DNA from: an uncultured Alphaproteobacteria bacterium
Lineage (GTDB): Bacteria; Pseudomonadota; Alphaproteobacteria; UBA2966
NCBI GenBank assembly: GCA_958295725.1
Contig: OY282368.1
Coordinates: 1,384,001-1,448,000 of the forward strand
Direction: 5' to 3'
DNA: 64,000 nucleotides
Shown here: one piece after another, positions 1 to 64,000 of the stretch
Numbering within the stretch: position 1 is the stretch's first letter
How the letters are laid out: the number at the start of each line of letters is the position of its first letter
The notes under the pieces: generated by a model
Database searches by the model: none
The model's input: only the letters and a program-made list of their open reading frames with translations
Told to the model about the DNA's origin: nothing
Translations under genes and position numbers: made by a program

Positions 1-1278
1 AAGGAAGGGGTGATGGACGAGGAGATCATGGAGATCATCTTCTCCAACATCCGGTTGGCGGATCAGCGCATCGGCGACATCAAGGCGCAGGCCGCGGCGC
101 TGACCGTCGGCGAGCGGCGGTTCACCGCCTTGCTCGATCGCTACGGAAAGGACACCGTCGACCACTGCGTCGTCGAGTTGCGGGCGCGGGCGGAACGGCA
201 GATGCGGGCCAGGATCGCGACGATTCCCGACGGCGAGTATCACGGCGTGGCCTATGTCGACTCCGACGGCGTCGTGGACGAACCGCTCAAGATCGACATG
301 AAGATCCGCAAGATCGACACGGATCTCTACTTCGACATGGCGGAGTCGAGCCCACCGTGTCTCGGCCCCATGAACAGCGTGATCGCCACCACGCGGTCCG
401 CCATCTATCTCGCCGTCAAGCACATCTTCCCCGAGGTTCCGATCAACGCCGGGACCTACGCGCCGCTTCACATCGAAGATCCGAAAGGCACCTTCCTGTA
501 CGCCGAGTATCCGCGTCCGGTCTCCGGCTGCGCGGCCGAGGTGAGCCAGCGCATCGCGGAAGCGGTGTTCGCCGCCCTGACCCCGGCGTTGCCCGATCTC
601 CTGTTCGCCGCGCCGGCGGGCACCAGCGGCAACTTCGCGCTCGGCGGCTACGACCCCGAGGAGGACCGCAGCTACGTCATGTATCTCCTGAGTGGCGGCG
701 GGTACGGCGGGAACGCCGACGCCGACGGCATCTCGAACGGCTGCTCGACCATCGGCATCTCCAAGACCCAGCCGGTCGAGATCGTCGAGCAGCGCTATCC
801 GGTGCTGTTCGAGGAGTATTCGCTGCGCGAGGGCTCCGGCGGCGCCGGCGAGCGGCGCGGCGGCTTCGGGGTCAACTACGAGGTGACGTTGCGGCGCGGA
901 GAGGCCAGGGCCTCCTTCGTCATGGACCACGGGCGCACCGGCCCCCAGGGCGTGCTGGGCGGCTCGGACGGCGGCGTCAACAAGGTCCGCGTGACCCGCG
1001 ACGGCAAGACCCATGTTCCGCCGCACCTGTCCAAGGAACAGGACATCCACGTCTCGGCGGGCGACCGGATCCGCGTGTCGACGCCGGGCGGCGGCGGCTT
1101 CGGCGACCCGCTCGACCGCGACCCCGAGCTCGTGCGCGACGACGTGAACCGGGGCTACTATACGGTCGAGCAGGCGGCCGAGCTCTACGGCGTGGCTCTG
1201 TCGGCGTGCGCCGTCGACCCGGCGGCCACCGCGGCGCTTCGGGCTGCGCGCCGCGCCACGGCGCGCGCGGCGGAGTAG
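1..1278 (+). CDS. Hydantoinase B/oxoprolinase family protein (HyuB-like), C-terminal ~420 codons; 5' end lies outside the window
   Basis: Frame is open from base 1. Translation has HyuB-type motifs (LLSGGGYGGN, STPGGGGFGDPLDRDPELVRDDVNRGYYT). Confidence 0.8.
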   Translation, partial: KEGVMDEEIMEIIFSNIRLADQRIGDIKAQAAALTVGERRFTALLDRYGKDTVDHCVVELRARAERQMRARIATIPDGEYHGVAYVDSDGVVDEPLKIDMKIRKIDTDLYFDMAESSPPCLGPMNSVIATTRSAIYLAVKHIFPEVPINAGTYAPLHIEDPKGTFLYAEYPRPVSGCAAEVSQRIAEAVFAALTPALPDLLFAAPAGTSGNFALGGYDPEEDRSYVMYLLSGGGYGGNADADGISNGCSTIGISKTQPVEIVEQRYPVLFEEYSLREGSGGAGERRGGFGVNYEVTLRRGEARASFVMDHGRTGPQGVLGGSDGGVNKVRVTRDGKTHVPPHLSKEQDIHVSAGDRIRVSTPGGGGFGDPLDRDPELVRDDVNRGYYTVEQAAELYGVALSACAVDPAATAALRAARRATARAAE

Positions 1279-1313
1279 GGGGGGAGGCCCGAGCCGACGG
1301 CATTCCCATCCTC

Positions 1314-2771
1314 ATGTGGAGGAATGGAACGCGAATGGCCCGATGCGTTCGAGGAGCGGGAGGGGTTCTCCCCTGGCTCGGCTTCTGGCTGTCGATGCCC
1401 GCGCCCGCGTTCGCCCATGCCACGGAGCGGGGGATCATCCTGCTTCTGCCGACCGACCTCTATATCGGCGGGGGCGCCGTAGTCGTCGCGCTGACGTTCG
1501 CGCTGATGGCCGCCGTCCCGGCGGCCGGCCTTGAGGCGCTGGAGCGCGCCCGCTTCGCGCTCGGTTCGGTCCCGGCCTGGAATCCGGTCGTGCCGAGCGC
1601 GGCCATGCTGGCCGTCGTGGCGGCGCTCGTCGCGACCGGCTACTGGGGAAACCGGGACCCTCTTTCCAATCCGCTCCCCCTGATGCTGTGGACCGTATGG
1701 TGGGTCGCGCTCACGTTCCTTCACGCGATTCTCGGCAACCTGTGGGCTTTCCTCCATCCCTGGCTCGCCTTGCACCGCCTGCTTACCGTCCCGCCGTTCC
1801 TGCGACGCTGGAGACGGGCTCCGCCCCTGTCGTATCCGCGAGCCGCGGGATACTGGCCGGCGGTCGTTCTCTTCCTGGCGTTCGCCTGGTTCGAGCTGGT
1901 CTATCCCGCGCCCCAGGATCCGGCGTTGCTGGCACATGCCGTGGTCGTCTATTTCCTGATCACGGCCGCCGGCGCGCTGCTGTTCGGCCTCGACGCCTGG
2001 CTGCGCCATGGGGAGATCTTCTCGATCTTCTTCCGTATCGTTTCGTGGCTGTCTCCCTTCGGCGCGGATCGGAAGGGGGAGCGTCGGACCGTCTTCGTGA
2101 CCGTTCCCGGCATACGGCTGCTCGACGCCGGCATCTTCCCGGCGGGCGGCGCGGCCTTCATCCTGCTGGCCCTGTCTTCCGTCTCTTTCGACGGCTTCTC
2201 GCGCACCTTTTTCTGGCTCGATCTCGTCGGCGAGAACCCGCTCGAGTATCCGGGCCGGACCGCTCTCGTCGGAACCAATACGCTGGGACTGGCGGCGGTC
2301 TTCGGCGCTCTCGTGTGCGTGTACTGCCTCGCCGTGGTCCTGGGGAACGCGCTCGCCAGATCCGAAGCGCCGATCGGGACGCAGCTGGGGTGTTTCGTGG
2401 TGGCGATCATTCCGATCGCCTTCGGCTATCACTTCGCCCACTACCTTCCGGAACTGCTGCTGGACAGCCAGTTCGCGTTGCGCGCGCTGTCCGATCCGTT
2501 CGCGCTCGGCTGGGACCTGATAGGTACCCGCGACATGCACGTGCACGCCTCGATCGTGACGAACCGGGAGTCCATCGAGCTGATCTGGAACCTCCAGGTC
2601 GTCGGCATCGTCGCCGCCCATGTCGTCGCCGTCGCGATCGCCCACTTCCTGGCGATCCGTCTCTTCGCCAACCCGCGAGCCGCCGTGCTGAGCCAGATTC
2701 CCATGACCGCCCTGATGATCGGCTACACGATGTTCGGACTGTGGCTGCTGTCGACGCCCGCCGCCGGATAA
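1314..2771 (+). CDS. Polytopic membrane protein of unknown function
   Basis: ATG at 1314 in the long ORF frame. Many hydrophobic helices (e.g. GGGAVVVALTFALMAAVPAAG, VVLFLAFAWFELVY, MTALMIGYTMFGLWLLS). No family recognised. Confidence 0.6.
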   Translation: MWRNGTRMARCVRGAGGVLPWLGFWLSMPAPAFAHATERGIILLLPTDLYIGGGAVVVALTFALMAAVPAAGLEALERARFALGSVPAWNPVVPSAAMLAVVAALVATGYWGNRDPLSNPLPLMLWTVWWVALTFLHAILGNLWAFLHPWLALHRLLTVPPFLRRWRRAPPLSYPRAAGYWPAVVLFLAFAWFELVYPAPQDPALLAHAVVVYFLITAAGALLFGLDAWLRHGEIFSIFFRIVSWLSPFGADRKGERRTVFVTVPGIRLLDAGIFPAGGAAFILLALSSVSFDGFSRTFFWLDLVGENPLEYPGRTALVGTNTLGLAAVFGALVCVYCLAVVLGNALARSEAPIGTQLGCFVVAIIPIAFGYHFAHYLPELLLDSQFALRALSDPFALGWDLIGTRDMHVHASIVTNRESIELIWNLQVVGIVAAHVVAVAIAHFLAIRLFANPRAAVLSQIPMTALMIGYTMFGLWLLSTPAAG

Positions 2772-2774
2772 GCG

Positions 2775-3275
2775 GTCGATAAACGTAAAGCCTGGACTGC
2801 TGCATCCAGGGTCTTGGCAACCCGGCTGACGGTTGTCGGCGCAACCGGGCGGCCGAGCAGAAGGTCTCGCCGACCTTTCGGGTGGACAGCCCCGGCACAA
2901 AGCCGGTCAGGATCGCGCGGTCGATCTCCGGAGCGCGCCGGGCGTAGCTCCCGATCACGGAGACGGGGCAGTAACGACGGGTGCGCGGGACCTTCAGCTC
3001 GATGTCGCCAAGCTCGCTCAGCAAGTTGCGGCGGTAGACGCCGTTGCGGCGACCGCGCGCGGCGGCACCGTCGAGGTTGCCGAGCCACCGATCGACATCC
3101 TCGGCCATCCGTCCATCTCCGCCAAAGCCTGGCGAGGGCGATAGCCCTCGCCCCAGTCCAGCCCGTCTGTCGCCTTCACGACCTCGAAAGCCAGTTCTCG
3201 ATCGTCGCAGTCTGTGGCATCGGGGTGCTCCTTTCCGTGGTGGTTTCCTGACCACAGGGAGTACCCGACACATAA
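2775..3275 (-). pseudogene. IS256-family (mutator-type) transposase remnant: only ~100 N-terminal codons, frameshifted, 3' part deleted
   Basis: MAEDVDRWL...RRNGVYRRNLLSELGDIELKVPRTRRYCPVSVIGSYARRAPEIDRAILTGFVPGLSTRKVGE starts at 3108. It continues in another frame as LLGRPVAPTTVSRVAKTLDAAVQA. Homology stops right at the stop codon of the upstream membrane-protein gene. Confidence 0.7.
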
Positions 3276-3385
3276 TTTGATACATCATCAGGGAGGAGTT
3301 GTTTGACAGCGCGCGGGCTTGTCGCCAGAATGGGCGCTTCCATGAGGTTTGGCCGTGTTTTCACCGAGGTTTGGTTATGTTTTCA

Positions 3386-3398
3386 CCCCCCCCCCCCC
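3386..3398. repeat. Homopolymeric C13 tract upstream of the autotransporter gene
   Basis: Direct count: 13 consecutive C at 3386-3398. The next ATG with a signal peptide is at 3441. Confidence 0.95.
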
Positions 3399-3440
3399 GC
3401 AAATAGTCCTCCCTCCTTCGCCGGCCGCGGCGCGGCGGTG

Positions 3441-6400
3441 ATGCGCCGGGTCCGGTCCGCGTCCGCCGGGCGGCTCGTCCTGGCGGGGCTTGTACTGGCC
3501 GCGCTGGCCTTGGGCCCGGTGCCGGCCTCGGCTCAGAACGCGTTCAGCTTCACGTTCACGGGCCAGAGTTCGAGCGTGGAGCCGAACACCGTCCTCACCA
3601 GCGACGCGGTCACGGTGGCGGGCGCGACCGGCAGCGTCACCGCGGAGGTCGCCATCTGCCGGTTCGAGGCGCCCGTCACCCTCGCGCGGACGACGAGCAC
3701 CGGCTGCACGCTGGTGAAGAACGACACGGACGTCACCGGTTCGAGCACGACCGTCGTCAACGGCGACAAGGTCAAGATCAAGATCACGTCGAACAGCGCG
3801 TTCAGCGGAAAGGCGCAGGTCCTGGTCTATATCGGCACGAAAAGCTCTTGGTTCGTGGTCATAACGCGGTTGGCGGACACCAGGCCGGACTCGTACAGCT
3901 TCACCACCCAGACGGGCGTGGAGCCGAACACCGTCGTCACCAGCAACGAGGTCACGGTGGCGGGAGTCGAGGCTCCGTCACCCGTGCGGGCCAAGTTCTG
4001 CCGGTTCGTGTCATCCAGCGGGGTGCGGTCGACGACGGGCGCCACCTGCACGCTGGTGAAGCGCCTCGCGGCCCCTGGTTCGAGCGCGGACGACGTCACC
4101 GGTTCGAGAACGACCGTCGTCAACGGCGACAAGATCGCGGTCAAGGTCAAGGCGAACAGCGCGTTCAGCGGAAGGGCGCAGGTGAACGTCACCATCGGCA
4201 CGGGCTTTGCCTGGTTCACGGTCGCGACGCGGGCGCAGGACACCATGCCGGACTCGTTCAGCTTCACCGCCCAGACGGGCGCGGAGCCCGGCGCCTCCGT
4301 CACCAGCAACGAGGTCACGGTGGCGGGAGTCGAGGGATCCGTCACCGTGCGGTTCAGCTCCTGCCGGTTCTTGTCGCTCAGCGGGGTGCGGTCGACGACG
4401 GGCGCCGCCTGCACGCTGGTGAAGCGCCCCGCGGCCTCTGGTTCGAGCGCGACCGACGTCGGTTCGAGCACGACCGTCGTCAACGGCGACAAGATCGCGG
4501 TCAAGGTCAAGGCGAACGGCCAGAACCTCGGAAAAGCGCAGGTGAACGTCACCATCGGCACGGGCTATGCCTGGTTCCAGGTCACGACGCGGGCGCAGGA
4601 CACCATGCCGGACTCGTTCAGCTTCACCGCCCAGACGGGCGTGGAGCCCGGCGCCTCCGTCACCAGCAACGAGGTCACGGTGGCGGGAGTCGAGGGCTCC
4701 GTCACCGTGCAGTTCAGCTCCTGCCGGTTCGTGGCGCCGGACGGCGTGACGCGGTCGACGACGGGCGCCGCCTGCACGCTGGTGAAGAACGGCACGGACG
4801 TCACCGGTGCGAGCACGACCGTCGTCAACGGCGACAGGATCAAGGTCAAGGTCAAGGCGAACGGCCAGAACCTCGGAAAAGCGCTGGTGAAAGTCACCAT
4901 CGGCACGGGCTCCGTCTGGTTCACGGTCACGACGCGGGCGGTGGACACCACGCCGGACGCCTTCAGCTTCACGGACCCGGCGGCCGCGGAGCCCGGCGTC
5001 GTCGTCACCAGCAACGAGGTCACGGTGGCGGGAGTCGAGGGCTCCGCCACCGCGCGGCTCTCCTTGTGCCAGTTCGTGGCGCCGGACGGCGTGGCGCGGA
5101 CGACGAGCACCGGCTGCACGCTGGTGAAGAACGGCATGGACGTCACCGGTCTGAGCACGACCGTCGCCAACGGCGACAGGGTCGCGGTCAAGGTCGAGGC
5201 GAACGGCGATTTCGGCGGGGCGGCGGAGGTGAATGTCCATGTCGGCACGGGCTCCGTCCTGTTCACGGCCAGGACGCGCCCGCCGGGCGTGACGCTGACG
5301 CGCGGCGGCGGGCGCCCGCTCGGCCCGGGCTTCAGTATCGCGAAAGGGACAAGGGCGATCTACGGGGTGGCGCTGGAGGCGGCGCCAGCGAGTTCGGCGA
5401 CGGTCACCATCTCCGTGAGCTCCGTGAGGCGGGGCGACAAGCCCGTCACCGTCGGGCCGTCGAGCCTGACCTTCGACGCGACGAACTGGAACACGCCGCG
5501 GAACGTGGGGGTGTGGGCGACGGCGGAGACGGACGGCTATGCCGGCACCGCCGTGGCGACGCTGGGCCACGAGGTGACGGGGCTGGTCGGGGACAGCACG
5601 AGGGCGCGGATGGACGTGACGGTGACGGTGTTCGGCGACACCCGGATCAGGGCACCGGCGGCGGGGACGGTGGCGTCCTATCTCATCGGGTTGCCGGTGA
5701 GGTGGCCCGTAACGGTGGAGACGCTGACCGGCGTTCCCCCGGGGATTGAGCTCGACTTTCCGGCGATGCTCTCGGGCAGCATCGCGCTCACCATCGCGCC
5801 GGCGCCCGACAACCTGCCGCCGTCCGGGGCCAGGTTCGCGGTCGTGGACGGCACGGCGGTGGATATCTCCGTGGCGGACATGGCGTCCGTGCCGCCCGGC
5901 GGGGTGGAGGTCTGCCTTCCGGCGACGCAAGACCTGACGTTGCTGCACTACGCGGGCGGCGCCTGGACGGCGGTGCCGGGTTCGGCCTGGGACGCGACGC
6001 GGATGCTGGTCTGCGCCGGCGGGGTGACGTCGTTCTCGCCCTTCGCTCTGGGCTACGCGGACAGGAGCATCGAGTTCGCGGGGACGGTCTCCAACCAGGT
6101 CTACACGGTGGACGAGGCGATTGAGCCGCTGGTGCTGCCTCTGGTGAAGGAGGGGACGGGAGACCTGCCGATAACCTACGCGCTCACGCCGGCGCCGGCG
6201 GAGTCGCTGCCGCCGGGGCTGACGTTCGACGCGGCGACGCGGACGTTGTCGGGGACGCCGACGGAGGTGTTCTCTGCGACGGAGTATAGCTGGACGGCGC
6301 GGGACACGGACGGGTCGGAGAAGACGCTGACGTTCACCATCGCCGTCGCGATTGATACGCCCATGCTCTCTATCGACAGTCCGAACGTCACGGAGGGGAC

Positions 6401-8078
6401 GGGGACCAGGGGCGGGACCCTGCGCTTCCTGGTCTCCTTGAGCGCCGCAAGCGGCAACCAGGTGACGGTGGGCTACGCGGACGCGGGCACCGGCACCGCC
6501 ACCTCGGGCACCGACTACACGGCGATTCCCGCCGGGACGCTCACCTTCGCGGCGGGGACGACCAGCCAGCCCATCGCCGTGACGGTGACCGGCGACGCGA
6601 CGGACGAGCCGGACGAGACGGTGGTGGTCCGGTTGAGCGGCCCGGTGAACGCGACCCTCGACGCGAGCGAGGGGACCGGGACGATTGACGACGACGATCC
6701 GGCCCTGCGGGTGCGCCTGAAGGCGATCAACGAGGCGGTGTTGCCGGAGTTGTCCTGGGCTCTGTGGGGGAGCGCGCTGGACGCGGTGACGGGGCGTCTG
6801 GAGTCTCCCGATGCGGTGGCGCCCACGGTGGCCGATGGGCTGGAGACGGCGGCGGGGTTCGCGCGGGCCAACGAGAGCGCCCTGGAGGAAGGCGACGTGT
6901 CGTGGAAGGAGCTTCTGGGGGGCGAGTCCTTCGCCTTCGGCCTGGCCGGAGACGGCGAGGGCGGTCCGGGCGCCGGCGGCGTCGTGGCGTGGGGTTCGGG
7001 CGACTGGCGGCGCCTGTCGCGGGACGAGGATGCGCTGGACTGGTCGGGGGATGCGTTCTCGGCCCATGTGGGCGTGGACGCGGCGCTGCGGCCGGACCTT
7101 CGGGGCGGCCTGGCGGCGTCGTGGTTCTCGAGCGACGTGGACTACACGGACCGGAGGCAGGGCGAAGCGGCGGTGAAGGGTTCGCACGAGAGCCGGATGA
7201 CGGCGTTGACGCCCTACCTGGGCTGGGCCGCGGGCGACGGGGCGCGGCTGTGGGGGGCGGCCGGTTACGGCTGGGGCGAGATCGAGATCGTGGACGCGGA
7301 GGCGCAGAAAGCGGACAGCCGGTTCCTGGCGGGGGCCGCGGGCGGGTCCGTGCCGGTGTGGTCGCGAGGCCCCGCGACTCTGGAGGCGAAGGGATCGGCC
7401 GAGGCGACGCGCTGGCGGGTGAAGGACAACGGCGATGCGATCGCCGGCGTGACGGCGGAGACGCAACGTCTGCGTCTGGCGGCGGAGGGGAGCCGGGCCC
7501 ATGCGCTACCGGATGGCGCGTCCCTGACGCCGACGCTGGAAGCGGGCGTGCGCTGGGACGGCGGCGACGGCGCGACGGGGGCGGGCCTGGAGGCCGGCGG
7601 CGGTCTGTCCTGGACGGACCCGGCGCGGGGCCTGACGGTGGAGGCGGAGGGCCGCGCGCTTCTGGTCCACAACGAAGACGTCGAGGAGTGGGGCGTGTCG
7701 GGGTCGATGCGTCTGACCCCGGACGCGGACGGGTTCGGCCTGTCGTTCCGGTTGCTGCCGAGCTGGGGCGCGTCCGGGAGCGGCGTGGCGCGGCTGTGGG
7801 ACGAGGGCGTGGCGGCGGCGCGCCCAGCGGACGGCGGCGGCGGCAACGAGGCGCGCCTGGAGACGGAACTGGGCTACGGGCTGCCCGCGTTCGGCGGCGC
7901 CGGAGTGACAACCCCCTACGCCGGGTTCGGTCTGGCGCAAGGCGGCGAGCGCGACACGCGCGCCGGCGTCCGCCTCGGCCTGGGCGCCGGGTTCGACCTG
8001 GGCATCGAGGCCGAACGCAGGGAAAACGCCGCCGACACCGGGCACGGCATCGGGCTCGACCTGCGCATCAGGTGGTAG
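3441..8078 (+). CDS. Type Va autotransporter/adhesin-like surface protein (signal peptide, 5 tandem repeats, Ig-like and Calx-beta-like modules, C-terminal beta-barrel)
   Basis: Signal peptide MRRVRSASAGRLVLAGLVLAALALGPVPASA/QN. Putative-Ig-type segment LPPGLTFDAATRTLSGTPTE. Calx-beta-like segment GTDYTAIPAGTLTFAAGTTSQPIAVTVTGDATDEPDETVVVRLS. Gly/Trp/Ala-rich C-terminal ~350 aa end in ...GIGLDLRIRW, an aromatic terminal residue typical of OM beta-barrels. Confidence 0.85.
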   Translation: MRRVRSASAGRLVLAGLVLAALALGPVPASAQNAFSFTFTGQSSSVEPNTVLTSDAVTVAGATGSVTAEVAICRFEAPVTLARTTSTGCTLVKNDTDVTGSSTTVVNGDKVKIKITSNSAFSGKAQVLVYIGTKSSWFVVITRLADTRPDSYSFTTQTGVEPNTVVTSNEVTVAGVEAPSPVRAKFCRFVSSSGVRSTTGATCTLVKRLAAPGSSADDVTGSRTTVVNGDKIAVKVKANSAFSGRAQVNVTIGTGFAWFTVATRAQDTMPDSFSFTAQTGAEPGASVTSNEVTVAGVEGSVTVRFSSCRFLSLSGVRSTTGAACTLVKRPAASGSSATDVGSSTTVVNGDKIAVKVKANGQNLGKAQVNVTIGTGYAWFQVTTRAQDTMPDSFSFTAQTGVEPGASVTSNEVTVAGVEGSVTVQFSSCRFVAPDGVTRSTTGAACTLVKNGTDVTGASTTVVNGDRIKVKVKANGQNLGKALVKVTIGTGSVWFTVTTRAVDTTPDAFSFTDPAAAEPGVVVTSNEVTVAGVEGSATARLSLCQFVAPDGVARTTSTGCTLVKNGMDVTGLSTTVANGDRVAVKVEANGDFGGAAEVNVHVGTGSVLFTARTRPPGVTLTRGGGRPLGPGFSIAKGTRAIYGVALEAAPASSATVTISVSSVRRGDKPVTVGPSSLTFDATNWNTPRNVGVWATAETDGYAGTAVATLGHEVTGLVGDSTRARMDVTVTVFGDTRIRAPAAGTVASYLIGLPVRWPVTVETLTGVPPGIELDFPAMLSGSIALTIAPAPDNLPPSGARFAVVDGTAVDISVADMASVPPGGVEVCLPATQDLTLLHYAGGAWTAVPGSAWDATRMLVCAGGVTSFSPFALGYADRSIEFAGTVSNQVYTVDEAIEPLVLPLVKEGTGDLPITYALTPAPAESLPPGLTFDAATRTLSGTPTEVFSATEYSWTARDTDGSEKTLTFTIAVAIDTPMLSIDSPNVTEGTGTRGGTLRFLVSLSAASGNQVTVGYADAGTGTATSGTDYTAIPAGTLTFAAGTTSQPIAVTVTGDATDEPDETVVVRLSGPVNATLDASEGTGTIDDDDPALRVRLKAINEAVLPELSWALWGSALDAVTGRLESPDAVAPTVADGLETAAGFARANESALEEGDVSWKELLGGESFAFGLAGDGEGGPGAGGVVAWGSGDWRRLSRDEDALDWSGDAFSAHVGVDAALRPDLRGGLAASWFSSDVDYTDRRQGEAAVKGSHESRMTALTPYLGWAAGDGARLWGAAGYGWGEIEIVDAEAQKADSRFLAGAAGGSVPVWSRGPATLEAKGSAEATRWRVKDNGDAIAGVTAETQRLRLAAEGSRAHALPDGASLTPTLEAGVRWDGGDGATGAGLEAGGGLSWTDPARGLTVEAEGRALLVHNEDVEEWGVSGSMRLTPDADGFGLSFRLLPSWGASGSGVARLWDEGVAAARPADGGGGNEARLETELGYGLPAFGGAGVTTPYAGFGLAQGGERDTRAGVRLGLGAGFDLGIEAERRENAADTGHGIGLDLRIRW
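3534..5285 (+). repeat. Five tandem in-frame coding repeats (~350-360 bp, ~117 aa each) inside the autotransporter passenger
   Basis: Repeated blocks D(S/A)FSFT..QTG.EP...VTSNEVTVAGVEGS...C(R/Q)F......C TLVK.....VVNGD.I.VKV.AN.....A.V.VTIGTG..WF.V.TRA.DT.P. Off-frame ORFs starting at 4207 and 4567 begin identically (360-bp register). Confidence 0.9.
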
Positions 8079-8355
8079 AGCGTTCGGTTCGCGTCCAGGA
8101 AGACCGCGGCGCGGCGGTGCTCAACCCCTGGCGCCAGGACGCCGCGCCAACGGCGAACGACATCGCCTGTAATCTGCCGCGGCAGGCCGAAGGTCCGCAT
8201 GGGGGTCTTCCTTCACGCTGCTTGTTCAACACCAACAGCGTCGGAGATCCCCACCCCTCCTTCAAGGACCGTCGAACTTGGCGCGTCGGTCGCGTCGTGG
8301 TATCGTCGCGGAGTCGTGGATGACGCGACTCACGTTCCGGGGAGAGGATGCAGCG

Positions 8356-9699
8356 ATGACCACAAGAGATAGCGACAGGAAGGCGGCCCAGACGCGACGC
8401 CGGGGCGTCTCCCGGCGCGGATTGTTCAAGGGCGCCGCCCTCGCGGGCGGCGCGGCCGTCGGCGGGCTCGTCGGCGGCGTCATCCCGAGCCCCTTCACGC
8501 CGCGGGCGGCCTCGGCGACCGACAAGCCCCTCAAGCTCGGATTCCAGGCGCACCGCACCGGAATCGGCGCCGGATACGGGCGCTGGTACGAGCGCACCAC
8601 CAAAGCCGCGGTGAAGCTGATCAACGAGACCGGCGGCATCGGTGGGCGGCCGATCGAGCTGATCGTCGAGGACGACGGCACCGATCCCAAGCGCGGCGCC
8701 GAGGTGGTCGAGAAATTCGCCAATCTGCACAAGGTCGATTTCGTCTTCGGGACGCTGTTCTCGCATGTCGTCATCGGCTCGGCGCCGCGCGCGGGCGAGC
8801 TGAAGATGCCGTACTTCGTGGTCAGCGAGACTCCCGCCGTCCCCAACGGGCAGTTCAGCCGCTACGTGTTCCAGGCCGGCACTTCCGACGTGCGCTCGCA
8901 GATGGTTGCGGTCGCCAAATGGGTCCTGGACAAGTTCGGCAAGAAGGTGACCATGATCTTCCCGGACTACGCCTTCGGCTACGCCCACCGGGACTACTTC
9001 GGGGCGGCCGTGAAAGCCAATGGCGGAACGATCAAGGAGCTCATCCCGATTCCGCCGCGGGAGTCGTCGTTCACCAAGTACTTCCCGCGCGTCCCGTCCG
9101 ACACCGAGCTGCTCTACCACGTCATGGTGGGACCGGGCGTTCTGACGTTCGTGCGCGAGATGGGCGAGCATTTCGGCAGCAATCGGCCGCAGATCTTCGG
9201 CTTCATCGATTCGCTGGAAGGCGTCGACATGGCGAGCCCCGGACTGGAGTTCCTGGAAGGGACGCATTTCTGGGAAGGTTTCCCGCGCTACGCCGACGGC
9301 CTGCCCACCCGCGCCGCCGACTTCTACCGCCAGAAGGTGGGCATGACGGAGACCGGCACCTATGTCGACGATCCCAAGGATACGGCCTACGCCTCGCACA
9401 TGTTCGGCTGCTGGGAGACGCTTTTCGCCATCAAGCAGACGGTCGAGCAGAGCGGCTACGTCGACCCGACGGCCAAGGACAAGGCGGCGTTCATAGAGAC
9501 CCTCGAGAACACGCGCTGGTTCAACGAGGGAATCGAACATCCCCAGGGCCACAAGCTGTTCCGGGGCGGGACCCATCAGGCCCACGCCGTGCAGTTCATC
9601 TCCCAGGTCGAGAACCAGCGGCTGAAGGTGGTGCACTCCACCACGATCGAGGATTCGCTGTACGAGCCGGAATACGATTACACGAAGCAACCGCTGTAG
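8356..9699 (+). CDS. ABC transporter periplasmic substrate-binding protein, LivK/Peripla_BP_6-like, with twin-arginine-type signal
   Basis: GGAGAGGA RBS before ATG 8356. Tat-like N-terminus QTRRRGVSRRGLFKGAALAGGAAVGG. Leu/Ile/Val-binding-protein-like body. Adjacent to Liv-type permease and ATPase genes. Confidence 0.8.
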   Translation: MTTRDSDRKAAQTRRRGVSRRGLFKGAALAGGAAVGGLVGGVIPSPFTPRAASATDKPLKLGFQAHRTGIGAGYGRWYERTTKAAVKLINETGGIGGRPIELIVEDDGTDPKRGAEVVEKFANLHKVDFVFGTLFSHVVIGSAPRAGELKMPYFVVSETPAVPNGQFSRYVFQAGTSDVRSQMVAVAKWVLDKFGKKVTMIFPDYAFGYAHRDYFGAAVKANGGTIKELIPIPPRESSFTKYFPRVPSDTELLYHVMVGPGVLTFVREMGEHFGSNRPQIFGFIDSLEGVDMASPGLEFLEGTHFWEGFPRYADGLPTRAADFYRQKVGMTETGTYVDDPKDTAYASHMFGCWETLFAIKQTVEQSGYVDPTAKDKAAFIETLENTRWFNEGIEHPQGHKLFRGGTHQAHAVQFISQVENQRLKVVHSTTIEDSLYEPEYDYTKQPL

Positions 9700-9751
9700 G
9701 CGGGGCGGCCGCGACCGCCCGGCCGCCGCCGCCACGAAGCGCGGGCGCCGG

Positions 9752-10228
9752 TTACGCGGCGGCGTCCCCCAACCACCGCGCGAGCGCCTTGCCGGGATGG
9801 GCGATCTCCTCGACCGAGCCGTACCAGTGGGCTTCCCAGCCCACCTCCGGCAGGCCGGCGAACAGCATCAGGTTCAGGGGATAGACCTCGCTGTCGGTGC
9901 AGCGGCGAAAGTCGTCCCGGAACAGGAATACGGGCTTTTCCCAGGCGATCGCCATGCCGAGCTCCACCATCACGCCCTCGTCCGGAGGACAGCCGTTGAC
10001 CACCGCGAACAGTCCGTCGGAGTCGCGCACGTCGCGAAGGTCGGCCTGTCCGATGCGGTAGGCCCAGCCGGAGCCCGTCCGGTCGATCTGGTTGTTGCGG
10101 ACGAACGGCTCCCATACTTCCGCGCCCGCCGCTTCCAGGGCCGACACCAGAGCCGCCAACGGTCCCTCGCGCTGCTGCGCCGAGAATCCGTAGGGGTTCG
10201 CCAGATACAGGGTCTTGCCCAATGTCAC
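9752..10228 (-). CDS. Nucleoside 2-deoxyribosyltransferase family protein
   Basis: KTLYLANPYGF...WEPF...DGLFAVVNGCPPDEGVMVELGMAIAWEKPVFLFRDDFR matches the family layout. GTG start at 10228 chosen to give ~159 aa; the start is uncertain. Confidence 0.6.
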   Translation of the reverse strand: MTLGKTLYLANPYGFSAQQREGPLAALVSALEAAGAEVWEPFVRNNQIDRTGSGWAYRIGQADLRDVRDSDGLFAVVNGCPPDEGVMVELGMAIAWEKPVFLFRDDFRRCTDSEVYPLNLMLFAGLPEVGWEAHWYGSVEEIAHPGKALARWLGDAAA

Positions 10229-10539
10229 GCTCGTGTGCCTGTCTTGCGTACCCGCTCGTCTCGTCCGGCGCTCCGCCGGCGACCGGGCGCGACAGGCTAC
10301 ACTCCAAGTCCGGCGCGTTGCAAAAACCCGGTCGGGAAGGGGGTTCCGCATGGACATGCGACCGCGAGCCGGACGATTGCGCGCCGAATGGGCATCGACC
10401 GTCGACGCGACGTCGCGCGCGGCGGCCGGATGACGGGACTCCCGCCGTTGGACGGGTCCCGCGGACAAGCGGGCGGGAACATGCATCCGCCGCATGACCC
10501 CGCCCGACCGTCGCCGATCGATCCCGCCGGAAGGCCGGG

Positions 10540-11421
10540 ATGAGCCTCGGGCCCCATCTGTTCCTGGCCCTGCTCGAAGGCACGGTGACGGCGCTCGTGC
10601 TGGCGCTCACCGCCCTCGGGCTGTCGCTCGTCTTCGGGGTGATGCGGATCGTCAATATCGCGCACGGCGAGTTCTTCATGCTCGGCGCCGTGCTCGCCTG
10701 GTGGTTCGGTTCGCTGGTGGGCGGCTCGGCCCTCGTGGGTTTCCTCGTCGCGTTGCTCCTGGGACCGCTGGTCGTCGGCGCCATCGCCGTCGCCTCCGAC
10801 TGGCTGATCCTGAGGCGCGTCGACTACGACCCGGAGAGCACCATCGTGGCGACCATCGGGCTGCTCTACATCATTCAGCAGATCGTGCTGACGTTCTACG
10901 GCGGCGACGCGAAGTCCGTCGAGGCTCCCGTCTATTTCCGCGTCTCGTTCCCGTGGTTCGGCTACTCCGGCTACAAGCTGGTCGTGGCGGGGACATCCGC
11001 GCTGCTGCTGATCGGGACGTGGATCGTCATTTCCCGGACCCAGATGGGCCTCTACATGCGGGCCACCCAGCAGGACGAGGAGATGGCCCAGGCCTACGGC
11101 GTTCCCGTGCGCCGCGTGTACGCGCTGGTCTTCGGGTTCGGCGCGGCGTTGGCTGCGGCGGCCGGCGTGCTCGTCGTGCCGATGCAGCAGGCCCACTACC
11201 TGATGGGGCTCGATCCGCTGCTGCTGTCGTTCATCGTCGTGATCATCGGCGGTCTCGGCAATCTGCGAGGGACGCTCGTCGCGGCCTTCGTCATCGGAAT
11301 CACGGACGGCGTGATATCGGTCTTCTTCTCGCCGACGCTGGCCAAGATTCTCGCCACGCTGCTGGTGGCGCTGGTGCTCGTGGTGCGGCCCGGCGGACTG
11401 TTCGGGGAAGAAGAGGCATGA
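10540..11421 (+). CDS. Branched-chain amino acid ABC transporter permease (LivH-like)
   Basis: 293-aa polytopic protein of LivH type (IVNIAHGEFFMLGA...). TGA overlaps the start of the next permease gene. Confidence 0.85.
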   Translation: MSLGPHLFLALLEGTVTALVLALTALGLSLVFGVMRIVNIAHGEFFMLGAVLAWWFGSLVGGSALVGFLVALLLGPLVVGAIAVASDWLILRRVDYDPESTIVATIGLLYIIQQIVLTFYGGDAKSVEAPVYFRVSFPWFGYSGYKLVVAGTSALLLIGTWIVISRTQMGLYMRATQQDEEMAQAYGVPVRRVYALVFGFGAALAAAAGVLVVPMQQAHYLMGLDPLLLSFIVVIIGGLGNLRGTLVAAFVIGITDGVISVFFSPTLAKILATLLVALVLVVRPGGLFGEEEA

Positions 11422-12358
11422 ACCGCCGGATCTTCGCCAGGGTTCTCGCCCTCCACCTCGGCGTCGTCGCGCTGCTGCTGGTGGCGCAGTTCTTCCTGTC
11501 GCCGTACCACCACACGAATCTGGCGCGGATCATGATCTTCGCCACGTTCGCGTCGGGCTACAACATCCTGCTGGGATACACGGGCCTGCTGAGTCTCGGA
11601 CACGCCATGTTCTTCGCCGCCGGCGTCTACGGCGCGGGGTTGCCCGTGTTCTATCTCGGGTTCGGTGCGCCCGAGGCCTTCGCGACCGGCGTCGCCTCGA
11701 GCTTCGCGCTCGCCATCGTGTTCGGACTGATCGTCATCCGAACGGGCGGCGTCTCGTTCCTGATCGTCACCTTGATGTTCGCGCAGGCGGCGTTCCTCGC
11801 CACCCTCTATTTCAACGAGATCACGCTCGGAGATCAGGGCATCGTGATATCGCAGACGTTGCCGCCCCTCGAAGTGGGGGGCGCCGTGCTCGAATTTTCC
11901 GACCCGGACGTGAAGTACAACGCCGCGTTGCTGTTGTTCGCCGTCGCCTTCCTCGTCTGCATGGCGATCGTGTATTCGCCGATCGGCCGCGTGTTCGTCG
12001 CCATCCGGGAGAACGAGGCGCGCACCCGTATGCTCGGTTACAACACCTACAAGTACAAGCTGGCGTCGCTGACGATCTCGGCCACGATCTCGGGCGCCTC
12101 GGGCGCGATGTACGCGCTGCTGTTCTCGTATATCGGGTCCACCTTCGCGTCCATCGAATACTCGATATTCCCGTTGCTGTGGACCCTGGTCGGCGGCATG
12201 GGCACCTTGCTCGGTCCTCTCCTCGGGACCGGGCTCATGTTCTATCTCGTCGATATCGCCAGCGGACTGACCGAGAGCCACCTGATCGTCGTGGGTATCG
12301 CGCTGGTCGCCCTGGTGCTCTATTTCCCCAAGGGACTCATGGGCACGATCCGTGAGAA

Positions 12359-12380
<22 letters not shown>
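11418..12380 (+). CDS. Branched-chain amino acid ABC transporter permease (LivM-like)
   Basis: ATGA overlap with the upstream permease. GYNILLGYTGLLSLGHAMFFAAG motif region typical of LivM. Confidence 0.85.
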
Positions 12381-13109
<729 letters not shown>

Positions 13110-13123
<14 letters not shown>

Positions 13124-13811
13124 CAACGTCGACTGCTACTACGGCGCCGTCCGGGTCCTGAAGGGCGTGTCCCTCGGCGTCGGCGCGGGCGAGATCGTCG
13201 GTTTGCTGGGTCGGAACGGTGCCGGCAAGACCACCGTGCTGCGCACCGTCATGGGGCAGATCAAGCCGCGCGCGGGCCGCATCGAGATGGATGGAAACGA
13301 GCTGACCGCCCTCGCGCCGCACGACGTCGCCAGGCTCGGCATCGCCTACGTCCCCCAGGGGCGGAGGCTGTTCGCCGGGCTCAGCGTCGAGGAGAACCTG
13401 CGGATGGGCCTGCTGGTCCGGGGGAGCGGGGGGGACACCCTCGACCGGGTGCTCGGCCTGTTCCCCGTCCTGACGGAGCGTATGCGCCAGCGCGCCGGAA
13501 CGCTGAGCGGCGGCGAGCAGCAGATGCTGGCGACCGCCCGCGCCCTGTGCCTCGATCCGCGGCTCCTCCTGCTCGACGAACCGAGCGAAGGGCTGATGCC
13601 GACGGTCGTGGCGACGTTGCTGGACACCGTCGCCGGTCTGAAGGACCGCGGCGTCGGCGTCCTGCTCGTCGAGCAGAAGGTGGAGGCCGCCTTGCAGATC
13701 GCCGATCGCATCGTCTTCATCGAGAACGGGGCGGTCGCGGGCGAGGCAACGCCGGAAGAGCTCGACGAGGATCCGCAGCCGCTTCACCGGTACGTCGGCA
13801 TCCGTCGTTAG
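13110..13811 (+). CDS. ABC transporter ATP-binding protein (LivF-like)
   Basis: Walker A GRNGAGKTT, signature LSGGEQQMLA, Walker B LLLLDEPSEGL. Confidence 0.85.
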
Positions 13812-13874
13812 AACCCGGCCCGAAACCCTCGCGGTTTCCATCCTGTCCGCCGTGTACCCCCTCCCGGCCTTCCC

Positions 13875-14651
13875 CTGAGGCTCAATTTCCTCACCGGGAA
13901 GCACGGAGAGACGCCCGCCAACCAGACCATGTCCTTCCTGCGCTCGGTCTACCGCAGACCCTGCGTCGATCACGACGGCTTGCGCAATCCCGTCGAGCAA
14001 TGGCTGGCCGGCGGCGGGCGCTACCATCGCAAGAAGCGCCGCAGGATATCGGCGCCGGCCGAGGTGCTGCCGCGCTGGCGCGCCGGCATCAAGGCGGAAG
14101 TGCGCAACCCGGTGCACCGCGACCTGCTGATGTTCGGGCTCTACACCGGGATGCGCCGGGGCGAGATCATGCCGCTGCGCTGGGAGCGGGTGAACATGGA
14201 GGCGGGTCTCTTCAGGGTCGAGGAAACCAAGACCGGGGAGCCGCTGGAGTTGCCGGTCACGCGGCAACTCGCCGCGGTCCTCGCGCGGCGCCGGGCGCAT
14301 GGCGAGGCGATGCCGGCGAACCTGCGCGCCTGGGTGTTTCCGTCGCCTTCGAGCGCGTCGGGCCACGTCGAGGAGCTTCAATCCCTCTACGCCCGCATCG
14401 AGCGGGCGGGCGGCGCGAGGTTCTGGTTCCATGCCTTGCGCAACTGCTTCATCACGGTGGCTGAGCGGGAGTTGATGCTGCCGCGCTCTCTGACCAAGCG
14501 GCTGGTCAACCATGCCCGGCCCGGCGACGTAACCGAGGGCTACGCCGCGGACTGGACGGTGGGGCAGCTCCGCGAGCCGGCGCAGAGGATCGCGGACCGG
14601 ATCGACATGCTGATGAACGCGGACACTCCCGCCGATCAAGCCGCGGCGTGA
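13875..14651 (+). pseudogene. Tyrosine recombinase (phage-type integrase), 5'-truncated: catalytic domain present, N-terminal arm/core-binding region missing
   Basis: Catalytic-domain motifs LYTGMRRGEI (Arg), FHALRNCF (H-x-x-R) and TEGY (Tyr). Homology (LNFLTGKHGETPANQT) runs upstream of the first ATG and ends at the livF-like stop. Confidence 0.7.
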
Positions 14652-15027
14652 AGGGACCGCGCCCACGCATTCCCAAGCGCCTCTCGGGTCTGCCCGGCGG
14701 CATCGGCTCACTGTGGGCCGCGTCGTCGCCACGCGATTCAGGCACGGCCGCTCCATTCGCTCGTGGCCGCCCCCACGACGGCAAGCTTGTCCCGTGCCTG
14801 ATCCGCGTGTAAGGGTAATGGTCCTTCCAATTGCCGGCCTACCTCCATGCGCTGGTGCAGAACGCGGATGACGAAAAGGCCGCCGCCAGCTAGGTTTGCC
14901 ACACTCAAGCGATCTGGAAGCCACAGGGCGGTAATCAGAACGACATCGGCTACGCTTCGGATGAATTCCAAAATCACATCTCCGAGAATCCCCTTTACGG
15001 TGAGACGCTCTCGGAAAAGGCCGATGC

Positions 15028-18686
<3,659 letters not shown>

Positions 18687-19261
18687 GGTCACGCAAGGCG
18701 ACAACAAATGACTCAGACATTCCACTGTGTACCGAGTACACACAAAAAACCTAGAGAACTGTCTAAGAACGCGATTTTCAATTCCAGGTAGAATGATTCC
18801 CGTAGGCGACGACGGGAAACGCGGCCGCCGGGACGGCGGCTGGAAAATACTGTCGACCGGGAAAGATCCGGCGACCCGCCCGGATGTCGGCACAAGGTCG
18901 CTGCAAACCCTGCGCGAACATGGCGGCCGACGCATTCGCCCAACGACGAGGGCGGATTTCCGGCCAGCGTCACAGGAAAACGTTGCCGCGTCAACGTTCG
19001 TCCGCGGCATCGCTCTCTATCAAACGCCCGGCGGCCAACACGGGTCCGATCACAAGTCACGGAGCACTTCCGATCACCCACTGGCACGGCCGAGCACGGA
19101 AGCTACCTGCGTCGAAAGCGCTCGTTTCTCAACCTGCCCGGAGAAACCGTGCCTCGGAGCGAGTGAGGCAGCTGCGCCATAAGCGACTGCTATGGAAGAG
19201 AGGACCGACAGACCGGTTTCGGTTGCCGCCCCGTTATACGGTTTTTGGTTCTCAGAATCAC
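18687..19261. other. 575-bp non-coding spacer, mostly GC-rich and hairpin-rich, between the convergent methyltransferase and orphan genes
   Basis: All overlapping ORFs are Arg/Pro-rich with no recognisable family. Multiple short GC hairpins (GCCGCC-GGGAC-GGCGGC, CGTTG-CCGCGT-CAACG, GTTTCTC-N10-GAGAAAC, GCCTC-N9-GAGGC). From ~18790, GC is clearly higher than in the flanking genes. Confidence 0.5.
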
Positions 19262-20128
19262 TCAAGGTCCATGATATCGGTTGCGGATCGACGGCGGAGG
19301 AGAAGCCGGAAGCAGAGAATTTTCGGAGCCCTCCCAGAGGGGCCGGAACCACAGCGGCGAATCCTGGGGTTTTTCCGGGTCCCGCATCCGGCTTAAAAGC
19401 ACGATCTTACTCCACAGCTCGTGGCCTTCGGCTTCCCGAACATGCTTCAGGAGAGCCGCCTCGCAGCCTTGGGACAGTATATCCAGTGCGTACGTCACTT
19501 CGTCATCAAGGACGAGCCACCAATGATCGTGCTTTTTCGCCCGTTCGCTTTTGCCCACGTTATCGGCCTTTTCGCGTACAACAGAGGCGACTCTCCGGCC
19601 CACCTCGTCACCTTCGATGATTTGTCCTGAGTCCGTGCCCCACCACGCGAAGGTCGGTTTTTTCTTTGCTATCCCCAACACTATCAATGTGATTCCGCGC
19701 CCACCAATTTCATCTTGTGGACTGATTTGAAATTCTTGATATCTCCCCTCATGCATTCTTGCCGACAAAACAGCCGCTCTCACCTTCCCTTTGAGGCGCT
19801 CGAAACAAGCCTTCTTTGGGAGCGGATCCCGTTCATCATATTCACAAATCCAGTGGAATCCTGGAACTATCTTCTCTTCGGATTCGATCTTTCGGAGGAG
19901 TGCTTCGAGCTTCTTTTCGAATGCCGTCTCTTTCCTCCTGCCCCAACCACTTTCGTTAGGGAGTAAGCACACTTCGACGGCAATTTTCTTTCCTCGATAT
20001 TCACCTATAAAATCCGGTGGGCCGATCCCATGTCCTCGACCTACGAAACGTATTTCTGTCATTCCGATCTGCTTCAACCATATCATTGCAGGGATTTCGC
20101 TATCTTTGGGAGCGTCTTGCCGGTTCAT
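19262..20128 (-). CDS. Hypothetical protein with N-terminal PD-(D/E)xK-like motif (putative nuclease fold)
   Basis: 288-aa ORF with low-GC codon usage over most of its length. The GPPDFIGEYRGKKIAVEVCLL segment resembles the IDF...LALEV motif of the helicase N-terminus. The 3' ~100 nt are GC-rich, so the tail may be non-native. Confidence 0.55.
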   Translation of the reverse strand: MNRQDAPKDSEIPAMIWLKQIGMTEIRFVGRGHGIGPPDFIGEYRGKKIAVEVCLLPNESGWGRRKETAFEKKLEALLRKIESEEKIVPGFHWICEYDERDPLPKKACFERLKGKVRAAVLSARMHEGRYQEFQISPQDEIGGRGITLIVLGIAKKKPTFAWWGTDSGQIIEGDEVGRRVASVVREKADNVGKSERAKKHDHWWLVLDDEVTYALDILSQGCEAALLKHVREAEGHELWSKIVLLSRMRDPEKPQDSPLWFRPLWEGSENSLLPASPPPSIRNRYHGP

Positions 20129-20230
20129 TTTCTTTGGCTCAATTAGCGTTATGTATGCTTGAGCTGCCCATCGCGGCGGCGAGGCAGGCTCGCGGGGAGA
20201 CCTCGCTGCCCAATCGCGAGGAGAACGATC

Positions 20231-20761
20231 ATGACTTTCTTTCCTTCACTCCCCGGGGATGCGGGCCTCGCGGAAATACAGTCGCCTTACGCCGACATCT
20301 GGCGTATCTGGGGAGAGTTCAGCCAGACGCTGATGCGCGGCCCGGGTCCGCTGTCGGTCGCCGACCGGGAGCTGGTCGCCGCCTACGTTTCCGGCCTGAA
20401 CGAATGCGAATACTGCTACAGGGACCACGCCATGGCCGCCGAGGCGTTCGGCATCGACCCGGACGTGTTCGCGAACCTCCTGGACGATGTCGATGCTTCC
20501 GCGGTCGACGAGAAGATGAAGCCGCTCCTGCGGTTCGTCCGCAAGCTCACCCTGACGCCGTCAAGGATGGTCCAGGCGGACGCCGACGCGGTCTACGACG
20601 CCGGTTGGGAGGAGGGAGCGCTGCATTTCGCGATCGCCGTCTGCGGCCGCTACAACTTCATCAACCGCCTCGTCCTGGGTCACGGCGTCGAGTACACGGA
20701 AGCGCACACCGAGACATGGAAGAACGAGCAGGGCATGGCGTACCGGATCCTGCCGGAGTGA
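20231..20761 (+). CDS. Carboxymuconolactone decarboxylase (AhpD-like) family protein
   Basis: LSVADRELVAAYVSGLNECEYCYRDH (C-x-x-C-x-x-x-H) motif. GGAGAA RBS before ATG 20231. Confidence 0.75.
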   Translation: MTFFPSLPGDAGLAEIQSPYADIWRIWGEFSQTLMRGPGPLSVADRELVAAYVSGLNECEYCYRDHAMAAEAFGIDPDVFANLLDDVDASAVDEKMKPLLRFVRKLTLTPSRMVQADADAVYDAGWEEGALHFAIAVCGRYNFINRLVLGHGVEYTEAHTETWKNEQGMAYRILPE

Positions 20762-20872
20762 GCATCGCCGCGTATCGGGCGAACGCGAGGAGATCCCGGA
20801 GGAGCGCCTCGTTCGCGGGAGGGGAGACGCCGCGAGGCGCCCTCTCCCCTCTCCACGCCGGACTCGGTCTCG

Positions 20873-21943
20873 CTAGAGGCCCGATCCCTTCTTGCGTTCG
20901 TGATCCGTGAGCCGGGTGATCCGCGCACATTCCTTCAGGCGGTTGTACATGGGCGCCAGTTCGGCATCGCCGCCCATGATCTCGTCGCTGATCGGAGCCG
21001 TGCGCTTCATGAACTCGTCGCGGTCCGCCGTGGACAGGCGGATCACCTCGCCGCCCTTGCTGCGCCACAGGTTCGCGGCCCGGCGGTCGTAGCGGATGAC
21101 CACGTCCTCCATGTAACGCTCGAGCTCGGCGCCGACGTCCATCACGGCCTTTTGCAGATCGGCCGGCAGGGAGTCGAAGAACTTCTTGCTCATCATCGCC
21201 ATGTCGGGGATGTGGGTGTCCTCGACCAGGGTGACGTACTTGGTGACGTCGAAGAACTTCAGCGCCGCGAGCACGACGATGGTGCTGCGGATGCCGTCGA
21301 GTTGACCGCGCTGCAACGCCGGGATGACGTTGGCCATATCCATGGGGATTCCGGTGCCGCCGAACTCGCTGATGACGGCGCGCTCGACATCGGTGGCCAG
21401 CACGCGGATCTTCCTGCCCTTGAAGTCGGCGAGCGTGCGGATGGGCTCGAGCGACGCGTAGGCCGTCGGCCCGTAATCGAAGATGGCCACGCCGATCATG
21501 CCCTTGTCTTCGGTCATCCGCATGAAGTGGTCGCGGAAATGCGGACAGCTCAGGGCCCGGGAGATATGGGCGATATCGTCGAACAGCCCGGGCACGTCGG
21601 TCACCTGATAGCGCGGGTCGACGCCCTTGAAGAAACCGGGCGGCAACATGCTGATCTCGATGGTGCCGACCTGGACACCGTCCACCATTTCGGCCACGCC
21701 CCCGAGCTGGTGGCCGGGGAAGAGCTGGACGTCGATCCGTCCGTCGGTCACTTCCTCGAGGCGCTGCTCGTACTTCCGTCCGAATTCGTGATGGATCTCG
21801 TCGGTCGGGAAAATGGCGACCTTGATCACGAACTCGGCCGCCGCCGCCGCTTGCTGGGAGCCGACAATCAAAAACGCCGCGAACGCCGCACCCAACAGGG
21901 CGACCGGCAAATCAGGGACCAATCTCGAAAATGTCCTGGACAT
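20873..21943 (-). CDS. TRAP transporter substrate-binding protein (DctP family)
   Basis: 356-aa protein with signal peptide and DctP-like body. Divergent from the TRAP permease genes. Confidence 0.8.
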   Translation of the reverse strand: MSRTFSRLVPDLPVALLGAAFAAFLIVGSQQAAAAAEFVIKVAIFPTDEIHHEFGRKYEQRLEEVTDGRIDVQLFPGHQLGGVAEMVDGVQVGTIEISMLPPGFFKGVDPRYQVTDVPGLFDDIAHISRALSCPHFRDHFMRMTEDKGMIGVAIFDYGPTAYASLEPIRTLADFKGRKIRVLATDVERAVISEFGGTGIPMDMANVIPALQRGQLDGIRSTIVVLAALKFFDVTKYVTLVEDTHIPDMAMMSKKFFDSLPADLQKAVMDVGAELERYMEDVVIRYDRRAANLWRSKGGEVIRLSTADRDEFMKRTAPISDEIMGGDAELAPMYNRLKECARITRLTDHERKKGSGL

Positions 21944-22137
21944 CTGAAGCCTCCCTTCGTCCCGTTATCGTAATGTGGTTAGCGAGTTGAGCTTAGATAG
22001 CCGTGTCGGTACTGTCAAAGTGCGCAAGGGCCCTTTGAGTCTTGTTTTCCTTGGGTTTCGCAATCCGGAGAAGCGGTCGGCGCGCCGCCGCCGGTACGCC
22101 CGGAACGGGGTCGTCGCGAGGAGGAGCTGCCGTCGTC

Positions 22138-22713
22138 ATGAGCGTGGAGTCCGGTTCCCCTGACGAGGCCCGCCGACGGCGGCTCGAGCGAATCGCCTTC
22201 GCGACCCCCCGTTTCATCTGCGGCGTCCTCGTGCTGGCGGTCGTCGCGATCTCGGGCGCCAACGTCGTCGCGCGCTACGTCTTCCTCTCGCCTTTCTTCT
22301 GGGCCGAAGAAGCGCTGACCTACGTGATGATCTGCTTCATCTACATCGCGGCGATTCTGGTGACCTGGGACGGCCGGCACCTGCGCATGGACATCCTGTC
22401 GCAATACCTGCCGAGACCGTGGAAGGAAATCGTGAACTTCGTTTCCACGGTCCTGTTCATCGTCGTCTGCGCGTTCGTGGTCGTGCAGTCGTTCAAGGTG
22501 ACGATGGTGCAGATCGAGTTCGGAAAACGGAGCGTCGCGGCCGAAATTCCCATGATGATTCCGCACTCGATGGTGCTTATCGGCTTTTTCTTCATGCTCG
22601 TGGCGGCCGTGGTCCGGTTCCGCGCCAACGTCACCGGAGAGCTCGGCGACGAACGCGACGACATCGAGCGGTCAGGCGACGAAGGCCGGCGCCTCGGGGA
22701 TGGCGGTGTCTAG
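22138..22713 (+). CDS. TRAP transporter small permease (DctQ family)
   Basis: Four hydrophobic helices. Lies directly upstream of the large permease gene. ATG 22138 chosen after a GAGGAG. Confidence 0.75.
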   Translation: MSVESGSPDEARRRRLERIAFATPRFICGVLVLAVVAISGANVVARYVFLSPFFWAEEALTYVMICFIYIAAILVTWDGRHLRMDILSQYLPRPWKEIVNFVSTVLFIVVCAFVVVQSFKVTMVQIEFGKRSVAAEIPMMIPHSMVLIGFFFMLVAAVVRFRANVTGELGDERDDIERSGDEGRRLGDGGV

Positions 22714-22755
22714 GATGTCCGGTCGCGACGGCCACGCCCGGACCCGGGGAGCGCC

Positions 22756-24033
22756 ATGGCCTGGGTGATGATCCTTCTGCCCCTCGGTCTGCTGGTCCTG
22801 GGGTTCCCGGTATTCCTCATACTGATCACGACGTCCGCCGTCGTGCTCCTGCTCTTCATGAACGTGCCGCTGGAGATCGCGCACCTGAAGATGTTCGGCG
22901 GCGTGGACAAGCTGTCGTTCCTGGCCGCGCCCTTCTTCATTTTCGCGGGCGAGCTGATGAGCCGGGGCGGGCTGTCCAACCGGATCGTCGATTGGGTGCG
23001 GTCGATCGCCGGAGGCGTGCGGGGCAGCCTGCCCATCACCGCGGTCGGATCGTGCGCCTTCTTCGGCGCCATGTCGGGGTCCGGCGCGGCGACGACCGCC
23101 GCCGTCGGCCAGGTTCTTTATCGGCCGCTGCTGCGCGACGGGTATAACGAGAGCTTCTCCGCCGGCGTGCTGGCGTCCTCGGGCGCCATCGCGGTGATCA
23201 TCCCGCCGTCCATCGCCATGATCATCTACGGCGGCTCGGCCGAGGTGTCGGTGGTCAAGCTGTTCATCGCCGGGTTCGTTCCCGGCATTCTGCTGGCCGC
23301 GCTGATGGCGGGCTACATCTATCTTCACGCCCGCCTGAGCGGCATGGGGCGGACGCAGAACTTCCGGTTCCGCGAGGTCGTCCGCGCGTCGCGCGCCGGC
23401 GTCCTCGCCCTGATGACGCCCGTCATCATCCTTGGCGGCATCTACACGGGGATATTCGATCCCACCGAGGCGGGGGCCGTGGCCAGCATCTACGCGATCC
23501 TCGTGACCATGTACGCCTACAGGGAGCTCGACTGGCGCGGCCTCTGGGAAGCGGCGGTCCGGACCGCCTACGTGTGCGCCCAGATCTTCATCATCATCGC
23601 CGCCGCCGGACTCTACTCCTGGCTGCTGACCATCAGCGGCGTCCCCCAGTCGATCGTCGGTTTCATCGACGACGTCGGCGCCACGCCGTGGATGGTGCTG
23701 CTGGTGATCAACCTGCTGCTGCTGGTCGTCGGCTGCCTGCTCGATCCCACGTCGGCGATCATCATCCTCACGCCGCTCCTGCTGCCGATCGTGAACGCCG
23801 CCGGCATCGACCTCGTCCACTTCGGCATCATCATGGTGATGAACATCGAGATCGGCATGTTCACGCCGCCGTTCGGGCTCAACATCTTCGTCGTGCAGTC
23901 GGTGCTGCGAGCGCCGCTCGCCGCGATCTACCGGGGCGTGGCGCCGTTCATCGTCATCAACATCATCGCCCTCGGGATCATCACCTACGTGCCCGAGGTT
24001 TCGCTGTTCCTGCCCCGCGTGCTGGGACCGTAG
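22756..24033 (+). CDS. TRAP transporter large permease (DctM family)
   Basis: 425-aa polytopic protein with DctM-type sequence (FFIFAGELMSRGGLS...). Confidence 0.85.
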   Translation: MAWVMILLPLGLLVLGFPVFLILITTSAVVLLLFMNVPLEIAHLKMFGGVDKLSFLAAPFFIFAGELMSRGGLSNRIVDWVRSIAGGVRGSLPITAVGSCAFFGAMSGSGAATTAAVGQVLYRPLLRDGYNESFSAGVLASSGAIAVIIPPSIAMIIYGGSAEVSVVKLFIAGFVPGILLAALMAGYIYLHARLSGMGRTQNFRFREVVRASRAGVLALMTPVIILGGIYTGIFDPTEAGAVASIYAILVTMYAYRELDWRGLWEAAVRTAYVCAQIFIIIAAAGLYSWLLTISGVPQSIVGFIDDVGATPWMVLLVINLLLLVVGCLLDPTSAIIILTPLLLPIVNAAGIDLVHFGIIMVMNIEIGMFTPPFGLNIFVVQSVLRAPLAAIYRGVAPFIVINIIALGIITYVPEVSLFLPRVLGP

Positions 24034-24078
24034 GGCCGATTCCGGTCGGAAGCTCGACAACCGCCAACGTTCCGCTCC

Positions 24079-24109
24079 GGAATCCCCCGCCGCGTGTGCG
24101 GGGGAACCC
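24079..24109 (-). repeat. Degenerate copy of the type I-E-like CRISPR repeat
   Basis: Minus strand reads GGGTTCCCCCGCACACGCGGCGGGGGATTCC. This equals the 24959-25045 repeat core with a 3-nt insertion and a divergent end. Confidence 0.5.
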
Positions 24110-24219
24110 GCCATCCCGTCCTGTTCCTCGCATGAACTTCCCGATGTCCGATGCGCCATCTCCTTCCTCCGGCAGAGGAAGTTTGCGAATCCCTCCTGAC
24201 AGGGGGAAGGGAGGGGGTT

Positions 24220-24495
24220 ACGGATCTCGCGCCGGACGGACGTGCGCCCCGCGGGCATCGGCCGAGCATCGATCGTGGACGCGACTTCGCGTGCGGCACC
24301 TGGATGGCCGCCGCTTTTCCGGCGTCAATTTCCCATCGGCGGGTACGTCGCCGACTTCCCCCGCCGCCGTGGCGTCCGGTCGTCGAGGTCGGTGGCGAGG
24401 TCGCTGTTCTTCAGGGCGATGTCTCCGATGGCGGCCAGAACTCGGAAGCTCCGGCCCGGCTGGAAGGTCATTCGGCGGGTCCTGGCGCGGGCGCG
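24220..24495 (+). pseudogene. DUF559 (Vsr-like endonuclease domain) protein, disrupted by several frameshifts
   Basis: Family landmarks sit in three different frames: ASAEHRSWTRLRVRHLDGRRF / FRRQFPIGGYVADF / RPVVEVGGE / RTRKLRPGWKVIRRV. Confidence 0.7.
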
Positions 24496-24839
24496 GTCCG
24501 GCGTAGCAGTTCGTCGAGGGCGGCGCCTTGGCGTTCGAGGGCAATGCCTTGGCGTTCGAGGGCAATGCCTTGGCGTTCGAGAGCCGCGCCTTGGCGTTGG
24601 CCGGCCTGGATCAATTCGTTGAGCGCCGCCATGGCTTCGGTGTGGCGTTTGTCGTCGGCTTCGCGCTGCTGCTTCAGGGCTTCGCGATGCTGTTGGCCGC
24701 GTTCGTCGTTGGCGCGGATCATGGCGCGGATACCGTGCCAGATGCCGATGGCGGCGACGATGGCGGCGGCGGCCGAGGCGAAAGTGGCCACGGCGCTGGC
24801 GGCCGCGATGACGAGGCTCACGATCTCGAACTCGGTCAT
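24468..24839 (-). CDS. Small membrane-anchored coiled-coil protein with heptad (21-bp) tandem repeats
   Basis: GGGAGA RBS then ATG 24839. N-terminal TM helix IVSLVIAAASAVATFASAAAAIVAAIGIW. Charged helical region with ALERQG(I/A) x4, encoded by 21-bp repeats at 24525-24600. Confidence 0.55.
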   Translation of the reverse strand: MTEFEIVSLVIAAASAVATFASAAAAIVAAIGIWHGIRAMIRANDERGQQHREALKQQREADDKRHTEAMAALNELIQAGQRQGAALERQGIALERQGIALERQGAALDELLRRTAPAPGPAE

Positions 24840-24956
24840 GGCGTGTGTCTCCCAGCTCGACAGATGATAACTGCAATTATCGCACACTCGGATACCCCCC
24901 GAGGCCCCCGCCACTTCGAGATATCCGGGCTACAGTGCCGGTGTCCGCCGGCACCG

Positions 24957-25047
24957 GGGCTATCCCCGCGTGTGCGGGGGAACCCAGACCTGCGGTCGTG
25001 GCACGCGACGGTGTTCGACGCTATCCCCGCGTGTGCGGGGGAACCTA
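24957..25047 (-). CRISPR. Orphan mini-array: two type I-E-like repeats (identical 26-nt core) with one ~32-nt spacer
   Basis: Cores at 24959-24984 and 25020-25045 are identical. Minus strand reads GGTTCCCCCGCACACGCGGGGATAGC. The 61-bp period fits 29+32. The form matches the I-E consensus (G)GTTCCCCGC-N4-GCGGGGAT.... Confidence 0.5.
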
Positions 25048-25379
25048 GGCTCAGGACCTATAACCAAAAGATGACGGTAGCGGCGATGCAGATGGCGCTG
25101 AAGAAGGTGTGGGCGCATTGGTCGTATCGTGTGGCGATACGCCGCCAGTCCTTGATTCTGCCGAACATGCGCTCGATAAGATTGCGCCGCTTGTAGAGCT
25201 CGGCGTCGTAAGCGACCCGAGGCACGCCGCGAACCTTGTTGGGCAGCAGAGGCTGGATACGGGCGAACCGGGCGTCGGATAGCCAGAAGTGGTGGTCGGA
25301 CATGGTAGCCTCCCCTACATCTAGAGGCTTTGAACCACATCCCACCTCAATACTCAAGTCTGGTTATAGGTCCTGAACC
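25048..25379 (-). mobile_element. Internally deleted IS5-family (IS427/IS1031-like) element, MITE-like (332 bp)
   Basis: Terminal inverted repeats GGCTCAGGACCTATAACC (25048-25065) and GGTTATAGGTCCTGAACC (25362-25379) match 17/18. The internal ORF joins the transposase N-terminus (MSDHHFWLSDARFARIQPLLP) in frame to its C-terminus (YDAELYKRRNLIERMFGRIKDWRRIATRYD). Confidence 0.8.
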
Positions 25380-25490
25380 AGGACAGACACTTGGCGGCAG
25401 ATCCTTCCTGTGTCATGATTGGCTCGTTGTGAGGTGTCTGGGGGGGGGAATCCCGGCGTCTGGGAAAAAGATTGTGGAGGCACTTGGAGC

Positions 25491-25865
25491 ATGGGGCGGA
25501 AGGGCTTCGTTGCAACGGCATGGACCAATGGTCAACAGCGCGAGACAGGGGCGGGATATGGCCTGAAGGTCGAGATCGCCGACCGTGACACGTTCTTCGA
25601 CAAGAGCTGGAAAACCGTAAAGTTGAATCTTGTCGGAACGGTGAACAGCCGTATGACAGAGGTCAACATTGAAAAATGCTCGTTCTGGAATGACATATGT
25701 CGGGAATTGATCAGTAAGGATATCGGTCGGTGGTTCATAGACAATAAATTCGTGTTCATAGACAACGAATTCGTGCCGTGGCCCAAGGGTTGCCCACCAC
25801 GATTTCGGTTTGTCCCTACGAATGAACGTGAGTTCGAAGTTAAAAGAGAACCTGCTTATGCGTGA
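25491..25865 (+). CDS. Hypothetical protein (124 aa), low GC
   Basis: GGAGG about 11 nt before ATG 25491. AT-richer codon usage than the backbone. No family recognised. Confidence 0.45.
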   Translation: MGRKGFVATAWTNGQQRETGAGYGLKVEIADRDTFFDKSWKTVKLNLVGTVNSRMTEVNIEKCSFWNDICRELISKDIGRWFIDNKFVFIDNEFVPWPKGCPPRFRFVPTNEREFEVKREPAYA

Positions 25866-25868
25866 AAT

Positions 25869-26180
25869 TCATCCGGCGATGAGGGTGCGGTAGGGGATGG
25901 GTTGTGTGCGGGCGGCGCTATGGAGGAAGCGGGGGATTATGGTTTGGAGTTGGTAGCGGCGGTTGCAGCGCCAAGCGAAACTGGCGAGATGGCGTTCGGC
26001 GTGGTCGGGTCCGAGTTTGCGGTAGGTCCCGATGATTGCGCTCTTGATACTTCCGAGCATGGTGTTGACCCCCTTGAAGAGCGCCATGCGCACGCTGGCG
26101 CGCCCGGAGCCTGTGTGGATCGAGCGATGGTCATGGCCGGCATGGCCGAGGGCGGTATGCGTATTCCGTACCGGCGTCAT
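25869..26180 (-). pseudogene. IS1595-family transposase, C-terminal ~100-codon fragment
   Basis: GVNTMLGSIKSAIIGTYRKLGPDHAERHLASFAWRCNRRYQL...PIPYRTLIAG parallels the C-terminus of the intact IS1595-family transposase at 44395-45351. Confidence 0.65.
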
Positions 26181-26248
26181 GCGCCATCGTGCGGTGACGG
26201 AACCCACCGTGCCCAGCACGGACGATGCCGTACTCGGACATGCCGCGG

Positions 26249-27301
26249 TCACGCTCCCGTGGCGCCGTCCGGCCTCGCCGCGGCTTCCTCCCGCAACAGC
26301 CGGTCGATGACCTGACGGGCGAGGAGGGGACCGGCGTCGTAGCCGATATCGACCATCGGCGCGTCGGGGTCGAGATCGATGTTCCTCTGTTGCGCCTCGA
26401 ACACGGCGATGTCCTCGCCGACCACGTGGTGGCACTGCTCGTGGAACGCGCTCACCTCGTCCATGTCGTCGGTCCACAGCCTGTGGCCCAGGTGCCAGAA
26501 GTAGTGGGTCGAGTCCCCGGTCGACGGCGTGATGCCGTGACAGACCCAGAAGTCCCAGCGCTTCTCGCCCTTGCCCTCGCGAGCGCCGGTCCCCGCCACC
26601 GCCGAACCGTTGTTGATGCGGAAGTAGGAGGGCGGCATGAACTCGGAAATCTGCCAGCGGTCGATGTTGGAATCGTAATCGCCGAACTGTCGATAGGTCC
26701 TGGCGGCCGGAACGTCCATCGTCCAGCGGGAGACCTTGACGCGGTCTCCGTCCCGTTCCGTCTCGACGTCGGCGCGGTCCGCCACGTGCATATCGCCGAC
26801 GGTGGAGGCGTGCACCGTGGCGAGGTGCGACAGGTCGAGCAGGTTGTCGATGACGAGCTGATAATGGCCCTGCACGCGGCAGTGCACCTTGGTCGCGCTC
26901 CAGCCGTCCTGGAAGAGCATCCCGAAGAATTCGGGAACCCTGGACTCGTCGGCGTCCTCGGCCTCGCCCATCCAGACGAAGACGCAGTTGTCGCGCTCGA
27001 TCACCGGGTAGCTCCTGACCTTCATCCGCGGTGGAATGCGCTCCTGGCCGGGGATTCGCACGCAGGCGCCCGCGCGGTCGAACTCCAGGGCGTGGTAGTG
27101 GCACTGGATGGCGTCCCCGATCACCTTGCCCATGGACAGCGGCAGCAGGCGGTGGGCGCAACGGTCGGCGAGCGCCACGGCCTCGCCGCTCTCGGTCCTG
27201 AAGAGCGCCACAGGCTCGCCGAGCAGGACGCGGCCCAACGGCCGCCGCGTCGTCACCTCGTCCGAGTACGCGCCGACGTACCAGTAGTTCCTCGGAAACA
27301 T
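26249..27301 (-). CDS. Rieske [2Fe-2S] oxygenase, VanA/phthalate-family oxygenase component (paralog 1)
   Basis: MFPRNYWYVG...CAHRLLPLS...CHYHALEF Rieske motif (C-x-H...C-x-x-H). LVIDNLLDLSHLATVH catalytic-domain motif. Confidence 0.85.
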   Translation of the reverse strand: MFPRNYWYVGAYSDEVTTRRPLGRVLLGEPVALFRTESGEAVALADRCAHRLLPLSMGKVIGDAIQCHYHALEFDRAGACVRIPGQERIPPRMKVRSYPVIERDNCVFVWMGEAEDADESRVPEFFGMLFQDGWSATKVHCRVQGHYQLVIDNLLDLSHLATVHASTVGDMHVADRADVETERDGDRVKVSRWTMDVPAARTYRQFGDYDSNIDRWQISEFMPPSYFRINNGSAVAGTGAREGKGEKRWDFWVCHGITPSTGDSTHYFWHLGHRLWTDDMDEVSAFHEQCHHVVGEDIAVFEAQQRNIDLDPDAPMVDIGYDAGPLLARQVIDRLLREEAAARPDGATGA

Positions 27302-27372
27302 TCGTTCCTCCAATACCGTCGTCTCTCTATGCCGCCCCCCGCGCCGCGAGTCTCGCGGCCTTCTTCCTCGCT

Positions 27373-28449
27373 TTATCCGGATATGGGTTCCCCCTTCTTC
27401 TCCGCCGCTTCGTCTTTCGACATGCGGGCGATGATCTCGCGGGCCTGCAACAGGCCCTCGTCGAAGCGGATCCGCACCCTCTCGTTGACGTTCTCCGGCG
27501 TCGCGCCTTCCGGGTCGCTGTCGAGCGAACGCTGCTGCGCCTCGTAGATGGCGACGTCCTCCCGGATCACCTGATGGCACTGCCGGTGGAACTCCGGGCG
27601 GCTCTCCTTCGGAACGGCCGACAACTCGTAGGCGATGGCCCAGAACTGGTGGGTCGACCGCCGGGTTTCCGGCGTGATGCCGTGATAGACTTGGAAGCCC
27701 CACTCCCCCTGATCGAAAACCCGGTAACGACCGGGTTTTCTCGCGCCCGTGCCTTCGGAGCCGTTGTTGATGAGGAAATAGGCCGGCGGCCGCCATTCCG
27801 CGAGCTGCCAGCGGTCGAAGTTGCCCGGATGGGACCCGAACTCGGCGTAGGTGCGCGCCGCGGGAACGTCGACCATCTCGCGCGTGACCCGCACCGTGTC
27901 GCCGTGACGCTCGTGGATGACCTCGGCGTCCTCGGCCACGGGCGCGTTGCCGATCGTCGTATCGTGCAGGTAGGCGACGTGCGAGAGATCGAGCAGGTTG
28001 TCGATCAGCAGCAGGTAGTTGGCCTCGATGTGCAGATGGAGCTTGGTCACCCCCCATTCGGGATGGTCCAGGCGCGGAAAATCGATGATCGAGGCCTCGT
28101 CCGCGTCTTCGGGATCGCCCATCCAGACATAGACGAACGCGTGGCGTTCGATCACGGGATAGGACTTGACGCGCGTCCCCCTGGGCGCGCGCGCCTGGCC
28201 GGGAACCTTCACGCAGGCGCCGGCGCTATCGTAGACCAGGCCGTGATAGCCGCACTGTATCTCGTCGCCGACGATCCTGCCCTTCGAGAGCGGCACCCGG
28301 CGGTGGGCGCAACGGTTCTCCAGCGCGACGGGCGTTCCATCCCGTTTGCGGTAGAGCAGCACGTCCTCGTCGAGCATGGTCAGGGCCAGCGGTTCGGAGC
28401 CGAGTTCGTCGGACCACGCCGCCACGTACCAGTGATTTTTCATATACAT
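27373..28449 (-). CDS. Rieske [2Fe-2S] oxygenase, VanA/phthalate-family (paralog 2)
   Basis: CAHRRVPLS...CGYHGLVY and LLIDNLLDLSHVAYLH. Confidence 0.85.
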   Translation of the reverse strand: MYMKNHWYVAAWSDELGSEPLALTMLDEDVLLYRKRDGTPVALENRCAHRRVPLSKGRIVGDEIQCGYHGLVYDSAGACVKVPGQARAPRGTRVKSYPVIERHAFVYVWMGDPEDADEASIIDFPRLDHPEWGVTKLHLHIEANYLLLIDNLLDLSHVAYLHDTTIGNAPVAEDAEVIHERHGDTVRVTREMVDVPAARTYAEFGSHPGNFDRWQLAEWRPPAYFLINNGSEGTGARKPGRYRVFDQGEWGFQVYHGITPETRRSTHQFWAIAYELSAVPKESRPEFHRQCHQVIREDVAIYEAQQRSLDSDPEGATPENVNERVRIRFDEGLLQAREIIARMSKDEAAEKKGEPISG

Positions 28450-28461
28450 GAATCGGATCTT

Positions 28462-29565
28462 TCATTCATCGTGACAAAGGTGTGCGGGTCTCCCGCCCGC
28501 CCCGTCGCCGCGCCGATCCTTCGCCTGTTCCGCCAGGAGTCCGTCGACGATCCGGCGCGCGGCCAACAGCCCACCGTCGTGGACGATCTCCACCCGCGCG
28601 TTGATGTCCCGCGCCGATGTCGGCGCCGGGTCGCGGTCGATCGATGCCTGCTGGACCGGGAACAGCACGGAGTCCTCGGTGATGATCCGGTCGCACTGGG
28701 AACGGAATTCCTCGATGGTCCGCGCGTCGCCCATGCCCGGATCGAAGGCGACGTAGCGGTACTGGTGACTGCGCTTCTCCGTCTCCGGCGTAAGTCCGTG
28801 ATAGACGTAGAACCCCCAATGGCCCTGGTCCTCGTACCAGTCGCCCTCGGGAACGCCGCGGCCCGCCGGCGCCGAGCCGTAGCTGACCCGGACATACGTG
28901 GGCGGTCGGAACTCCGAGACCTGCCAGCTGTCGATGTTCCCTTCGTAGCCGCCGAACTGGCGAAAGGTCGGCGCCGGCGGCACGTTCTCCATCCAGCGCA
29001 GGACGCGCACCGTGTTTCCGTCCTGGACGGTCTTCATCCGGGCGGTCTCGGATATCTCGGGACTCCCGGTGGTCGTCCCGTGAACGTAGGCGAGGTGGGA
29101 GAGATCCAGCAGGTTGTCGATGACGAGCTGGACGTGCGCGTCCAGATGGAACCGGATATCGCCGACCCGCAGTCCCGGACGGTCCAGTACGCCGTAATCG
29201 GGAATCGCGGCCTCGTCCGCCTTTTCGGGGTCCCCCATCCAGATCCACAGGAAGCGGTGCTTTTCCACGAGCGGGTAGGCCCGGACGCCGACCCCGGGCG
29301 GAACGCGCGTCTGTCCGGGGATCCTCGTGCATCCGCCCCAGCGGTCGTATCGGAGTCCGTGGTAGCCGCACTCGACCGTGTCGCCGATCAGGCGGCCCAT
29401 CGACAGGGGCGCCCGCCGATGGGCGCAACGGTCCTCCAGGGCGACCGGCGTCCCGTCCTCCAGGCGGAACATGACGACCGCCTGGTTCAGGAAGGTCCGC
29501 GCGAGGAACTCCCGCCCCAGTTCACCGGGGAAGCCCGCCGCGTACCAGTGGTCCTCCAGGAACAT
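28462..29565 (-). CDS. Rieske [2Fe-2S] oxygenase, VanA/phthalate-family (paralog 3)
   Basis: ATG at 29565 (MFLEDHWYAAG). CAHRRAPLS...CGYHGLRY and LVIDNLLDLSHLAYVH. Confidence 0.85.
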   Translation of the reverse strand: MFLEDHWYAAGFPGELGREFLARTFLNQAVVMFRLEDGTPVALEDRCAHRRAPLSMGRLIGDTVECGYHGLRYDRWGGCTRIPGQTRVPPGVGVRAYPLVEKHRFLWIWMGDPEKADEAAIPDYGVLDRPGLRVGDIRFHLDAHVQLVIDNLLDLSHLAYVHGTTTGSPEISETARMKTVQDGNTVRVLRWMENVPPAPTFRQFGGYEGNIDSWQVSEFRPPTYVRVSYGSAPAGRGVPEGDWYEDQGHWGFYVYHGLTPETEKRSHQYRYVAFDPGMGDARTIEEFRSQCDRIITEDSVLFPVQQASIDRDPAPTSARDINARVEIVHDGGLLAARRIVDGLLAEQAKDRRGDGAGGRPAHLCHDE

Positions 29566-29835
29566 GCGCCTGCCGAGAAAAGAAACGGTCCCGAACGGAT
29601 CCTGTACTCTCGCGAAACGATGGGAAACCGCCGCGATCATAGCATACCCCCGCGGCGCGAAATCCGGTCGGGTGCGGTCCGAACGGGCCGCCTGTCGCGC
29701 GTGACGCGAACCCCGGAGTTCCAGGAGACCATGCGCCGCCTGCACCCCGGTCGGTCGCCGGTGGCAACGCTGTTCAACTACCGGCGGTAAGCGTCTACCG
29801 TGCCCCGACGACCCGGAGAAGGGGAGGGAGGGGAC

Positions 29836-30819
29836 ATGCCGGACAAGACGTTCACCATCGCGCTGGAGCGGCTCGATCGCCACGCGCCGTTTTTCATGGG
29901 CGCCGTCAGCTGCCCCGAGGGCGTGTCGTTGCGTGCGCTCGAGGTCGGCGTCGGCTTCGACCCCGGCCGCCGCGACGGCATCGACCGCCACGGGCGCATG
30001 TTCCGCGACCGGGAGTTCGACATCTGCGAACAGTCGCTCGCGTCCTTCGTCATGTCCCGCGCGCGGTCCGACGACTTCGTCGCGACGCCGGTGTTTCCCC
30101 GGCGCCTGTTCAGCCAGATCTGCATGTTCGTGAACGTCGACGCGGGGATCGACGAGCCCAGGGACCTGATCGGCAAGAGGGTCGCCGTGTGGTCCTTCCA
30201 GACCACGCTCTGCGTCCTGGCGAAGGGCGATCTCAAGGGCGAGTACGGCGCGCCCTGGGAGGAAATGCACTGGTACGTCCAGCACCATGAGGAAATCCCC
30301 TGGGAAGGGGAGGGCCTGTCGATCCGGAATATCCCGGACGGCAAGGACGCCGGCGAGATGCTGGTGGCCGGCGAGGTCGACGCCCTGTTCCATCCGCTGC
30401 CGCCCCCGGCCGTCCTGCGCAATCCCGGGCGGGTGCGCCGCCTGTTTCCGGACTCGCGCGCCGAGTCGCTCGGGCACTTCGAGAAGTTCGGCTACTGCCC
30501 CATCATGCATCTGCTGGTGTTCGCGCGCGAGCTCGTGGCGCGGGAGCCCTGGCTGCCCCGGGCGATGATCGACATCTGGGAGGACGCGAAGCGCAGGACG
30601 GACGAGTTCTACGACGACCCGGCGTTCTCGATGCTGATGTTCGCCCGGAACGAGTACGAATGGCAGCGCGACAACATGGGCTCCGACCTCTTCCCGAACG
30701 GCCTCGAGGCCAACCGGGCCAATCTCGAGCAATTCATCGGATACCTCGCCGACCAGCGGCTGATCGACGCGCCGATCCCTGTCGAGAGCCTCTTCGACGA
30801 CTCCGTCCTGGACACGTGA
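29836..30819 (+). CDS. 4,5-dihydroxyphthalate decarboxylase-like protein (periplasmic-binding-protein-like fold family)
   Basis: REFDICEQSLASF, TPVFPRRLF and IGKRVAVWSFQTT segments fit this family as I remember it. GGGAGGGAGGGG RBS before ATG 29836. Confidence 0.55.
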   Translation: MPDKTFTIALERLDRHAPFFMGAVSCPEGVSLRALEVGVGFDPGRRDGIDRHGRMFRDREFDICEQSLASFVMSRARSDDFVATPVFPRRLFSQICMFVNVDAGIDEPRDLIGKRVAVWSFQTTLCVLAKGDLKGEYGAPWEEMHWYVQHHEEIPWEGEGLSIRNIPDGKDAGEMLVAGEVDALFHPLPPPAVLRNPGRVRRLFPDSRAESLGHFEKFGYCPIMHLLVFARELVAREPWLPRAMIDIWEDAKRRTDEFYDDPAFSMLMFARNEYEWQRDNMGSDLFPNGLEANRANLEQFIGYLADQRLIDAPIPVESLFDDSVLDT

Positions 30820-30924
30820 CAGGGACTCGAAGGCGGTTTTCCGACGCGGGCCTTCGGCCGTGGCGAGGGCGGCATTCCCGAGCATGACGACGATTCCCGT
30901 TCCCGTTGCGAACAATATAGGAAC

Positions 30925-31095
30925 AGGCATGGGGCGTGTCAATAGGAAATTTCTGTAATGGAGAAAATTTTCTATTCCACGATTATCCGCACCAGCTGCA
31001 TGTCCATGCGTTCCCCCTCCCGATAATGCCCCTGACATACTATATGTTGATGTATACAATACTATACTACAAGATATTGTGTTTTTGGCTGGAGC
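30925..31095. other. Strongly AT-rich segment with inverted and direct repeats, directly upstream of the 125-bp tandem array
   Basis: e.g. AATAGGAAATTTC-N8-GAAAATTTTCTATT (30941-30975) and CATACTATATGTTGATGTATACAATACTATACTACAAGATATTGTG. A sharp composition break in a mid-60s % GC context. Confidence 0.8.
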
Positions 31096-31108
31096 GTCTC
31101 ATACGGCC

Positions 31109-32004
31109 CGACGGTGTGTGGATTGTGCAATTCCGGTCCGATGCCGCGCCGGGCCATTCGCGTTCCTCCCCCCTTGGCGGGGAGAGGCCGGCAGGGGGTG
31201 GATCGCGGTCCCGCCGCGCATCGGGCTCGTGCTCCGACGGTGTGCGGATTGTGCAATTCCGGTCCGGCGTCGCGCCGGGCCATTCGCGTTCCCCCCTTGG
31301 CGGAGAGAGGCCGGCAGGAGGTGGATCGCGGTCCCGCCGCGCATCGGGCTCGTGCTCCGACGGTGTGCGGATTGTGCAATTCCGGTCCGGCGTCGCGCCG
31401 GGCCATTCGCGTTCCTCCCCCCTGGCGGAGAGAGGCCGGCAGGAGGTGGATCGCGGTCCCGCCGCGCATCGGGCTCGTGCTCCGACGGTGTGCGGATTGT
31501 GCAATTCCGGTCCGGTGCCGCGCCGGGCCATTCGCGTTCCTCCCCCCTGGCGGAGAGAGGCCGGCAGGAGGTGGATCGCAGTCCCGCCGCGCATCGGGCT
31601 CGTGCTCCGACGGTGTGCGGATTGTGCAATTCCGGTCCGGCGTCACGCCGGGCCATTCGCGTTCCTCCCCCTTGGCGGGGAGAGGCCGGCAGGAGGTGGA
31701 CCGCGGTCCCGTCGCGCATCGGGCTCGTGCTCCGACGGTGTGCGGATTGTGCAATTCCGGTCCGGCGTCACGCCGGGCCATTCGCGTTCCTCCCCCTTGG
31801 CGGAGAGAGGCCGGCAGGAGGTGGATCGCGGTCCCGTCGCGCATCGGGCTCGTGCTCCGACGGTGTGCGGATTGTGCAATTCCGGTCCGGCGTCGCGCCG
31901 GGCCATTCGCGTTCCTCCCCCCTGGCGGAGAGAGGCCGGCAGGGGGTGGATCGCAGTCCCGCCGCGCATCGGGCTCGTGCTCCGACGGTGTGCGGATTGT
32001 GCAA
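31109..32004. repeat. Tandem array of ~125-bp units, 7 full copies plus one partial, near-identical
   Basis: The GATTGTGCAATTCC landmark starts at 31121, 31247, 31370, 31495, 31620, 31745 and 31870; a truncated copy (GATTGTGCAA) is at 31995. Spacings are 126, 123 and 125 x5. Units differ by only a few substitutions or 1-nt indels. Confidence 0.95.
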
Positions 32005-32168
32005 ACCGCCAAGTCGACGCGCGTCCCCGAATTCCGGGACGGTGTCCCGGCTCTCGGTGAGCATCCGGTCGTAACGCACCGCTTCATGAGCCGCGACCGG
32101 GTCTTGTCCGACGGACGGCCGACCCGTTAAACAGGGGCAGTCGCTGAACCGCGGACGGGGAGGACGGA

Positions 32169-33062
32169 ATGGCGGGAGAACGCATCGGATTCATCGGTCT
32201 CGGCAACATGGGCAACCCCATGGCGGCCAATCTGATATCGGCGGGATATCCCCTCATCTGCTACGATATCGCGGGCACCAGGGAACGGGCGCCCGAAGGG
32301 GCCGAGATCGCGGGGTCCGTCACTCAAATCGCCGGCAGCGCCGATTTCGCGATCCTCAGCGTGGCGAGCCGGCAGGCGGTCGAGGACATCGCGGAAGAGA
32401 TCGTGGCGGCAAACGACCGGACCGTCTCGGTCGTCGTCGATACCTCGACCATCGGCTCGAAGACCGCCCGCGCCGCCGAGGCCCGTCTGGGAACCGCCGA
32501 CATCGCCTACATCGACTCGCCCGTCGCGGGCGCGTCGGGCGGTACGGGGATCGGCCCGGCGGCGGCGGAGGCCGCGGCCCTGACGTTCATCGTCGCGGGC
32601 AAGAGCGGCGCCGTCGAGAGAGTCCGCCCGGTGCTCGAGAAAATGGGACGCAAGCTGTTCCACGTCGGCGAGGAGCCGGGCCAGGCGCAGGCCATCAAGC
32701 TGATCAACAACTTCCTGATCGGCACCGCGATGATCGCGACGAGCGAGGCGATGAACTACGGCTTGAGCCAGAACCTCGACATGAAGTCGATCCTCGAGGT
32801 GATCAATGTCTCGAGCGGTGCCAACGTCGCGACCTCCTACATCTTCCCCGCGTGCATCGAACCGGAGACCTACGACGTCGGCGCGGCGGTCGAGATTCTG
32901 GTGAAGGACGTCGGGGTCTATGTCGAGGAAATCGAGAACGGAAACCTTCCCAACGCCGTGGGTTCCGTGGTCAACGGGATCTGGGCGGACATGGGCCGGG
33001 AGATGCCGGAAGCGGACTTCACCCACGTGTTCCCCTTCATCCGGGATGGCGGGGAAGGGTAG
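32169..33062 (+). CDS. NAD(P)-dependent oxidoreductase, 3-hydroxyisobutyrate dehydrogenase/6-phosphogluconate dehydrogenase-like family
   Basis: N-terminal Rossmann motif IGFIGLGNMGNPMAANL. 297 aa. Confidence 0.8.
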   Translation: MAGERIGFIGLGNMGNPMAANLISAGYPLICYDIAGTRERAPEGAEIAGSVTQIAGSADFAILSVASRQAVEDIAEEIVAANDRTVSVVVDTSTIGSKTARAAEARLGTADIAYIDSPVAGASGGTGIGPAAAEAAALTFIVAGKSGAVERVRPVLEKMGRKLFHVGEEPGQAQAIKLINNFLIGTAMIATSEAMNYGLSQNLDMKSILEVINVSSGANVATSYIFPACIEPETYDVGAAVEILVKDVGVYVEEIENGNLPNAVGSVVNGIWADMGREMPEADFTHVFPFIRDGGEG

Positions 33063-33094
33063 CCGCGCGACAGACGTCACGTCAGGAGGATGCC

Positions 33095-33766
33095 ATGACC
33101 GATCAGATCAACGCCGACTTCTCCCGGTACGTCGTTAGCCAGACGAACGACATGGAATGGCGGCAGAGCCCCGCGCCGGGAATCTGGCGCAAACGCCTGG
33201 AACACGTCGGAGAGGCCGAGGCGGGCCGGGTCACGTCCGTCGTGCGGTTCGATCCCGGCGCTGGATTTCCGGATCATCCCCACCCGGACGGCGAGGAGAT
33301 TCTCGTCCTCGACGGCGTGCTCTCCGACGAGAGCGGCGACTACCCGGCCGGCACTTACATCCTCAACCCGGAAGGGACGAACCACGCTCCCCGGTCCGAA
33401 CGGGGCTGCACGCTGTTCGTGAAGCTGCGGCAGTATCCGGGAAGGGACCGCCCGCGCGTCGTCCTCGACACCAGGTCCGCGGAATGGCGGCCGGGCCGCA
33501 TGGAAGGCATGGAGTTCCTGCCGCTTTACAACGATACCGACCCCGGCAAGGGGATCACCCGCCTGACCCGGGTGCCGCCGGGATGCGACATGGGGAGGGA
33601 CCCTCACCCGGGCGGCGAGGAGGTCTTCGTCGTCGAGGGCCGCGTGGAGGACGAATACGGCCGGCACGACGCGGGCACGTGGTTTCGCCACCCGGTCGGC
33701 AGTGTGCATCATCCCCGTTCTCCGGAAGGATGCCTGCTCTACGTGAAGCGGGAACACCTCGGCTGA
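33095..33766 (+). CDS. Bicupin protein (ChrR-like cupin domains)
   Basis: AGGAGGA RBS. Two cupin modules (FPDHPHPDGEEILVLDGVLSDE...H and GRDPHPGGEEVFVVEGRVEDE...H). Confidence 0.7.
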   Translation: MTDQINADFSRYVVSQTNDMEWRQSPAPGIWRKRLEHVGEAEAGRVTSVVRFDPGAGFPDHPHPDGEEILVLDGVLSDESGDYPAGTYILNPEGTNHAPRSERGCTLFVKLRQYPGRDRPRVVLDTRSAEWRPGRMEGMEFLPLYNDTDPGKGITRLTRVPPGCDMGRDPHPGGEEVFVVEGRVEDEYGRHDAGTWFRHPVGSVHHPRSPEGCLLYVKREHLG

Positions 33767-33821
33767 AAACACCCGGCCGGGCGCGGCGGCGGACGGCGTT
33801 GGATTGGAAGGGGGGACGACC

Positions 33822-34565
33822 ATGAGCGGACGACTCGCGGGGAAGACGGCGCTCGTCACCGCCGCCGCGCGGGGCATAGGCCGGGCCACGGCCCTGGCCT
33901 TCGCGGCGGAAGGGGCGGCGGTGTGGGCGACCGATATCGACGAAGAGAAGCTCGGGGAACTCGACGGCGCCGCCGGCGTCACGCCGCGCGGGATGGACGT
34001 CACTGACCGCCGGGCCGTCGAGAGGACGATCGACGAAATCGGCGCGGTCGACGCGCTCGTGAACTGCGCGGGCTACGTTCACATGGGCGACATCCTCGCC
34101 TGCGGCGACGAGGCATGGGACCGGTCCTTCGACGTCAACGTCAGAGGGATGTTCCTGGTCACGCGCCGGATGCTGCCCGCCATGCTGGACGCCGGCGGCG
34201 GCGCCGTCGTCAACATCGCCTCGGTGGTCTCGTCGATCAAGGGCGTGAAGGAGCGCTGCGCCTACGGCGCGAGCAAGGGCGCCGTCATCGGTTTCACCAA
34301 GGCCGTCGCCGCCGACTACGTCGAGCGGGGCATACGGTGCAACGCCGTATGTCCCGGCACCGTCGACACCCCCTCGCTGGCCGAACGCATACGGGCCGGC
34401 GGAGACGACGAAGCGTCGACCCGCGCGGCCTATGTCGCCCGCCAGCCGATGGGGCGCCTCGGCGAGGCGGACGAGATCGCCCGGGCCTGCGTGTACCTCG
34501 CGTCGGACGACGCCGCCTTCGTGACCGGAACCGCCTTCGTCATCGACGGCGGCATGGTACTCTGA
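33822..34565 (+). CDS. SDR family oxidoreductase
   Basis: TALVTAAARGIGRA cofactor motif and YGASKGAV active-site motif. Confidence 0.85.
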   Translation: MSGRLAGKTALVTAAARGIGRATALAFAAEGAAVWATDIDEEKLGELDGAAGVTPRGMDVTDRRAVERTIDEIGAVDALVNCAGYVHMGDILACGDEAWDRSFDVNVRGMFLVTRRMLPAMLDAGGGAVVNIASVVSSIKGVKERCAYGASKGAVIGFTKAVAADYVERGIRCNAVCPGTVDTPSLAERIRAGGDDEASTRAAYVARQPMGRLGEADEIARACVYLASDDAAFVTGTAFVIDGGMVL

Positions 34566-34705
34566 CGACACGGCCTCCCCGGCGCCTCGACAGGAACGGG
34601 ACGGTTGTGACAACACCTGAATGTCGATTCCCGACGTTTTGAAATGACGATGGAAATCAAGACACGAGAGTCGATCTCCTTGCGCCCGTTCGAGGCGGAA
34701 ACGCG

Positions 34706-36052
34706 ATGAGCGAACGGGTCGCCATGCTCCGGGAGCCCTACGCGGGCTATCGCCAGCCTCGCGGCGTCGCGGAAGACGCGGAACTCACCCACGTCGGCCC
34801 CGGCACGCCGTGTGGAGAGTATCTGCGGCGCTTCTGGCAGCCGGTCTGCATGACCGGGCAACTCACCGATCTGCCCCTCGCCCTGACCGTCATGGGCGAA
34901 AACCTGGTGGCCTTCCGGGACAGGTCCGGACGGATCGGACTGCTGAACAGGCACTGCTCGCACCGGGGCGCCTCGCTCGAGTTCGGGATCGTCTCGGATC
35001 GCGGCATCCGCTGCTGCTATCATGGCTGGCTGTTCGACGTGGACGGCAGGATCCTCGAGACGCCGGGCGAGCCGCCGGACTCCCCGCTCAAGGACGGTTT
35101 CGTGCACGGGGCCTATCCGACCCGTGAATACAAGGGGCTGGTGTTCGCGTACATGGGGCCGCCCGGCGCCAAACCGGACTTCCCCGTCTACGACTCCCTG
35201 GAACTGCCGGACAACGAGATGGCGCCATACGCCATCCATTACCCCTGCAACTGGTTGCAGGTGAACGAAAACCCGGTCGATCCCTACCACAGCGTGTTTC
35301 TGCACAGTCGCGTGACCGAGGCGCACTTCGACGTGTCGTGGGGCGCCCTGCCGGTGGTCGAATGGCACGCGAAGGCGGGCGGCGCGGGCGTGCACCTCAC
35401 CAATACCCGACGCTGGAAGAATCATCTGTGGACGCGGATCAACGAGTGGGTCGCGCCCAACTTCGCCCAGACCCCGGACATCTACCAGAACCCCGACCGC
35501 GAGAAGTTCTTCGTCCGCGCCGGCCTCAGCAAATGGGCCGTGCCCGTCGACGACACCAACACGATGATCATCGCCTGGCGGCACTTCAACGACGATCTCG
35601 ACGCGGACGGCAAGGGCGACCGCTCCGCGATCGGGTTCAACAAGGTCGATTTCCTGGGCCAGACCGGCGCGCGGTCCTACGAGGAGGGGCAGCGGATTCC
35701 GGGCGACTACGAAGCCCAGGTGGGGCAGGGGCCGATCAATATCCACGCGCTCGGGACTCTCGGATACACGGATACGGGCGTGGCGCTGCTGCGCCGGACC
35801 TTGCGCGAAGGCATCCGGGCGGTCGGGGAGGGCCGGGATCCTCCCGTACTGGCGCCGACGCCCGCGGGCCACGCGCCCACGCAGTGCGGCGACGTCATCG
35901 TCGACGTCGGGGACATGCCGGACGACCGGGAAATCCAGGGCGAGATCGGCCGGGCCATCGGCCGCATCGTCGTCGAGACCGATAACCTGCCTTACGCCGA
36001 ACGCCGCGCCGAGATCGAGAGGCGCGTCCGCATGTATCTCGCGGAGCGCTGA
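34706..36052 (+). CDS. Rieske [2Fe-2S] aromatic ring-hydroxylating oxygenase alpha-subunit-like protein
   Basis: CSHRGASLEFG...CCYHGWLFD Rieske motif. 448 aa. Confidence 0.8.
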   Translation: MSERVAMLREPYAGYRQPRGVAEDAELTHVGPGTPCGEYLRRFWQPVCMTGQLTDLPLALTVMGENLVAFRDRSGRIGLLNRHCSHRGASLEFGIVSDRGIRCCYHGWLFDVDGRILETPGEPPDSPLKDGFVHGAYPTREYKGLVFAYMGPPGAKPDFPVYDSLELPDNEMAPYAIHYPCNWLQVNENPVDPYHSVFLHSRVTEAHFDVSWGALPVVEWHAKAGGAGVHLTNTRRWKNHLWTRINEWVAPNFAQTPDIYQNPDREKFFVRAGLSKWAVPVDDTNTMIIAWRHFNDDLDADGKGDRSAIGFNKVDFLGQTGARSYEEGQRIPGDYEAQVGQGPINIHALGTLGYTDTGVALLRRTLREGIRAVGEGRDPPVLAPTPAGHAPTQCGDVIVDVGDMPDDREIQGEIGRAIGRIVVETDNLPYAERRAEIERRVRMYLAER

Positions 36053-36196
36053 CCGGCGCGCCGCCGACCGGTGCCGGCCATGGCCAGTATGAGAAATGCG
36101 GGCTAACGTTTTCCCCAGGCGCCGCGAGGTCGCGCGGAGACCGGCGGCCCGCATCGCCCGTGAAATCGGATACCATACGAGGGAAGGGAGGGTCCC

Positions 36197-37789
36197 ATGT
36201 TTTCCGGTAGAACCCTGGCGGCGGCGTGCGTCGCGGCATCGATCGCGGCCGCTCTCCCCGCGAGCGCCAAGACGCTGATCTATTGCTCGGAAGGAAGCCC
36301 CGAGGGCTTCAATCCGCAGCTCTACGTGGCAGGGACCACGTTCGACGCGTCCTCGCGCCAGATTTACAACCGCCTCGTCGAGTTCGAGCTCGGCACGACG
36401 GAGATCATCCCGGCGCTGGCGGAATCGTGGACGGTTTCCGACGACGGCACCGTCTACACCTTCGAGCTGCGGCGCGGCGTCAAATGGCACGACACCCCGG
36501 AGTTCAAGGCGACCCGGGACTTCAACGCCGACGACGTCGTGTTCAGCTTCGGGCGTCAGCTCGACAAGGACCACCCGTATCACAAGGTATCGGGGGGGAG
36601 CTACGAGTACTTCAACGGCATGGACATGCCCAACCTGCTGAAAAGCGTGGAGAAGGTCGACGACCATACGGTCCGTTTCACGCTGAACCGGCCGGAGGCG
36701 CCGTTCATCGCCGACCTCGGCATGGACTTCGCGTCGATCCTGTCGGCCGAGTACGCGGACAGGATGCTGGCGGCCGGCGCGCCGGAGAAGGTCGACCTGG
36801 AGCCCGTCGGAACCGGCCCCTTCCAGCTCGTCGACTACCAGAAGGACGCCGTGATCCGTTACAAGGCCCACCCCGACTATTTCCGCGGCAAGGCGGCGAT
36901 CGACAACCTCGTGTTCGCGATCACGCCGGACGCGTCGGTCCGGTACGCGAAGCTCAAGGCGGGCGAATGTCACGTCATGCCCTATCCCAATCCCGCCGAC
37001 CTGCCGGCCATGAAGATGGATCCGGACATCGAGGTCATGGAACAGGAAGGCCTGAACGTCGGTTATCTCGCGTTCAATACGGAAAAGGAGCCGTTCACGG
37101 ACAAGCGGGTCCGACGGGCCCTGAACCACGCCGTCAACAAGCAGGCCATCATCGACGCGGTGTTCCAGGAGGCGGGCCGCATCGCGAAGAACCCGATTCC
37201 GCCGACGATGTGGTCGTACAACGAGAACGTTCGGGACTATCCCTACGACCCGGAAAAGGCCGAACGGTTGCTGGCCGAGGCGGGGTATCCCGACGGCTTC
37301 GAGACCGACATCTGGGCGATGCCGGTGCAGCGGCCCTACAACCCGAACGCGCGCCGGATGGCCGAGCTGATTCAGGCGGATTTCGCGAAAGTCGGCGTGA
37401 AGGCCCGGATCGTCAGCTACGAATGGGGCGAATACCTCAAACGCAGCAGGGACGGAGAACACCGGACGTTGCTGCTGGGGTGGACCGGGGACAATGGCGA
37501 TCCCGACAATTTCCTTCACGTCCTTCTCGGTTGCGCCGGCGCCAAGGGCACCAACCGGGCGCGATGGTGCCATCGGTCGTTCGACGACCTCATCATCGAG
37601 GCCAAACTCACGACGGACGTCGCCAGACGGACCGAGCTCTACATGAAGGCTCAGGAAATCTTCAAGGAAGAGGCGCCCTGGGTCACGATCGCGCACTCGA
37701 TCGTCTACATGCCGATGCGGCGGAACGTGACGGGGTACAAGGTCGACCCGTTGGGCGGACACGTGTTCTACGGCGTGGACCTGCGATAG
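36197..37789 (+). CDS. ABC transporter substrate-binding protein, peptide/nickel (DppA/OppA family 5)
   Basis: Signal peptide then [15 protein letters not shown]... body typical of family-5 SBPs. Followed by DppBCDF-like genes. Confidence 0.85.
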
Positions 37790-37917
37790 GCCGCGTCGTC
37801 CGCCGCCGCGACGGCGCGGGCGGGAAGGGACGCCGGCCCGCCGTCGCCCGCGTTCCCCATGTATCGGTCCGGAAACCTCTTTGCGTGTAAGGGACGGGGA
37901 AGGGGAGGCGCCGGGAC

Positions 37918-38928
37918 GTGCTTCGATTTCTGGCGACACGGGTCAGCCTGATCGTCCCGACGTTCATCGGGGTGACGTTACTGACGTTCGCGCTGATCCG
38001 CGTCATTCCCGGCGACCCCATCGAACTGTTGGCGGGGGAACGCGGCATCGATCCCGCCCGGCACGCCGAACTCAGGGCCGATCTCGGGCTCGACAAGCCC
38101 CTGCTGGTTCAATACGGCGTCTACATCGCCAACGTCGCGCGAGGGGATCTGGGCGAATCGATCCTCACGCGGGAGCCGGTGCTCGAAGAGTTTCTGGCGC
38201 GCTTCCCGGCGACTTTCGAGCTCTCCGTCTGCGCGATCCTGTTCGCGCTCGCGATCGGCCTCCCGGCCGGCGTGCTGGCCGCCGTCCGGCGGGGTTCGGC
38301 GATGGATCACACCGTGATGGCGGTATCCCTGACGGGGTTCTCGATGCCCGTTTTCTGGTGGGCGCTACTCGCGATCCTGTTCTTTTCCGTGACGCTCGGC
38401 TGGACGCCCGTATCGGGCCGGATCTCGTTGCTCTACTTCCTCGAACCCGTTACCGGATTCATGCTGATCGACTCATGGCTGTCGAGCGAGCCCGGCGCGT
38501 TCAGGTCCGCGGTCCTTCATCTCGTCCTTCCCTCGATGGTGCTCGGCACGATCCCGCTCGCCGTCGTCGCCCGCATGACCCGCTCCTCGATGCTCGAGGT
38601 GATGGGCGACGATTACATCCGGACCGCGCGCGCCAAGGGAGCCTCGCCGCTACGGGTCGTCGCCGTTCACGCGCTGCGCAACGCCGCGATCCCGGTGGTG
38701 ACGGTCATCGGCCTGCAAACCGGAGTGTTGCTGGCCGGCGCGATCCTGACCGAGACCATCTTCGCCTGGCCGGGCATCGGGAAATGGCTGGTGGAGTCGG
38801 TGCACCGGCGGGACTATCCGGTATTGCAGGGCGGCGTCCTGCTGGTCGCCGCGACGGTCATGGTCGTCAACCTTCTGGTCGATGCGCTTTACGGCTTCAT
38901 CAACCCGCGCATCCGGCACACGCGATAG
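37918..38928 (+). CDS. ABC transporter permease (DppB-like)
   Basis: [35 protein letters not shown]-terminus typical of DppB/OppB. GTG start. Confidence 0.85.
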
Positions 38929-38931
38929 CGC

Positions 38932-39825
38932 ATGACCGCCGCCGCCAAAATCCGGCCCGTGGCGTCGCCGAACCCGCTGGCGCGGTTCTGGTGGGTCTTT
39001 CGGGAGAATCCGGGCGCCGTGGTCGGCCTGTGGGTCATCTCGGCCATCGTCGTTGCGGCGCTGCTGGCCGACGCGATCGCGCCGCACCCGCCTCACGAGC
39101 AGTACCGCGACGCCTTTCTGACGCCGCCGGCCTTCGCGCGGGGCGGAACATGGCGATACCCCCTCGGCACCGACGATATCGGACGCGACATCCTTTCACG
39201 CATCGTCCACGGCGCCCGGCTCTCCCTGCTCGTCGGCGGCATCGTCGTATCGCTGTCCCTCGCGGCGGGGATACTGTTGGGACTTCTCGCGGGCTTCACG
39301 CGCGGGATCGTCGAGATCGCGATCATGCGATCGATGGACATCATGTTGGCCCTGCCGGCGCTACTCCTGGCCATCGTCATCGTTGCCGTGTTGGGGCCGG
39401 GTCTGACCAACGCGATGTACGCGATCGCGATCGTCAGCCTGCCTCACTATGTGCGCCTGACCCGGGCGGCCGTGATCGCGGAGCGCACGAAGGATTACGT
39501 CATCGCCTCGCGCCTCGCCGGCGCGGGGGTCCCGAGGCTCGCCTTCGTCACGGTGCTGCCGAACTGTCTCGCGCCGCTCATCGTGCAGGCGACGCTGGGT
39601 TTCTCCACGGCCGTCCTCGACGTCGCCGCGCTGGGGTTCCTGGGCCTCGGGGCGCAGCCGCCGACGCCGGAATGGGGCACGATGCTGGCCGACGCGCGGC
39701 AGTTCATGCAGCGGGCGTGGTGGGTCGTGACGTTTCCGGGACTGGCGATCCTGATAACCGTGCTGTCCTTCAATCTTCTCGGCGACGGACTGCGCGATGC
39801 ACTGGACCCGAGGATGAGGCGATGA
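38932..39825 (+). CDS. ABC transporter permease (DppC-like)
   Basis: [23 protein letters not shown] motif region typical of DppC/OppC. Confidence 0.85.
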
Positions 39826-40805
39826 CGGCGCTCCTCGACATCGAGGGATTGACCGTGGAATTCCGCGCGCGGAGCGGTTCGTCGCGTGCGGTCGACGACG
39901 TCGCGTTCCACGTGAGGGAAGGGGAGGTCGTCGGAATCGTCGGCGAATCGGGCTCCGGGAAAAGCGTGACCGCGCTGGCGGCCATGGGTCTGATCGTCCA
40001 TCCCGGCCATGCCTCCGCCCGCAAGCTCGAGTTCGACGGACGCGATCTGACGAGTCTGGACGCCGGCGCGCGCCGCCGGATCAACGGCCGCGAGCTGGCA
40101 ATGATCTTCCAGGAGCCGCTGACCAGCCTGAATCCGTGTTTCACGGTCGGCTTCCAGATCATGGAGGCCATCCGCATCCATGACGGCGGCAGTCGTCGAA
40201 CGCGCCGCGCCCGGGCCATCGAGCTTCTCGACCAGGTCGGCATACCCGATCCCGAGTCGAGACTGCGCTCGTTTCCGCATCAGTTGTCGGGCGGCATGAA
40301 TCAGCGCGCGATGATCGCCATGGCGATCGCCTGCAACCCGCGATTGCTGATCGCCGACGAACCGACGACGGCGCTCGATGTCACGATCCAGGCCCAGATC
40401 CTCGATCTGCTGCTCTCTCTGCAACGGGACCGCGGGATGGCATTGGTTCTCATCACGCACGACCTCGGGGTGATTTCCGAGACGGCGGAACGGGTCCTCG
40501 TGATGTATGCCGGTCGGGTCGTCGAGACGAGCGACGCGGACGCGCTCTTTTCGGCGCCGCGCCATCCCTATACGGCCGCGCTGATGGACGCGTTGCCCGA
40601 ACGGGCCGAGCGCCAACGACGCCTGACGAGCATCCCGGGCGTGGTTCCCGGCATCCATGACCGGCCCTCGGGTTGCCTGTTCCACCCACGCTGCCGTTTC
40701 GCGACGGAGCGGTGCCGGACGATCGCGCCGGAAATCTCGTCGTTTCGCGATGGCCAGTCGCGTTGCCATACGCCACTGGACGCGGAAGGGCGGCCCACGG
40801 CATGA
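39822..40805 (+). CDS. ABC transporter ATP-binding protein (DppD-like)
   Basis: Walker A GESGSGKS, signature LSGGMNQR, Walker [17 protein letters not shown] overlap with the permease gene. Confidence 0.85.
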
Positions 40806-41779
40806 CGTCGTCCCCCATCCTCGAAGCCATCGACCTCGCGCGCCACTATCGGGTCAACCGGGGAGTCCTGCGGCGCCCGGCGACACTCCGGGCTCTGGAC
40901 GGCGTTTCGTTCGTTCTCTCGCCGGGAAGGACGCTGGCGGTGGTCGGCGAATCGGGAAGCGGCAAGTCCACGCTCGCGCGCCAGATCACGTTGATCGAAA
41001 CCCCGACCAGCGGCGACATCCTTTTCTCCGGCCGAGGCGTCGACTCGTTCGACAAGAGCGAATGGCCGGAGTTGCGCCGCTCGATTCAGATGGTTTTCCA
41101 GGACCCTTATGGCTCCCTGAACCCGCGAAAGACCGTGGGCGCGATTCTCGGCGAGCCCCTGGCCATAAACTCGACGTTGGGCGCGTCCGCGCGTCGCGAC
41201 GCCGTCCACGAGATGATGGCCAAGGTCGGTTTGCGGCCCGAGCTGTCGGGGCGATACCCGCACATGTTTTCGGGAGGCCAACGGCAGCGTATCGCCATCG
41301 CCCGGGCATTGATGTCGAATCCCCGGATCGTGGTCGCGGACGAGCCGGTCTCCGCCCTCGACGTCTCGGTGCGGGCCCAGGTCATCAACCTGATGCTCGA
41401 CCTCAGGGACGAGTTCCATCTCGCCTACGTCTTCATCTCGCACGATCTTTCCGTCGTCCGTTTCATCGCCGATGAAGTCATCGTCCTGTATCTGGGACGT
41501 CCCGTCGAAAAGGCCGCCGTCGAGACCTTGTTCGAGACGCCCGCCCATCCATATACGCGCCTCTTGATCGCCAGTACGCCGCGGGCGGACAACACCGCTC
41601 GTAGAGAGCGCGTGGCGCCGCATGGTGAAATCCCGTCCCCTCTGTCTCCGCCGTCCGGCTGCGCCTTCAGGATCCGATGTCCCTTCGCGGCTCGCGTCTG
41701 CGAGGACAAGCGGCCGGAACTGCGACCGTTCGCGAACCGCGAGGTCGCCTGCCACCGTGTCGAGGACATCGCAGGCTGA
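40802..41779 (+). CDS. ABC transporter ATP-binding protein (DppF-like)
   Basis: Walker [10 protein letters not shown], signature FSGGQRQR, Walker [17 protein letters not shown] overlap with the upstream ATPase gene. Confidence 0.85.
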
Positions 41780-41839
41780 GGCGCCGAGTCGCGAGACGTC
41801 CGTTCGAGCGACGCCTCCTCGACGACGGCTCCCGTCGGA

Positions 41840-42262
41840 TCAGTGCAACGAGGCGCCGGGGAGGTCGACTTCGGGCGCTGGTTCGCGCGCGGCGCATGGT
41901 CCCGCGTGATGGTGGATCATGCGCCAGCCCCCGTCTTGGTGCGCGAACACGTTCGTGGCAACCAGGAGGCTACCGTCGACCACCTCGTTGCAGGTGACAA
42001 AAGCGGCGTTGCCGAGCAGGACGGCGCGAGCCGCCCGGTATCGGATCCGGGGCGCCGCGCCCCCTTCGAGGATCGTCTGCCAGCTCTTCATGACGTCGTG
42101 GTAGCACGTCAGGACGTCCCATCCCGGGTGCACGCACGTGATATTGTCGTCGCGCGCCCAGACCTCGATCATGGCCGCGAAGTCGGCGTTCGCGAACGCC
42201 GTGTAAAATGCCCCGTTCGTCTGCAGGACCGCTTGCCGGTCGCCCATCGCCGCCCGCTCCAT
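41840..42262 (-). CDS. Nuclear transport factor 2 / SnoaL-like (DUF4440-type) family protein
   Basis: LQTNGAFYTAFANADFAAMIEVWARDDNITCVHPGW...VATNVFAHQDGGWRMIHHHA pattern. Start is uncertain (42262 or 42247). Confidence 0.6.
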   Translation of the reverse strand: MERAAMGDRQAVLQTNGAFYTAFANADFAAMIEVWARDDNITCVHPGWDVLTCYHDVMKSWQTILEGGAAPRIRYRAARAVLLGNAAFVTCNEVVDGSLLVATNVFAHQDGGWRMIHHHAGPCAAREPAPEVDLPGASLH

Positions 42263-42360
42263 ACGCCCGTCTCGCAGGATGATGGCACGGGAACGAAGTC
42301 GCGGCCAACGGCACATCCGCGGCAGGGGGGACGACCGACCCGTCACGCGACCCCGAGACC

Positions 42361-43200
42361 GTGAAACGTCACGTTGTCCGATGTGCAAGGAGCGAATATC
42401 AAGGCGCCGTGTACGCAACCGCATCGATCCTGCTATCCATCATCCTGGATCCGGCAACGATCCTGTTGACCGTTCTCGGCGCGGGTATCGTCCTGCTCTG
42501 GACGCGGTGGCGGAACGCGGGACGGACGATGGCCGCCGTCGCGACGCTGGCCTTCGTCGCGGTCGCCACGGTCCCTATCGGCTCCTGGCTGGTCTCGCCG
42601 CTGGAAGATCGCTTTCCGCCACCGGAACCGAGCCCCTCACGAGTCCATGGAATCGTCGTTCTGGGCGGCGCGGTCGCGTTGGCGATATCGACGGCCCACG
42701 AACAGCCGTCGCTGTCCGACAATGCGGAACGCCTGACCGCGTTCGCGATGCTGGCGCGGCGACACCCCGAGGCCCGCCTGATCTACACCGGCGGATACCG
42801 TTCCCTGAACCCCCCCGAGGTTATGGAAGGGGAGGTCGCGTCGGCATTGCTCGCCGACCTCGGTGTCGACACGACAAGACTGGCCGTCGACAACGGCGCG
42901 CGCAATACGATCGACAACGCGGAGCGGGCATTCGAACTGGCGTCTCCGAAACCCGGCGAAATATGGTTGCTCGTCACGTCCGCCCGTCACATGCCGCGCG
43001 CCATGGGCGCGTTTCGGAAGGTGGGATGGCCCGATATCGTCCCCTATCCGGTCGATTACCGGACCGCCGCCGCGTCTGCGGTGTTCGGGTGCGATCTCCG
43101 GTCCGGCCTGAATCTCCTGAAGCACGCGCAACACGAATGGATCGGCCTTGTCGTCTACCGCCTGATGGGTAAGTCGTCCGAACTGTTTCCGGCGCCGTGA
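42361..43200 (+). CDS. YdcF/DUF218 family protein
   Basis: N-terminal TM helices then GIVVLGG... and LVTSARHMPRA motifs typical of DUF218. Start codon uncertain. Confidence 0.65.
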   Translation: MKRHVVRCARSEYQGAVYATASILLSIILDPATILLTVLGAGIVLLWTRWRNAGRTMAAVATLAFVAVATVPIGSWLVSPLEDRFPPPEPSPSRVHGIVVLGGAVALAISTAHEQPSLSDNAERLTAFAMLARRHPEARLIYTGGYRSLNPPEVMEGEVASALLADLGVDTTRLAVDNGARNTIDNAERAFELASPKPGEIWLLVTSARHMPRAMGAFRKVGWPDIVPYPVDYRTAAASAVFGCDLRSGLNLLKHAQHEWIGLVVYRLMGKSSELFPAP

Positions 43201-43254
43201 CCAGGAGGACGTTGCAGGCGTCCGGGGGCTGTGACACAAAGTGCGTATCTGTCG

Positions 43255-44262
43255 ATGGCCGGGAAAAGGTGCGGTGCGTTGAAGCGATACTCATGGCTTG
43301 TCGCCGTTCTGTGTCTCGGACTGTCGGTCGGCCACGTCCCGGCCGCGTGCGCCGAGGAGCGCGGTTTCGACGAGTGGCGCGAAGAGCTTCGCGCCGAAGC
43401 GCTCGCCCGAGGTATCCAGGCGGAAACGTTCGACACGGCCTTCGACGGCGTCGCACCGATACCGCGCGTTATCGAGCTGGACCGACGTCAGCCCGAGTTC
43501 ACGATGACCTTCGACGAATACATGTCCCGCGTTGTCAATCGGAAGCGAATCGACGAGGGGCGAGAAAAATTCGCCCGGAACCGGAATCTGTTGAACGAAA
43601 TCGGTGCGAAGTTCGGGGTGCAGCCGAGGTTCATCGTCGCACTCTGGGGTATCGAAACCGGTTTCGGCCGACATACCGGGGGATTCCCGGTTGTTGCCGC
43701 TCTCGCGACGCTGGCTTTCGATGGGCGAAGAAGTTCATTTTTCCGTAGAGAGTTACTGACATCACTTGAAATTCTCGATCAAGGCCATATACCGCCGGAA
43801 CGGATGAAGGGATCGTGGGCCGGAGCCATGGGCCAAAACCAGTTCATGCCCTCGTCCTTCGCGCGACATGCCATCGATTACGATGGTGACGGGCGTCGCG
43901 ACATCTGGATGAGCAAAGCCGATGTGTTCGCGTCGACAGCCAACTATCTGGCGGCGTCGGGATGGCGCGACGACATCACGTGGGGCAGGGGTGTCCGGCT
44001 GCCCCGGGACTTCGACCTCGGATTGACCGGACGAAAGATCAGGAAACGAATAGGCGAATGGCAGAAACTCGGGGTGCGTCGGCTCGACGGCAGCGACCTG
44101 CCCCGCCGCCAGTTGCGTTCCTCGATCGTTCTTCCGGACAAGCGAAAACGGGCGCCCGCGTTTCTGGTCTACGACAATTTCGAAGCGATACTCAAATGGA
44201 ACAGATCGGATTTCTTCGCCATCGCGGTAGGGTATCTTGCGGATCGCATCGGCACCCGATAA
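43255..44262 (+). CDS. Lytic murein transglycosylase (MltB family)
   Basis: FGVQPRFIVALWGIETGFG and GAMGQNQFMPSSF motifs. Signal peptide present. An alternative GTG start is at 43231. Confidence 0.85.
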   Translation: MAGKRCGALKRYSWLVAVLCLGLSVGHVPAACAEERGFDEWREELRAEALARGIQAETFDTAFDGVAPIPRVIELDRRQPEFTMTFDEYMSRVVNRKRIDEGREKFARNRNLLNEIGAKFGVQPRFIVALWGIETGFGRHTGGFPVVAALATLAFDGRRSSFFRRELLTSLEILDQGHIPPERMKGSWAGAMGQNQFMPSSFARHAIDYDGDGRRDIWMSKADVFASTANYLAASGWRDDITWGRGVRLPRDFDLGLTGRKIRKRIGEWQKLGVRRLDGSDLPRRQLRSSIVLPDKRKRAPAFLVYDNFEAILKWNRSDFFAIAVGYLADRIGTR

Positions 44263-44394
44263 AATATACAAGATGTTGGGGTCAATCTCGTAACGCACAC
44301 CTGAAGTAGGGGAATTATATACCTGTTTACCCAGAAAGTAGTTGATGGCGGACTGGCGTTTGGGTAAACTGCCTCCCGTAATCGAGGGAGCAAG

Positions 44395-45351
44395 ATGATG
44401 GCGCACAAGGCACCCGGCAAGCACTTCCGCAAGGGTCTCTCGCTGGTCGAGGTCACCCGCATGTTTCCCGACGACGCGGCGGCCGAACGCTGGTTCGTCG
44501 AAGCCCGTTGGCCCGAAGGCGTCCATTGCCCCAAGTGCGGCTCGGTGAACGTCCAGGAGCGCCCGACGCGCAAGCCGCAACCCTACCGTTGCCGGGATTG
44601 CCGCAAGGATTTCTCGGTCAAGACGGATACCCTCATGCACAACTCGAAGCTCGGGTTTCAGGTCTGGGGAATCGCCATCTACCTGCTTGCCACGAACCTG
44701 AAAAGCGTGTCGAGCATGAAGCTCCATCGCGACCTTTCGATCACGCAGAAGAGCGCCTGGCACTTGGCGCATCGTATCCGTGAGACGTGGCAAGACGAAG
44801 CCGGGCCGTTCGCGGGGCCGGTCGAGGTCGACGAAACGTTCATGGGCGGCAAGCGCCGCAACATGCCGAAGGCCAAGCGGGCGAAACTCGAAGGGCGCGG
44901 CGCCGTGGGCAAGGCCGCCGTCGCGGGCGCGAAGGACCGGGCCACGAACCGGGTGAGCGCGAAGGTCATGCCGGCAACCGACGCTCCCGCCCTGCAAGGC
45001 TTCGTTCGAGAGCGCGCGGCGCGGGGCGCAACCGTCTACACCGACGATGCGGCGGCCTATGCGAGCTTGCCGGACATGTTCAACGACTATCGGCATGGCA
45101 CCGTGCGCCACAGCGTCGGCGAATACGTCCGGGGCGTGTTGCACACCAACGGCATCGAATCGTTCTGGTCGATGCTCAAGCGGGCGCATAAGGGGACGCT
45201 CCACAAGATCGACGAGAAGCACCTTGGCCGCTATGTCAACGAGCTCGCGGGCCGTCACAACGACCGCGAAGCCGATACCGTGGAGCAGATGCGAGCTATC
45301 GCGGGCGCGCTGAACGGCAAACGGCTTCCCTACCGGGTGCTCGCGGCATGA
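44395..45351 (+). CDS. IS1595-family transposase (ISXO2-like, N-terminal zinc ribbon plus DDE domain)
   Basis: ERWFVEARWPEGVHCPKCGS...YRCRDCRKDFSVKTDT zinc ribbon. VEVDETFMGGK and TNGIESFWSMLKR motifs. Confidence 0.85.
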   Translation: MMAHKAPGKHFRKGLSLVEVTRMFPDDAAAERWFVEARWPEGVHCPKCGSVNVQERPTRKPQPYRCRDCRKDFSVKTDTLMHNSKLGFQVWGIAIYLLATNLKSVSSMKLHRDLSITQKSAWHLAHRIRETWQDEAGPFAGPVEVDETFMGGKRRNMPKAKRAKLEGRGAVGKAAVAGAKDRATNRVSAKVMPATDAPALQGFVRERAARGATVYTDDAAAYASLPDMFNDYRHGTVRHSVGEYVRGVLHTNGIESFWSMLKRAHKGTLHKIDEKHLGRYVNELAGRHNDREADTVEQMRAIAGALNGKRLPYRVLAA

Positions 45352-46694
45352 CCGAGCAACTGAACCTGTTCAACGGGCAGCGGCGCTGTATCGATTGCGG
45401 CGTGGACATAAGCGCGCGGCATCACAACGCGAAGCGGTGTGAAGAGCACTCGGCGCAGCGCCGGAGGAGGCTTCATCAAGCGGCTTGCCGACGGCTGGTA
45501 GAGAGGAAGCGGCGCGCGTTGGGAAAACCGTCGCTGGCAGAAAAGGTGACCCGAGCGTGCCGCATCGCCGATTGCGGGCGGCCCCACTGCGCCCGCGGGT
45601 TGTGTTCTGCGCATCTTTCGAGGCTCATGAAGCATGGCAACCCACGGGCGGATACTCCGATTCGAGGACGCGGCCAGAGCGATCGTCCGTGCGCCGGGCC
45701 GCGATGTGATCGTTTGGCGAGTAGTCGCGGCCTGTGTAATGGGCACTACGAACAATGGCGGCGCACTGGGCGAACCTGGGTGTTGGCAAGGCGGTCGGGT
45801 GCGGATGCAAAGTGCTCGGCGACGATTGGCGGACGATCTTGCCCATACCGCCCGAAGGGCGGCCGCGACCTCTGCAACTTGCATGTCAAGCGCGCCGCGT
45901 GCGGTGCGCCGATGGATGCGCCGTTGGGGGCGGTGACGCTTCCCGCGCGTGCGTGTGTGCGGTGCGGGGAGGAGTTCCGGCCGAACAACGGCAAGAGGCG
46001 CTATTGCGGCGACGATTGCAGGCGGGCGACGCAAAGCGCAGCGAAGCGAAAGCCACCACGAACCGTCGCCTGCGCGCAGTGCCGGGCGATCTTCGAGACG
46101 ACTTATGTCCGGACGCGCAACTACTGCTCGCGGAGTTGTCGGTTATTGGCGGAGAATGAGCGGAGCAGGGAAAAGCGGCGCGCCGACCCGGGCCGATATC
46201 GTAAACGGCATCCGAAAATGTGTGTGCGCCAGTGTGGCAAGCAAGCGAAAATTGGCGACCTGTGTACGCTGCATTACAGGCTCGCCACGAAAGGAGAAAG
46301 TTATTACGAGGCGAAGCATGTTCGGCGGCCAGTGGGAAGCACTCGCCTTAACGCCGATGGCTATGTCGATGTCAAGGTGGGCAAGCGGCGCTGGATGAAG
46401 TTGCACCGGCACGTTATGGAACAGCATCTCGGCCGTGCGCTGCGGTGGGGTGAGGAAGTCCACCACAAGAACGGCGACACGCAAGACAACCGGATCGAGA
46501 ACCTGGAGCTATGGAGTTCGTCGCAACCCGCTGGCCAACGCATCTCGGACAAATTGACGTGGGCGCGTGAAATAATCTTGACCTACGGGGGAGAGAAGCA
46601 TGACGGAGAAATCGAGGAGGGGCGAAATCCCGGCGATCCCGGACACGCCGGAGAACATCGCGCGGGCGATCATGCAGGGGCCGCCCAAGGCTGA
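45348..46694 (+). CDS. HNH endonuclease with Cys-rich N-terminal repeats (passenger gene of the IS)
   Basis: HRHVMEQHLGRALRWGEEVHHKNGDTQDNRIENLELW HNH motif. At least 6 C-x2-C / GLC-x2-H-like modules upstream. ATGA overlap with the transposase stop. Confidence 0.75.
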   Translation: MTEQLNLFNGQRRCIDCGVDISARHHNAKRCEEHSAQRRRRLHQAACRRLVERKRRALGKPSLAEKVTRACRIADCGRPHCARGLCSAHLSRLMKHGNPRADTPIRGRGQSDRPCAGPRCDRLASSRGLCNGHYEQWRRTGRTWVLARRSGADAKCSATIGGRSCPYRPKGGRDLCNLHVKRAACGAPMDAPLGAVTLPARACVRCGEEFRPNNGKRRYCGDDCRRATQSAAKRKPPRTVACAQCRAIFETTYVRTRNYCSRSCRLLAENERSREKRRADPGRYRKRHPKMCVRQCGKQAKIGDLCTLHYRLATKGESYYEAKHVRRPVGSTRLNADGYVDVKVGKRRWMKLHRHVMEQHLGRALRWGEEVHHKNGDTQDNRIENLELWSSSQPAGQRISDKLTWAREIILTYGGEKHDGEIEEGRNPGDPGHAGEHRAGDHAGAAQG

Positions 46695-46746
46695 ATGGGA
46701 CTACCTGAGGCGCGATCAGGATCCCGGAGACGACGATGAAGAATGA
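46600..46746 (+). CDS. Small ORF (48 aa) inside the IS right end, overlapping the 3' end of the HNH ORF
   Basis: GGGGGAGAGAAG RBS then ATG 46600. Encodes MTEKSRRGEIPAIPDTPENIARAIMQGPPKAEWDYLRRDQDPGDDDEE. Not in the supplied ORF track (under 60 aa). Confidence 0.3.
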   Translation: MTEKSRRGEIPAIPDTPENIARAIMQGPPKAEWDYLRRDQDPGDDDEE

Positions 46747-46786
46747 GCGGCTTGGGTAAACAGATATATAATCCCCTGAAATAGCC

Positions 46787-47758
46787 ATGCGCCCGGTCGG
46801 CGGTCCTTCCATATCCAGGTTCGGTGTCTGCATCGCCACCGCGCTCCTGGTGGTGGCGACGGCATGCACTCCGACGCGTCTCGTCGTTCACGCGGCCAAG
46901 GAAGCCATCCGAATCACGGAAGGGAACAAGACGGAAGCGGAAGCCGCCACGCGGCCGCAACGCGCGGCCGTGATTCCTTCGACCCAGGGGACGTACAAGG
47001 TGGGCGATCCTTACGAGATCGACGGCGTCTGGTACTACCCGAAGGAGGATCCAGACTACCTCCAGACCGGAATCGCGTCCTGGTACGGTAAGCCGTTTCA
47101 CGGTCAGTTGACGGCGAACGGCGAGATTTACGACATGAATAGCCTCACCGCCGCCCACAAGACGCTGCCGATGCCGACCTACGCGCGCGTGACGAACCTT
47201 GAGAACGCGCGGGTGATCACCGTCCGCATCAACGACCGGGGCCCGTTCGTGCATGGCCGGATCATCGATCTTTCGCGGCGGGCCGCCCAGCTTCTCGGTT
47301 TCGAGGAACAGGGCGTCGCGCGCGTGCGGGTCGAAGTGGCACCGCCGCCGGACGAAATCGAGATCGCGGAGAAACCGGTCACGCCGGATCGGGACAGATT
47401 CGCGGTGAAGGCGGCGCCCGTGGCCGCTGTGCGGGCCACTCATCTGCCGCCGCCGACGGGGATCGCCGCGGCCCCGCCACCGGAGATCCCCCCCTCCACC
47501 GACGGCGCGGAGGCCACGAAACCCCAACCTACGGAGCTTTACGTGCAGGCGGGGGCGTTCTCCTTCCTTGAGAACGCGGAGCGTCTTCGGGAACGTCTCG
47601 CCGGTCTCGCCGAGGCCTCGGTCACGCCGACGCGAGTCGAGGGACGAGAGCTGTTTCAAGTTCGCATCGGGCCGATCGCCAACCTCGAGCAGGCGGACGA
47701 AACCCTCGGGCGTCTGATCGATAACGGACACGTCGACGCCACCATCGTCGTCGATTGA
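46787..47758 (+). CDS. rlpA: Septal ring lytic transglycosylase RlpA (DPBB plus SPOR domains)
   Basis: GIASWYGKPFHGQLTANGEIYDMNSLTAAHKTLPMPTYARVTNLENARVITVRINDRGPF. C-terminal SPOR-like YVQAGAFSFLENAERL. Confidence 0.85.
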   Translation: MRPVGGPSISRFGVCIATALLVVATACTPTRLVVHAAKEAIRITEGNKTEAEAATRPQRAAVIPSTQGTYKVGDPYEIDGVWYYPKEDPDYLQTGIASWYGKPFHGQLTANGEIYDMNSLTAAHKTLPMPTYARVTNLENARVITVRINDRGPFVHGRIIDLSRRAAQLLGFEEQGVARVRVEVAPPPDEIEIAEKPVTPDRDRFAVKAAPVAAVRATHLPPPTGIAAAPPPEIPPSTDGAEATKPQPTELYVQAGAFSFLENAERLRERLAGLAEASVTPTRVEGRELFQVRIGPIANLEQADETLGRLIDNGHVDATIVVD

Positions 47759-47834
47759 TGGCGCGCCGGTTCGCCTCCATGCTGCCGGTGGATTATGCTC
47801 GAGCGGACGTAACGTGGGAAAGGAGGTCCCTTCA

Positions 47835-48995
47835 ATGAGGCGCGGGGCCGGTCGCTTCTCCGAAATTCGGATGATACTACCGCCGCTCGCCCTGGCGATC
47901 GGCCTCGCCGTGTCGCAACCGGCGGCGGCGATGGAAACCGCCGCCAAATTCGCCATCCTCCTGGACTACGAGACGGGCGCCGTACTCCTCGAGAAGAACG
48001 CGGACGGACCCACGGCCCCGGCGTCGATGAGCAAGCTGATGACGCTCTACATGGTCTTCGAGCGTCTCAAGTCCGGCAATCTCCGGCTGGAGGACACCTT
48101 TCCGGTAAGCGAGACGGCGTGGCGAATGGGCGGTTCGAAGATGTTCGTCGGCGTCAACACGCGCGTCAAGCTCGAAGACCTGCTGCGCGGCATCGTGGTG
48201 CAGTCGGGCAACGACGCATGTATCGTCGTGGCTGAAGGACTGGCCCGTAACGAGGCCGCGTTCGCGGAAGAGATGACCCGACGGGCCCGCGAGATCGGCC
48301 TCACCGCCAGCACGTTCACGAACTCGACCGGCTGGCCTGAGGCCGGCCATCAGATGTCTGTCCGCGACATAGCGAAGCTATCGGCCATCATCATCAGGGA
48401 GTTCCCGGAGTATTACCCGCTGTTCGCGGAAAAGACCTACATCTACAACGATATCAAGCAGGGAAACCGGAATCCCCTTCTTTACGGATACGACGGTGCG
48501 GACGGTCTCAAAACCGGCCACACCACGGCTTCGGGGTACGGAATCGCCGCTTCGGTCAACAGGCAAGACCGCCGGTTGATCCTCGTGGTCAACGGGCTCG
48601 CCAGCTCGAAACAGCGCGCCCGGGAGACGGAGCGACTGCTGGATTGGGCCTACCGGGAGTTCGGCAACTTCAGGCTGTTCAGCGCTGGAGAAACGGTGGA
48701 CAACGCCGCGGTCTGGCTCGGAGAGGAGGCGGCAGTGCCGCTCGTCGTCGAAAACCAGGTGACTCTCACCCTGTCACGCCAGGCCCGGCGTAAGATGAAA
48801 GTGAAGGTCGGCTACGACAGCCCCATCGCGGCGCCCATCCGGTCCGGCCAGGAGCTGGCTACGCTCACGATCTCGACCCCCGACACCGAGATCGTGCGGA
48901 TCCCGCTCGTCGCCGGAAAAGACGTCCCCGGACTGGGAATGTTCGAACGCCTGGGCGCCACCATCGGATATCTGATATGGGGCGCGGCGGAGTAG
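47835..48995 (+). CDS. D-alanyl-D-alanine carboxypeptidase (PBP5/6 family serine hydrolase)
   Basis: SMSK (S-x-x-K), SGN and KTG motifs. Signal peptide present. An alternative GTG start is at 47814. Confidence 0.85.
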   Translation: MRRGAGRFSEIRMILPPLALAIGLAVSQPAAAMETAAKFAILLDYETGAVLLEKNADGPTAPASMSKLMTLYMVFERLKSGNLRLEDTFPVSETAWRMGGSKMFVGVNTRVKLEDLLRGIVVQSGNDACIVVAEGLARNEAAFAEEMTRRAREIGLTASTFTNSTGWPEAGHQMSVRDIAKLSAIIIREFPEYYPLFAEKTYIYNDIKQGNRNPLLYGYDGADGLKTGHTTASGYGIAASVNRQDRRLILVVNGLASSKQRARETERLLDWAYREFGNFRLFSAGETVDNAAVWLGEEAAVPLVVENQVTLTLSRQARRKMKVKVGYDSPIAAPIRSGQELATLTISTPDTEIVRIPLVAGKDVPGLGMFERLGATIGYLIWGAAE

Positions 48996-49052
48996 GGGGG
49001 TGGTCGGCGGCGAAGGCGATGTCACTCCCGGTCGCCGCAGCCGATCGTTGAC

Positions 49053-49682
49053 ATGACCCACGGTCGTTTCATTTCGTTCGAAGGCGGCGAGGGCGGCGGT
49101 AAAAGTACCCAGGTCCGGCGCCTGACGGAAGCGCTGGAGGACAAGGGCATTCCATGTCTCGCTACCCGTGAACCGGGAGGCTCCCCAGGGGCCGAAAGCA
49201 TCCGCGAGCTACTTGTCCGCGGCGAGATCGGCCGCTGGGATCCCATGACCGAGACCTTGCTCCATTTCGCGGCGCGGCGCGACCATGTGGCGACGGTCAT
49301 CGAGCCTGCGCTCGGCGAGGGAACCTGGGTCGTCTGCGACCGATATACGGATTCGACCATCGCCTATCAGGGATACGGGCAGGGCGTGGATATCTCGATC
49401 ATCGAGGATATGCACCGTAAGACCGTGGGGAACCTTTGGCCGGACGCGACCATCGTCCTGGACATCGCGGTTTTCCAGGGACTCGACAGAATAGCCAACC
49501 GTGGAAACGGCAGGCATCGCTACGAGGAAATGGGGATCGACTTTCACGAAAGATCGCGCGAGGGATTTCTCGAGATCGCGAAGCGGAACGGCGAGCGATG
49601 CGTCGTCGTCGACGCGGACCGATCCGCCGACTCCGTTCACGACGCCGTCATGACGTTTATCGCGCGCCGGTTCGGAGTGTAG
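49053..49682 (+). CDS. tmk: dTMP (thymidylate) kinase
   Basis: FISFEGGEGGGKSTQ P-loop and DRYTDSTIAYQGYG motif. Confidence 0.9.
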   Translation: MTHGRFISFEGGEGGGKSTQVRRLTEALEDKGIPCLATREPGGSPGAESIRELLVRGEIGRWDPMTETLLHFAARRDHVATVIEPALGEGTWVVCDRYTDSTIAYQGYGQGVDISIIEDMHRKTVGNLWPDATIVLDIAVFQGLDRIANRGNGRHRYEEMGIDFHERSREGFLEIAKRNGERCVVVDADRSADSVHDAVMTFIARRFGV

Positions 49683-49684
49683 CC

Positions 49685-50770
49685 ATGGTGGCCGATGGCG
49701 CTGGCGGCAATGTCATGGATCCACGTGAAAATCCGGATCTGCTCGGCCATGCTGAGGCGGAGTCGGAATTGCTCTCGGCCTGGAACGGGGACCGTTTCGC
49801 CCATTCCTGGCTGATCACTGGCCCGAGAGGCGTTGGCAAGGCGACTCTCGCCTATCGACTCGCGCGCTTCGTCCTCGCCGACGGCGGGGAAGGGCCGTTC
49901 CGAGAGTCGGACAGCCTGGCGGTCGGGCAGGAAGACCCGGTGTTTCGCCGGGTCGCTTCCCGCGCGCACGCCGATCTCAGGGTGGTGGAGCGTGGCTTCG
50001 ACATCCAACGCAACCGACGGCGCGAGGAAATCGTAGTGGACGACGTGCGCGACCTCGTTTCGTTCTTCGCCATGACGGCCGCGGAAGGGAGGTGGCGTGT
50101 AGCCATCGTCGACGCGGCGGACGAGATGAACCGGAACGCGGCAAACGCACTGCTCAAGACGCTTGAAGAACCGCCCACCCACGGCCTGGTGATCATGGTC
50201 GCGCACATCCCGGGCCGCGTACCAGCGACATTGCGGTCTCGCTGCCGCCGCCTTTCATTGCGTGGGCTCGCCCCGGAGCTCGTCGGCCGGATCATGGCGG
50301 AGCGGAGGCCGGATATCACCGCCGACAGGCGCGCGGCGATCGGACGATTGGTGGACGGAAGTCCGGGCCGGGCGCTCGCGCTGGTCGATACGGATGGCTT
50401 GACGCTTTACGAAGAACTCGTCGCGTTGATCTCGGATCTTCCCGCCGTCGACATGCTCGCCGTCCATCGCCTGGGAGATCGCGTCGGTAAGCGGGACGGT
50501 GGTGATGCCTTTCGCCTGATCGCCGGCTTGCTACCGCGTTGGCTCGAGGGTATGGTCCGCGGGGGCGTGACGGGAACTTTCCCCGAGCCCGTCGTGCCCG
50601 GCGAGAACGAGGTCATGGCGCGCCTCGCCCGAACCGGCGGCCTTGAACGCTGGTGCGAGGTATGGGAAAACGTGCGCGACCTGTTTTTCGCGGCGGACGC
50701 CTTCAACCTCGACCGGAAGCAGGTGTTGCTGAACGTCTTTTCCGCCCTGCGGGCGGCATCCCGCGCATGA
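49685..50770 (+). CDS. holB: DNA polymerase III subunit delta prime
   Basis: HSWLITGPRGVGKATLAYRLARFVL, NALLKTLEEPP and RSRCRRLSL motifs. tmk-holB-metG synteny. Confidence 0.85.
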   Translation: MVADGAGGNVMDPRENPDLLGHAEAESELLSAWNGDRFAHSWLITGPRGVGKATLAYRLARFVLADGGEGPFRESDSLAVGQEDPVFRRVASRAHADLRVVERGFDIQRNRRREEIVVDDVRDLVSFFAMTAAEGRWRVAIVDAADEMNRNAANALLKTLEEPPTHGLVIMVAHIPGRVPATLRSRCRRLSLRGLAPELVGRIMAERRPDITADRRAAIGRLVDGSPGRALALVDTDGLTLYEELVALISDLPAVDMLAVHRLGDRVGKRDGGDAFRLIAGLLPRWLEGMVRGGVTGTFPEPVVPGENEVMARLARTGGLERWCEVWENVRDLFFAADAFNLDRKQVLLNVFSALRAASRA

Positions 50771-50810
50771 TTTCGCCGGGCGGGCGGCGTCATGAACGGA
50801 CCGTGGTTCG

Positions 50811-52355
50811 ATGTCGCTTGACACCCGTTACTACATCACGACGCCGATCTACTATGTAAACGACGTGCCGCACATCGGCCACGCCTACACGACGCTGGCG
50901 TGCGACGTGCTGGCCCGCTTCAAGCGACTCGACGGTTACGACGTGATGTTCCTCACCGGCACCGACGAGCACGGCCAAAAAGTCGAGAAATCGGCGAAGG
51001 ACGCGAACCTCGATCCTCGGACCTTCGTCGATGACGTGTCCAGGAACTTCCACGATCTCGCCGGACCGATGGGATACTCCAACGACGACTTCATTCGCAC
51101 GACCGAGGCCAGACACGCTCGGTCGAGCCAGGCGATCTGGCGAGCCATCGAGCGTAACGGCGACATTTACCTCGGGACGTACTCGGGCTGGTACTCGGTC
51201 CGCGACGAAGCCTTCTACGGCGAGGAAGAGCTGACGGACGGGCCGGACGGCGCGCGTCTCGCGCCCACGGGCGCGGAGGTCGAGTGGATCGAGGAACCGA
51301 GTTACTTCTTCAAACTTTCGGAGTGGGGAGACCGCCTGCTCGAGTTCTACGACGCACATCCCGATTTCATTCTGCCCGAGACCCGGCGCAACGAAGTCGT
51401 CAGCTTCGTCAGGAGCGGCTTGCGCGATCTCTCGATCTCGCGGACGAGCTTCAGATGGGGCATCCCCGTGCCGGGCAATGACGATCACATCATGTATGTC
51501 TGGCTCGACGCGTTGACCAACTACATCACGGCGGTGGGATACCCCGACGTCGAGTCGGAGTCCTTCGCCAGGTACTGGCCCGCCGACATCCATATGGTGG
51601 GTAAGGACATCGTCCGGTTCCACGCCGTCTATTGGCCGGCCTTTCTGATGTCCGCCGGCTTGCCGCCGCCGAAACGTGTCTTCGCTCACGGCTGGTGGAC
51701 CAATGAAGGCGAAAAGATCTCGAAGTCGCTCGGCAATGTGATCGACCCGTTGCGGCTCGTCGAGCGCTACGGTCTCGATCCGGTGCGCTATTTCTTGATG
51801 CGCGAGGTGCCCTTCGGCAACGACGGCGACTTCTCACATCGCGCCATGATCAATCGGCTCAACGGAGACCTGGCCAACGACCTCGGGAACCTCGCCCAGC
51901 GCGTGCTGTCCATGATCAACCGGAACTGCTCGGCGTCCGTTCCAAGGCCCGGCCAACTGCATGACGACGACCGCGGGTTTCTGGACGGCGCTTACGACCT
52001 GATCAACACTGTCCGGGCGGAGATGGACGTCCAAGGTATTCATCGAGCACTCGAAGCGATCTGGAGAGTCGTTGGCGCCGCCAACCGTTATGTCGACGCG
52101 CAGGCTCCGTGGGAACTCCGGAAACGAGACCCGGAACGCATGAACACCGTGCTCTACGTGGCGGCCGAGGCGCTTCGGCATCTGGCGATCCTTCTGCAAC
52201 CGATCATGCCGAGTTCCGCCTCGAAGCTGCTCGACCAGCTGAACCAGCCGGAGGATGCGCGCGATTTCGTACGATTGGGGGAGGGCGGCGCTCTCCAACC
52301 CGGTCTCCCGCTGCCCGGACCGGAAGCCGTGTTCCCCCGGTACGTCAGCGAATGA
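50811..52355 (+). CDS. metG: Methionine--tRNA ligase
   Basis: YYITTPIYYVNDVPHIGHAYT (HIGH) and KISKSLGN (KMSKS) motifs. Confidence 0.9.
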   Translation: MSLDTRYYITTPIYYVNDVPHIGHAYTTLACDVLARFKRLDGYDVMFLTGTDEHGQKVEKSAKDANLDPRTFVDDVSRNFHDLAGPMGYSNDDFIRTTEARHARSSQAIWRAIERNGDIYLGTYSGWYSVRDEAFYGEEELTDGPDGARLAPTGAEVEWIEEPSYFFKLSEWGDRLLEFYDAHPDFILPETRRNEVVSFVRSGLRDLSISRTSFRWGIPVPGNDDHIMYVWLDALTNYITAVGYPDVESESFARYWPADIHMVGKDIVRFHAVYWPAFLMSAGLPPPKRVFAHGWWTNEGEKISKSLGNVIDPLRLVERYGLDPVRYFLMREVPFGNDGDFSHRAMINRLNGDLANDLGNLAQRVLSMINRNCSASVPRPGQLHDDDRGFLDGAYDLINTVRAEMDVQGIHRALEAIWRVVGAANRYVDAQAPWELRKRDPERMNTVLYVAAEALRHLAILLQPIMPSSASKLLDQLNQPEDARDFVRLGEGGALQPGLPLPGPEAVFPRYVSE

Positions 52356-52420
52356 GGGTTCCATGACCACGACGTGACGAACCGCACGTCAAGGAAAATG
52401 CCCGACCGCGGATAATCGTC

Positions 52421-53236
52421 ATGCTTGTCGACAGCCACTGCCATCTCGATTACGGCGCTCTGAGCGAGGAACTCGACGCGGTCTTGGCGCGTGCCCGGCT
52501 GGCCGGGGTCGGCGCCTTTCTGACGATTTCCACCCGCCTCGACCGATTCCCCGGCGTGCTGGCGATCGCCGAACGATGCAAAGACGTCTGGTGCTCCGTC
52601 GGCGTCCATCCGCACGAGGCGGGCTCGGAACCGGACGTAACCACGCGGAGACTGATCGAACTCGGCAGTCACCCGAAGGTCGTCGGGATCGGCGAAACCG
52701 GGCTCGATTACCACTACGAGCACAGTCCGCGCGACATCCAGCAACGATCGTTCCGTACCCACATCGCCGCCGCGCGCGAAACCGGCCTGCCGATCATCGT
52801 CCATTCGCGCAACGCCGAGGCGGATACGGCGCGAATCCTTATCGACGAATATCGCGACGGCGCCTACAATGGATTGCTGCATTGCTTCAGCGCGACACGG
52901 CAACTTGCTGAAAAGACGTTGAAAATAGACTTTCGAATTTCCTTTTCCGGAATCGTGACATTCAAGAATGCCGAAGAGGTGAGAGAGGTGGCCAGGACCG
53001 TAGTACCTTTGGACAGGCTTCTCGTGGAGACCGATTCTCCCTTTCTGGCGCCGGTTCCGCATCGGGGCAAGACGAACGAGCCCGCTTACGTCGCGCATAC
53101 GGCCGGCAAGGTGGCGGAATTGAGAGGAATGCCGGTCTCGGAGCTCGCCGAGGCGACGACCACGAATTTCTTCGGCCTGTTCACAAAGGCCAGACGGTCT
53201 GATCAACAGACGAATTATCCCAATGATTTGAAATAA
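52421..53236 (+). CDS. TatD family metal-dependent hydrolase
   Basis: MLVDSHCHLD, IGETGLDYHY, VHSRNAE and LLVETDSPFLAP motifs. Confidence 0.9.
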   Translation: MLVDSHCHLDYGALSEELDAVLARARLAGVGAFLTISTRLDRFPGVLAIAERCKDVWCSVGVHPHEAGSEPDVTTRRLIELGSHPKVVGIGETGLDYHYEHSPRDIQQRSFRTHIAAARETGLPIIVHSRNAEADTARILIDEYRDGAYNGLLHCFSATRQLAEKTLKIDFRISFSGIVTFKNAEEVREVARTVVPLDRLLVETDSPFLAPVPHRGKTNEPAYVAHTAGKVAELRGMPVSELAEATTTNFFGLFTKARRSDQQTNYPNDLK

Positions 53237-53352
53237 AGGTATTTTTTATTTCCGATAATATACATTATGCGACATTTTGAATTCCCTCCGCCGCGGACGA
53301 CAAGTGTCGGGCCGTGGTTGCACGCTTCCGGTCCAGCCTCGATAATCGCCTC

Positions 53353-54210
53353 ATGAACGTCTTCCCCGAAGCTGGCGACATTCGCCGACTCCTCGATATC
53401 ATGGCCAAACTTCGCGATCCGGACGGCGGATGCCCCTGGGACCTCGAGCAGTCCTTCGAGACCATCGCGCCCTACACCATCGAAGAGGCATACGAGGTCG
53501 TGGACGCAATCGAGAACGGTGATATGAGGCGTCTGCGCGACGAGCTCGGGGATTTGCTCCTTCAGGTCGTTTTCCACGCCCAGATGTCACGCGAAACGGG
53601 CGGCTTCGATTTCGACGGCGTCGTGGCCGGAGTCAGCGACAAGATGATCCGCAGACACCCCCATGTCTTCGGCGGCGACGATGTGGCAGACGCTGAAACA
53701 CAGACGCTGGCGTGGGAAACCCACAAGGCGCGGGAGCGGGAGACACGCGCCAGCGCGGAAGGACGCCGGGCCAGCGTCCTCGATGACGTCGCACGCGGAC
53801 TCCCCGCCCTGCTGCGGGCGCAAAAGTTGCAGAAACGTGCGGCGCGGGTCGGGTTCGACTGGACCACGACGGACGATGTCATCGCGAAAATAGAGGAAGA
53901 GCTCGTCGAACTCCGGCAGGCCGTGTCGGAGAAGAGAGAAAACGAGGAGTTGCGGGACAAGGAAGCGATTTCGGCGGAGTTCGGCGACCTTCTGTTCTCG
54001 ACCGTCAACCACGCCCGGCACCTGGGTGTGGACCCGGAATCCGCGCTCCGCCACGCGAATACGAAATTCGAGCGGCGTTTCCGCCAAGTGGAGACGGAGG
54101 TGGCGTTGTCGGGACGCGATCTCGAGCGGCTCTCCCTCGCGGAATACGACGAGGCCTGGGAACGCGCCAAGAAACGGGAGCGCGGAGATTCAACCGCCAC
54201 GGAAGAGTGA
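53353..54210 (+). CDS. mazG: Nucleoside triphosphate pyrophosphohydrolase MazG
   Basis: LRDPDGGCPWDLEQSFETIAPYTIEEAYEVVDAIE and the second MazG repeat EFGDLLFSTVNHARHLGVDPE. Confidence 0.85.
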   Translation: MNVFPEAGDIRRLLDIMAKLRDPDGGCPWDLEQSFETIAPYTIEEAYEVVDAIENGDMRRLRDELGDLLLQVVFHAQMSRETGGFDFDGVVAGVSDKMIRRHPHVFGGDDVADAETQTLAWETHKARERETRASAEGRRASVLDDVARGLPALLRAQKLQKRAARVGFDWTTTDDVIAKIEEELVELRQAVSEKRENEELRDKEAISAEFGDLLFSTVNHARHLGVDPESALRHANTKFERRFRQVETEVALSGRDLERLSLAEYDEAWERAKKRERGDSTATEE

Positions 54211-54977
54211 AAATGACCGACGTATCCAACGATGTGGTCTTCGTCACGGGCGCGACCTCCGGCATGGGGGCGGCCATTGCCCGCAGATTCATCGACGAAG
54301 GCGCCCGTGTCGTCGCAACCGGCCGTCGCGCGGACCGGCTCGATGCTCTGCGGGACGAACTCGGCAGCCGCCTGCACGCGGCTACGCTCGATGTTCGCGA
54401 CCGGGATGCCGTGCAGCAATGCGTAGCCGCCCTGCCCCGGGATTTCGCCGAAATATCGGTACTGGTCAACAACGCCGGGCTGTCGCTCGGCGGTGGGAAG
54501 TTTCACGAGGACAGTCTCGACGACATGCTGACGATGGTCGACACCAATATCAAAGGCGTCATCCACGTGACCCGCGCGATTCTCCCGGGCATGATCCAAC
54601 GGGACCGGGGCCACGTCTTCAACATCGGTTCCGTCGGCGGCGTCTATGCGACGCCGGGAAACAGCGTCTATGGCTCGACCAAGTCGTTCCTGCATCTGTT
54701 CACGCTCGACCTGCGGGCGGAGCTGTTGGGGCATCATGTCCGCGTGACGGTGCTCGAGCCGGGCGCCGTGGAAACCGAATTCTTCGAGGTTCGGGCCCGT
54801 GGCGACAAATCCGCCCTGGAGGATTTCAAGCGCGGTTTCCGAATGATCACGGCCGAGGAGTTCTCGGATATCCTGTTCTACGCATACGCCCTGCCCCCGC
54901 ACGTGAACGCCAACATCATCGAAATCATGCCGACCGACCAGAACTGGAACCGAGTGGCGATTCATCGGACGACGTGA
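54207..54977 (+). CDS. SDR family NAD(P)-dependent oxidoreductase (YdfG-like), paralog A
   Basis: VFVTGATSGMGAA and YGSTKSF motifs. Confidence 0.8.
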   Translation: MKMTDVSNDVVFVTGATSGMGAAIARRFIDEGARVVATGRRADRLDALRDELGSRLHAATLDVRDRDAVQQCVAALPRDFAEISVLVNNAGLSLGGGKFHEDSLDDMLTMVDTNIKGVIHVTRAILPGMIQRDRGHVFNIGSVGGVYATPGNSVYGSTKSFLHLFTLDLRAELLGHHVRVTVLEPGAVETEFFEVRARGDKSALEDFKRGFRMITAEEFSDILFYAYALPPHVNANIIEIMPTDQNWNRVAIHRTT

Positions 54978-55002
54978 CGCGCGGAGGCCTGGAGACACCG
55001 AT

Positions 55003-55767
55003 ATGGCACCAGAAGACATGATCGTTTTCATCACCGGCGCCACGTCGGGCTTCGGCGCGGCGGCGGCGCGGCGCTTCGTCTCGGAAGGCGCGAAAGTCAT
55101 CGCCACCGGCCGCCGCGCGGACCGATTGGAGGCGTTGGCGGACGAGCTCGGGGGCGCTTGTCATCCCCTGCCCCTCGACGTCACGAACCACGAAGGCGTG
55201 CGAGCGGCGGTCGACGGCCTACCCGATGCGTTCCGGGAGATCTCCGTGCTGGTCAACAATGCCGGCGCGGCGCTCGGCCTGGGGCCCGCGTACGAAGCCG
55301 ACATAAACCTGTGGCGGAGAATGCTGGATACGAACATCAACGGGGTCGTCTACTGCACCCACGCGATCCTTCCCGGCATGGTGGAACGCAACCGCGGCCA
55401 TATCGTCAACATCGGTTCGGTCGGTGGCCGACAGCCCAACCCGGGAAGCAACATCTATGGCGGGACCAAGGCCTTCGTGCATCTGTTCTCGAAAAACGTG
55501 CGGGCGGAGTGCTTCGGCAAGGAGATCCGGGTCACCTGCGTCGAGCCCGGAGTCGCACGATCGGAATTCAACCTGGTGCGCTACGACGGGGATGCGGCGA
55601 AAGCGGAGGCCGGCTACGAGGGTCTCGAAGTCCTGACCCCGGAGAATATCGCCGATGTCATCTACTACTGCGTCGCCCTCCCCGATCACATCAACATCAA
55701 CGTCATCCAGTTGATGCCCGTGATGCAGGCCTACTCGTCCTGGAACCTCTACCGACGGGAGGAATAG
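55003..55767 (+). CDS. SDR family NAD(P)-dependent oxidoreductase (YdfG-like), paralog B
   Basis: VFITGATSGFGAA and YGGTKAF motifs. Clearly paralogous to the preceding gene. Confidence 0.8.
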   Translation: MAPEDMIVFITGATSGFGAAAARRFVSEGAKVIATGRRADRLEALADELGGACHPLPLDVTNHEGVRAAVDGLPDAFREISVLVNNAGAALGLGPAYEADINLWRRMLDTNINGVVYCTHAILPGMVERNRGHIVNIGSVGGRQPNPGSNIYGGTKAFVHLFSKNVRAECFGKEIRVTCVEPGVARSEFNLVRYDGDAAKAEAGYEGLEVLTPENIADVIYYCVALPDHININVIQLMPVMQAYSSWNLYRREE

Positions 55768-55845
55768 GGGGGAAGCCGGCGCCGAACTCGGCGTCGTCTG
55801 TCGACCGTCCGGGACCCGGCATCCATCCATCCATCCGTCGCAACG

Positions 55846-55875
55846 GGAAAGGGCCACCGTTCGGTGGCCCTTTCC
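55846..55875. terminator. Bidirectional intrinsic-terminator-like hairpin between the convergent SDR and groEL genes
   Basis: Perfect 13-bp stem GGAAAGGGCCACC / GGTGGCCCTTTCC with a GTTC loop. The T/A runs are part of the stem ends. Confidence 0.6.
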
Positions 55876-55897
55876 ATCGCAATTGTGCCGGTCGCGG

Positions 55898-57568
<1,671 letters not shown>

Positions 57569-57811
57569 TTATTTCAAGACATCCATCACGTCCAATTCAC
57601 GCATGATGACGAGCTCTTCGCCATCACATGGCGCGACCTCGACACCGGACCACTTCCCGAACAGGATGAGGCCCTTCATCTTCACGCCGAGAAGCGGAAG
57701 ATCGCCATCGTCGTCCCGCGCGCCAGCGCCAACCGCGAGCGCCTCGCCGTCCATCGGCTTCTCCACGCCCGCGGCGGCGAACCCCGCCGCGCAGCCACAC
57801 TGGCACTCCAA
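57569..57811 (-). pseudogene. groES: groES-like co-chaperonin gene, apparently decayed: only the C-terminal two-thirds is conserved in this frame
   Basis: VEKPMDGEALAVGAGARDDDG...ILFGKWSGVEV..DGEELVIMRELDVMDVLK aligns to GroES from the EKP motif onward. N-terminal remnants (NFSPL..RRVTIY, AGNCGIGVP) are in a different frame (57624-57899 ORF). Confidence 0.55.
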
Positions 57812-58008
57812 TCCCGCAATTGCCAGCGTATATAGTGACGCGTCGATTTTCTGTCAACGGGGAGAAATTCAAGGAGAAAGCCTCTCCGGGAAAATCCATC
57901 GAACGGCGAACCCCGCCCCCTCCCCGCTTCCGGAGTCGAGAAACGACAGGCGCGGGAGAAAGAATGCGGGGGAGCGAGCGGGTGAAATCGCCGCGCAGCG
58001 CGTCGGGG

Positions 58009-59343
58009 TCATCGAACGGTCGGCGTTTCCCCGGATTTCAAGCGATGCTCCAAACGGGCGACGTCGGGGACATCCAGTCCCACCTTCACATGAGCCAAGC
58101 CGTCCACGTCCTCGCGGCTAATCACGTTTCCGTGACGATAGAGCCAGGCGAGCGTCGCTCCATCTCCGAGCGAAATCCGCAGATCCAGCGTTCTGCGACC
58201 ACCGGACAGCGACCGGTCCATCTCCAACAGAAGTTCGTCGATCCCCTCCCCCGTGCGCGCGGAAACGGGTATCTGCCGAGGACCGGTGGCCGGCCGGGTT
58301 GTCATGGCGGCGCGCTTGTCGGGGTCCAACAGGTCGATTTTGTTGAGGGCCTCGAGCGTTCGGTCGGTCGCGTCCGCCGCGACGCCGAGCTCCTCCAGGA
58401 CGGCGAGCACATCGGCCTTTTGCCGGGTGGATTCCGGATGGGACGCGTCCCGCACGTGCACGATCAGATCCGCCTCCACGACCTCTTCCAGCGTCGCTCG
58501 GAAGGCGGCGACGAGCGCCGTCGGAAGATCGGAGATAAATCCGACCGTGTCCGACAGTATGACGCGCCGGCCACTCGGTAGCGTAATACCCCGCATCGTC
58601 GGATCCAGCGTCGCGAATAGCATGTCCTCGGCCACCACGCCGGCGTCGGTCAAGCGATTGAACACCGTCGATTTGCCCACGTTGGTGTATCCCACCAGCG
58701 CGACGATCGGATAAGGCGCTTTCTTGCGGCTAGACCGGTGGAGCCCGCGCGTCCGGGTCAACCGGCCGAGATCCCGCTTCAAGCGCGCTATTCGTTCCGC
58801 GATCTGACGGCGGTCGGCCTCGATCTGAGTCTCGCCGGGACCGCCCATGAAACCGAAACCGCCACGCTGACGTTCAAGGTGCGTCCACGACCTCACCAGC
58901 CGGCTTCGCTGGTACTCCAAGGCCGCCAGATCGACTTGCAGGCGACCCTCCCGGGTTCGCGCACGGGCGCCGAATATCTCCAGGATCAGCCCGGTGCGGT
59001 CGATCACCTTGCAATTCCAGGCGCGTTCGAGATTCCGTTGCTGGATCGGACTCAACTTTCCGTCCACGACGCAGACTTCGGCGGAGAATTGGTGCGCCAA
59101 GCGTCCAATGTCCCCGACGCGTCCATCGCCGAACAGTGTCGCCGGCCGTGGCCGAGCGACGACGACCGCCTCGGAATGCATGACGACAAGCCCGATGGCC
59201 TCGGCCAGACGTGTCGCCTCCTCGGGCGCGGAAACGGCGTCCCTGACCGAATTGGAACCGTCGCGCGCCCTGTTCAGGCGCGGAAGAAAAACCAGGGCGG
59301 TTCCGGTCCGGATGGAACGGCCCCGGTTCGCCCCATCGCTCAC
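58009..59343 (-). CDS. hflX: GTPase HflX
   Basis: HflX N-terminal domain, G1 motif VGYTNVGKST and DTVGF motif. Immediately downstream of hfq. Confidence 0.9.
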   Translation of the reverse strand: MSDGANRGRSIRTGTALVFLPRLNRARDGSNSVRDAVSAPEEATRLAEAIGLVVMHSEAVVVARPRPATLFGDGRVGDIGRLAHQFSAEVCVVDGKLSPIQQRNLERAWNCKVIDRTGLILEIFGARARTREGRLQVDLAALEYQRSRLVRSWTHLERQRGGFGFMGGPGETQIEADRRQIAERIARLKRDLGRLTRTRGLHRSSRKKAPYPIVALVGYTNVGKSTVFNRLTDAGVVAEDMLFATLDPTMRGITLPSGRRVILSDTVGFISDLPTALVAAFRATLEEVVEADLIVHVRDASHPESTRQKADVLAVLEELGVAADATDRTLEALNKIDLLDPDKRAAMTTRPATGPRQIPVSARTGEGIDELLLEMDRSLSGGRRTLDLRISLGDGATLAWLYRHGNVISREDVDGLAHVKVGLDVPDVARLEHRLKSGETPTVR

Positions 59344-59382
59344 GGCGCCGAAGCCTTCGTCGCTCCCACCGGTGTCCGGGAT

Positions 59383-59640
59383 CTATTCTTCCTCGGCAAC
59401 GCCGGTATCCACCGGGTCGAACAGTTGAACCGGCTGGCTCGGCATCACCGTGGAGATCGCGTGCTTGTATACGAGTTGAACGTGACCGTTCCGGCGTAAC
59501 AGCACGCAGAAATTGTCGAACGAACCGATGACACCCTGAAGCTTTACCCCGTTGACCAGAAATACGGTGACCGGAACCTTGTTCTTCCGGATTTGATTGA
59601 GAAAGGTGTCTTGCAGATTTTGGCTTTTGTTCGCGGCCAT
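59383..59640 (-). CDS. hfq: RNA chaperone Hfq
   Basis: [56 protein letters not shown]. Confidence 0.95.
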
Positions 59641-59786
59641 ATCTTTTCCGTCCCGTCCTCTGTGCGACCGGTCGACGCCGTCGTCGAATTCATCCGAATG
59701 GGCACTCGATCATCATGAGACTGTACCGCTCGAACCAACATATGGCGTGTCTCGATCCACGACAAGAGTCTCGACGAACGCCAGAC

Positions 59787-60638
59787 CTATCGTCCCGACA
59801 GATGTGCATCGTAAAGGTTCCGCAAGGCCTGGGTCACCGGACCCGGCACGCCAGCGCCGACCTGGACATCGTTGATTTGGACGACAGGCGTCACGGAGGA
59901 TGTCGTGCTGGTCAAAAACGCTTCGCTCGCCGCTTCCGCTTCCCCGAGGGTGAACGGTCGTTCCACGAGGCGCCGCTGTTGCTTCATCGCCAGATCGCCG
60001 ACCGCCATCCGCGTGACACCCGCGAGGATGGCGTTGTCGAGATGGCGCGTGATCAGATCTCCCGCGCGGTCGACGATCCAGGCATTGGTGGAGCTGCCTT
60101 CCGTAACGCGGTCGTCTTCATCGACCATCCAGGCTTCGTAAGCGCCAGCCTCCTTGGCCTTCTGTTTGGCGAGAATGTTCGGGAGGAGAGAGATGGATTT
60201 GATATCGCATCTCTTCCAGCGGATGTCAGGGACCGTGACAACCCTGACCCCCCTCTCGACGATGGCGGCGGGACGTGGCGGCGCGTTGCGCGCGGTCACC
60301 ACGATGGAGATCCTGCAATCGTCGGGAAAGGCGTGATCGCGCCTGGCCACGCCGCGCGTCATCTGCAAGTAGACGATTCCATTGGCGACCCGGTTGCGCC
60401 AGACGATTTCCTCAAGGACGACAGCCAGCGCGCCACGGGACATGGCCGTCTCCATGCGAAGTTCGGACAGTGATCGATCGAGCCGGTCGAGATGCGGTTC
60501 CAGGTCGGCGAGACGTCCGTCCCGCACGGCGATGACCTCGTAGACACCGTCGGCGAACTGATAACCGCGGTCCTCGATGTGAACGGCCGCGTCTGCGAAC
60601 GGCGCATATCGGCCGTTGACGTAGGCGATCCGGGACAT
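59787..60638 (-). CDS. Class IV aminotransferase (D-amino acid / branched-chain aminotransferase family)
   Basis: EDRGYQFADGVYEVI and fold-type IV body. ATG at 60638 (MSRIAYVNG). Confidence 0.8.
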   Translation of the reverse strand: MSRIAYVNGRYAPFADAAVHIEDRGYQFADGVYEVIAVRDGRLADLEPHLDRLDRSLSELRMETAMSRGALAVVLEEIVWRNRVANGIVYLQMTRGVARRDHAFPDDCRISIVVTARNAPPRPAAIVERGVRVVTVPDIRWKRCDIKSISLLPNILAKQKAKEAGAYEAWMVDEDDRVTEGSSTNAWIVDRAGDLITRHLDNAILAGVTRMAVGDLAMKQQRRLVERPFTLGEAEAASEAFLTSTTSSVTPVVQINDVQVGAGVPGPVTQALRNLYDAHLSGR

Positions 60639-60655
60639 GATCCGACTCCGTCTCG

Positions 60656-62110
60656 TTACACTCGCCGAAACGCGCCGGCGAGAAACGCCAGCAGGGCGAA
60701 TACTTCCAACCTCCCCAGGAGCATCGCCATGCATAGTGTCCACTTCGCCCCCGCCGCGAGAGCATCGTAGCCCCCTTCCCCGCCCACGGCCAATACCGCC
60801 AAGGGGCCGGTGTTGCTCAAGGCCGCCGCGCCTGCCGTGAACGCGTGATGGAATTCCAACCCGAAGAAGGAGAGCATGACACCGATGAAGCCCAGCGCGA
60901 CCGCATAGGTGCAGAAAAACGTCAAGATACCGATCAACGGCGACTCGTCCGCCGTTTGGCCCGCATAGACGATCCGCCGGACGGCGCTGGGATGGGCCAG
61001 CCGGTTCAGCTCGCGGGCCACCAGCTTGATCAGAAGGGAAAGCCTCAGCAGCTTAAGGCCTCCGGTGGTCGAACCCGTGCATCCGCCGATGAGTGCGAGC
61101 ACGGTCAGCAGTAGCGTCGCGAACAACGGCCAACTCGTGGGTTCGCCATTGTGAAACCCGGTGGTTGTCATCATGGAAACGGCGTTGAAGAGTCCCGTGC
61201 GAATCAATTCGAACGTTCCCGAATGTCCGGCCGCGAGGAGGGTCACGGCGAGCGCCGCGCTTCCCGCCAGGGCAATGGCGATGAAGTATCTCACTTCCGG
61301 GTCACTCACGTAGACCCGCCATCCCCGAGCGTGAAACAGCGCCCAATGAAAAGTGAAATTCACGGCGCCGACCATCATGAAGACGACGAGAACGGCCTCC
61401 ACAGCCGGCGAGGTCATCGATGCGAGCGAACCTTCGCGGACGGAGAAACCGCCGGTGGACAACGTACTCATCGCCAGGCAGATCGACTCGAAGATACCGA
61501 TGCCGGCGAGAAACAGGCTCAGGGCGCAGGCCGACGTCAGCGCCAGGTATATCCACCAGATGGCTTGCAGGGACTGCGCCAGTTGAACCCGAAGGTCATG
61601 GCGCTCACCGCGGGGCATGGCGCTACGGAACAGTTTCATGGCGCCGACGCTGTAGAAGGACAGCAGGACGACCGTCAGCATCAGGGTGCCGAGGCCCCCG
61701 AGCCATTGCAGCAGCGCCCGCCAGACGAGGACGCTGCGTTCGACGACCTCCAGCTCGGTAAGAACCGTCGCGCCCGTGGTGGTGAGGCCCGACATCGCCT
61801 CGAAATATGCGTCGGTCGCCGTCGGCGTGACACCGATGTAATACAGGGGCAACGCCCCGAAAAACGGCAGGACCAGCCAGACCAGAACCGCCAGCGCGAA
61901 GGCCTCTCGCTGATTGGGCCGCCGCGATATGCCGCGCGTAGCGGCGACGAGGGCGCCACCCGCGAACAAGGTCACGCCGGCGGAGACCAGAAAGACCCAC
62001 GCCTGATCGGTTTCCGCGTATCCGAAGGCCACGAACGCCGGCGCCAGCATCGTCAGGGCGAACCCCGCCAGCGTCCATCCCAAGGTGGACAGTGCGACTA
62101 CGTACACCAT
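60656..62110 (-). CDS. trkH: Potassium uptake protein TrkH
   Basis: 484-aa polytopic TrkH-type protein with repeated MSGLTTTGATV/STGGFS/MTTTGF selectivity-filter-like motifs. Adjacent to trkA. Confidence 0.85.
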   Translation of the reverse strand: MVYVVALSTLGWTLAGFALTMLAPAFVAFGYAETDQAWVFLVSAGVTLFAGGALVAATRGISRRPNQREAFALAVLVWLVLPFFGALPLYYIGVTPTATDAYFEAMSGLTTTGATVLTELEVVERSVLVWRALLQWLGGLGTLMLTVVLLSFYSVGAMKLFRSAMPRGERHDLRVQLAQSLQAIWWIYLALTSACALSLFLAGIGIFESICLAMSTLSTGGFSVREGSLASMTSPAVEAVLVVFMMVGAVNFTFHWALFHARGWRVYVSDPEVRYFIAIALAGSAALAVTLLAAGHSGTFELIRTGLFNAVSMMTTTGFHNGEPTSWPLFATLLLTVLALIGGCTGSTTGGLKLLRLSLLIKLVARELNRLAHPSAVRRIVYAGQTADESPLIGILTFFCTYAVALGFIGVMLSFFGLEFHHAFTAGAAALSNTGPLAVLAVGGEGGYDALAAGAKWTLCMAMLLGRLEVFALLAFLAGAFRRV

Positions 62111-62131
62111 GGGGAACCGCCGGAGAGTCCC

Positions 62132-63508
62132 TCAAAAATACTCGAGACGCACGGAGAACATTTTCTCAAAATGTCTGACCCGCTTGGCGGTCGTGAAGAC
62201 CACTACCCGGTCCTTGGGCTGGATCACCGTGCCGCCCCTGGGAATGATGACTTCGTCGCCGCGAATCACCGCCCCCACGATCATGTCGCCCGGGAGGTTC
62301 GCGTCCCTGATCGGAATACCGACCATAGACGAGGTCTCCATGGCCTCCGCTTCGATGATTTCGGCCAGCCCGTCCCCAAGGCTGTGGACTCCACGAATGC
62401 GGCCGCGCCTCACGTACTGGAGGATTCGCGACACCGTGATGGCTCGGGGATTGACCATCACGTCAATTCCCAACGATGTCAGCAGCGGTTCGAACGTCAC
62501 GTTGTTGACCAGCGTGATGGCCCGCTTGCAACCTTCGTTCTTCGCGAGCAGCGACGCCAGGATGTTGACCTCGTCGTCGTTGGTTACCGCCACGATCGTT
62601 TCCGTGGCTTGCACGTTGGCCTCGTTGAGCATGTCACGGTCCAGGACATCGCCGTGCAGGACCACCGTTCGCCGCAACCGTTCGGCGATCTCGCCCGCGC
62701 GTTCCCGGTTGTGCTCGACGATCTTGGAAGAAACCCTGGAATGGGACTCCTCGATTTCCCTGGCGAGCGACAGGCCGACGTTGCCGCCGCCGACGATCAG
62801 CACCCGGCGCGCCTCGACTTCCTCGTGTCCGAATGCCGTCAGGGCGCGCGGCACGTGATCGACTTCGGCCGCGAAGTAGACCTCGTCGCCGACGGACATC
62901 GAGCTGTCTCCCGACAACACCATGACTTCCCGGTCGCGGGTGATGCCCATGACCCGGATGTGCAGGTCGGGAAACAACTCGGTCAGCCGCCGTAGCGGCG
63001 TGTCGACGACAGGACACCCTTCGTCGAGGCGTGTCGCGATCACTTGCACCCTGCCCTCCGCGAACGGAACCATGTCGATCGCCCCGGGGACCTGCAGACG
63101 GCGCATGACGGCACGGGCGACCTCGATCTCTGGAGAGATGGTCACGTCGATGGGCAGATTCTCGCGAGTGAACAGATCGCTCCACACGGGATCGAGATAA
63201 TTCTGGGCCCGAATGCGGGCGATCTTCGTGGGAACGTCGAAGAGGCTGTGCGCGACCTGGCATGCGATCATGTTGACTTCATCGCGCTGCGTGACGGCGA
63301 TGATGACATCGGCTCCGCCCGCGTCGGCGGCGTCGAGCACATCCGGATGGGATGCGAACCCGACGATACCTTGAACGTCCAGTTGATCGCTGACCCGCTT
63401 GACGAGCTCGGGCGATTGATCGATGACCGTCACGTCGTTCTTCTCGCTCGACAGGTACCGGGCGATGTTGAAGCCGACCAGGCCAGCTCCGCACACGATG
63501 ACTTTCAT
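62132..63508 (-). CDS. trkA: Potassium uptake protein TrkA (two RCK/NAD-binding modules)
   Basis: MKVIVCGAGLVGFNIA and VLIVGGGNVGLSLA Rossmann motifs. 458 aa. Confidence 0.9.
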   Translation of the reverse strand: MKVIVCGAGLVGFNIARYLSSEKNDVTVIDQSPELVKRVSDQLDVQGIVGFASHPDVLDAADAGGADVIIAVTQRDEVNMIACQVAHSLFDVPTKIARIRAQNYLDPVWSDLFTRENLPIDVTISPEIEVARAVMRRLQVPGAIDMVPFAEGRVQVIATRLDEGCPVVDTPLRRLTELFPDLHIRVMGITRDREVMVLSGDSSMSVGDEVYFAAEVDHVPRALTAFGHEEVEARRVLIVGGGNVGLSLAREIEESHSRVSSKIVEHNRERAGEIAERLRRTVVLHGDVLDRDMLNEANVQATETIVAVTNDDEVNILASLLAKNEGCKRAITLVNNVTFEPLLTSLGIDVMVNPRAITVSRILQYVRRGRIRGVHSLGDGLAEIIEAEAMETSSMVGIPIRDANLPGDMIVGAVIRGDEVIIPRGGTVIQPKDRVVVFTTAKRVRHFEKMFSVRLEYF

Positions 63509-63532
63509 GGATCAGGCCCGCCCGCCGTGGGT

Positions 63533-64000
63533 TCAGGCGACGCGGTGAGTTCCGTCGCCGCCGACCCCAAGGGTCTTCAACTTGCGATGAAGCGCCGACC
63601 GTTCCATGCCCACGAAGCCCGCCGTTCGAGAGATATTCCCGCGGAATCGCGTGATCTGGGCCGCGAGATACTCGCGTTCGAATACCTCGCGCGCCTCGCG
63701 GAGGGGCATGGCCATGATCTCTTCGCGACCATTGAACGTGATGGCCGATTGGGTCCCCGTCATGTACTCCGGCGGTAACTCGTCGACCCGGATGACCCTG
63801 TCGGACTGATCCGACGCCATGATCAGAAGGCGTTCGATCAGGTTCCTCAGTTCGCGCACGTTCCCGGGCCATTCGTAGGCCTGCAGGATCGCCAGCGCGT
63901 CTTCGCTGATTTCGCACGGGGTGAGGCCCGATGCTTTGGCGATACGCTCGAGAAAGTAGCGCGCGAGGATGGGAACATCGCCACGGCGATCCTTCAGCGA
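63533..64000 (-). CDS. ntrX: Sigma-54-interaction-type response regulator, C-terminal part (NtrX-like); 5' end outside the window
   Basis: WPGNVRELRNLIERLLI and Fis-type HTH ISRTAGFVGMERSALHRKLKTLGV. Frame is open to the window edge. The ntrX assignment rests on the alphaproteobacterial ntrYX-trkA synteny. Confidence 0.65.
   Translation of the reverse strand, partial: SLKDRRGDVPILARYFLERIAKASGLTPCEISEDALAILQAYEWPGNVRELRNLIERLLIMASDQSDRVIRVDELPPEYMTGTQSAITFNGREEIMAMPLREAREVFEREYLAAQITRFRGNISRTAGFVGMERSALHRKLKTLGVGGDGTHRVA

Follow-up and report, generated by a model that had tools for sequence, protein, structure and literature searches.

What kind of DNA lies between a liv transporter operon and an AhpD-like/TRAP transporter cluster in a 64-kb stretch (the window, meaning all of the DNA analysed), and what would its genes do? 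The initial annotation had read the interval as a horizontally acquired defence islet whose integration module has decayed. In the reading that we consider probable, foreign DNA that would have lodged between the two transporter regions carries a restriction-modification cassette and a separately acquired nuclease-like gene, and sits beside the dead half of an integrase. The locus consists of the following features.

13110–13811, plus strand: livF-like ABC ATPase gene, intact, the last backbone gene on the left (Pfam ABC_tran, E 2e-32)
13878–14651, plus strand: tyrosine integrase relic, catalytic half only (Pfam PF00589), first in-frame ATG at 13929
14652–15027, no strand: left transition zone, GC falling from 0.72 to 0.50
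15028–18686, plus strand: putative restriction-modification cassette of a helicase and a methyltransferase gene, overlapping and both full length
15028–17703, plus strand: candidate restriction subunit of 891 aa (Pfam ResIII, Helicase_C and HNH_repeat)
17700–18686, plus strand: beta-class N6-adenine DNA methyltransferase of 328 aa, an M.RsrI orthologue (Pfam N6_N4_Mtase, E 1.7e-52)
18687–19261, no strand: spacer of 575 nt between convergent genes
19262–20128, minus strand: solitary 288-aa gene (the orphan) from a rare family without a name, signature PD-(D/E)XK-like, convergent with the methyltransferase gene
20129–20230, no strand: right junction, GC climbing to backbone level, with no repeat matching the left border
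20231–20761, plus strand: AhpD-like gene (carboxymuconolactone decarboxylase family), the first backbone gene on the right (Pfam CMD, NCBIfam TIGR01926)

Gene calls agreed with the initial annotation that the livF-like gene ends at 13811 and that backbone genes resume at 20.2 kb, where the AhpD-like gene is followed by the DctP gene of the TRAP transporter cluster. Homologues of the livF-like protein align over residues 1–231 of its 233, and the best of them are 62% identical among species-representative genomes and 58% among metagenome contigs, so that neither search yielded a close relative. Exact-protein look-ups of livF, DctP and P0121, a paralogue of the integrase, returned no record.

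The composition of the DNA between these flanks is different. In 500-nt windows, GC was 0.64–0.71 up to 14.75 kb, 0.49–0.61 between 14.75 and 20.25 kb and 0.65–0.67 thereafter, and at a resolution of 100 nt the steps fall at 14.75–14.95 kb and 20.10–20.30 kb. The lowest single 100-nt windows had a GC of 0.40, in agreement with earlier hand counts of 37% and 52%. GC3 was 0.88–0.94 in the transporter genes on either side (0.92 in the livF-like gene) and 0.86 in the AhpD-like gene; it was 0.65 in the helicase gene, 0.59 in the methyltransferase gene and 0.55 in the orphan. When about 125 windows of 2 kb were ranked by tetranucleotide distance, 8 of the 15 most deviant fell within 14.5–20.5 kb; the remaining seven cover an autotransporter gene at 3.5–8.5 kb. 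All three measures thus depart from the host backbone, as expected for an integrase-associated island, and they bear out a low-GC block at about 14.7–20.15 kb with a discontinuity at each edge. Across the 64-kb window, only one other 1-kb bin, at 25–26 kb, is equally low in GC, and it carries an IS remnant. The composition break, the occurrence of the helicase-methyltransferase pair at 77–80% nucleotide identity at unrelated loci, and its presence in many phyla support the conclusion that 14.8–20.2 kb (~5.5 kb) is horizontally acquired foreign DNA. Gene calls and Pfam matches returned the content that had been described: a nuclease-helicase, a DNA methyltransferase, a non-coding spacer and an orphan. 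The description of this content as defence-related is upheld by the M.RsrI orthologue, by its partner with nuclease, motor and reader, and by relatives of the orphan in defence or mobile-element neighbourhoods.

We then asked what remains of the integration module. The integrase homology had been said to begin immediately after livF; it begins at 13878, 67 nt past the livF stop. BLASTP to P0121, an intact paralogue located elsewhere in the same genome and 97% identical to the relic, aligned query residue 23 with subject residue 163 (239 of 247 residues identical) and places the relic at residues 163–419 of a 419-aa enzyme. The N-terminal part is therefore missing as had been proposed, but the absent residues 1–162 make up 39% of the protein and not one third. 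Full-length relatives carry PF13356 and PF00589, and the relic carries PF00589 alone; the arm-binding domain and most of the core-binding domain are gone, so that neither border has a functional site-specific recombinase. Nucleotide homology to other copies of the integrase stops at the stop codon. The relic lies outside the low-GC block and is backbone-like in composition (GC3 0.90). Many metagenome-assembled genomes, related ones among them, have several copies of the family, and in 40 loci checked no member was adjacent to a tRNA gene. No tRNA or tmRNA gene was found in the 64-kb window, and a repeat search over 13.0–21.5 kb gave only chance-length matches, none of which paired the two borders; flanking direct repeats (attL/attR), often located at a tRNA gene in such islands, were thus not found. 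The loss of the DNA-binding parts and the negative searches for repeats and tRNA fit the proposed decay. The locus resembles P4-type integrase islands in having foreign, defence-related cargo directly downstream of a gene of the PF13356 + PF00589 integrase family, and is unlike them in that the integrase is truncated and there is neither a tRNA target nor a direct repeat. With its integrase lacking the N-terminal 39% and no attachment repeats, the islet would no longer be self-mobile, and the intact, near-identical paralogue could act on it only if such sites existed.

The regions between the genes gave few clues. The left transition zone contains an 18-nt inverted repeat (14730–14747 and 14792–14809). 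A putative small ORF on the minus strand (14738–14977) is also located there, and a search for its homologues was negative. The spacer between the convergent genes is AT-rich at 18700–18800 and has a GC core of 0.64–0.69 at 18800–19150 that breaks up the low-GC block; over its 575 nt there is no codon-position GC periodicity, in line with its earlier designation as non-coding. Neither the left zone nor the spacer had similarity to the fetched loci or to the rest of the window, neither had an Rfam match, and their ORFs had no Pfam match. Promoter and terminator scans of both gave counts about the same as in shuffled sequence.

The helicase and methyltransferase genes recur elsewhere. They were adjacent in ~45 fetched loci that range from Proteobacteria to Firmicutes and include one candidate-phyla-radiation bacterium and one archaeon, with protein identities of 38–84% across phyla. 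The two genes abut or overlap in the window and in L081–L083, L205–L207 and L209. At the two unrelated loci mentioned above (L081 and L331, in other high-GC genomes), the cassette is a lower-GC insert (about 0.52–0.62) whose homology to the window begins ~14 nt before the start codon, gives out close to the methyltransferase stop and takes in nothing else. It was also found inside conjugative or integrative elements. As L331 and the conjugative-element cassettes are without any integrase, the cassette may have come by another vehicle; and as the relic combines backbone composition with an intact, 97% identical paralogue elsewhere, it and the cargo may represent separate layers. In L081, the helicase gene directly follows another relic from this integrase family, interrupted by in-frame stops and in the same orientation, and nucleotide identity to the window is 76% for the integrase relic and 80% for the cassette.

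The orphan has a different distribution: it is missing from every other cassette locus. An indexed search of 5.8 billion proteins yielded six relatives at E ≤ 0.01, and an exhaustive profile search yielded 278 representatives. No Pfam, NCBIfam or PADLOC family matched. Among 60 members of the family there is no variation at E11, D39, K187 and W204 and almost none at P37, P38, E52 and D209. An AlphaFold model of medium confidence (pLDDT 68) has an alpha-beta-beta-beta-alpha-beta core at the N-terminus, and this predicted core, together with E11, D39, K187 and the nearly invariant E52, fits a PD-(D/E)XK nuclease; structural and profile matches were all non-significant, with Hjc, XisH, RecU and VRR_NUC recurring in Foldseek. 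The conserved residues and the model suggest that the orphan is a probable stand-alone nuclease. At 288 aa and convergent with the methyltransferase gene, it was weighed as the cognate nuclease of EcoRI/RsrI type. We rejected this, as the window contains no PF02963 or EcoRI-like match and relatives of the orphan are not located beside M.RsrI-like genes. We likewise rejected the idea that the family has a small conserved partner upstream, since the small ORFs in L123–L125 are mutually unrelated.

Because the GC-rich spacer parts the cassette from the orphan, and because the orphan is absent from other cassette loci, the block is probably not one acquisition and looks like at least two, of which the orphan would be the second and separate one. 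How the integrase relates to these acquisitions admits a rival account that is possible, though we think it the less probable: a patchwork at a recombination-prone spot, in which the integrase is an older layer, fully ameliorated or resident, and the cassette and orphan came later, separately and by other routes, e.g. conjugative DNA and illegitimate or homology-assisted recombination. The discrepancy in GC3 between integrase (0.90) and cargo (0.55–0.65), the intact paralogue and multi-copy family, the bare two-gene cassette whose homology ends at its own ends and which also travels without an integrase, the separation of the orphan from it, and the second mobile-element scrap 5 kb off, at 25–26 kb, are all consistent with such a patchwork. 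L081 argues against it: relic and cassette have the same order and orientation as in the window and similar divergence (76% versus 80%), a coincidence that chance would hardly produce, except if cargo slots in these islands open immediately behind the integrase gene. So does L180, in which a relative of the orphan is located 4 kb downstream of an integrase of the relic's family. We retain the reading of a foreign block with a cassette and a separately acquired nuclease-like gene beside a dead integrase half.

We next considered the function of the cassette. The methyltransferase aligned end-to-end with M.RsrI (PDB 1eg2, E 1.9e-128, residues 2–302 on 1–302), and its translation has the DPPY and FFAGS motifs in beta-class order; it is thus a stand-alone methyltransferase with SAM-binding and catalytic motifs, as in Type II restriction-modification. 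Its start overlaps the stop of the 891-aa gene by 4 nt (ATGA). Methyltransferases of this clade that are 54–59% identical adjoin EcoRI-family nucleases (PF02963, E 1e-76 to 1e-96) in 8 fetched loci, and L102 has helicase, methyltransferase and EcoRI-like gene together. The clade also has conserved orphan members in Bradyrhizobium. By homology, the cassette methyltransferase probably marks the second adenine of GAATTC. This sequence is not depleted in the window, which has 13 sites compared with roughly 6 expected from base composition; one of them is at 14963, in the left transition zone.

The 891-aa protein, within the family range of 886–897 aa, has four parts.

15028–15447 (aa 1–140), plus strand: restriction-fold nuclease domain (PF18741, REase_MTES_1575, match below threshold)
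aa 140–490, plus strand: SF2 DExH motor (match to SauUSI, 7clg)
16654–16797 (aa 543–590), plus strand: linker with HNH_repeat (Pfam)
16783–17700 (aa 586–891), plus strand: new C-terminal domain, a putative DNA reader (AlphaFold, fusion context)

PF18741 matched the nuclease domain in three diverse family members, in each case below Pfam's threshold. Invariant in 23 family sequences were D55, E68, Y74-H75, a motif of 17 residues (letters not shown) and the motif QQLGRGLR. The Walker A and DEVHH motifs are intact, which suggests an ATP-dependent enzyme that would be outside classic Type II. Among solved structures SauUSI (7clg, E 6e-67) comes closest, with an alignment limited to the motor (aa 129–562 on SauUSI 210–641), and the PADLOC match to mREase_IV (E 1.7e-68) is likewise confined to the motor. 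The plasmid collection contained no full-length member of the family; its matches were relatives of the motor domain alone, with annotations as DUF3427 proteins or DEAD/DEAH helicases.

The C-terminal domain was modelled with a pLDDT of 90.5 (aa 586–891), and a PDB structure search with this model gave nothing below E 0.9 and only weak winged-helix matches. As there is no significant structural relative, we infer DNA binding from these matches and from context. A domain of ~300 aa with 37–42% identity to it recurs on an NgoFVII-type PLD nuclease that has no helicase (L299–L301 and L326), and in each of these 4 loci the fusion gene immediately precedes a methyltransferase gene of the same clade. 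L098 lacks the methyltransferase, and there the most conserved motif of the reader, SYHYPQGTH, has degenerated.

Comparison with known systems indicates how such a protein may work. SauUSI, a Type IV enzyme of S. aureus, is composed of a PLD nuclease, a motor and an SRA/DUF3427 reader (PMC7913695). The 891-aa protein shares its build on one polypeptide, with nuclease, SF2 DExH motor, helical linker and C-terminal reader in that order, and by analogy it likely translocates by ATP before cutting. Its nuclease, however, is of the PD-(D/E)XK, MTES_1575-like type and not PLD, its reader is a new helical domain and not SRA/DUF3427 (neither PLD nor DUF3427 matched the protein, and the C-terminal model had no SRA-like match), and its gene has an adjacent methyltransferase partner. 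The cassette resembles the RsrI/EcoRI Type II systems, specific for GAATTC, in its methyltransferase and in the EcoRI-family nucleases beside other members of the clade, L102 having both kinds of nuclease around one methyltransferase; it differs in that the window lacks an EcoRI-family gene and the partner is an 891-aa ATP-motor enzyme and not a 277-aa homodimeric cutter. With the PLD enzymes of BfiI/NgoFVII type it shares a modular nuclease with a separate reader, and indeed the C-terminal domain itself, but it has another nuclease fold and a helicase motor between nuclease and reader.

The reader recurs, then, on a PLD nuclease whose neighbour is a methyltransferase of this clade, and EcoRI-family enzymes have partners from the clade as well. 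On these grounds, ATP-dependent restriction-modification is the most likely function of the cassette, with GAATTC as the probable site. Since it is paired with a methyltransferase, the 891-aa enzyme should attack unmodified and not modified DNA. The M.RsrI-like methyltransferase would protect host sites, and its partner would be a single-chain restriction enzyme of SauUSI-like build. The C-terminal domain would find unmarked sites and so switch on the SF2 motor, which would burn ATP and move along the DNA, after which the N-terminal PD-(D/E)XK-type nuclease would cut; this order of events is modelled on SauUSI.

A Type III-like hetero-oligomer, in which the methyltransferase recognises the sequence and recruits the helicase-nuclease while the C-terminal domain docks or regulates, is unlikely. 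Type III systems also pair a beta-class PF01555 methyltransferase with an SF2 helicase-nuclease, the translational coupling in the cassette suggests matched stoichiometry, and its C-terminal domain is without a proven DNA-binding fold. The methyltransferase, however, is a compact enzyme of the M.RsrI Type II kind and not built like a Type III Mod (PADLOC MTase_II PDLC03327, 443 bits, E 1e-133, versus MTase_III, E 5e-14), and EcoRI-type nucleases, which do not depend on a complex, also have partners from its clade. The nuclease of the 891-aa protein is N-terminal and not C-terminal as in Res, the two genes stand in the opposite order to mod-res, and the Type III Res (REase_III) models match weakly (E 3e-5 or worse). 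Still less likely is a modification-dependent Type IV enzyme whose neighbouring methyltransferase is an epigenetic regulator or marks DNA for attack (phage growth limitation): SauUSI-type enzymes are the top matches in PADLOC and PDB and the clade has its conserved orphans in Bradyrhizobium, but those matches span the motor only, both the PLD nuclease and the SRA/DUF3427 reader of SauUSI are replaced, tight and often overlapping linkage to one methyltransferase clade fits a toxin-antidote pairing, the same C-terminal domain on a PLD nuclease beside that methyltransferase is the classic Type II layout, and in L098 loss of the methyltransferase goes with decay of the reader motif.

None of the PADLOC, Pfam and NCBIfam libraries labels the cassette as a restriction system, and its annotation is 'DEAD/DEAH box helicase'. 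A limited literature search (covering helicase partners of RsrI-type methyltransferases and both Pfam domain names) found no description of it, and it is apparently a two-gene restriction-modification system of undescribed build. We tentatively go further, at somewhat less than even confidence, and propose an unrecognised class of ATP-driven, single-chain restriction enzymes that would combine a nuclease of restriction fold, a motor like that of SauUSI and a new helical reader of unmethylated GAATTC, under the control of a methyltransferase of M.RsrI type. The reader would be portable and joined to at least two nuclease chassis (PLD alone, or PD-(D/E)XK with motor), and all of these would work with the one methyltransferase clade that EcoRI-type enzymes use too.

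As a genomic island, the islet is ordinary, and it is the cargo that carries the novelty. The cassette is well conserved, occurs in bacteria and at least one archaeon, and is carried on conjugative elements. The 288-aa gene is a candidate for a further family of stand-alone defence nucleases. If the cassette does encode an ATP-dependent GAATTC enzyme, it would bring a third and fourth nuclease solution to a well-known restriction site, a natural case of one methyltransferase clade with interchangeable nucleases, and a new, compact domain for reading DNA, modelled at high confidence and without a solved relative.

The initial annotation had proposed a defence islet at 13812–20230 with a low-GC block and a decayed integration module, and its gene list for the region is right. 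The genes lie as follows:

13878–14651, plus strand, integrase fragment (relic) between the livF-like gene and the low-GC block
15028–17703, plus strand, 891-aa nuclease-helicase gene
17700–18686, plus strand, methyltransferase gene, forming a cassette with the former
19262–20128, minus strand, 288-aa orphan gene

The block is sharp in the sliding profile. GC per 500-nt window was 0.64–0.71 up to 14.75 kb, 0.49–0.61 at 14.75–20.25 kb and 0.65–0.67 beyond, and at 100-nt resolution the edges fell at 14.75–14.95 kb (left) and 20.10–20.30 kb (right). Third-position GC was 0.88–0.94 in the transporter genes on both sides and 0.86 in the AhpD-like gene, and 0.65, 0.59 and 0.55 in the helicase, methyltransferase and orphan genes; that of the integrase fragment (0.90) is backbone-like. 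Tetranucleotide use agreed, with 8 of the 15 most deviant 2-kb windows falling within the block. The block is thus real but not continuous, as a stretch with GC 0.64–0.69 at 18.80–19.15 kb divides it into two. At the exact onset of the GC fall lies an 18-nt inverted repeat (14730–14809, 89% complementary, 44-nt loop), overlapped by a 79-aa ORF (14738–14977, minus strand) with island-like codon-position GC (0.71/0.38/0.59) and without detectable homologue.

The only other 1-kb bin of comparably low GC across the 64 kb is at 25–26 kb and contains IS debris. This second patch (25000–26200, GC 0.53, strong positive GC skew) holds a 99-aa DDE transposase fragment (25058–25357, minus strand, PF13586), an uncharacterised 148-aa ORF (25419–25865) and 304 nt (25853–26156) that are 89% identical to a stretch of the alphaproteobacterial assembly OY282363.1 (L126, 6986–7288), 3 kb upstream of a 95%-identical integrase. 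Together with the island, a giant autotransporter-like gene (3303–8078; Calx-beta, He_PIG and autotransporter beta domains; GC 0.71–0.76) makes up the strongest tetranucleotide deviation of the window; over about 1.4 kb (6708–8120) this gene matches, at 88% identity, one in OY282363.1 located 4.5 kb upstream of another integrase of the same family (L174).

Relatives of the 891-aa protein number in the thousands; the best 120 are full length (~890 aa) and 59–84% identical. In the genome scan, its hosts were Hyphomicrobiales, Chloroflexota, Cyanobacteria, Gemmatimonadota, Acidobacteriota, Chlorobiaceae, Bacteroidota, Bdellovibrionota, Spirochaetia, Bacillota, Latescibacterota, one Doudnabacteria genome and one Woesearchaeota archaeon. 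In nearly all loci of sufficient length the adjoining gene encodes a close relative of the methyltransferase. The cassette occurs in conjugative or integrative elements with a coupling protein, relaxase, ArdA or integrase, in a transposase-like neighbourhood, and as a bare insertion into three high-GC genomes: the window, L081 and the IMG/VR contig L331. Among these three, similarity is limited to the two genes (window 15014/15025 to 18609/18643; 77–80% nucleotide identity), and the inserts have a GC of ~0.52–0.62 against 0.63–0.74 around them. Similarity confined to the gene pair in inserts of lower GC is strong evidence that the cassette was acquired horizontally, and shows that the mobile unit is the helicase-methyltransferase pair itself.

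The orphan is not the methyltransferase's partner, as its relatives do not adjoin M.RsrI-like genes and the window has no EcoRI-like match; no other cassette locus contains it. We found six relatives in an indexed search and 278 cluster representatives in an exhaustive profile search; no Pfam family was found in them. Genomic context could be retrieved in three cases, each a mobile or defence neighbourhood (among them ArdC and polyvalent proteins, a Type IIG enzyme, a Type I system, HEPN_AbiU2, serine recombinases), and in L180 an integrase of the relic's family is followed, 4 kb downstream, by a fragmentary relative. Sixty diverse members share invariant E11, D39, K187 and W204, with almost no variation at P37, P38, E52 and D209. 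In a model of medium confidence, E11, D39 and E52 map to an alpha-beta-beta-beta-alpha-beta core. Foldseek matches were all non-significant, with Holliday-junction resolvases, XisH, RecU and VRR_NUC recurring. We read the orphan as a putative stand-alone PD-(D/E)XK-type nuclease.

The integrase fragment starts at 13878 rather than directly after livF, and it has lost 39% of the protein rather than one third. It aligns at 97% identity to residues 163–419 of a 419-aa integrase (P0121; arm-type DNA-binding PF13356 and catalytic PF00589 domains) that is encoded outside the window and that we take to be an intact paralogue from another part of this genome. The genome scan yielded 79 loci of this family at 68–95% identity, several copies per genome, in Alphaproteobacteria, Binatia, Thermodesulfobacteriota, Gammaproteobacteria and Vicinamibacteria assemblies, many apparently sponge-associated to judge from record names only (Spongia, Poriferihabitaceae, sponge sample codes). 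None of the 40 loci checked has a tRNA gene adjoining the integrase. Nucleotide similarity between paralogues within a genome mostly begins at the start codon or within the ~250 nt preceding it and stops near the stop codon; the relic follows the same pattern, its 93% identity to L126 stopping at 14652. In one Binatia assembly, six copies (L137, L143, L144, L148–L150) share a 97.5%-identical stretch of ~2.8–2.9 kb, after which the same modules recur, rearranged in order and orientation, and a seventh (L161) is ~85% identical over the integrase gene only. We found no att-like repeat linking the two borders of the block and no tRNA gene in the window, which indicates that the integration module beside the block is dead and supports the decay originally proposed.

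We weighed whether integrase and cassette share a history or the region is built of several layers. In favour of a shared history, the helicase gene of L081 is immediately preceded, in like orientation, by a relic of the same integrase family (residues 148–252, in-frame stops, GC 0.60), which has diverged from the window to a similar extent as the cassette (76% and 80% nucleotide identity). Against a single history, integrase and cargo differ in composition, an intact integrase paralogue is present elsewhere in the genome, some cassette copies lack an integrase, the block contains the GC-rich spacer, and the orphan is distributed independently of the cassette. We read the integrase family as marking a slot, with cargo building up just downstream of the integrase gene. 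In whatever order, the cassette would have reached this slot, the orphan would have been added separately, and a deletion would have removed the 5′ portion of the integrase along with anything that separated it from livF. The collections searched yielded no close relative of the host.

The 891-aa protein is composed of the following parts:

Residues 1–140, nuclease part, restriction-fold REase_MTES_1575 (below-threshold match)
Residues 140–490, SF2 motor with intact Walker A, DEVHH, TATP and QQLGRGLR motifs
Residues 543–590, HNH_repeat motif
Residues 586–891, C-terminal domain, mostly helical predicted fold (pLDDT 90.5, pTM 0.90)

The below-threshold match to REase_MTES_1575 was obtained with three distant family members (E 2e-4 to 3e-5), and all 23 sequences compared retain D55, E68 (in an E-x-N/D-G motif) and Y74-H75. 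The nearest solved relative of the motor is SauUSI (E 6e-67), matched over its ATPase and first coupler helices (domain map in PMC7913695). The C-terminal model has no significant relative in the PDB; its weak matches are mostly winged-helix DNA binders, the BpuJI recognition domain among them.

M.RsrI of Rhodobacter sphaeroides is an N6-adenine methyltransferase for GAATTC. The window methyltransferase aligned with it (PDB 1eg2) from its first residues to residue 302 (E 1.9e-128). A scan of relatives placed this clade in four neighbourhood states:

(i) beside the nuclease-helicase protein
(ii) with a ~550-aa protein directly upstream, carrying a PLD nuclease and the C-terminal domain (L299–L301, L326)
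(iii) beside EcoRI-family nucleases (eight loci; PF02963, E 1e-76 to 1e-96)
(iv) without any nuclease, at a conserved Bradyrhizobium-type locus

The ~550-aa proteins have an NgoFVII-type PLD nuclease (PF09565, above threshold) and no helicase, and probably represent a separate uncharacterised family of Type II restriction enzymes. Their C-terminal domain is 37–42% identical to that of the 891-aa protein. The domain thus accompanies the methyltransferase whatever nuclease is attached, as expected of a module that reads the protected sequence. The orphan methyltransferases of state (iv) (L303–L323; Bradyrhizobium and related Alphaproteobacteria) are 54–62% identical to that of the window and keep a conserved chromosomal position, with a Crp/FNR-like regulator and an AsmA-like gene on one side and an RND efflux pump gene on the other (flanks judged by eye), which suggests that they have been domesticated, possibly for regulation.

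Two loci bear on specificity. L102 (757–6450) carries the helicase, methyltransferase and EcoRI-family genes together, so one methyltransferase must protect against both nucleases. In L098 (9941–13941), an EcoRI-family gene adjoins the helicase gene, no methyltransferase is present, and the most conserved motif of the putative reader domain is degenerate (NYIFPPSVHLGH). From these loci and the orthology with M.RsrI we infer GAATTC as the target of the cassette; the window methyltransferase and M.RsrI are about two-thirds identical (alignment read by eye), a distance at which specificity can shift. Two of the 13 GAATTC sites in the window bracket the cassette, one at 14963, 65 nt before the helicase start codon, and one at 18644, within the final 45 nt of the methyltransferase gene; this may reflect chance or a methylation-sensitive control point.

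The sequence data show the domain order of the 891-aa protein, its conserved catalytic residues and its near-constant linkage to the methyltransferase. By analogy with SauUSI (PMC7913695), a reader bound to an unmethylated site would switch on the motor, ATP-driven translocation would follow, and the N-terminal nuclease would cut, probably after dimerisation or collision. A Type III-like complex of the two cassette proteins and a modification-dependent 891-aa enzyme are both less probable than such cleavage triggered by an unmethylated site. The interpretation given in the initial annotation is supported. The cassette, a probable restriction-modification system, is a variation on a known kind, and the island itself is real and ordinary in kind.
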